Below, one piece after another: positions 1-26,718 of a stretch of DNA of 26,718 nucleotides (the stretch's first letter is position 1; each line of letters begins with the position of its first letter). Both the position numbers and the translations under genes were made by a program. A model generated the notes under the pieces. That model made no database searches. It worked only from the letters and a program-made list of their open reading frames with translations, and was not told the DNA's origin. This stretch comes from a virus (Duplodnaviria > Caudoviricetes). The stretch is taken from positions 1 to 26,718 of IMG/VR virus record IMGVR_UViG_3300011338_000520, one strand, 5' to 3'.

Positions 1-29
1 ATGTTTCATCAAGAAGAGTAGACAAAGTA

Positions 30-692
30 TTGGCTGACTTTTACACTTTGGTAATGACATTGGCCTCGTTCATGCTTCTATTGACTACGTTCAACAATCC
101 ACACCTTTATTCTGCGTACCAGTACAGGTTGGGACTATTCCCAAAAGAGCAATCTTACGCCGAGTTTTACGATAAATATCTAGAATCAACCAAATCAGAG
201 ACGGGTTTCTATAAAAGAAAGCCAGATTCAGGTGATGAAATCTCTCATGATGAAGTTTTGGGAATATTTTACAACCTAATAAAAACAAACCCAGCAGCTT
301 CTATTGAATTTGCAATGAACATCTACAAGCACAGCGGAAGGGTTTACTCGTTTGAGAAAAACAAAGGAGATCTGGCCAGGTATGTTCTGAAGCACTTCGA
401 TCTAAGGGGAGTGGTGGCTCAAGCAGCCTTTGGGAGCGTTGATCTGGTCGACCAGACGCTTTGGTCTGGATCAATACTAGTCACTGCCTTCGATGGAGAT
501 CCTGGGTGCTCGTCAGATCTGCGAGCTTGGATTGCCGCTGAATTTGCCGATAAGAGCTATCTTCCACACCTTTCCATGGAAGTCTTCAGATGGAAGAAGA
601 AACGCGATGGAGAGACGGTTTACGACTGTTTTAAGCAATACTTCAGTCAGCGTCCCGATATCTATGAAGCAGCAAAAGGAGTGTCTTGGTAA
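30..692 (+). CDS. Hypothetical protein; start uncertain (frame is open to the window edge; alternatives are TTG30 and ATG54)
   Basis: 220-aa ORF; frame 3 has no stop from position 3; hydrophobic stretch near the N-terminus; no recognisable motif. Confidence 0.7.
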   Translation: MADFYTLVMTLASFMLLLTTFNNPHLYSAYQYRLGLFPKEQSYAEFYDKYLESTKSETGFYKRKPDSGDEISHDEVLGIFYNLIKTNPAASIEFAMNIYKHSGRVYSFEKNKGDLARYVLKHFDLRGVVAQAAFGSVDLVDQTLWSGSILVTAFDGDPGCSSDLRAWIAAEFADKSYLPHLSMEVFRWKKKRDGETVYDCFKQYFSQRPDIYEAAKGVSW

Positions 693-868
693 CCAAAGAA
701 GATCCTCAGCAAATCCAAGTCTCAATAGAAATGAACTCAAACAGGACTGAGGTGTGCATTATATTCACATGCTCAGAACCAATGGAGTCTGACCAACTTT
801 ATCAGGCATTAGAAACACTAATTAGATCTCATGGCGAAAAAATTGGAGAAGATCAATGCGCTCACTGA
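686..868 (+). CDS. Small hypothetical protein
   Basis: 60-aa ORF tiled between its neighbours with short overlaps; AAAGGAG upstream of TTG. Confidence 0.6.
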   Translation: MVTKEDPQQIQVSIEMNSNRTEVCIIFTCSEPMESDQLYQALETLIRSHGEKIGEDQCAH

Positions 869-1170
869 TAGAAGGACCGTGTACGATAAGGTTTTACCTA
901 GAGCCATCACTCAAAAGACCATGGCTTATTGAGATCCCAGACAGAAGCAAGTTTTACGGACACAAGATTATTAAAATGCGTGAACTCGATATAGACGTTT
1001 CAATGCATTCGGAGATAGACGAAACAAATGGAAAACAACGACGATACAAGCTGGTCACAGAACCATCAGTCTTCATTTATCACGATGACGAAGGATACTG
1101 CTGCATCACAAGAACCAGAGAAGAGCTCGAAGCCCTCGAAAACATCCCGTCCGTTCATGATGTCGGGTAA
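856..1170 (+). CDS. Hypothetical protein
   Basis: 104-aa ORF; GGAG upstream of ATG856; overlaps the previous ORF by 13 nt. Confidence 0.7.
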   Translation: MRSLIEGPCTIRFYLEPSLKRPWLIEIPDRSKFYGHKIIKMRELDIDVSMHSEIDETNGKQRRYKLVTEPSVFIYHDDEGYCCITRTREELEALENIPSVHDVG

Positions 1171-1324
1171 GTTCTATCTCGCAGTATTCAGGTCTAACGA
1201 CGGAAGGCCTTGCATATCAAATGGACTATACAGAGACGAAGAAGAAGCAAGAAAAGAACTCGGGAAAGACTTCTTAGGGCTTTACACCCACATCGATCCA
1301 TTCGAGTTCTTCTTTAAAGGTTAG
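1157..1324 (+). CDS. Small hypothetical protein (MMSGKFYLAVFRS..., 55 aa)
   Basis: The track ORF 1028..1324 overlaps the previous gene heavily; ATG1157/1160 gives a typical short overlap; the stop overlaps the stop of the convergent late gene. Confidence 0.55.
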   Translation: MMSGKFYLAVFRSNDGRPCISNGLYRDEEEARKELGKDFLGLYTHIDPFEFFFKG

Positions 1325-3933
1325 TTCTGCTTTTTGCTTTCAATACCTTTATCAAGCCTGTAACCGGCGTTACCAAGTCGAATAATATCCACAGAATGTC
1401 TTGCGGCAGATTGAGCGGATCTAGCTGTTTTGCTTGAGTTTCCAAGAGACTTTTCAGCTTCGAACATAAGGTCCGAAATAGTCCGGTTAAAATATGTTTG
1501 CTGTGCAGTATTCTGTCCTTTTAAAAATATTCTAGCAATAGTTCTGATATTTCTATCTGAAACTCCGTATGACGCGGCATCTTTTATTGCTTGAACCAGT
1601 TTTTCTTGCTCTGTAAAGCTAATTCTACCAGGATTAACTCTGGAGATTGAGTCAGACACAACAGCAAGTCTTTTGATTTTAGCAAAGGCCTCTTCACCGA
1701 AGATAGAAATCATGTTCTCTTTTACGTTCTTATTGGTGAATAGATCCAAAATACCCTTACCATCAACTTCGATTCTTCCAGTCTTAGGGTTTGGAACTAA
1801 GAACATCTCTTCTAAGTTATCAAAAACAGCCGCCTTAACGTTATCCATTGTGTCTTTTGCAACTACTAACTTAATAAGATCTACAGTCTCAGTGTTTGGA
1901 GAAAGTAATAGCTGCTTACCAAAAGAAGATGGGTCCTTTTTTAAGTGCTTATTTAACTCTCGAACATTATCAATTGTATCAGTTGTAAGAACTCGGTCTG
2001 CCCTGAATTTATCAGCAATAGCCTTTTGGCCACGTCTTTCAGCAACGTCCGTAACCGCGTCTAATTGAAGGTGGCTTACCACTCCGTAAAGCTCGCTAAT
2101 AATCTCTTCAGACTTGGATTGACCTCCAGCTAAAGCACCCTTCTTTTGAAAGTTTGCAACAGATTCTAAATATCTCTTTGTTGCATCAATCTCTGGAAGT
2201 TTTGCACCACGAGCGTTAGTGGCTCCATCAACATTAAATGGTAGCTTTCTGAATAAACCAGTATTTGAAGCAAGCTCCTGAGGATTAATCCCAGCCTTAA
2301 CAGCCATCTCCTCAACACGAGCTGGAGACATATTCTTAAACCTAGAAGGGATATTGTACTTATTGTCAGCTACCGGAATAATCTTTGGCAACTGCATGTT
2401 GTTTTCAATGACATTACCAAACCGATCGTAACCAAGACGCTTACTCTCGTAATAAAGAGACTTGATTGCCTCAAAAGCCTCCATCACTGGCTTTCTGTCT
2501 TTTACAACGCCCTTGCCTAGCTTAATCCCAGACATTGTCTCTAGGTCTAAACTTCCATCTGGCATTACTGCATCAGGGAAGTGCTTGGCTAAGATATCTA
2601 AAGTCTCATACATTGCATCATCAACTGAATGAGTGATCCCATTCTTCAGGGCGTAACGAGTCTGATCTACAATTACAGAGTTAATCTGAGACTTAACCTT
2701 CTGATTGAGTTCATCAATATAACTTATCGATTCACCACTAGATGTTTTACTTAATCTTCTAACATCAGTCGTTCCAATAGCATTAACGTCCTGTCTGACT
2801 TTGTTTAAACCATTAGAAACAGCAGCAAACTGTGCTTCGTCTTGCTTGGTTATTATTGGTCGGTAAAGTGGATCTTGGCGTTCAGCGATCTCTCTTGAAG
2901 TAACTAGACCAAGCTCTGGAATGTCAGAAGCAGCCTGACCAGGAGTAAGGTCAATTCCAAATTCAGATTTAGTTCCTTTTGCAAAAGCATCGGCTTTCTT
3001 TAAGGCCTCTGTTTCAATCTTTTTAGATTCCCTGTGTACTCCAATCGACTTAATAGTTGATTCATCAACAAGTCCTTGGATTACAGATCCAACAATAGAC
3101 GAAGCTCCAGACATGACAGCCATCGAGTCTGGGCTTGTTTTACCAATGTTCTTCTTTGCAAATTCAATAAAGGCTGGGTCATAGAAGTGTGAGGCAAACT
3201 TTTCGCCAGCATTAGTTCCTTGAGTAAGGTATGCAGCAGCTCCACTTACTAATCCTTGTCCCAAGATCTTAGCCCCTTTTAAAGCCATAGATCCAGCCCC
3301 AGGAGCAACCATTCCTGCACCAATATCAACAGCCATAGAAGCTGCATCGGAAGGAAGATCAACAACGCTCATTGCGTTTTGCATCTCCTCGTTGAACGCC
3401 TTAATAACTTGAGGAGGAGTGTTCTGGTCGATCTTAGTATATTCAAGATCGTCACCCATTCGGTAATAGGTAATTCCATTCTCACGCTTGATATCAGCAG
3501 ACTGAAATTCTGGTTTCTTGCTTGTTGGAACCAAAGAGATCGGAGTGTTCTTCATCTCCGCCTTGGCAGACTCTCTTCTATTTTGCTCTAATGCATTATC
3601 CCAAGATACTTGGATATTGAAGTTAAGACCGTCATCAACAGGAACAACCTTGTCACCATGGCCTAGCGACATGAGGATTGAGTTAACCTTCTCAACATCG
3701 CTTGACGGAGCTCTGGCAACGTCAATAACCTCTTCTTGAACTGGAGCAGGACTTGGAGCCACTGGGGTGTCAGATATCATCAATGAAGGATCTGTCTGAT
3801 CTGGTTGCACGCTCTGAACAGGAGCCTTTGCTGTTGATATCTCCATTCCAGGAAGACTGACCGATTCAATCTTTTCCTGCTTAGGAGCCAGTGAACTAGG
3901 TGACTGTGAGTGAGGATTATCTAGTGTAGCCAT
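1321..3933 (-). CDS. Large internal virion / DNA ejection protein (positional analogue of P22 gp16 / T7 gp16)
   Basis: 870 aa; last of three large genes after the tail fibre; low-complexity N-terminus, Gly/Ala-rich hydrophobic segment (DIGAGMVAPGAGSMALKGAKILGQGLVSGAAAY), helical C-terminus; TAATG coupling to the upstream gene. Confidence 0.7.
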   Translation of the reverse strand: MATLDNPHSQSPSSLAPKQEKIESVSLPGMEISTAKAPVQSVQPDQTDPSLMISDTPVAPSPAPVQEEVIDVARAPSSDVEKVNSILMSLGHGDKVVPVDDGLNFNIQVSWDNALEQNRRESAKAEMKNTPISLVPTSKKPEFQSADIKRENGITYYRMGDDLEYTKIDQNTPPQVIKAFNEEMQNAMSVVDLPSDAASMAVDIGAGMVAPGAGSMALKGAKILGQGLVSGAAAYLTQGTNAGEKFASHFYDPAFIEFAKKNIGKTSPDSMAVMSGASSIVGSVIQGLVDESTIKSIGVHRESKKIETEALKKADAFAKGTKSEFGIDLTPGQAASDIPELGLVTSREIAERQDPLYRPIITKQDEAQFAAVSNGLNKVRQDVNAIGTTDVRRLSKTSSGESISYIDELNQKVKSQINSVIVDQTRYALKNGITHSVDDAMYETLDILAKHFPDAVMPDGSLDLETMSGIKLGKGVVKDRKPVMEAFEAIKSLYYESKRLGYDRFGNVIENNMQLPKIIPVADNKYNIPSRFKNMSPARVEEMAVKAGINPQELASNTGLFRKLPFNVDGATNARGAKLPEIDATKRYLESVANFQKKGALAGGQSKSEEIISELYGVVSHLQLDAVTDVAERRGQKAIADKFRADRVLTTDTIDNVRELNKHLKKDPSSFGKQLLLSPNTETVDLIKLVVAKDTMDNVKAAVFDNLEEMFLVPNPKTGRIEVDGKGILDLFTNKNVKENMISIFGEEAFAKIKRLAVVSDSISRVNPGRISFTEQEKLVQAIKDAASYGVSDRNIRTIARIFLKGQNTAQQTYFNRTISDLMFEAEKSLGNSSKTARSAQSAARHSVDIIRLGNAGYRLDKGIESKKQN

Positions 3934-5624
3934 TATTTTTGAATCTCTCGTTTTGCATCTTGGATCATTCTATCCGCAATCTGTTTGATGATTCTAGGAT
4001 CTTTTATTTTTGGATTTGCAGCTCTAACCCTAGCCTGAACTTCTGATGGGCTAGAAATAGCGGTGTCGTAATCAGTGCCGCCAAGGTGGCGCTTAATCAT
4101 GGATCTCATAGTCTTACCGCCAGCCCCGGTAGTCATAAACTGTCTAGATGCTGTAGATTGGTAATTAGATCCGTTGTCGATCTGTTCTTTAAGAGACTTA
4201 CCAATACTGTCTTCTGCTTTCTTTTGAAGTCTTTGACCAATTCGTTGTGCAAGTTTTAAAGTCTTTTCGTTTGGCTCAATGTTTGGATTACCAAAAACAG
4301 AAGCAATGTATTCTTTCGCTCGGTCTAAGTTATTTCCGATACCAAGCTCTAAAACGTCTCTATCAGACAACTTTCCGCTGTCCATAGCCTTTGCCATAAC
4401 GTATGAGAACTGATTCAATTCTTTAGACGTATAGCTCATCTTCACGCCGTTTTTGTCAGTTTTACCTGCAATTACGTCGTTAATAAGAGCCATCTCTTTT
4501 TTGATAGGATTGTAGATTTCATTGACGTCCTTCATGATTGGTTCAACAATCTTAGGAAGACCTTCCTCTAATTTAGCAATTCCAGACATAGTATCAGCCG
4601 AATGCTTAAGCGCCATAGCCTGGCTAACAACCTTGACTGATTGATTTCTTAAATCTGCAATCTCTTTTTTGGTCATTCCAGAAGAGTTATTTAAACGAGC
4701 CTGAATTGTTCCAAGCTCATTTGAGAGTCTTTGGGCGCTTTTTTCCATTCCACCAACCCCGCCAATTTGGCTGAGATTTTCTTGAGCCTTTCCAACATCG
4801 GCAAGAGCGTTCTTAAGAGGATTAATCCTAGCAGAAGAAGCCTGTATTATGTCGTCTCTCTGCTTTAGGATCTGCTCCTGAGCAGCAACAGTGGCTTGAG
4901 TTGGCGGTCCAGAAGCCAACGCCGCGTATCTATCTCCAAGAACCTTTAGCTTTTCTTGTTCAGCGTCTCCTAAAGACGTTGCATAGTCAGGGCCTGTTAG
5001 TTGCTTCTGAGTGTCTGCAAATCTATTTCTAGCGGCAGAAGCTCTTGCAAGAAGATCTTTATCGCCCAATCCCTGTTGAGATGTGGCGGACTTAGTAAGA
5101 TCGAAATACTCTTTGTTGTAATCCTGCATCTTCTTAATAACCATCGGAAGATCGGAATAACCAGCAGTAGAGAGTAGATCTTCAAGACTTTGCTTCTGGG
5201 CTATCATCTTAGGGTCTTGGCTTGCTGGATTGTTAGGATCATCTACAGCTCTTGCGATCTGAAAGTACTGCTGAAAGATAGGAACGTTCTGTTTATCTCG
5301 AATAATTCCATTTTTAATAGCGTCTGAAAAAGTAGGCAGATTAAAAGAAGCTCTAGTTCTGTTGAGCTCATCCATTGCTTGGATCTTTAAATCAGAAGGT
5401 GTATTTGGATCTGTTACAAACTTAAGATTATCAAAAGTCTTTTCGTTTACTTGTTGCTTAAGTTTTTGGCCTTCCAGTTGCAACTTCTGCTGCTCAACAG
5501 CGTTGTTCATCTTAGCCGTCTCAGCAGCTTGACCAATTTTCATCCCAGTATCAAAAGCAGATCCAAACTGTTGAGTCAGTTGAATGTTTCCAGCTAGAGC
5601 TTGAGCAACGATATCAGCAGCCAT
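3933..5624 (-). CDS. Internal virion / ejection protein (P22 gp20-like position)
   Basis: 563 aa; Gln/Ala/Lys-rich coiled-coil character; N-terminal 'FGSAFDTGMKIGQ...QQKLQLE' pattern typical of podovirus ejection proteins; synteny. Confidence 0.7.
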   Translation of the reverse strand: MAADIVAQALAGNIQLTQQFGSAFDTGMKIGQAAETAKMNNAVEQQKLQLEGQKLKQQVNEKTFDNLKFVTDPNTPSDLKIQAMDELNRTRASFNLPTFSDAIKNGIIRDKQNVPIFQQYFQIARAVDDPNNPASQDPKMIAQKQSLEDLLSTAGYSDLPMVIKKMQDYNKEYFDLTKSATSQQGLGDKDLLARASAARNRFADTQKQLTGPDYATSLGDAEQEKLKVLGDRYAALASGPPTQATVAAQEQILKQRDDIIQASSARINPLKNALADVGKAQENLSQIGGVGGMEKSAQRLSNELGTIQARLNNSSGMTKKEIADLRNQSVKVVSQAMALKHSADTMSGIAKLEEGLPKIVEPIMKDVNEIYNPIKKEMALINDVIAGKTDKNGVKMSYTSKELNQFSYVMAKAMDSGKLSDRDVLELGIGNNLDRAKEYIASVFGNPNIEPNEKTLKLAQRIGQRLQKKAEDSIGKSLKEQIDNGSNYQSTASRQFMTTGAGGKTMRSMIKRHLGGTDYDTAISSPSEVQARVRAANPKIKDPRIIKQIADRMIQDAKREIQK

Positions 5625-5627
5625 AAA

Positions 5628-6398
5628 TCACCCCATTTTCCCAACAGCCTTACCAGCTAGCGCCCCAACAGCAGATCCAACTATAGTATTGTACATTCCT
5701 TGCCTTGCTTGCGCAGAGTACAGATCTCCAACGTTTCCAGCTCCAGCGGTTGAAGCATAACCGAGCTGAGTGTTGACCAGGGTCTTTTGTTGGTCTGACA
5801 AAGCATTCAATATACTGTTTGATTGATTCATCGATGTAGCGGCATTTTGATTAATATTACCAGCCAAGGCTCCATAAATTGAAGCGTTCTGGGCGTTGAT
5901 ATTTCCAAGATTCTGAATGTCTTGCTGACGAGCTAAGCCCGCTTGCTGACCAAACAATGCGTCGGCAGCCATTCCAGCAGAAGAAGATGAAGCGCCAGTT
6001 CCCATTCCAGCAACTTGACGGTTTAAGTTTTGCTGTCTTTCAATTTCAATTTGCTTTGAAATAGGTCCAGAATTTTGTCCAGACATAGCTGCACTTTGAG
6101 CTGCAAAACCTTGAGCAAGCACCGGACTGATTTGAGCAAGTAACGCACCAAGAGAATCGAGTTGAGACTTTTCAAAGCTTAAGAACTGTTGTTGATTTTG
6201 AAGTGCCAATGCTCTTTGATTGAGCATCTCGGCAGTGGGTTGAGCCATGTTTACCGCTACGCCAGTTTCAGACCGAACGTTCTCAGCAGCAGCTTGTGCC
6301 GCATCTCCAGCGTCTTTAGGGCCAAAGTAAAGAACCTCAGAAAGACCAAGTGTTCCAACTCCAGCGGCAACTCTTCCTACAGTATCAAAAAAACCCAT
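5628..6398 (-). CDS. Small ejection / DNA pilot protein (P22 gp7 / T7 gp14-like)
   Basis: 256 aa; Gly/Ala/Gln-rich, with hydrophobic Gly-rich N- and C-termini (MGFFDTVGRVAAGVGTLGLS; IVGSAVGALAG); synteny. Confidence 0.75.
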   Translation of the reverse strand: MGFFDTVGRVAAGVGTLGLSEVLYFGPKDAGDAAQAAAENVRSETGVAVNMAQPTAEMLNQRALALQNQQQFLSFEKSQLDSLGALLAQISPVLAQGFAAQSAAMSGQNSGPISKQIEIERQQNLNRQVAGMGTGASSSSAGMAADALFGQQAGLARQQDIQNLGNINAQNASIYGALAGNINQNAATSMNQSNSILNALSDQQKTLVNTQLGYASTAGAGNVGDLYSAQARQGMYNTIVGSAVGALAGKAVGKMG

Positions 6399-6401
6399 GA
6401 T

Positions 6402-8417
6402 CTACCTCTTTCTAGTCGCTACGATTGAAAACCTGTTTGATCCAGCAGCAACCAATGTGTTTGCAGAGTCAGACGCCCCGACTACTGAAACTGTTATCTG
6501 ACCAGGAGACATCTTACTTATCTGTCTAATCATTCCAATATTAGCAACAGCATTGGCCCCCGCTGTAGACGCCGAACTGAGTGACTGACCAGAAGTGAAC
6601 GACGAAATATCATTGTTACCGATGTTATTAATCCTTGCTCTGGCGGTAACTGTGCATGATCCGGCAGCCCTAGAGAAAGTAGCTAGATATTTAAACTCGT
6701 AATCACTCACACCATCAACAGCGTAGTTCTGTTGAAATAGGGTTCCTGCGCTGGTTGGAAGCGCAGAAGAGGTATAGTAACCAGTATGATAAAGCCTTGG
6801 TTCGTAATGCTTGGTTTCTTCTCCAGAGAAGATAGAAACGCTTTGGGTTTGAATCTGAGTTAAGAAAAGGTTTGTACTTGCTAAGTATTGATCAAGCATA
6901 AACAAGTCATCAACGTTAAACGATGACGCATTTCCTACGAAAATCTCAGAAGAAGATGTGTAGTTTTCAAATTGGAATACACTAACACTTCCGCTTGAAG
7001 ACGAAGAGAATCCAATAGAACAAAGATCTCCGGCAGTAGTGTCTGATGCTCCGATTGCTAATTGAGATGCAAACTCATTATCGACAAATAAGTAAACAAC
7101 TCCATTTAGAACCTTGATCACATACTCATGAATTACAGTTGTATCTAGAGGAATAAAGATCACTCCAGCATCACCAAAGTCAGAAATGGTAACGCCTTCA
7201 GTGGTGAATGAAACTGTGAAAGACCTATCTGCTGCGTCTTGTCTTACTTGAAGTCTAAATCCAGTCGCGGAAGACGTTGTAGCGGTTGTGTCTGAGACAG
7301 ACTGAACAAGCATTACTAACTTAATGTATGTATTAACAGTTGCGCTGGTAAGAGATACCTGAGGAACTGAAACAGACATTGAACTGGATGCGTTTGTAAA
7401 AGCGTTGTAAATACTGCTTACGTTTGTAATCGTTCCAGAAACAGAGAATCCAGTTGGAGCTGCTGAAAACATTGAAGCAACTTTTGCGGAAGGAATGTTT
7501 GCAGCAGGATCATACTCTCCAGAGAAGAATCCAAGCAAAGATGATCCTATAGACATAGATCCAATTGGACTAAGAAGTCCAAATGTTCCAGTTGAAATCT
7601 GAGTACCTTCTGCGACTCCATTTACATAAAGATTAGCAAGTCTAGAACCAGATGCAGGAGTGGCGTCAACAGATACTACGATGTTAAACCAGTTGCTTCC
7701 TGTGATGTTGGTCGTTCCAGTGATAGAAACAATGGCTTTTCTGGTGCTGTTTTCAGCAATGGAAGAAGTAAAAGAGAACTTAGCAAATCCGTTTGATGTG
7801 CATGAGATCTGTCCATTGATTTGAGGAATGGTTGCAATAACAGAACTCGTCTGAGCTCCTCGAACCCATAAACCAACAGTGATCTTTCCAGAAACGTTCT
7901 TAAAGAATTGCTGGAACACGTTGTTTGAAGCTCCACCAGCAATTAGGCTGCCCTCTCCAAACTTCTTGTTTGTAGTATCAAGAACTGTTGCGCAGCTCTT
8001 TTGGAAGGTAGTTCCAGGGGTCTGAGTGTAAGCTCCAGATACGGAAGACGAGACTTCATCAGCAAAGGTATTGAAAGTGTTAACAGTAAGAGCTTGAGAT
8101 GAAGCAGATACAAGATTTGCAATACTAATCTCGGGAGCGTCTTCCCAAGAAGCCTCACCGCTAATTGATTTAATCATGTAGCGAAGGCGCAAGATCTCAT
8201 CTTTAACCGAAGCTGCGTAGTTAGAACCAGAAATTGGACTTGGGTTAACAGTTTGTTGAGCGGCAGTTAGATTGAACACGTTATTCACAGTAGATGCGCC
8301 CTCCATCTCAGATGCGATGAAGTTGTTCAAAATATTATCGAACTCGTTATTCAGATCTTCATCTGTAAGAGTTTCGTCGTCTAACCAAATTTTTACACGA
8401 TTAAAGAGCGCCGAAAT
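6402..8417 (-). CDS. Tail fibre / receptor-binding protein with concanavalin A/LamG-like domain; proposed ATT start at 8417 (671 aa)
   Basis: The frame continues 30 codons upstream of the track start TTG8330 and encodes a typical tail-anchor N-terminus (SALFNRVKIWLDDETLTDEDLNNEFDNILNN); LamG-like motifs KKFGEGSL, ITVGLWVR, NWFNIVVS, LYVNGVAEG, NVDDL; Ser/Thr-rich. Confidence 0.8.
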   Translation of the reverse strand: MSALFNRVKIWLDDETLTDEDLNNEFDNILNNFIASEMEGASTVNNVFNLTAAQQTVNPSPISGSNYAASVKDEILRLRYMIKSISGEASWEDAPEISIANLVSASSQALTVNTFNTFADEVSSSVSGAYTQTPGTTFQKSCATVLDTTNKKFGEGSLIAGGASNNVFQQFFKNVSGKITVGLWVRGAQTSSVIATIPQINGQISCTSNGFAKFSFTSSIAENSTRKAIVSITGTTNITGSNWFNIVVSVDATPASGSRLANLYVNGVAEGTQISTGTFGLLSPIGSMSIGSSLLGFFSGEYDPAANIPSAKVASMFSAAPTGFSVSGTITNVSSIYNAFTNASSSMSVSVPQVSLTSATVNTYIKLVMLVQSVSDTTATTSSATGFRLQVRQDAADRSFTVSFTTEGVTISDFGDAGVIFIPLDTTVIHEYVIKVLNGVVYLFVDNEFASQLAIGASDTTAGDLCSIGFSSSSSGSVSVFQFENYTSSSEIFVGNASSFNVDDLFMLDQYLASTNLFLTQIQTQSVSIFSGEETKHYEPRLYHTGYYTSSALPTSAGTLFQQNYAVDGVSDYEFKYLATFSRAAGSCTVTARARINNIGNNDISSFTSGQSLSSASTAGANAVANIGMIRQISKMSPGQITVSVVGASDSANTLVAAGSNRFSIVATRKR

Positions 8418-8420
8418 AAG

Positions 8421-9119
8421 TCACCAACTGCTTTCTTTGAATAGTTTAGTTACTGCAAACCTACCGCCACCAGACAGGCTTATATGTTCTTTCATACTTC
8501 TAATAAAAACGCTTTTATCTTTAACATAAGCAATTAAATCACATCCAAGTTGACTTTGTACCACTGGTGTAACAGTTAAGCAGCCCTTTGTCCTTCTTGA
8601 TACAGACTTAACCTCAACGGTTACCCATTTGTCTCCCGATTTATATGAAACGTCTGGACCGTATTTCTTTGTTATTCTAGCCTCACACCCAAGATCTTTA
8701 AAGAAGTTATAAACCAAAACCTCAGCGTCTCTTCCTTTTCTGTGTATTGGGTTAGCCGTATCGTCAATAGACGAGATTCCTTTTAGTCTGTTCCTTCGCT
8801 CTGCAATTATAAGAGAGCAGTCATAGCAAACTCTGCCAGATGCGTACTTGCCATTTGTATATAACCTATATTCTTTGGGTCCAGGAAAGGTATCAAACAC
8901 AACAGAGCACTCTTTGCATGGTTGTGTGATCTTTGGAGACTTAGATCTTCTGATATACGGTTCTGTCTTCTTTCTTACTAATACCCTTCTCGAAACTCTT
9001 CTGCACTGATTACAGAGAGCACCCTGTAACTTCTTTCCGTCTAAATCACGAAACAAACCAGGACCATAGTTGGTCCGCTCTTTTGTTTCTTTGCATGATC
9101 TACAGACGTACTCACTCAC
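8421..9119 (-). mobile_element. Free-standing putative homing endonuclease: two CxxC...CxxC Zn-fingers plus a PD-(D/E)xK nuclease domain (232 aa from GTG9119)
   Basis: CRSC/CNQC and CKEC/CYDC; GRDAE...GPDV...VEVKS catalytic pattern; very basic; GGAGG 9 nt before GTG9119; sits between the nozzle and tail-fibre genes. Confidence 0.75.
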
Positions 9120-9120
9120 G

Positions 9121-10842
9121 TTATGTATCCTCCGGCGCTTCACCTTTATCCTTCTCACCAGAATCGCGATATGAAACCGTGATTCCAGTTAGACGGAAGT
9201 TATGCGCATCACTGTTATAAAATTTTAAACTAAGACTTCTTCCTCTTCCAGTAATCTTCAACCTTTGCTTTCTAGTTGAAGTTCCCTGAAGCCTTGACTG
9301 ATCCAGAATGAACGAGTCAAGCTGGTTCGCTTTTCCAAGATTGAACGATTTTGTACCTTGCTTGCGACCTTCTATGAACCAATCCATAGACAGGGTTACA
9401 TTTCCTGTTGGAATGTACTCAATCTCAACAAAGTCATATAACTTGTTTCTTGGGTCCTTGAAATCCATGTGAGGAGTCTGGAACTCAGAAGTGTATACCG
9501 ATGCATCCGTTCCAACGTATCGTCCCGCTTGATCCATTAAGTATACAAGTCCGTCCGAACTGCCATACATTAGTTCATTTACGAGAGTTACGTTTTTACG
9601 AAGTCCCAAGCTATTAGGCTGGAAGGCAGTCAGGAAAATCGCTTTCGGAGTGTTTTCACTGTAATCAAACTTCACAAGGAAGTTATTTAAGAGCGAAGAA
9701 GCGCCCCGATAAAGGAAGTATGCCGCTCGTTTCGCTTCGTGCCAAATTGCTTGCTGTTGACCAATCCCAAGGGAAGAAGTGTTCTCGTCTACCAAGGTCT
9801 GGATTCCTAAAGCCCTGTAAACGTTCGCAGCTTCGATTCCACCTAGGTTTAGAGTGGCAGATAGACTTTGCAGCATCCGAGTGTCTTGGATCGCAAAAAC
9901 GTCATCCTGAAGGGCTATAACACCTAACGATGAGGCAACCCCAATGTCATTGTTCAGCTTTGCAAAGTACCAACCAATCGGATTCCCAATGTCTGGTTGC
10001 TGAAGTTGATAAAGACCTTTTGGGTACTTTAAAACATGGAGCTTATTTTTAAACTCGAAAGCCGCCTGAACTCGTTCCCCCTCGCCAGGGTAAACGTTAA
10101 AAAGGGCAGTATTGAATGTGGTCGTAATTGTAAAGTCTTCGTGGCCTAACTCTGTTGAAGAAACAGTATTAGAACTACCATACACAAAGTGAGGCAGATT
10201 GCTCTGACCGAAAACAAAAACACGGTTAAAGAAAGAAACGCCAGATACAGGATACCGATCATGTCCGGTGGATCCATCCCAGTCAGCAGCAGGCTTTTGG
10301 ATATTTCGTCTAGTAACTGTCCCATTCTCTAACACCTGAATTTGCGATCCACCCGTGAAGATGAATAGCTTCTTAGGATTAGATGTTCCACCTGTTCCCA
10401 AGAACTCACGTCCACACTCTACAAATGTTACCTGACCAATAATTGACAGTCTAGCAGGAGCGGTGTTTCCAGTGTCGTCCTCAACCGTAGAGGGAACTAC
10501 TTCAATAAATACATAAGGATTTGAATAGCTGTAGACTCGTCCGTTCTGGGTAACAACAATAAGCCTCTGAGTTGCAGAATCGGGCCACCAGTCATAAACG
10601 CCTACAATCTTAGCCGGCCCAAGCGCAGGATCATCAACGTCAACAATGTGATCATAGTCAACGCCGTTGTAACTGAAGAACTTAATGTAAACGTATGCTC
10701 CGAAACACTTCTCGGCTACACCATTTCTCAGTTGAACGTTCTTTGCTGAAATTAATCTGTTTTCTGGAATTAAATTAGGGGCGACGTCTGACATCAGACC
10801 GCCCTGACCTACTGGTATCTGGATCTGCTTTCCTTCATACAT
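9121..10842 (-). CDS. Tail nozzle / tail tubular protein B (T7 gp12 / P22 gp10-like); start ATG10842 (573 aa)
   Basis: N-terminal 'GGL...AP..IP.N....A.NV' pattern, beta-propeller-like body, C-terminal 'GRGRSLSLKF'; TAATG coupling to the adaptor gene. Confidence 0.8.
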   Translation of the reverse strand: MYEGKQIQIPVGQGGLMSDVAPNLIPENRLISAKNVQLRNGVAEKCFGAYVYIKFFSYNGVDYDHIVDVDDPALGPAKIVGVYDWWPDSATQRLIVVTQNGRVYSYSNPYVFIEVVPSTVEDDTGNTAPARLSIIGQVTFVECGREFLGTGGTSNPKKLFIFTGGSQIQVLENGTVTRRNIQKPAADWDGSTGHDRYPVSGVSFFNRVFVFGQSNLPHFVYGSSNTVSSTELGHEDFTITTTFNTALFNVYPGEGERVQAAFEFKNKLHVLKYPKGLYQLQQPDIGNPIGWYFAKLNNDIGVASSLGVIALQDDVFAIQDTRMLQSLSATLNLGGIEAANVYRALGIQTLVDENTSSLGIGQQQAIWHEAKRAAYFLYRGASSLLNNFLVKFDYSENTPKAIFLTAFQPNSLGLRKNVTLVNELMYGSSDGLVYLMDQAGRYVGTDASVYTSEFQTPHMDFKDPRNKLYDFVEIEYIPTGNVTLSMDWFIEGRKQGTKSFNLGKANQLDSFILDQSRLQGTSTRKQRLKITGRGRSLSLKFYNSDAHNFRLTGITVSYRDSGEKDKGEAPEDT

Positions 10843-11825
10843 TAGTAAGTCCAAACCCCGTACCAAGGACGCTTAGGACCAGAAGTCTGCTCCATTCTTG
10901 GAATCAATCGAGCACGGTCATAACTAGAACTAGATCTCTGAGCCTTCGCTTCCTTAACCATCGAAACAAAAGCCGCTTGAGTCTGTTGGTAAAACTTGTC
11001 AGCACTATTGTCGCCCTTATCAAGCAAGATGTAATAAGCGACTCCGTAAACCAGCGCCATACGATGAATGATCGGGCACATCGGGCTAGAGCTAGAAGAA
11101 TCGGTCAAAGCTGTTGGTATTTTGACGTAATCAATCTCAACCCTACACGCTTCGTTTGGGTTAGAGTTGATACGAGCAACATACTCGTTGGTAGCGACAT
11201 TTGCGTACTTAATTGCAAACTTATCTGGGATACAGGTACGAAGATACGTGAGAGGAAAGTCTCTCAACATGACGTTCATATCTGACATCTGAGCCTGCTG
11301 AGTATTGTTAGGAATACTTGCAGCGTTGATTCTCATTGCTCCAACAAGGCGAAGAACGTTAGTGCCAAGGCTATAATCAAGGGCATACAGATTACAGTTA
11401 TTAGTTGTAGAGTCCTTAATGTACGCCTGGTCAATGGTCGCAGTGGTCGATGTTCCAGAATGTGCTGAAATCCTGTAAAAGTCTGAATCCCCATCAAGAT
11501 TAAGGTAACGACCAAGAAGGTTTTCAGTAGGAGTAGTTTGAAAGGTAATGGTTGTAGAATTTTGAACAAGGGCAACATCAATCTGTACCACAGTCTTTAA
11601 TGCAAAACGAATCGGCTCAGCTTCAACTGCCCAAGGAAACGGCTCTCCCATTTCAACGTTGAACTCATTGGCCCCAGACAAGATAGCCATCTGAAGGCGG
11701 TTCAAGTAAGTAAGAGCGTCTGGTCTGAACTCAGAAACGTATTGTGCGCCAATTACGGCGTTTGACTCCCCAGCAAAGTCCAGAGCCATACTGATGATAT
11801 CTTGACACGTTGTCAGTACAGCCAC
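10842..11825 (-). CDS. Head-tail adaptor / tail tubular protein A with an inserted beta domain
   Basis: 327 aa, GTG start; helical N-terminus (DIISMALD...ALTYLNR), 'PFPW', C-terminal 'P.CP..HRMALVYG.AY' adaptor motif; directly upstream of the nozzle. Confidence 0.75.
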   Translation of the reverse strand: MAVLTTCQDIISMALDFAGESNAVIGAQYVSEFRPDALTYLNRLQMAILSGANEFNVEMGEPFPWAVEAEPIRFALKTVVQIDVALVQNSTTITFQTTPTENLLGRYLNLDGDSDFYRISAHSGTSTTATIDQAYIKDSTTNNCNLYALDYSLGTNVLRLVGAMRINAASIPNNTQQAQMSDMNVMLRDFPLTYLRTCIPDKFAIKYANVATNEYVARINSNPNEACRVEIDYVKIPTALTDSSSSSPMCPIIHRMALVYGVAYYILLDKGDNSADKFYQQTQAAFVSMVKEAKAQRSSSSYDRARLIPRMEQTSGPKRPWYGVWTY

Positions 11826-11834
11826 TTTTAAACC

Positions 11835-12581
11835 CTACTTTCTTACGAAATAAGCAACCATCAATGTATTGGACGCATTGTTTGATCCACTGAAGTAACC
11901 AACAACACCCTCTTTAGCATTTAATACTACACCCTCGCTTGGGCTTAGATCAAAGTCCACATAAGACAGGCTTGGTAAAGACTTCTGGTAATCAAACAAC
12001 TGAGCAACCCCAAGAGAGTTAGCCTGAACAGCAGTACTTGGAGCAGTCGTAGCAACTAGCTCAATGTAGTAATAAGAAGCGTCTCCGCCAACTGCGGCAG
12101 TTGATCCTTGTTGCCAATCCAAAGGAGGATTGAACATGATCACCTGTTCTCCAGCCGTGTAAGCAGATGGAGCACTTTCGGCAGTCAGGGTAACCATGTT
12201 TGTTCCATCGTAGTAACGAAGAACATAAACAGGAGATCCAGCCTCAGCCTGTGTGACGTTAAATCGAATAACCGAGAACTTCTCTTTGCATCCGATCATG
12301 AATCCATCGTTATTAGTCGTGCTGAAGATTGTGGTTGTGGTTCCAGCAAGTAACGTCGAATTCAAAGAAGCATCAGGAGTAGATGCAGCCGTAATCGAAT
12401 AACAAATCAAAGAATCAGTACTAAACTTCTTACCAATGCCAACATTGATAGCTCCACCTGTTCCGTTGAAAGCCTTGGCCTTCAAAAGCTCAATCTGAAG
12501 ATTGTCAGCTAAAAGTACGACCGGAGTATTACAAGTTTCCTTGTACGCCGACCTTGCTACTATGACGTTCTGTCTTGACAT
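11835..12581 (-). CDS. Putative virion structural protein (beta-rich)
   Basis: 248 aa; Ser/Thr/Ala/Gly-rich beta-strand pattern; within the head-tail block. Confidence 0.6.
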   Translation of the reverse strand: MSRQNVIVARSAYKETCNTPVVLLADNLQIELLKAKAFNGTGGAINVGIGKKFSTDSLICYSITAASTPDASLNSTLLAGTTTTIFSTTNNDGFMIGCKEKFSVIRFNVTQAEAGSPVYVLRYYDGTNMVTLTAESAPSAYTAGEQVIMFNPPLDWQQGSTAAVGGDASYYYIELVATTAPSTAVQANSLGVAQLFDYQKSLPSLSYVDFDLSPSEGVVLNAKEGVVGYFSGSNNASNTLMVAYFVRK

Positions 12582-12843
12582 TGGTTTCTACCTTTTCGTT
12601 TTGTTCGTACTTCTCGTGACGAGTGCCTTCTTCGGTGTAAACCTGACCAGCAAACTCTCCATCAGTGAAACGGTAAAGGATGAACTTACCGTCTTTGCAT
12701 TCTCGAATGTGATTTCTTACAGCTACAATCTCGCCAGTCTTTGGATCACGAAGCGCAGTGCGAAGGTCTAACTTCCCAGTGTGCTCATCCAAAATAGGCC
12801 ATACGATCTTAGTTGTTTTCTTTGTAAGGGTTTTTCTAGCCAT
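12529..12843 (-). CDS. Hypothetical protein
   Basis: 104 aa; GGAG RBS upstream; fills the operon gap; overlaps the next gene by 53 nt. Confidence 0.65.
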   Translation of the reverse strand: MARKTLTKKTTKIVWPILDEHTGKLDLRTALRDPKTGEIVAVRNHIRECKDGKFILYRFTDGEFAGQVYTEEGTRHEKYEQNEKVETNVKTERHSSKVGVQGNL

Positions 12844-12847
12844 TTAA

Positions 12848-13207
12848 TTATCTCCCGATTGCTACACATTTCAAAACTGTTGCAGCAGGGGTTGCTAGAG
12901 CTCCAAGCTCTACCAATGGTCCATCAGCAACAGCAGTATATTCTGCCTCATAGATTCTTATCTTAAGGTTTGATTTGTCAAATTTATAAACATAACCGTC
13001 GGCAGACATAGCGTCAGACATAAGCAAGTCTTGAACATCGTTTGGAAGTCCCATCTTGCCTTTGTCCAAAGGAATGCCGCCTGCTGGATAAGTCAATGCG
13101 CCATCTCCGAATGAAATGTCTACATCGTAACGCTTGTCTTTATCAGAGATAACACCTTGAGCTAGGTTTACCGAGTAACCCACATCAGAACTGGAAATAG
13201 CTGCCAT
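12848..13207 (-). CDS. Putative virion structural (head decoration-like) protein
   Basis: 119 aa; AGAGG RBS; 'YPAGG.PL' motif and C-terminal 'AIGR' typical of small head-associated proteins encoded after the MCP. Confidence 0.6.
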   Translation of the reverse strand: MAAISSSDVGYSVNLAQGVISDKDKRYDVDISFGDGALTYPAGGIPLDKGKMGLPNDVQDLLMSDAMSADGYVYKFDKSNLKIRIYEAEYTAVADGPLVELGALATPAATVLKCVAIGR

Positions 13208-13233
13208 TTTAAAATCCTCTTTAAATTTAATGA

Positions 13234-13279
13234 TCTAAGGGCAGCGCAGAACCCTACATGAAACTGCGCCACCCCTAGA
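13234..13279 (-). promoter_or_regulatory. Intergenic RNA stem-loop (16-bp stem, 14-nt loop)
   Basis: TCTAGGGGTGGCGCAG / CTGCGCTGCCCTTAGA pair fully on the minus strand with three G-U pairs; no U-tract follows. Confidence 0.7.
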
Positions 13280-13285
13280 ACTTTA

Positions 13286-13714
13286 TCACGCGCTCTCTAC
13301 GAAGCTAGCGTTGTTAACTAACGATTCAGGGCTGAAGTTTACGCCAACCATAGCGTATCCAGCACCAGCAGCACCGCCGCCAGCAGAAGCAGTTGTAACT
13401 TCAAACGAAATTACATCTCCAACTTGAAACTGAACCGGATCAATCATTTTTCCATAACGCTTTCCAGCGACAACGCCGGTTGGAATCGTAATGGTGTCAA
13501 TCGAAACTTCGCCAGAAGACGAACCAACGGTTGGACGCTTTTTAACAGTGACAACAATGTTTCCAGAAGAAACAGTTGCAGTCGAGATCAAGAAGCCAAT
13601 GAATTCTAGCATCACAGGGTTTTGGCAAACGAATTGATTTACAACCGCTGCCGATCCCAAAGACTGTGCTGCTACAACCAGAGGCAATGGACTAAGATTC
13701 TTTTGAACGTACAT
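13286..13714 (-). CDS. Putative capsid decoration / cement protein
   Basis: 142 aa; beta-sandwich-like, Val/Gly/Ala/Ser-rich; first structural gene after the MCP and the HNH insertion. Confidence 0.6.
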   Translation of the reverse strand: MYVQKNLSPLPLVVAAQSLGSAAVVNQFVCQNPVMLEFIGFLISTATVSSGNIVVTVKKRPTVGSSSGEVSIDTITIPTGVVAGKRYGKMIDPVQFQVGDVISFEVTTASAGGGAAGAGYAMVGVNFSPESLVNNASFVESA

Positions 13715-13715
13715 T

Positions 13716-14321
13716 TTATTTTCCCTCTAATTTACTACTTAAATCTTTGATTACCATATTGAGCCTTTCTATCTCCGCTTGCAAGTCAACCTTACGTTGT
13801 CCAGCAGGTTGGGATTTAGACCATAACTCTAGGTTCTCAATTCTATTGTCATCTCGGATTCCATTCTTGTGATGAACATTTTCATGCTTCTCAAGAAATC
13901 TTCCAAGATGTCTTTCCATAACGAGACGATGCTGCCTGATGAAGTAATTTCTACTACCTCTGGCTTTTCTTGCTTGTACCGTAGGATGGTCTGGAGCTGT
14001 CTCTTCAACATATCCGTTTGTAATCCTTGTTTTACCAGCAATAACAGGGTCCCTGTAATCGTAACCGCATCTCTTTGAGCAGAAGTGACCAGCGTGGTTC
14101 CCTCTTTTTTTAGCTCTTTCGAGATGACACCTGTGAACTTCGAATTCTTTTCCACAATATAGACAGTTCTTTTTTGTGGAACTTTTCCTAGAAAGGCCAA
14201 TACATCTATTAGAGCAAAGAGATGCATAACGCATATACTTTGAGCTCCATCTAGATATAAAAACCTTTCCACAGACTTTACATTCTCCATTCAGGTCAGG
14301 TCTTGTAACCTTTCTTCCCAT
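13716..14321 (-). mobile_element. Free-standing HNH homing endonuclease with two N-terminal Zn-binding repeats
   Basis: CKVCGK...CSNRC and CLYCGK...CSKRC; [12 protein letters not shown]...[21 protein letters not shown] is a canonical HNH_3-type motif; inserted right after the MCP. Confidence 0.9.
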
Positions 14322-14326
14322 TTATA

Positions 14327-14364
14327 AGGCCCCCTTTACTTGCAATTACAAATAAAAGGAGCCT
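14327..14364 (-). promoter_or_regulatory. Stem-loop sequestering the HNH gene RBS
   Basis: AGGCTCCTTTTATTTGTAATTGCAAGTAAAGGGGGCCT folds into a ~17-bp hairpin (4 G-U pairs); its 3' arm holds AAGGGGG and ends 5 nt before ATG14321. Confidence 0.75.
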
Positions 14365-14385
14365 ATGTAAATGAAAATAAAAGTA

Positions 14386-15339
14386 TCAGAGGCTACCCAA
14401 CTTAATCACCTTTGCCTCACCTGGCGACGCTGTGTCCCAAATGCTTCCAAACTCACAGATACCGTACCAAGCGATTGCTTTTTGACGACCGAAATCCCGA
14501 GGAATCTCAGCACGCAATTCTGGATCCAAAACAACAGCCATAGCTACTGCTTCTGAACCGAAGAATACGCCTTCGCCCAATACTCCGCCAGTTCCTACAG
14601 CGTTATCGAGAGCATCAAAGTTGTTGGACTCGATAATACGAATCCCTTCGATACGACCAATCTCGCTGTTGTACTTCGACTGAGGATCAGTGTACTTGTG
14701 CCATTGTTCAAAGTTAGGATCTGATTTCAGTCCTCGGCAAGCCTTAGTAGAAAGAATTCCGATATAATCAGAACCTTCGTAGCTAGGAACTTTCAAAGTA
14801 CCTTTCATGTAGTCGCGAATTTGCTCAACATGATACAAATTCAAGTTTGAACTTGCAGTTGCAGGATACGATCCGTTAGTTCCGAAAGAGATCGAGCCAG
14901 CTCCGGTAGGAGTAGCAGCAATCTTAACGTCGCTTGATTGGAAAGCGTCAGCAGCAGCAGAATCCATAACAATCGCCATCTGATCGCGCAAAGTACGTTG
15001 AATGATGTTCTCAACATCGTACTTCGACAAATCATCTGACAAACTGGTGTAAGGAACCGCACGGCCCCACTCAGTAACAGTGATAACTTTTGTTGAAAGG
15101 GTCAAAGCACTTTCAGGAATGTTTACACCTTCAGAAATCCGTCCATCGGATGGGATTGCCAAAGTAGAAACACGAGTGATTGTAATGCTCTCACCTTGTT
15201 TACGTCCATAACCAGCTTCCGGTCGGACAAATTGCATGAACTTCGTCTCTGCAATCGCTGCGTAACGCAATGATTCCGAAAGAGCTTGGTTCTTGTATGT
15301 TCCGGTCGGAGCATCCATCGTCCAGCTAAAATTAGCCAT
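14386..15339 (-). CDS. Major capsid protein (N4-gp56-family, HK97 fold)
   Basis: 317 aa; GGAGG RBS; motifs 'KFMQF', 'G.SITI.R', 'ITVTEWG', 'EIGRIEGIRII', 'DFGRQKAIAWYG'; follows the scaffold. Confidence 0.9.
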   Translation of the reverse strand: MANFSWTMDAPTGTYKNQALSESLRYAAIAETKFMQFVRPEAGYGRKQGESITITRVSTLAIPSDGRISEGVNIPESALTLSTKVITVTEWGRAVPYTSLSDDLSKYDVENIIQRTLRDQMAIVMDSAAADAFQSSDVKIAATPTGAGSISFGTNGSYPATASSNLNLYHVEQIRDYMKGTLKVPSYEGSDYIGILSTKACRGLKSDPNFEQWHKYTDPQSKYNSEIGRIEGIRIIESNNFDALDNAVGTGGVLGEGVFFGSEAVAMAVVLDPELRAEIPRDFGRQKAIAWYGICEFGSIWDTASPGEAKVIKLGSL

Positions 15340-15358
15340 TTAATGCCTCCAGGTTTTA

Positions 15359-15382
15359 CCGAAACACCCCTACGGTGCTCGG
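15359..15382 (-). promoter_or_regulatory. Small stem-loop between the scaffold stop and the MCP RBS
   Basis: CCGAGCACC-GTAGG-GGTGTTTCGG (9 bp with one bulge and one G-U). Confidence 0.5.
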
Positions 15383-16147
15383 CTATGAGTTAACGGGCTT
15401 TCGCGCCTTGGCCCGTGCCTTTAATTGCTCAACCATGTTCTGGGGAACAGTTACCTGAACACCAGTCCTAGTTGGTGCTCCACTAGAAGATCCTGCAACT
15501 CTGGCTGTTGTAGACTGTAACTCTTCAGTTGCAGACACTTCGCCTCGAATTGCAGCCACTTCACGTCGAGCTGCTTGCGCTACTATAGATAATTGCTCAC
15601 TTTCACCCTTTCCTGCAAGAGAATTATCCTGACTTAATCGGGCTGCTACTGCTTGAACCAAAGTACGAGCGTTCTTTAGGTCTGGATAAGTTGAGTAAAA
15701 TTGTTGCTCAATCTGTTGTTGGCGCTGGGTGGAAGTCATCTTTTCTTCCAAACGACGAACAGCGCGTTCCTCTACAAGCTGGGTATATCGTTTGGTGTCA
15801 GTGAAAATCAGGTCTTCCAAGTTCTCTTCTTGAACTGGTTGAGTTGTTTGAGGATGGAACTGGCTCTGTACGGCCTCAAAACGCCCCTTTGTAGTCTCTA
15901 GCTCAGCAACATAACCCTGAAGCTCTTGCTCACTAGAAAACTCTCGGTTTCCCAATCGAATCTTCTTAGGGGCTTCAGTCTTTGGCTCTTGAGTAGTGAC
16001 TGGATCAGTAGTCGTATCTCCAGCGATAGTGTCAGGCATGAAGTCCATCGAAGGAGCAGGGTTTGCTTTTGCTGATTGAGCGTTAGCAATCTGATCCGCG
16101 AATCCTGTCTTAGTTTCCGTGGTAGTAGTTTCAGTATTGGTATTCAT
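15383..16147 (-). CDS. Capsid scaffolding protein
   Basis: 254 aa; acidic, Thr/Pro-rich disordered N-terminus, coiled coil, 'FYSTYPDL' motif, basic C-terminal helix; between portal and MCP. Confidence 0.8.
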   Translation of the reverse strand: MNTNTETTTTETKTGFADQIANAQSAKANPAPSMDFMPDTIAGDTTTDPVTTQEPKTEAPKKIRLGNREFSSEQELQGYVAELETTKGRFEAVQSQFHPQTTQPVQEENLEDLIFTDTKRYTQLVEERAVRRLEEKMTSTQRQQQIEQQFYSTYPDLKNARTLVQAVAARLSQDNSLAGKGESEQLSIVAQAARREVAAIRGEVSATEELQSTTARVAGSSSGAPTRTGVQVTVPQNMVEQLKARAKARKPVNS

Positions 16148-16160
16148 AGGGTTTTACCTT

Positions 16161-16415
16161 TCATATTGATTGTTTAGCGTCTGCCATCCTGGACTTGGCA
16201 ATAGCCTTGTCCAAAGTTCTTGAAAGCTCTCGATACTCGTTAAGCGTATGAGCAAGTGCGATGTACTGGGTACCATCGTAAACACTCGTCCTAACCAAGT
16301 TATCCATCTTTCCTAATAGTTGAGAAATTCTGTCGTCAATAAACTCTTTAAAGAACCGAGAGGCAATCTCAGCTTGAGTGCCCCTCTCAACTACGCGTAG
16401 GATTTTTTCGTCCAT
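16161..16415 (-). CDS. Small helical protein between portal and scaffold
   Basis: 84-aa helical ORF in a position commonly occupied in podoviruses. Confidence 0.7.
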   Translation of the reverse strand: MDEKILRVVERGTQAEIASRFFKEFIDDRISQLLGKMDNLVRTSVYDGTQYIALAHTLNEYRELSRTLDKAIAKSRMADAKQSI

Positions 16416-16417
16416 AA

Positions 16418-18349
16418 TTAACCCCTTGGTCCGTTAGGTTGCGGCCTTCCTTGAGGAGATCCACTCATTGAGCCGGTATTCTCACTTCCAGCTTGAGGAG
16501 AGTTACCAGGCGCAGAGTTCTTCCCGCCGACATTTCCTCCAGCGTTCATCATCTGCTGCATCTGCATTGCTTGCATCATTCTTTGTTGAGCCGCCATTTG
16601 TTCTTGTGGATCCATCTTAAGACGTTCTGTGTTTACGTCAAGCGATCTTAAGATCTCTTCCATAAGTTTTCCCATCGAGTACTTCGCAGAAAACTCCTGA
16701 ACAAGAAGAGGGCTTGCAGAGATCGTCTGAAGGAAAGCTGTGACTTTCCGATAATCCTTCATCTTGGCAAGGGTCTTAGACATTCCAAATACCTTGAAAA
16801 CGTTTCCACCAAACATATTGGTAAAAATCTCTTCTGAAGAAAGATTCATCACAGAAGCAGCTCTAATTTCACCTAACAAATCTCTCATTTCGTTCTTATC
16901 TAGACGTGAAATGTGCTGAAGAAGTGTAAGCCATAGCTTACGAAGGATTGGCTCAATACACTGATCTTCAATTACTTTTGAGATCCCACCGAATACAGAA
17001 GTAATCGTTTGGTTCGCCTCAACGACTTCAGTTGCTTTAACAGCGCGTCCAGGAAGATTGCCCATGCGAAGATCGTTCGTCATTGCGGAGACGTTGAACT
17101 CTGCTTGGATGTTCTGAAACATCGCAAGGGCATCTTGTGGAACCGAAGAGGTATCAACCCTCTCCAACACTTTAGAACCAGGAGGAGCTACAGAACTTAC
17201 TGTGATCGTAGTTCCAGGAGGAATTCCATCACTGAAGTCAGAATCGTTCTCAGCATAATCCGGTCGGTACTGCTTAATGCCGAAAACGCTCATCATAGCG
17301 CCATCAACCATCAAGTTCCAAAGCTCGTTCTGCGTAATGTTGTTTGCAGATGGGGCATCCATCATGGCCGTGTGCCATACAGATCCAGGAACTCGAATGA
17401 TAGGACAAGCTACGAAAGGGCTTTCACCATGCCAAAACGGGTTAGGGCTAGGACCAGCAATAAGAAAGTTGTCATTAGCAATAGTCCAAGTAACGTTCTC
17501 ATGAAGAATGTCTCCCGTTTGTTGGTCTACAATCGTACCCCAGTACTCGTTAATCTTAACTTTCTGACGGCTGACAAGTGGAATGTTTTGATTGGTTTCA
17601 CGAGCATGCTCTAGCTTGTAGTTCCAATCTTCAGCGTAATCCTTACCGATTGCTTCAACAGCAGCTTTATCATAAAGAGGGTCATCACCTTCAGAAAGAG
17701 CCTTTACCTCGAAGTAATCAAGGAACAACTCCTCCATCTCGTAAAGACCTTTTCCAGATGGGTCTACATAGTAATTCTCTGGCTGAATAAGTTTAAGCCT
17801 TGGCTCCCAAGGTTTCTTAAATCCACGTTTAATCTTTTGCTTAATCTTTTCTCCAACAACTTCTTCTTCGAAAACAAAGAAAGGCTTTTTAGTGTACTCA
17901 CCATAAACCTTAACAATCATTACAGACGCAAGAAGTCCGGTCTTTGTCATGTCTCCAACAAAAGGGAGCCAATCCATCTTCTCAAGATATCGATCAACAA
18001 TCTTTTTACACTCGTCCTTCGTGATAAGAACGTTTTGCTCATCTCTCCCTGGAGCGTACTCCGCTCTCCACCAGTCAGTCACATCAACGAATGATTGCTG
18101 GAAGAACTGAACAGACTGCTCAACAGCCATTTTCTGCTTAGGTAAAAACTCACGGCTTTGACCAGGCTTCTTGTGAGAATAGTCTTGGCGCATGTGATAA
18201 ACGTCCCAATTCCTACGATTGAGAACTTCGCGGTTTCTTCTAGCCTCTTGAGCCTCACGCTTGTAGACTTCGCTGATCTGGATGATGTTTCCGCTGTTAT
18301 CTACCTTGGCCGTTTCGACTGTTTCTAGTTCCATTTGTTTCTCCGCCAA
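16418..18349 (-). CDS. Portal protein (P22-like podovirus type)
   Basis: 643 aa; 'YYVDPSG', 'NPFWHGESPFV', 'ATEV' motifs; Gln/Met/Pro/Gly-rich tail; follows TerL. Confidence 0.9.
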   Translation of the reverse strand: MAEKQMELETVETAKVDNSGNIIQISEVYKREAQEARRNREVLNRRNWDVYHMRQDYSHKKPGQSREFLPKQKMAVEQSVQFFQQSFVDVTDWWRAEYAPGRDEQNVLITKDECKKIVDRYLEKMDWLPFVGDMTKTGLLASVMIVKVYGEYTKKPFFVFEEEVVGEKIKQKIKRGFKKPWEPRLKLIQPENYYVDPSGKGLYEMEELFLDYFEVKALSEGDDPLYDKAAVEAIGKDYAEDWNYKLEHARETNQNIPLVSRQKVKINEYWGTIVDQQTGDILHENVTWTIANDNFLIAGPSPNPFWHGESPFVACPIIRVPGSVWHTAMMDAPSANNITQNELWNLMVDGAMMSVFGIKQYRPDYAENDSDFSDGIPPGTTITVSSVAPPGSKVLERVDTSSVPQDALAMFQNIQAEFNVSAMTNDLRMGNLPGRAVKATEVVEANQTITSVFGGISKVIEDQCIEPILRKLWLTLLQHISRLDKNEMRDLLGEIRAASVMNLSSEEIFTNMFGGNVFKVFGMSKTLAKMKDYRKVTAFLQTISASPLLVQEFSAKYSMGKLMEEILRSLDVNTERLKMDPQEQMAAQQRMMQAMQMQQMMNAGGNVGGKNSAPGNSPQAGSENTGSMSGSPQGRPQPNGPRG

Positions 18350-19841
18350 ATTTAAAACCAGGTATCCCTATGCTTGGTCTACTGGTCTTGTTGTACATTC
18401 TCATAAAGCCACTCACTCCGTACTGTAGTGCGTCGTGAATATTGGACTCAAAGTTCTTTTCTGGCCTAATCTTATCAGGCTCTTTCTCAAAATACCGCTC
18501 TGGATAATGATAAGCCCCATCAAATCCCCTTACAAGGACAGGACAGTTTGGAATGTTTACTATTATACCAGGCAAACCGTGCTTCATCGAGGTAAGCAGG
18601 ATCTCAACAGAACGCCTTCTCTCCTCCCAACCATTGGCTCCAGGCTGGATCTTAAAGTACTGCCCAAAGACCATTGCGTACGTTCTTTCGTCCACATCCC
18701 TACGATTAAAGGCAGTCGGGTCAATAAATGTAAGGAAGTCTTCTTTGAGGTTTCTCCAGTCCCTAAAGTCTTTCCTTAGTTGACCAATAATGTACTCAGA
18801 GAACCGCTCGGCTCCCATGTTTTCGGCTGTGTATTCTTTTAAACACACCCAAATACCTTCTTGGTACTGAGAAACAAGGGCAGCGGGTCTTAAGCCTTGG
18901 TCTAGGGACAAAATTAAAGGAAGGCCAACATCAGGCAGGATCTCATCCGTCTCACCGTGAACGCGTTTTGACCAATCTGGGAACACAGGCTTTCCAACCT
19001 TAGTCTCCCAAGAGATCTCGTACTCCTGCATCCACTGATGGTAAGGCATAGAGCCTTTCTTCTGCTTAATAACCGCGTCCGAGTACTTCTCTTTATCGGC
19101 GGTATAGTGAAGCTGAATGATCACAAACGCGTTCTTAGCGTTTCTCCAGACCTCAACACCTTCAGTAGGAAAGAAGTGCTTTGGCTCACTAGAGGGCATA
19201 TTGCCATCAACACAATCAAATACGATGTCATGGAAGAAGCTGGGGGCAGCCGAGCTAATGCAAGTCATTGCACCCCTAGCGCCAAGTGTAGGCATTGCGG
19301 CAGAGTACGTTTCCTGTGCTTTATCCCAGAATGCCATCTCGTCACATAACATCCTTGAAAATGTATACGAACGAGCCTGGTCTGCCCCCTCTGGAAGCGC
19401 CAAGCAACGGGAAGCAAACTCAGCGTTCCTAATCTCACACCAAACAAACTCTAACTTTGGACGAAGCTCCTTAGGCCACTTCTCTTCTGGAATATTATCA
19501 TGAATGAACTTCATTCGCTTTAGAAGCTCGTTAGCCGTGTCTTCTTTCTTAGACATACAGCCAATAAGACGACCGCGATTAAACCACACGTCCCAAAGGT
19601 GGCAAGCAACCATCACCCAAGAAACCATCATCTGACGAGACTTTGGAATGGCCAAAAATCGCTCCTTCTTCCAGAGCTTCACAATTGTTTCGATGTATTT
19701 CTTATTGGTAGGGAAGGGCTTTATAGGATTGTCGATGTCGTTTTCATCTAGGGTATGGACGCAATCCTTAATCCATTCCCATGGGTCATTTGCCCAAATC
19801 TCTAATCTTCTTGCGTAGTGTTCAATTTGGTCTGGTGTCAT
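18297..19841 (-). CDS. terL: Terminase large subunit
   Basis: 514 aa; Walker A-like PKSRQMMVSW, Walker B LCDEMAFW, coupling motif ISSA, RNase H-like nuclease LSLDQG...FIDP...HDALQY. Confidence 0.93.
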   Translation of the reverse strand: MTPDQIEHYARRLEIWANDPWEWIKDCVHTLDENDIDNPIKPFPTNKKYIETIVKLWKKERFLAIPKSRQMMVSWVMVACHLWDVWFNRGRLIGCMSKKEDTANELLKRMKFIHDNIPEEKWPKELRPKLEFVWCEIRNAEFASRCLALPEGADQARSYTFSRMLCDEMAFWDKAQETYSAAMPTLGARGAMTCISSAAPSFFHDIVFDCVDGNMPSSEPKHFFPTEGVEVWRNAKNAFVIIQLHYTADKEKYSDAVIKQKKGSMPYHQWMQEYEISWETKVGKPVFPDWSKRVHGETDEILPDVGLPLILSLDQGLRPAALVSQYQEGIWVCLKEYTAENMGAERFSEYIIGQLRKDFRDWRNLKEDFLTFIDPTAFNRRDVDERTYAMVFGQYFKIQPGANGWEERRRSVEILLTSMKHGLPGIIVNIPNCPVLVRGFDGAYHYPERYFEKEPDKIRPEKNFESNIHDALQYGVSGFMRMYNKTSRPSIGIPGFKFGGETNGTRNSRNGQGR

Positions 19842-19848
19842 ATTTTAA

Positions 19849-19886
19849 ACCCAACCCTGGAAAACATGACTAAACCAGGGCTGGGT
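19849..19886 (-). terminator. GC-rich stem-loop (weak terminator/attenuator) directly before terL
   Basis: ACCCAGCCCTGG / CCAGGGTTGGGT form a 12-bp stem (one G-U on the minus strand) with a 14-nt loop, followed by TTAAAAT and the terL ATG. Confidence 0.65.
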
Positions 19887-19905
19887 CTTTGTAGGGTTTA
19901 ACTTA

Positions 19906-19998
19906 TTAGCACATCTTTTTAGCGGCTTTTTTAACCATCTTTTTAGCTACTGCTTTTTTTGCCATTTTCTTAACTGCTTTTTTTGCTTTAGTTTTCAT
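19906..19998 (-). CDS. 30-aa histone H1-like Lys/Ala peptide MKTKAKKAVKKMAKKAVAKKMVKKAAKKMC (not in the ORF track)
   Basis: Translated by hand; TAAGGAG RBS 6 nt upstream; tandem TAATAA stop; 14 Lys, 7 Ala, no acidic residues. Confidence 0.8.
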   Translation of the reverse strand: MKTKAKKAVKKMAKKAVAKKMVKKAAKKMC

Positions 19999-20000
19999 AA

Positions 20001-20465
20001 TTACTCCTTAAGTAAGTATTTTTTAATACAAGAATCATCATTTAAAGCGTACCAAAGCGCAATGTCAACAGCTCTCATGTTGGGGCATGTCTTGCCTTGT
20101 GTTCTTGCGGTATCGAATTCGTAGTGACACCAGATCTCTGAGTAAGGAATTTGATAAATCATTCGTATACTGTCTAGCTGATAACGAAGTGACTCGAACT
20201 GCTTAGGAGTGAACTTGTCAGTTCCTATGAGGCAAATCCCAATGTTACCCTTGTTGTGCATTTCAACATGGGCACCGCTCTCATTTAGTCCTCGACCCTT
20301 TTGAACCTCTCCGTCCGGTTGACAGACCAGATGATACCCAATGTCCTTGAATCCCCTCGCCAGATGGTCCTTCTTTATCTCCGAGATGTCTTTTCTCTGT
20401 CCGTTCTTGCTTGCTGAGCAGTGAATCGTTATTTTGTTTGGTTTTGCTGTTATTTCTTGAGCCAT
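20001..20465 (-). CDS. Endolysin, N-acetylmuramoyl-L-alanine amidase (Amidase_2, T7 gp3.5-like)
   Basis: IHCSA, DIGYH, GAHV, IGICLIG, CHYEF, KTCP: the Zn ligands His/His/Cys and catalytic Tyr/Lys pattern of T7 lysozyme. Confidence 0.92.
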   Translation of the reverse strand: MAQEITAKPNKITIHCSASKNGQRKDISEIKKDHLARGFKDIGYHLVCQPDGEVQKGRGLNESGAHVEMHNKGNIGICLIGTDKFTPKQFESLRYQLDSIRMIYQIPYSEIWCHYEFDTARTQGKTCPNMRAVDIALWYALNDDSCIKKYLLKE

Positions 20466-20524
20466 AGAATTTATCTACCCAACACTTGAAGCATCCGCTA
20501 TAGGCGCAGTTCATTCATAAATGA

Positions 20525-20860
20525 TCACTTACGAACATGCTCTAAGTAAAACAAAACTTGGCCCTCAGTGACAGCGCCAGAGCACTTTTTTCCTGGGTCC
20601 TTATACTTTTCAACGTTTAAGATCACCTGCTCATACAAGCAGCCAAGATCACGGTAAGAAATAGCGGCGTAGTTATCGAAGTCCTTACTCATGCATGAAA
20701 TGATTTGTTGATCTTGCCTGCGCTCAATCCCCGCAACAGACGAAGATCCCGCCCAAATCTTACCCTCCCAAGGAGGTTGAGCGATCGGAGTCGCGCAAGA
20801 TGCATAAATCATGCATAGAAATAACGCGTTAAGGCTTAGGCTTATTCGGGTTAAGTCCAT
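20525..20860 (-). CDS. Lipoprotein, putative o-spanin (Rz1-like)
   Basis: Signal peptide with lipobox YASC (Cys22); Pro-rich segment after the Cys; three further Cys; overlaps the upstream gene by 32 nt; adjacent to the endolysin. Confidence 0.6.
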   Translation of the reverse strand: MDLTRISLSLNALFLCMIYASCATPIAQPPWEGKIWAGSSSVAGIERRQDQQIISCMSKDFDNYAAISYRDLGCLYEQVILNVEKYKDPGKKCSGAVTEGQVLFYLEHVRK

Positions 20861-21053
20861 GCATCATATCTTCCAGGGTTTTTGTGTCTTTGTCTTTCAA
20901 AGATACCGCAACAGCATCATTAAAACGCTTCATAGCCTCTTTTCTCTCTTGGAGATCAGAGTACTCCTGAAACATCTTTACCACCTTGTTAAAGGCAGAA
21001 ATAAGGTCAGGCATCATCTTAACTAAGGCTAAAAACGCGCTTAAGTAAGCCAT
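20829..21053 (-). CDS. Putative i-spanin-like / membrane-associated lysis protein
   Basis: 74 aa; hydrophobic/amphipathic N-terminus then a coiled coil; its 3' end overlaps the lipoprotein gene as in overlapped spanin pairs. Confidence 0.45.
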   Translation of the reverse strand: MAYLSAFLALVKMMPDLISAFNKVVKMFQEYSDLQERKEAMKRFNDAVAVSLKDKDTKTLEDMMHGLNPNKPKP

Positions 21054-21292
21054 TACTTCAAGTTCTGAGGAACTACTTTATCTAAAAAAGAGCTAAGTCC
21101 AGATAGGATCTGACCAATTTTTACAACAGCAGCAGCTCCGATATCCAAGAAGCCTTTTACCAACAAAAGAAGGCTCTTAGGTTTTTCAGTTTTAAGCAAG
21201 CGCATTGCCAATTCCAATGCAACAGCTACTCCAGTAGCAGCAGCAGGAAGGTTGTTTGATACGAATTCTGCGATTTGATTTAAAATTTCCAT
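21053..21292 (-). CDS. Putative holin (79 aa, start ATG21292)
   Basis: GGAGG RBS upstream of MEILNQIAEF; two hydrophobic segments separated by a basic loop (RLLKTEKPK); in the lysis cassette. Confidence 0.55.
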   Translation of the reverse strand: MEILNQIAEFVSNNLPAAATGVAVALELAMRLLKTEKPKSLLLLVKGFLDIGAAAVVKIGQILSGLSSFLDKVVPQNLK

Positions 21293-21293
21293 T

Positions 21294-21473
21294 TTACTTG
21301 TCCTCCAGTTTACCAATTCTGTGTTCGTGCGTATCAAGTCTAGATATCGTCACAGCCACCTTGATGTTCAGCTCTTCTACTGATTTTTTCAAGCCTGATA
21401 AAATATTTAGACCATAAAGAGCTATCGGGACCATCACGGATTCTACAATTGTCTTGATAGTCTCATGGTCCAT
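21294..21473 (-). CDS. 59-aa membrane-anchored coiled-coil protein (holin-associated; not in the ORF track)
   Basis: MDHETIKTIVESVMVPIALYGLNILSGLKKSVEELNIKVAVTISRLDTHEHRIGKLEDK; hydrophobic N-half plus a heptad C-half ending 'HE.RI.KLE', common next to phage holins. Confidence 0.7.
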   Translation of the reverse strand: MDHETIKTIVESVMVPIALYGLNILSGLKKSVEELNIKVAVTISRLDTHEHRIGKLEDK

Positions 21474-21488
21474 TTTTAAATTCTCTCT

Positions 21489-21641
21489 CTAGTCTAACGC
21501 TTCGACAAGTTTTTTATCGCAGTGCAAGTATTTAGCTCCAAGCTGTTCGCATCCTTCCACCTTAATAAGATAAGCCGAAGTTCCGCATCCAGCGAGTAAA
21601 TATAAGCTAACTATCAATGAACTAAACAAAACAAGGCGCAT
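21489..21641 (-). CDS. 50-aa lipoprotein (not in the ORF track)
   Basis: MRLVLFSSLIVSLYLLAGC-GTSAYLIKVEGCEQLGAKYLHCDKKLVEALD; consensus lipobox LAGC; AGGAAGGTGA RBS. Confidence 0.8.
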   Translation of the reverse strand: MRLVLFSSLIVSLYLLAGCGTSAYLIKVEGCEQLGAKYLHCDKKLVEALD

Positions 21642-21647
21642 TATAAA

Positions 21648-23591
21648 TCACCTTCCTAAAATTAAACAATCAGCTTGAGTGTCCCTGTTTCCTGGGACGT
21701 TGTAGTTTGAAAAGATAAGTCCAAAAGCCGTAGTTGTTGGAGCTGAACCATTTGTAGTCATGAACGACGTATTACTGTTCCCTTGAGCATCATAACAAAT
21801 CAAATATGGCGCTCTTGTAAAAACTCCAGAGACAAAATTGATCGTGTAATCTCCGGTAGATGCTCTTGTTATCGAAGATATAAAATTGGTTGTCGTACCA
21901 GATTGATCATAAATCGTACAAGGAGTCGAGGTACACTGTGAGCGCTCACTTGCTCCGCCAAAACTTACCCATCCTGAAACACCTGCACCAGCGTATTTAC
22001 TCGTCACGCTTCCAACGAGAACAGGAGCCGGTAAAGATTGGTCAATCGCAAAAATGGTCCAACTTGTTCTTGTACCGTTTGTTCCATTTACAGTAAGTGT
22101 CCCGGTGTTTATTTTAAATTGAAGTTTTAAAGTAACAGAAGAAAGAGAATTTACGTTGTAAATTCCGCAAAATGACAATCCTTGGTCTGCTCCATTTACT
22201 GAAGAGTTTTGCAAGCTAGGTCCTGCAATAACAGTTGACCCATCTGTTAATTGAGCACCTAGAGTCGCTGTAGACACAGTGTTCCTGAATGTTGTATCTG
22301 TGCAAACGTAATAATTTCCAGTTTTCTTAGGTGTCCAAACAATTCCAGTTGTGCTTGCGCCTGCTGTTGTTACAGTCCCGAAGTTACTATTTGTCTTCTG
22401 AGTAAATGTACACGAAGCATCGTTGGCAGGGTCAGCGTATGTAGAGCTTGTAGTAGTCCACGAGCAATCAGTATCATGATACCCGCTCCATGAGTTCGCG
22501 AGTAAATCAGGTCGAACAGCAAGTTCCGAACCCCATCCCGTGATTGGAATATCAAAATTAAAACTTACCCCATGGCCAGAAGAGACTACGTTATTACCGT
22601 TTGGCTTTTCTATTGACGCATTGGCACTGGCTCTATATCCAAGGAAAACTTGGTTATTTGTTGATCCATCATAGAAAGGAACTAAACCTATCCCAGATAT
22701 GTAAAGCGAATTTGTACCAGCTACTACTTCACCAGTTCCTAAACCTTGAGCATTTGAAGAATTAGAAAGTTTAGAAGTGTCTATAGTGTAACCAGAAGGC
22801 AACTGGATATAAAATGGTGATGCTGTTGGAGTCCCGACCGTAAAGGACCCCCTAACTCGCATAGTGTCCCCATCACGCTTGTACCAAAAGTTAGATCCTG
22901 TAATGGTACCAGCTCCGTTAACCGTCCAGGTCAGATCGTTTTTCCAGCCTTGAATAACCGGAGCTAGACCAATGTTCCTCGCGCGTCCCAAATAGACATC
23001 ATCCACATAAAGTATTGGTTCATTGCTTGCCACAGAAACAATACGCGCTGAAAGGTTACCGCTTGAAGGTGCAACAAAGTTTAAAGTGCTTCGAACATAT
23101 GTAAGCGAGCTAGTAATTGTTTGAGAAGCGACAATGTTAGTTCCATCAAACGCTTGAATAGTATGCGTACAGGTACCGGTACCGCACTCAAGGTTTGCAC
23201 TTACTTCGTAGTTAGCGCCGTAATCACCTGCAGGAATTGCAACAGCAGTGCTTGTTAAAGTCTGAGATGCAGCAGATGAATCCCATGAGGCCGCATTTAC
23301 ACCGGACCCAACGTTTGCAGCCGTTGTCGTTAAAGTATAAGTTCCACCAGACGAAGTCCAACCAGTAGCTGAGCTAGAAGCTTCAAACCCAGGGTTGGCA
23401 ATGATGTTTGCATTGCCAGTCTCAACCAATGCTTTCACAGAATCAGTCTTAGTGATCTGACTAAAAGGAGCTTGAGTTTCAAAAGATACAGAACTTGAAC
23501 CGCCTTGGCCCTTTGCAGTGGTAGGAGGAAGTCCTGCGAGCGCTTGCGAGGTAATTAGAAAACTAACTAAAATTGTATTCAAAAATTTCAT
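21648..23591 (-). CDS. Sec-signal-bearing tail-fibre/adhesin-like protein (CBM4/9-like domain plus phage fibre C-terminal modules)
   Basis: AGGAG RBS; MKFLNTILVSFLITSQALA/GL signal peptide; NIIANPGFE...GW...LYVDDVYL CBM-like domain; 'WYKRDGDTMRVRG...IQLPSGYTID' and 'SITRASTGDYTINF' fibre-type motifs; 10 Cys. Confidence 0.75.
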   Translation of the reverse strand: MKFLNTILVSFLITSQALAGLPPTTAKGQGGSSSVSFETQAPFSQITKTDSVKALVETGNANIIANPGFEASSSATGWTSSGGTYTLTTTAANVGSGVNAASWDSSAASQTLTSTAVAIPAGDYGANYEVSANLECGTGTCTHTIQAFDGTNIVASQTITSSLTYVRSTLNFVAPSSGNLSARIVSVASNEPILYVDDVYLGRARNIGLAPVIQGWKNDLTWTVNGAGTITGSNFWYKRDGDTMRVRGSFTVGTPTASPFYIQLPSGYTIDTSKLSNSSNAQGLGTGEVVAGTNSLYISGIGLVPFYDGSTNNQVFLGYRASANASIEKPNGNNVVSSGHGVSFNFDIPITGWGSELAVRPDLLANSWSGYHDTDCSWTTTSSTYADPANDASCTFTQKTNSNFGTVTTAGASTTGIVWTPKKTGNYYVCTDTTFRNTVSTATLGAQLTDGSTVIAGPSLQNSSVNGADQGLSFCGIYNVNSLSSVTLKLQFKINTGTLTVNGTNGTRTSWTIFAIDQSLPAPVLVGSVTSKYAGAGVSGWVSFGGASERSQCTSTPCTIYDQSGTTTNFISSITRASTGDYTINFVSGVFTRAPYLICYDAQGNSNTSFMTTNGSAPTTTAFGLIFSNYNVPGNRDTQADCLILGR

Positions 23592-23607
23592 ACTAATCTC
23601 CTAAAAA

Positions 23608-25140
23608 TCAATCTGTGAACCAAGCTAGTCCGTAGCTCTGAGTTCCGCTCTCTGAAATAACTCGAATTGTTGGGCACGCTGGTACGTAATCAATCGAACG
23701 CCCTGGCTGAAGCTGCATTCCGATAGTTGTTGTTGGATCTGTTGATCCGTAACGAACTCGAATGTTCGCAGTATTCCCAGCCGGTGTGAACAACTGAAAA
23801 CCTCGGCAGTTAGCAGGTGCCGTGTTTGAGTCCGCCGTTACTGCTCCAACAGTCTCATCAACGTAGGTACTTGTTGAAGGCGTGCTTTGAGTAATTCCGA
23901 CCACTAGCTCACCTGAAGAGTTTGTCTTGATAGCGCGGGCATTAGTCCCATCGCTTCCCAAGATAAATGCCCCAGTAGTAGGGATAGCGGATCCTGCAGT
24001 GGCTTTAATGGTCGCAGGGTCTGTGGCTAACTCCCCAGCACTTGTGATCAACGCTGTATCAGTGCCATCGTTTAGCTGTGTGGACGATCCAGTTGCCTGC
24101 ACTACGCGAACCGCCCCTGTGGCAGTGCCCGTGCCGTTAGCAATTTTAGTGTTTAAAGCCGACAAAGTTGCTTCTGTCGCTGCTCCAGTAGGAAGTGCAG
24201 AAGATGTGATATCAGCATCAACTAACAATTTACCTGCAGGATTTACTTTCACATCAACATAAGTACCGCCTCCTCCAGAAGAAAGCCCATGGATGACAGT
24301 GTTTGTAGTAAGAGCTTGGTCTGTCGATGTTATAGCTGAACCAATTTGGTTGATCGTTGCCGGAATGTTAGATCCATTCACGATCATCGTTCGCTGGGTG
24401 CCATCGGTTTGAATCGCGCTAGTTGCGGCACCACTTGGAAGCGGCAATGATGATGCAGATACGGGTTGAGTTACACCACTGCCATCAACCGGCACTCTTC
24501 CAGAAACAAGAGACGGAGTCTTTGTATCGATAGACCCTAAAGTAGTCTCAGTCGCAGCTCCAGAAGGCAAAGCGCTTTGAGTTACATTCACATCTAATGA
24601 CTGATCAGATCCTATCAAAGTAGATGTGATTTGATTCCCTAATCCATCCTGAGTAAGAGAATTAACTGTATCGGTTGAAGAGCTTAGATTTCTAATAACC
24701 ACTTCACCGCTCGTGGTGACTGATACTGCCTGAAGATCTCCGTTACTGTCTTTGCCTCCAATAAGACCCGCTTCGGCAGGAATTGGGGTACCAGGAGTTC
24801 CAGAGGTGTTAGACGTAACTGAAGCTTCTACTTTAAGCTGTCCGTCTGAATTGACCTGAAGCGGAGTATAGTCCCCATCTGCAACTCCAGTAAGTGGCCC
24901 TAAAGAGTCCTTGCGAACACTGAGAGTGGTTAATCCCTTGTCTCCAGGAATTGTGGCCGCAGAACCAATGTCTTTTGATCCGTCAATAGTGACAGCTCCA
25001 GGGGGAAGGTTAATATCAAGTCCATACTTGCCTCCTCCTAGTGAAGTTCCAGTTGCGGCCTTATTCAGATTTGGAAGCTGAATCGAATCAGCGTAAGCTA
25101 CGTTAAATAAACAAAGAGCTAATAGAATAAACTTTTTCAT
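23608..25140 (-). CDS. Sec-signal-bearing fibre-shaft protein with repeats and a C-terminal knob (510 aa, start ATG25140)
   Basis: ATGA coupling to the upstream gene; MKKFILLALCLFNVAYA/DS signal peptide; 3x LP(S/T)GAAT repeats; 5x beta-hairpin-like 'V.xxG.L.V' repeats. Confidence 0.75.
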   Translation of the reverse strand: MKKFILLALCLFNVAYADSIQLPNLNKAATGTSLGGGKYGLDINLPPGAVTIDGSKDIGSAATIPGDKGLTTLSVRKDSLGPLTGVADGDYTPLQVNSDGQLKVEASVTSNTSGTPGTPIPAEAGLIGGKDSNGDLQAVSVTTSGEVVIRNLSSSTDTVNSLTQDGLGNQITSTLIGSDQSLDVNVTQSALPSGAATETTLGSIDTKTPSLVSGRVPVDGSGVTQPVSASSLPLPSGAATSAIQTDGTQRTMIVNGSNIPATINQIGSAITSTDQALTTNTVIHGLSSGGGGTYVDVKVNPAGKLLVDADITSSALPTGAATEATLSALNTKIANGTGTATGAVRVVQATGSSTQLNDGTDTALITSAGELATDPATIKATAGSAIPTTGAFILGSDGTNARAIKTNSSGELVVGITQSTPSTSTYVDETVGAVTADSNTAPANCRGFQLFTPAGNTANIRVRYGSTDPTTTIGMQLQPGRSIDYVPACPTIRVISESGTQSYGLAWFTD

Positions 25141-25481
25141 CTCGGACCTTTCATGAAGTTCATTGTGATGACTCCTTGGTCTGCATCTGCACCTGAAGCC
25201 CGTAGCCCTATGCTTTGGCCTGCGTTTAAGATGCAATGTAAATGAGCAGATCCAAGACCCATGAACCCAACTGAAAAAAGATATGCGCCCAAAGAATCCA
25301 CAACAATAAGTTCGATAGGACTTCCAGAAGTGTTTTCATACTCAATCTCATTTACATCTGCGTTTAATGTGTTCGGAGAAGAGTTGGATCCAGAATCATT
25401 CACTAGTTGGATTGCAGTGATTGTCGAGGAATCAATCGGGGTCGCAGTTAAATCTTGGCTAAACTTTTGAATGAGTACCAT
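25137..25481 (-). CDS. Small beta-rich putative virion protein (no signal peptide)
   Basis: 114 aa; GGAGG RBS; TAATG and ATGA coupling on either side; 'EIEYENTSG...LNAGQSIGLRA' pattern. Confidence 0.65.
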   Translation of the reverse strand: MVLIQKFSQDLTATPIDSSTITAIQLVNDSGSNSSPNTLNADVNEIEYENTSGSPIELIVVDSLGAYLFSVGFMGLGSAHLHCILNAGQSIGLRASGADADQGVITMNFMKGPR

Positions 25482-25780
25482 TATTCCTCCATCATTCTTT
25501 TCTTACGAGCTTTCTTCATAGATGGAGACATCAACATATCAGTCATACCTGAGTCAATAGCTTCACCTTTTTTCATGCGTACTCGCTCTTCAACGCGTGG
25601 ATCTGGTTTTTCAGATTCGATATCCATTCCATCTTCAAACTCAATTTCAGGAACGGATCCTGCGTATTTGATTTGAATCTTTCCAGAGTCGTTGTGTCCT
25701 TGGTTGACAAACTTAGCTTGTGTGAAGTGACCTAGGTGTTTATACAAAGGTCCCGATAGGTTTGGTTTCTTGCAGCTCAT
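25481..25780 (-). CDS. Hypothetical protein with a basic C-terminus
   Basis: 99 aa; translationally coupled at both ends. Confidence 0.7.
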   Translation of the reverse strand: MSCKKPNLSGPLYKHLGHFTQAKFVNQGHNDSGKIQIKYAGSVPEIEFEDGMDIESEKPDPRVEERVRMKKGEAIDSGMTDMLMSPSMKKARKKRMMEE

Positions 25781-25947
25781 TTTGTCTTCCCCTTTTGTTT
25801 AACGTAGGTACCGTTTTCTTTCTCTTGGATACGTTTTAAGTCTCTTCGAGCAGTCTTTAGATCAACAGGACCGTAACTCTTTCGTTCGGTTTTATTATCG
25901 GTGGTTTTGGCTTTCTGGTCAAAAACCTCCATGCCTTTAATCTTCAT
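25777..25947 (-). CDS. 56-aa basic hypothetical protein (not in the ORF track)
   Basis: MKIKGMEVFDQKAKTTDNKTERKSYGPVDLKTARRDLKRIQEKENGTYVKQKGKTK; GGAGG RBS; ATGA overlaps with both neighbours. Confidence 0.75.
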   Translation of the reverse strand: MKIKGMEVFDQKAKTTDNKTERKSYGPVDLKTARRDLKRIQEKENGTYVKQKGKTK

Positions 25948-26588
25948 AACCCCTCCAGAGGATCTTCTTCTTTCGAGGTGACCTCTTCAAACTCAGCCTC
26001 GAAGGGAAGTTCTTCTTTTGCTTCTGATTTGTTCTTATTGATGATGTCAAATACCTGGGAAACGAGAGTGGTCTTATTCTCGATTGTTTCTTTTGGTTTT
26101 CCTAAGGCGCGGTCCATGAAGTGTTTAGCAGCGTCCAATCTGGTAGCGCCCTTTTCTTCTTCGTCACTCATGAGCTTGTAGGTGGTCATGATTGCTTCGG
26201 GAAGAATCTTCTGGAAGACCTTTGTGATATCGGAGTCTATAAGGCTCTTATTTACCCGATTAAGCTCGGCTTGCACGGATCTTGAGCTCAATATCAAATG
26301 AACTTGCTTTGGTTTAATTTGGAGTTCTTTAGCGATCACTCGTTCTGGGAATCCGAGAGATGCATAATAGATGACCATTCTAGTTACTTGATCGCCTTGC
26401 TCTTCCATTGGGAGATTTGGGATTTCTGAAACGGCGGCTCTTAGCTTTGCAACGGTCTTCTTTCTTCTATCACCGATCTCTTGCATGTTTGAGACGACTT
26501 CTCCCTCGGAAAGTAGTTGATGCTTTCGGTGCGTACTATCTCGAAGTTTTCGCTTTACTTTCGGTTTAGGGTTTTCTTCCACTATCAT
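25944..26588 (-). CDS. Putative terminase small subunit (HTH plus oligomerisation helices); start uncertain
   Basis: HTH-like 'SLGFPERVIAKELQIKPKQVHLIL'; 'EAIMTTYKLM.....TRLDAAKHFMDRALGKP' motif typical of TerS-like proteins; acidic tail; first gene after the promoter. Confidence 0.65.
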   Translation of the reverse strand: MIVEENPKPKVKRKLRDSTHRKHQLLSEGEVVSNMQEIGDRRKKTVAKLRAAVSEIPNLPMEEQGDQVTRMVIYYASLGFPERVIAKELQIKPKQVHLILSSRSVQAELNRVNKSLIDSDITKVFQKILPEAIMTTYKLMSDEEEKGATRLDAAKHFMDRALGKPKETIENKTTLVSQVFDIINKNKSEAKEELPFEAEFEEVTSKEEDPLEGL

Positions 26589-26591
26589 TCC

Positions 26592-26620
26592 ACTATATGT
26601 GGTAGGCGACTGACGGTCAA
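26592..26620 (-). promoter_or_regulatory. Sigma70-type promoter of the late operon: TTGACC-N17-TATAGT
   Basis: -35 at 26615-26620 and -10 at 26592-26597, exact 17-nt spacer, 5/6 match in each box; a second TTGACC directly upstream (26622-26627). Confidence 0.7.
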
Positions 26621-26636
26621 AGGTCAATAAGAGGTG

Positions 26637-26688
26637 TGACTGGGAGATGGTTCTACCATCCTTGGCGTCCGCCGAAGTCCCCCAGTCA
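26637..26688 (-). other. Compact three-way-junction inverted-repeat structure upstream of the promoter
   Basis: Outer stem TGACTGGGG/TCCCAGTCA encloses hairpins CTT(C)GGC-GGAC-GCCAAG and GATGGT-AGA-ACCATC. Confidence 0.5.
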
Positions 26689-26718
26689 GGCCGTCTAAGG
26701 AGAGTCAAACAGCCATAA

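Follow-up and report, generated by a model that had tools for sequence, protein, structure and literature searches.

Leader-bearing fiber genes in a phage late region and a proposed export route for tailed-phage receptor-binding proteins

A late-gene module of an uncultured tailed phage encodes two adjacent fiber-type proteins, here called A and B, each of which begins with a predicted Sec signal peptide. On sequence evidence, export of proteins of these types is strongly supported by leader conservation, by even cysteine counts, and by a domain in common with the disulfide-bonded tip of a Bdellovibrio surface adhesin. The genes lie in a stretch of 26,718 nucleotides (the window, meaning the whole stretch of DNA analyzed), beside a signal-less partner, C, and a small lipoprotein, D (Table 1). 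We think it probable that such proteins would form a chain, here C-A-B, with distal parts that fold in the periplasm and become attached to the particle at lysis. The full-text literature that was searched, mostly non-subscription, yielded no description of Sec-exported fibers of tailed phages.

The late-gene module and its leaders

A sequence-only reading of this DNA had placed two large leader-bearing genes between a signal-less 114-residue beta protein and a lipoprotein, with the terminase small subunit and lysis genes nearby, and all of these, including both leaders, were confirmed where it had put them. The phage genome encodes a terminase, a portal-like gene, and an amidase; holin and spanin roles are likely from sequence and gene layout. 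The co-transcription proposed in that reading is predicted from the gene layout: genes around the module overlap or sit ≤16 nucleotides apart. Promoter-like sites were not above chance in a promoter scan (8 versus 11.4), and a terminator scan was near chance. Neither Pfam nor PHROGs gave a match for A, B, or C, and gene D had just a weak, unnamed match in PHROGs (E = 0.005). Contigs from two public runs, either of which is possibly the source sample, span all 30 bins of the window with no indel listed. With 14 of the listed strain differences tested, those in and near the leaders alter just one residue, L18F in B.

Table 1. Features of the module and its surroundings in the window
Feature	Coordinates	Strand	Description
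C	25137..25481	-	114-aa signal-less single jelly-roll; AlphaFold pLDDT 89.6
A	23608..25140	-	510-aa leader-bearing stalk protein; repeated LPxGAATE-type motifs; C-terminal beta domain
Leader of A	25090..25140	-	predicted Sec/SPI, 17 aa; ATGA coupling
Socket domain of A	23611..23919	-	residues about 408-510, C-terminal; HMM E 8e-26
B	21648..23591	-	647-aa leader-bearing multidomain lectin-like fiber; 10 Cys
Leader of B	23535..23591	-	predicted Sec/SPI, 19 aa; homologues resume at GLPPT past A-x-A
GLPPT arm of B	23421..23534	-	mature N-terminus, residues 20-57; low-confidence in monomer model
CBM4-like domain of B	22971..23420	-	residues 58-207; match to 4bj0
TNF-like domain of B	22044..22499	-	residues 365-516; match to Bd2734 MAT tip
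D	21489..21641	-	50-aa lipoprotein; LAG/C box and one Cys pair; accessory
Lysis cassette	20001..21473	-	two small holin-like genes, likely i-/o-spanin pair, amidase endolysin
Amidase endolysin	20001-20465	-	phrog_822 E 1e-33 and PF01510
Terminase small subunit (terS)	25944..26582	-	phrog_2538 E 1.3e-8
Putative tail fiber, podovirus tail block	6402..8417	-	signal-less; between nozzle-like and ejection-like genes

The start of A is supported by ATGA coupling to the 114-residue gene, whose stop it overlaps, and that of B by an AGGAG lying ahead of it. No other ATG, GTG, or TTG occurs within the first 120 codons of A; B has three other possible starts within 120 codons, none with a real ribosome-binding site. 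In both leaders a basic n-region precedes the h-region (Kyte-Doolittle values over 9 residues reach 3.3 in A and 2.4 in B), and an A-x-A site follows. No hydrophobic segment follows the leaders (maximum 19-residue window, 1.0 in A and 1.2 in B), and neither protein has a transmembrane segment or a lipobox. Signal calls were made with our own heuristic; applied to 448 nonredundant open reading frames of ≥300 residues from phage loci, it was positive for 108 (72 B-like, 7 A-like, and 29 others, about 7 of which look false by eye).

The claim of a signal peptide on B also held among relatives. Its leader is retained in 115 of 120 homologues, in 117 of 126 further representatives, and in 72 of 75 locus genes, a conservation that we judge to be more than chance. 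The leaders differ in sequence, yet the n/h/c structure and an A-x-A site directly ahead of conserved arms persist. In the A family, 37 of 120 listed matches carry a leader and 81 of 120 do not.

Cysteines, domain folds, and the predator connection

Cysteine counts are even in 111 of 115 B homologues and in 102 of 108 and 58 of 61 proteins in two other B-type sets, compared with 52 of 78 among signal-less controls (P = 3.6e-5). Cysteine density was 0.26 per 100 residues in signal-less upstream genes versus 1.78. Mature A has 2 cysteines, and parity is weak in its family (even in 28 of 37 leader-bearing members, mostly with 0 cysteines). Leaders and paired cysteines together suggest that these fiber parts likely fold outside the cytoplasm. 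Three signal-less proteins (P0102, P0113, and L033) nevertheless have B-type domains with 6 to 14 cysteines, so such domains do not strictly depend on export. These three proteins, and the heuristic nature of the signal calls, fit an alternative in which the leaders do not in fact direct export and instead act as a membrane tether or an assembly propeptide, or disappear with a downstream start, assembly being cytoplasmic or at the inner membrane. We regard this as very unlikely: A offers no alternative start and B none with a ribosome-binding site, divergent leaders keep their architecture directly before the conserved arms, cysteine parity is even, and B is homologous to a disulfide-bonded exported tip.

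The CBM4-like domain of B aligns with 4bj0 (Z = 17.6; rmsd, 2.0; 140 residues aligned), and the TNF-like domain, which sits inside B and not at its end, aligns with 8okw (Z = 16.6; rmsd, 2.2; 143 residues aligned). The family profile also matched 8OKW (E = 2.4e-20); this match falls within a paralogous copy of the TNF-like domain, which is repeated. The TNF-like fold suggests that B may be trimeric; the model is a monomer. The profile of A had no sequence match among solved structures.

PDB entry 8OKW is Bd2734, a mosaic adhesive trimer (MAT) with a TNF-like, disulfide-bearing tip; MAT fibers of Bdellovibrio bacteriovorus are chromosomal and surface-displayed, and every one has a conserved domain of ~130 residues after the signal (PMC10769870). 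The module resembles MATs in its signal peptides (by the heuristic), its mosaic phage-like fiber, and its TNF-like domain, and differs in that A and B are phage late genes with swappable short arms and signal-less partners. A hidden Markov model of the MAT N-terminal domain, built from 30 copies and giving 21 to 25 matches per genome in two genomes, found no match in the six frames of the window, and its best E value among A/B homologues was 0.007. Classification of A and B as MATs was rejected because the ~130-residue domain is absent and the gene belongs to the late region of a phage.

B-type domains also occur in chromosomal Bdellovibrionota proteins, and temperate phages of this kind exist. 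Together with the domain shared with the Bd2734 tip, these observations would suit a hypothesis in which A and B, the product of a late-operon moron, serve as MAT-like adhesins on the surface of an infected or lysogenic predator and never reach the particle. The sequence-only reading had offered display on the host as one of three options; it has lost ground, as A and B have neither a membrane anchor nor the MAT N-terminal domain. It would also leave the signal-less, tail-anchored stubs described below without a receptor-binding tip, and the co-variation of arms and sockets with cytoplasmic partners unexplained, and we consider it unlikely.

The host is likely a member of the Bdellovibrionota, and hundreds of relatives likely infect predatory Bdellovibrio-type bacteria. 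Neither the portal of this phage nor the profile of A had a match in 401 Bdellovibrionota genomes, results that are uninformative on absence. Matches in metagenome-assembled genomes labeled Saccharibacteria, Dependentiae, and Nannocystis were to phage-like contigs that may be mis-binned, and they were not used for host assignment.

Relatives, stubs, and the pairing of arms with sockets

The B family comprises 678 clusters at 50% identity (E of 1e-30 or better), and no match for B was found among 50,697 GenBank phage records; no cultured phage matched. B-type genes occur in podo-, sipho-, and myovirus loci and in three Bdellovibrionota prophages, at the tail-fiber position, and in most loci the module is late, adjoining lysis genes. 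The sequence-only reading had stressed that the module lies beside terS and far from the tail block, a placement that proved peculiar to this genome; most relatives carry it in the tail or head block. The fiber that it assigned to the tail block here is indeed signal-less, but it has no family match and its frame opens without ATG, GTG, or TTG.

The gene upstream of the B-type gene is signal-less in 56 of 67 cases. Scanning of 44 upstream genes of relatives revealed a virion-anchor domain on the proximal part in 14: 6 begin like the tail N-terminus of T7 gp17, and 8 are Mu gp49-like stubs of 190 to 197 residues, whereas the matched families are 346 to 1018 positions long. Such anchors also occur on the proximal part in prophages. 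The stubs start with the canonical anchors of the T7 gp17 and Mu gp49 tail fibers; unlike those fibers, they have no long fiber body and end in a small socket-like domain, the tip being a separate leader-bearing gene. The three prophages, which look intact, show the same order of a stub followed by an exported-type fiber. Such layouts suggest that in many relatives the leader-bearing fiber is likely the main receptor-binding protein.

The C-terminal domain of the stub co-varies with the mature N-terminal arm of B. Socket class predicts arm class (adjusted mutual information [AMI], 0.61; 0 of 5000 shuffles; n = 70), with the arm classes drawn after the data were seen. Nearest neighbors agree in socket class in 55 of 62 cases when chosen by arm and in 43 of 62 when chosen by CBM, against 29% by chance, where the CBM tree is a quick tree on which socket classes also cluster. 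Some co-variation would come from linkage alone, since arm and socket are adjacent in the DNA. In loci found via the A-type domain alone, a GLPPT-like arm comes next in 19 of 19, with or without a leader on A, and in 7 of 15 displayed loci it follows the A-type domain even though the remainder of that gene is unlike B. A relative that is 95 to 97% identical over the last three domains of B has a different arm and a different upstream gene. A candidate docking motif shared at the N-terminal start of A proteins failed to separate leader-bearing members (16 of 27) from signal-less ones (22 of 34) and was dropped.

C clusters with the C-terminal domains of the A family and is a stand-alone copy of the type of domain that ends A-like proteins. 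Each of five C-like genes lies directly ahead of a leader-bearing gene, and four of the five lie just after the major capsid gene. C is a common jelly roll for which structure comparison, at Z of 8 or less, gave neither a specific relative nor an identifiable anchor; an Ena pilin, a PR772 virion chain, TNF, and cement and turret proteins tied at Z of 6.7 to 8.0. Separately, an Atlas hint to PRD1 P5 scored 0.75, which we treat as a lead only. From their sequences, C is likely a cytoplasmic, virion-side socket, A likely an extender between C and B, and the GLPPT arm of B a likely, putative docking peptide.

Some exported phage proteins are not fibers: T5 Llp, phi80-N15 Cor, and lambda Lom and Bor are encoded among late or lysis genes and remain in the host envelope. 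The module resembles these in its exported proteins at such a position and in the small lipoprotein beside a receptor-binding gene, though D is present in few loci. By T5 Llp-like logic, A and B could be soluble decoys that are exported to block receptors in the envelope or on debris and thereby keep progeny from being inactivated, with the aid of D. Their late position adjoining lysis genes in most loci, their lectin-like folds, and the lipoprotein after B here are compatible with this hypothesis. Small lipoproteins are uncommon behind B genes, however (4 of 63; D-like genes also follow the partial loci L001 and L034), and the view of D as a core part was abandoned on that count. An N-terminal arm fitted to a tail-anchored stub would be superfluous on a decoy, and the tail modules of stub-only phages, the G100 prophage among them, would then contain no visible full-length fiber. 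We therefore consider decoys quite unlikely.

Proposed assembly route and its implications

Among the three options of the sequence-only reading, clipping onto virions at lysis is clearly favored, because in relatives a leader-bearing fiber follows signal-less, tail-anchored stubs without a long fiber body and because arm and socket co-vary; binding and virion incorporation of A and B are predictions from the genes. We propose that C, A, and B would make up a serial virion appendage of which the outer parts, A and B, would be exported by Sec. Signal peptidase I would cleave the leader and leave the arm as the new N-terminus, and host Dsb enzymes would oxidize the five cysteine pairs of B in the periplasm. 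The GLPPT arm of B would bind the last domain of A, the arm of A would bind signal-less C, and C would bind the particle. When holin and endolysin act, the compartments would mix and the fibers dock. It counts against C-A-B docking that A and B are both leader-bearing here and that the tail has its own fiber. In this genome the chain would probably attach to the head or serve as an accessory fiber, given that tail-block fiber and the position of most C-like genes just after the major capsid gene.

In T4 (gp34-gp37), G7C, CBA120, and SP6/K1-5, a separate receptor-binding part docks N-terminally on a virion-anchored proximal part, and chains are formed. Every part of these adaptor-docked fibers is made and joined in the cytoplasm, with no known signal peptides. 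The same serial layout is predicted here, and the distal part differs by its leader and paired cysteines. The pIII and pVIII proteins of filamentous phages (Inoviridae) have Sec leaders, disulfide-bonded receptor-binding domains, and membrane anchors, and their particles are extruded without lysis; in contrast, the phage described here is tailed and lytic, its genes include a terminase, a portal, and an endolysin, and A and B lack an anchor.

The same genomic evidence could be read as exported fibers that meet the particle only once lysis has released both, not in the envelope of the dying cell, or that equip particles from other cells as a common good. Finished particles of other phages can take up tail spikes and decoration proteins in vitro. 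Dilution would presumably make such joining less efficient than mixing within a still-closed outer membrane or prey shell, and we rate it very unlikely. A broader extension of docking at lysis, which we put forward as doubtful speculation, is that tailed phages of predatory bacteria make their adsorption apparatus in two compartments by a peptide-and-socket code, with an export boundary that can slide along the chain. The outer fiber would be built from the prey-binding lectin domains of the predator, so that the particle would attach to prey and lie in wait, on the prey surface or within its shell, until the predator arrives.

By the textbook account, tailed phages complete their particles in the cytoplasm, which restricts their fibers to disulfide-free folds. 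If the proposal is true, a receptor-binding part that is exported by Sec, folded in the periplasm, and docked at lysis would give tailed phages a second assembly route and would explain the capture by phages of disulfide-rich host lectin domains. Arm-socket pairs offer small, cheap binding tests. On this proposal, many short tail fiber genes of uncultured phages would be stubs, with the real tip filed as a secreted hypothetical protein.

Predicted signal peptides of two adjacent fibre genes

The 26.7-kb window holds the minus-strand late region of a podovirus, in which Pfam or PHROGs family matches mark terS, TerL, a portal-like gene, the major capsid gene, an amidase and an adaptor of SU10 type. 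The space separating terS from the lysis genes is taken up by four genes that overlap or lie ≤16 nt apart: C (114 aa, without a leader), A (510 aa), B (647 aa) and D (a 50-aa lipoprotein). Pfam and PHROGs searches found no match for C, A or B. The sequence-only reading had proposed that A and B begin with signal peptides at supported starts, and this holds, there being no credible alternative starts. The start of A lies within an ATGA overlap and no further start codon occurs in its first 120 codons, B is preceded by AGGAG and its alternative starts lack a ribosome-binding site, and no hydrophobic segment follows either leader. Judged from sequence, both leaders are real features, and export of A and B is very likely.

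Leaders were called heuristically (basic n-region, 8-residue h-region and A-x-A site) and then checked by eye. Conservation in homologues, proposed as a check, was borne out for B and only in part for A. Of the 120 listed B homologues, 115 were called leader-positive. On visual inspection three of the other five also resemble leader-bearing proteins; the last two are distantly related and signal-less. A profile of the B arm (the mature N-terminal segment) and CBM matched 2,502 clusters at E values of 0.001 or better, the weak ones possibly unrelated CBMs, and 678 at 1e-30; among its best 150 matches, 117/126 new representatives had a leader. So did 72/75 B-type genes in fetched loci (20 near-duplicates dropped), the exceptions being a start error, an h-region only, and the truly signal-less L033. 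The A family is mixed (leader in 37/120 matches, 81 negative). Lipoprotein D had been counted as part of the module; it is accessory, a lipoprotein following B in only 4/63 cases.

Mature B has 10 cysteines. Even counts occur in 111/115 B homologues, 102/108 long representatives and 58/61 complete locus genes, compared with 52/78 signal-less control proteins (p = 3.6e-5), and in all 11 upstream genes with a leader; signal-less upstream genes are poor in cysteine (0.26 versus 1.78 per 100 aa). The pattern is weak in the A family. Cysteine parity is an independent sign of an oxidising compartment.

Among the papers listed in literature searches, none describes fibre export in a tailed phage. The usual assumption appears in a preprint legend, where the P22 tailspike lacks a signal peptide since no export is needed (10.64898/2026.09.13.751334), and a study of two Bacteroides phages counts signal peptides (PMC5723332).

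Features of the window, of B and of related loci
Feature	Location	Observation
C	window 25137..25481 (-)	
A	window 23608..25140 (-)	
B	window 21648..23591 (-)	AlphaFold model, mean pLDDT 79
D	window 21489..21641 (-)	
B arm	residues 20-57	low confidence in model
B CBM4-like domain		Z 17.6, rmsd 2.0 (structure comparison of model)
B further beta domain		less certain in model
B TNF-like domain		superposes on Bd2734 MAT tip (8OKW): Z 16.6, rmsd 2.2, 143 aligned
B C-terminal beta domain		no fold assigned
Putative tail-fibre frame	window 6402-8417 (-)	no ATG/GTG/TTG at natural start; ATT at 8417
Cys-rich endonuclease-like gene	window 8421-9158 (-)	its stop directly precedes the ATT
HNH endonuclease	window 13716-14321 (-)	inserted between major capsid gene and two small decoration-like genes
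G157 prophage	3.4-Mb contig	podovirus with integrase
G100 prophage	1.5-Mb contig	myovirus; baseplate wedge, 201-aa stub, exported 584-aa fibre
Fibre-like genes in a row	L047:990-12412	at least four, large, leader-bearing; 160-kb contig
Cys-rich gene	L140:3963-4679	
Cys-rich gene	L044:11901	
Cys-rich gene	L036:11851	
Decoration-like protein	L003:11815-12339	
Decoration-like protein	L122:8614	
Decoration-like protein	L118:13620-14018	
Decoration-like protein	L021:12496-12840	
Decoration-like protein	L026:11866-12180	

Elsewhere in the window, four runs listed no other letter in the tail-fibre start region; the frame possibly uses the ATT start, or its start may have been disturbed by the inserted endonuclease-like gene.

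Relation of B to Bdellovibrio adhesins and relatives

The B family profile also matches 8OKW, the tip of the mosaic adhesive trimer (MAT) Bd2734, in sequence (E = 2.4e-20). As described in PMC10769870, this tip is a TNF fold containing a disulfide, and a domain of ~130 aa follows the signal in all 21 MATs. An HMM of that domain matched neither the window nor the B family; B therefore behaves as a carrier of a MAT tip would, but does not itself belong to the MATs. Its make-up is mosaic: the arm of one relative is identical and the end 30% identical, and a second relative, at 95-97% identity across the final three domains, carries another arm. Bdellovibrionota chromosomes (L057, L058, L065, L066, L068, L070, L071) encode leader-bearing proteins of ~200 aa ending in B's C-terminal domain, several adjoining genes that resemble sugar or LPS biosynthesis genes; these are possibly a host family of secreted lectins.

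Relatives' loci were drawn from viral, metagenome and genome sequences. Their B-type genes are found behind genes of the tail, baseplate or capsid and mostly ahead of the lysis genes. Judged by eye, the gene orders are those typical for podo-, sipho- and myoviruses. B profile matches occurred in 22/401 Bdellovibrionota genomes, many being single domains in host proteins, and in 2/401 Myxococcota. The window's own portal matched 0/401 Bdellovibrionota genomes, so the probable host, a member of Bdellovibrionota, is assigned from the B family only.

In three loci the exported fibre is followed, where a tail-fibre chaperone would usually be encoded, by a leader-bearing Cys-rich gene (210-240 aa). 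Leaders are likewise present on small decoration-like beta proteins, a hint that export may extend to capsid ornaments.

Pairing of arms with putative upstream sockets

The gene directly upstream of B-type genes is signal-less in 56/67 cases. Among the 44 of 69 upstream genes scanned, six start with a tail domain like that of T7 gp17, eight are stubs (short signal-less genes) of 190-197 aa that align only with the beginning of fibre families of the Mu gp49 type, and 22 had no PHROG match. The stub-then-exported-fibre layout recurs in three prophages of Bdellovibrionota genomes (G157, G100 and G126).

We clustered putative sockets, the C-terminal domains of the upstream proteins, on their last 135 residues. 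Each of the seven classes with ≥3 members goes with one kind of mature B arm (AMI 0.61, 0/5,000 shuffles, n = 70, with arm classes defined after viewing; L033 and genes without an upstream neighbour were dropped and the window added). In a class-free test, the nearest neighbour by arm shares the socket class in 55/62 cases and that by CBM in 43/62 (chance, 29%). A quick CBM tree requires three or more origins for the socket class of the window. Linkage contributes to this co-variation, because arm and socket are neighbours in the DNA.

As a cleaner test, loci were fetched by the C-terminal domain of A alone; in these, together with earlier loci and the window, that domain precedes a GLPPT-like arm in 19/19 (14 exact), and in 7/15 displayed loci the arm sits on a gene otherwise not B-like. 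Among these 19 loci, the upstream A protein has a leader in seven and lacks one in 12 (two with doubtful starts); the same socket-arm pair would therefore lie on one membrane side in certain phages and across the membrane in others. An IQ(N/D)xDVK arm begins signal-less upstream proteins in L031, L052, L079, L091 and L099 and follows the leader in L030, L040, L043 and L047. This suggests that chains can be longer and that the point where export begins can shift along them.

By clustering, C is a stand-alone copy of a second subtype of A's C-terminal domain. Its predicted fold is a small jelly roll, for which structure comparison found nothing specific. All five C-like genes precede leader-bearing genes, and four of them lie immediately behind the gene for the major capsid protein. 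Another family of small beta proteins without signals (L007, L119, L120, L121, L126, L127, L129), not found in the window, often flanks the A-B pair in two copies and may be a virion-side base for signal-less A proteins.

Possibly the exported proteins serve for surface display or as decoys, but this would leave both the tail-anchored stubs and the arm-socket pairing unexplained. In the most likely scheme, A and B would be exported and cut so that their arms are exposed; host Dsb enzymes would oxidise them, and the periplasm would serve as their store. Once holin and endolysin have acted, and either before the spanins strip off the outer membrane or while they do so, completed particles bearing a signal-less socket would meet them. 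The scheme draws on the size of holin lesions and on the addition of tailspikes to particles in vitro. Spanins act last in lysis, and in lambda their disulfides require host Dsb (both PMC6139136). Docking of the exported fibres on the virion is likely. The C-A-B chain proposed for the window's genome is probably a head or accessory fibre, and in relatives with only a stub the exported fibre is probably the main receptor-binding protein.
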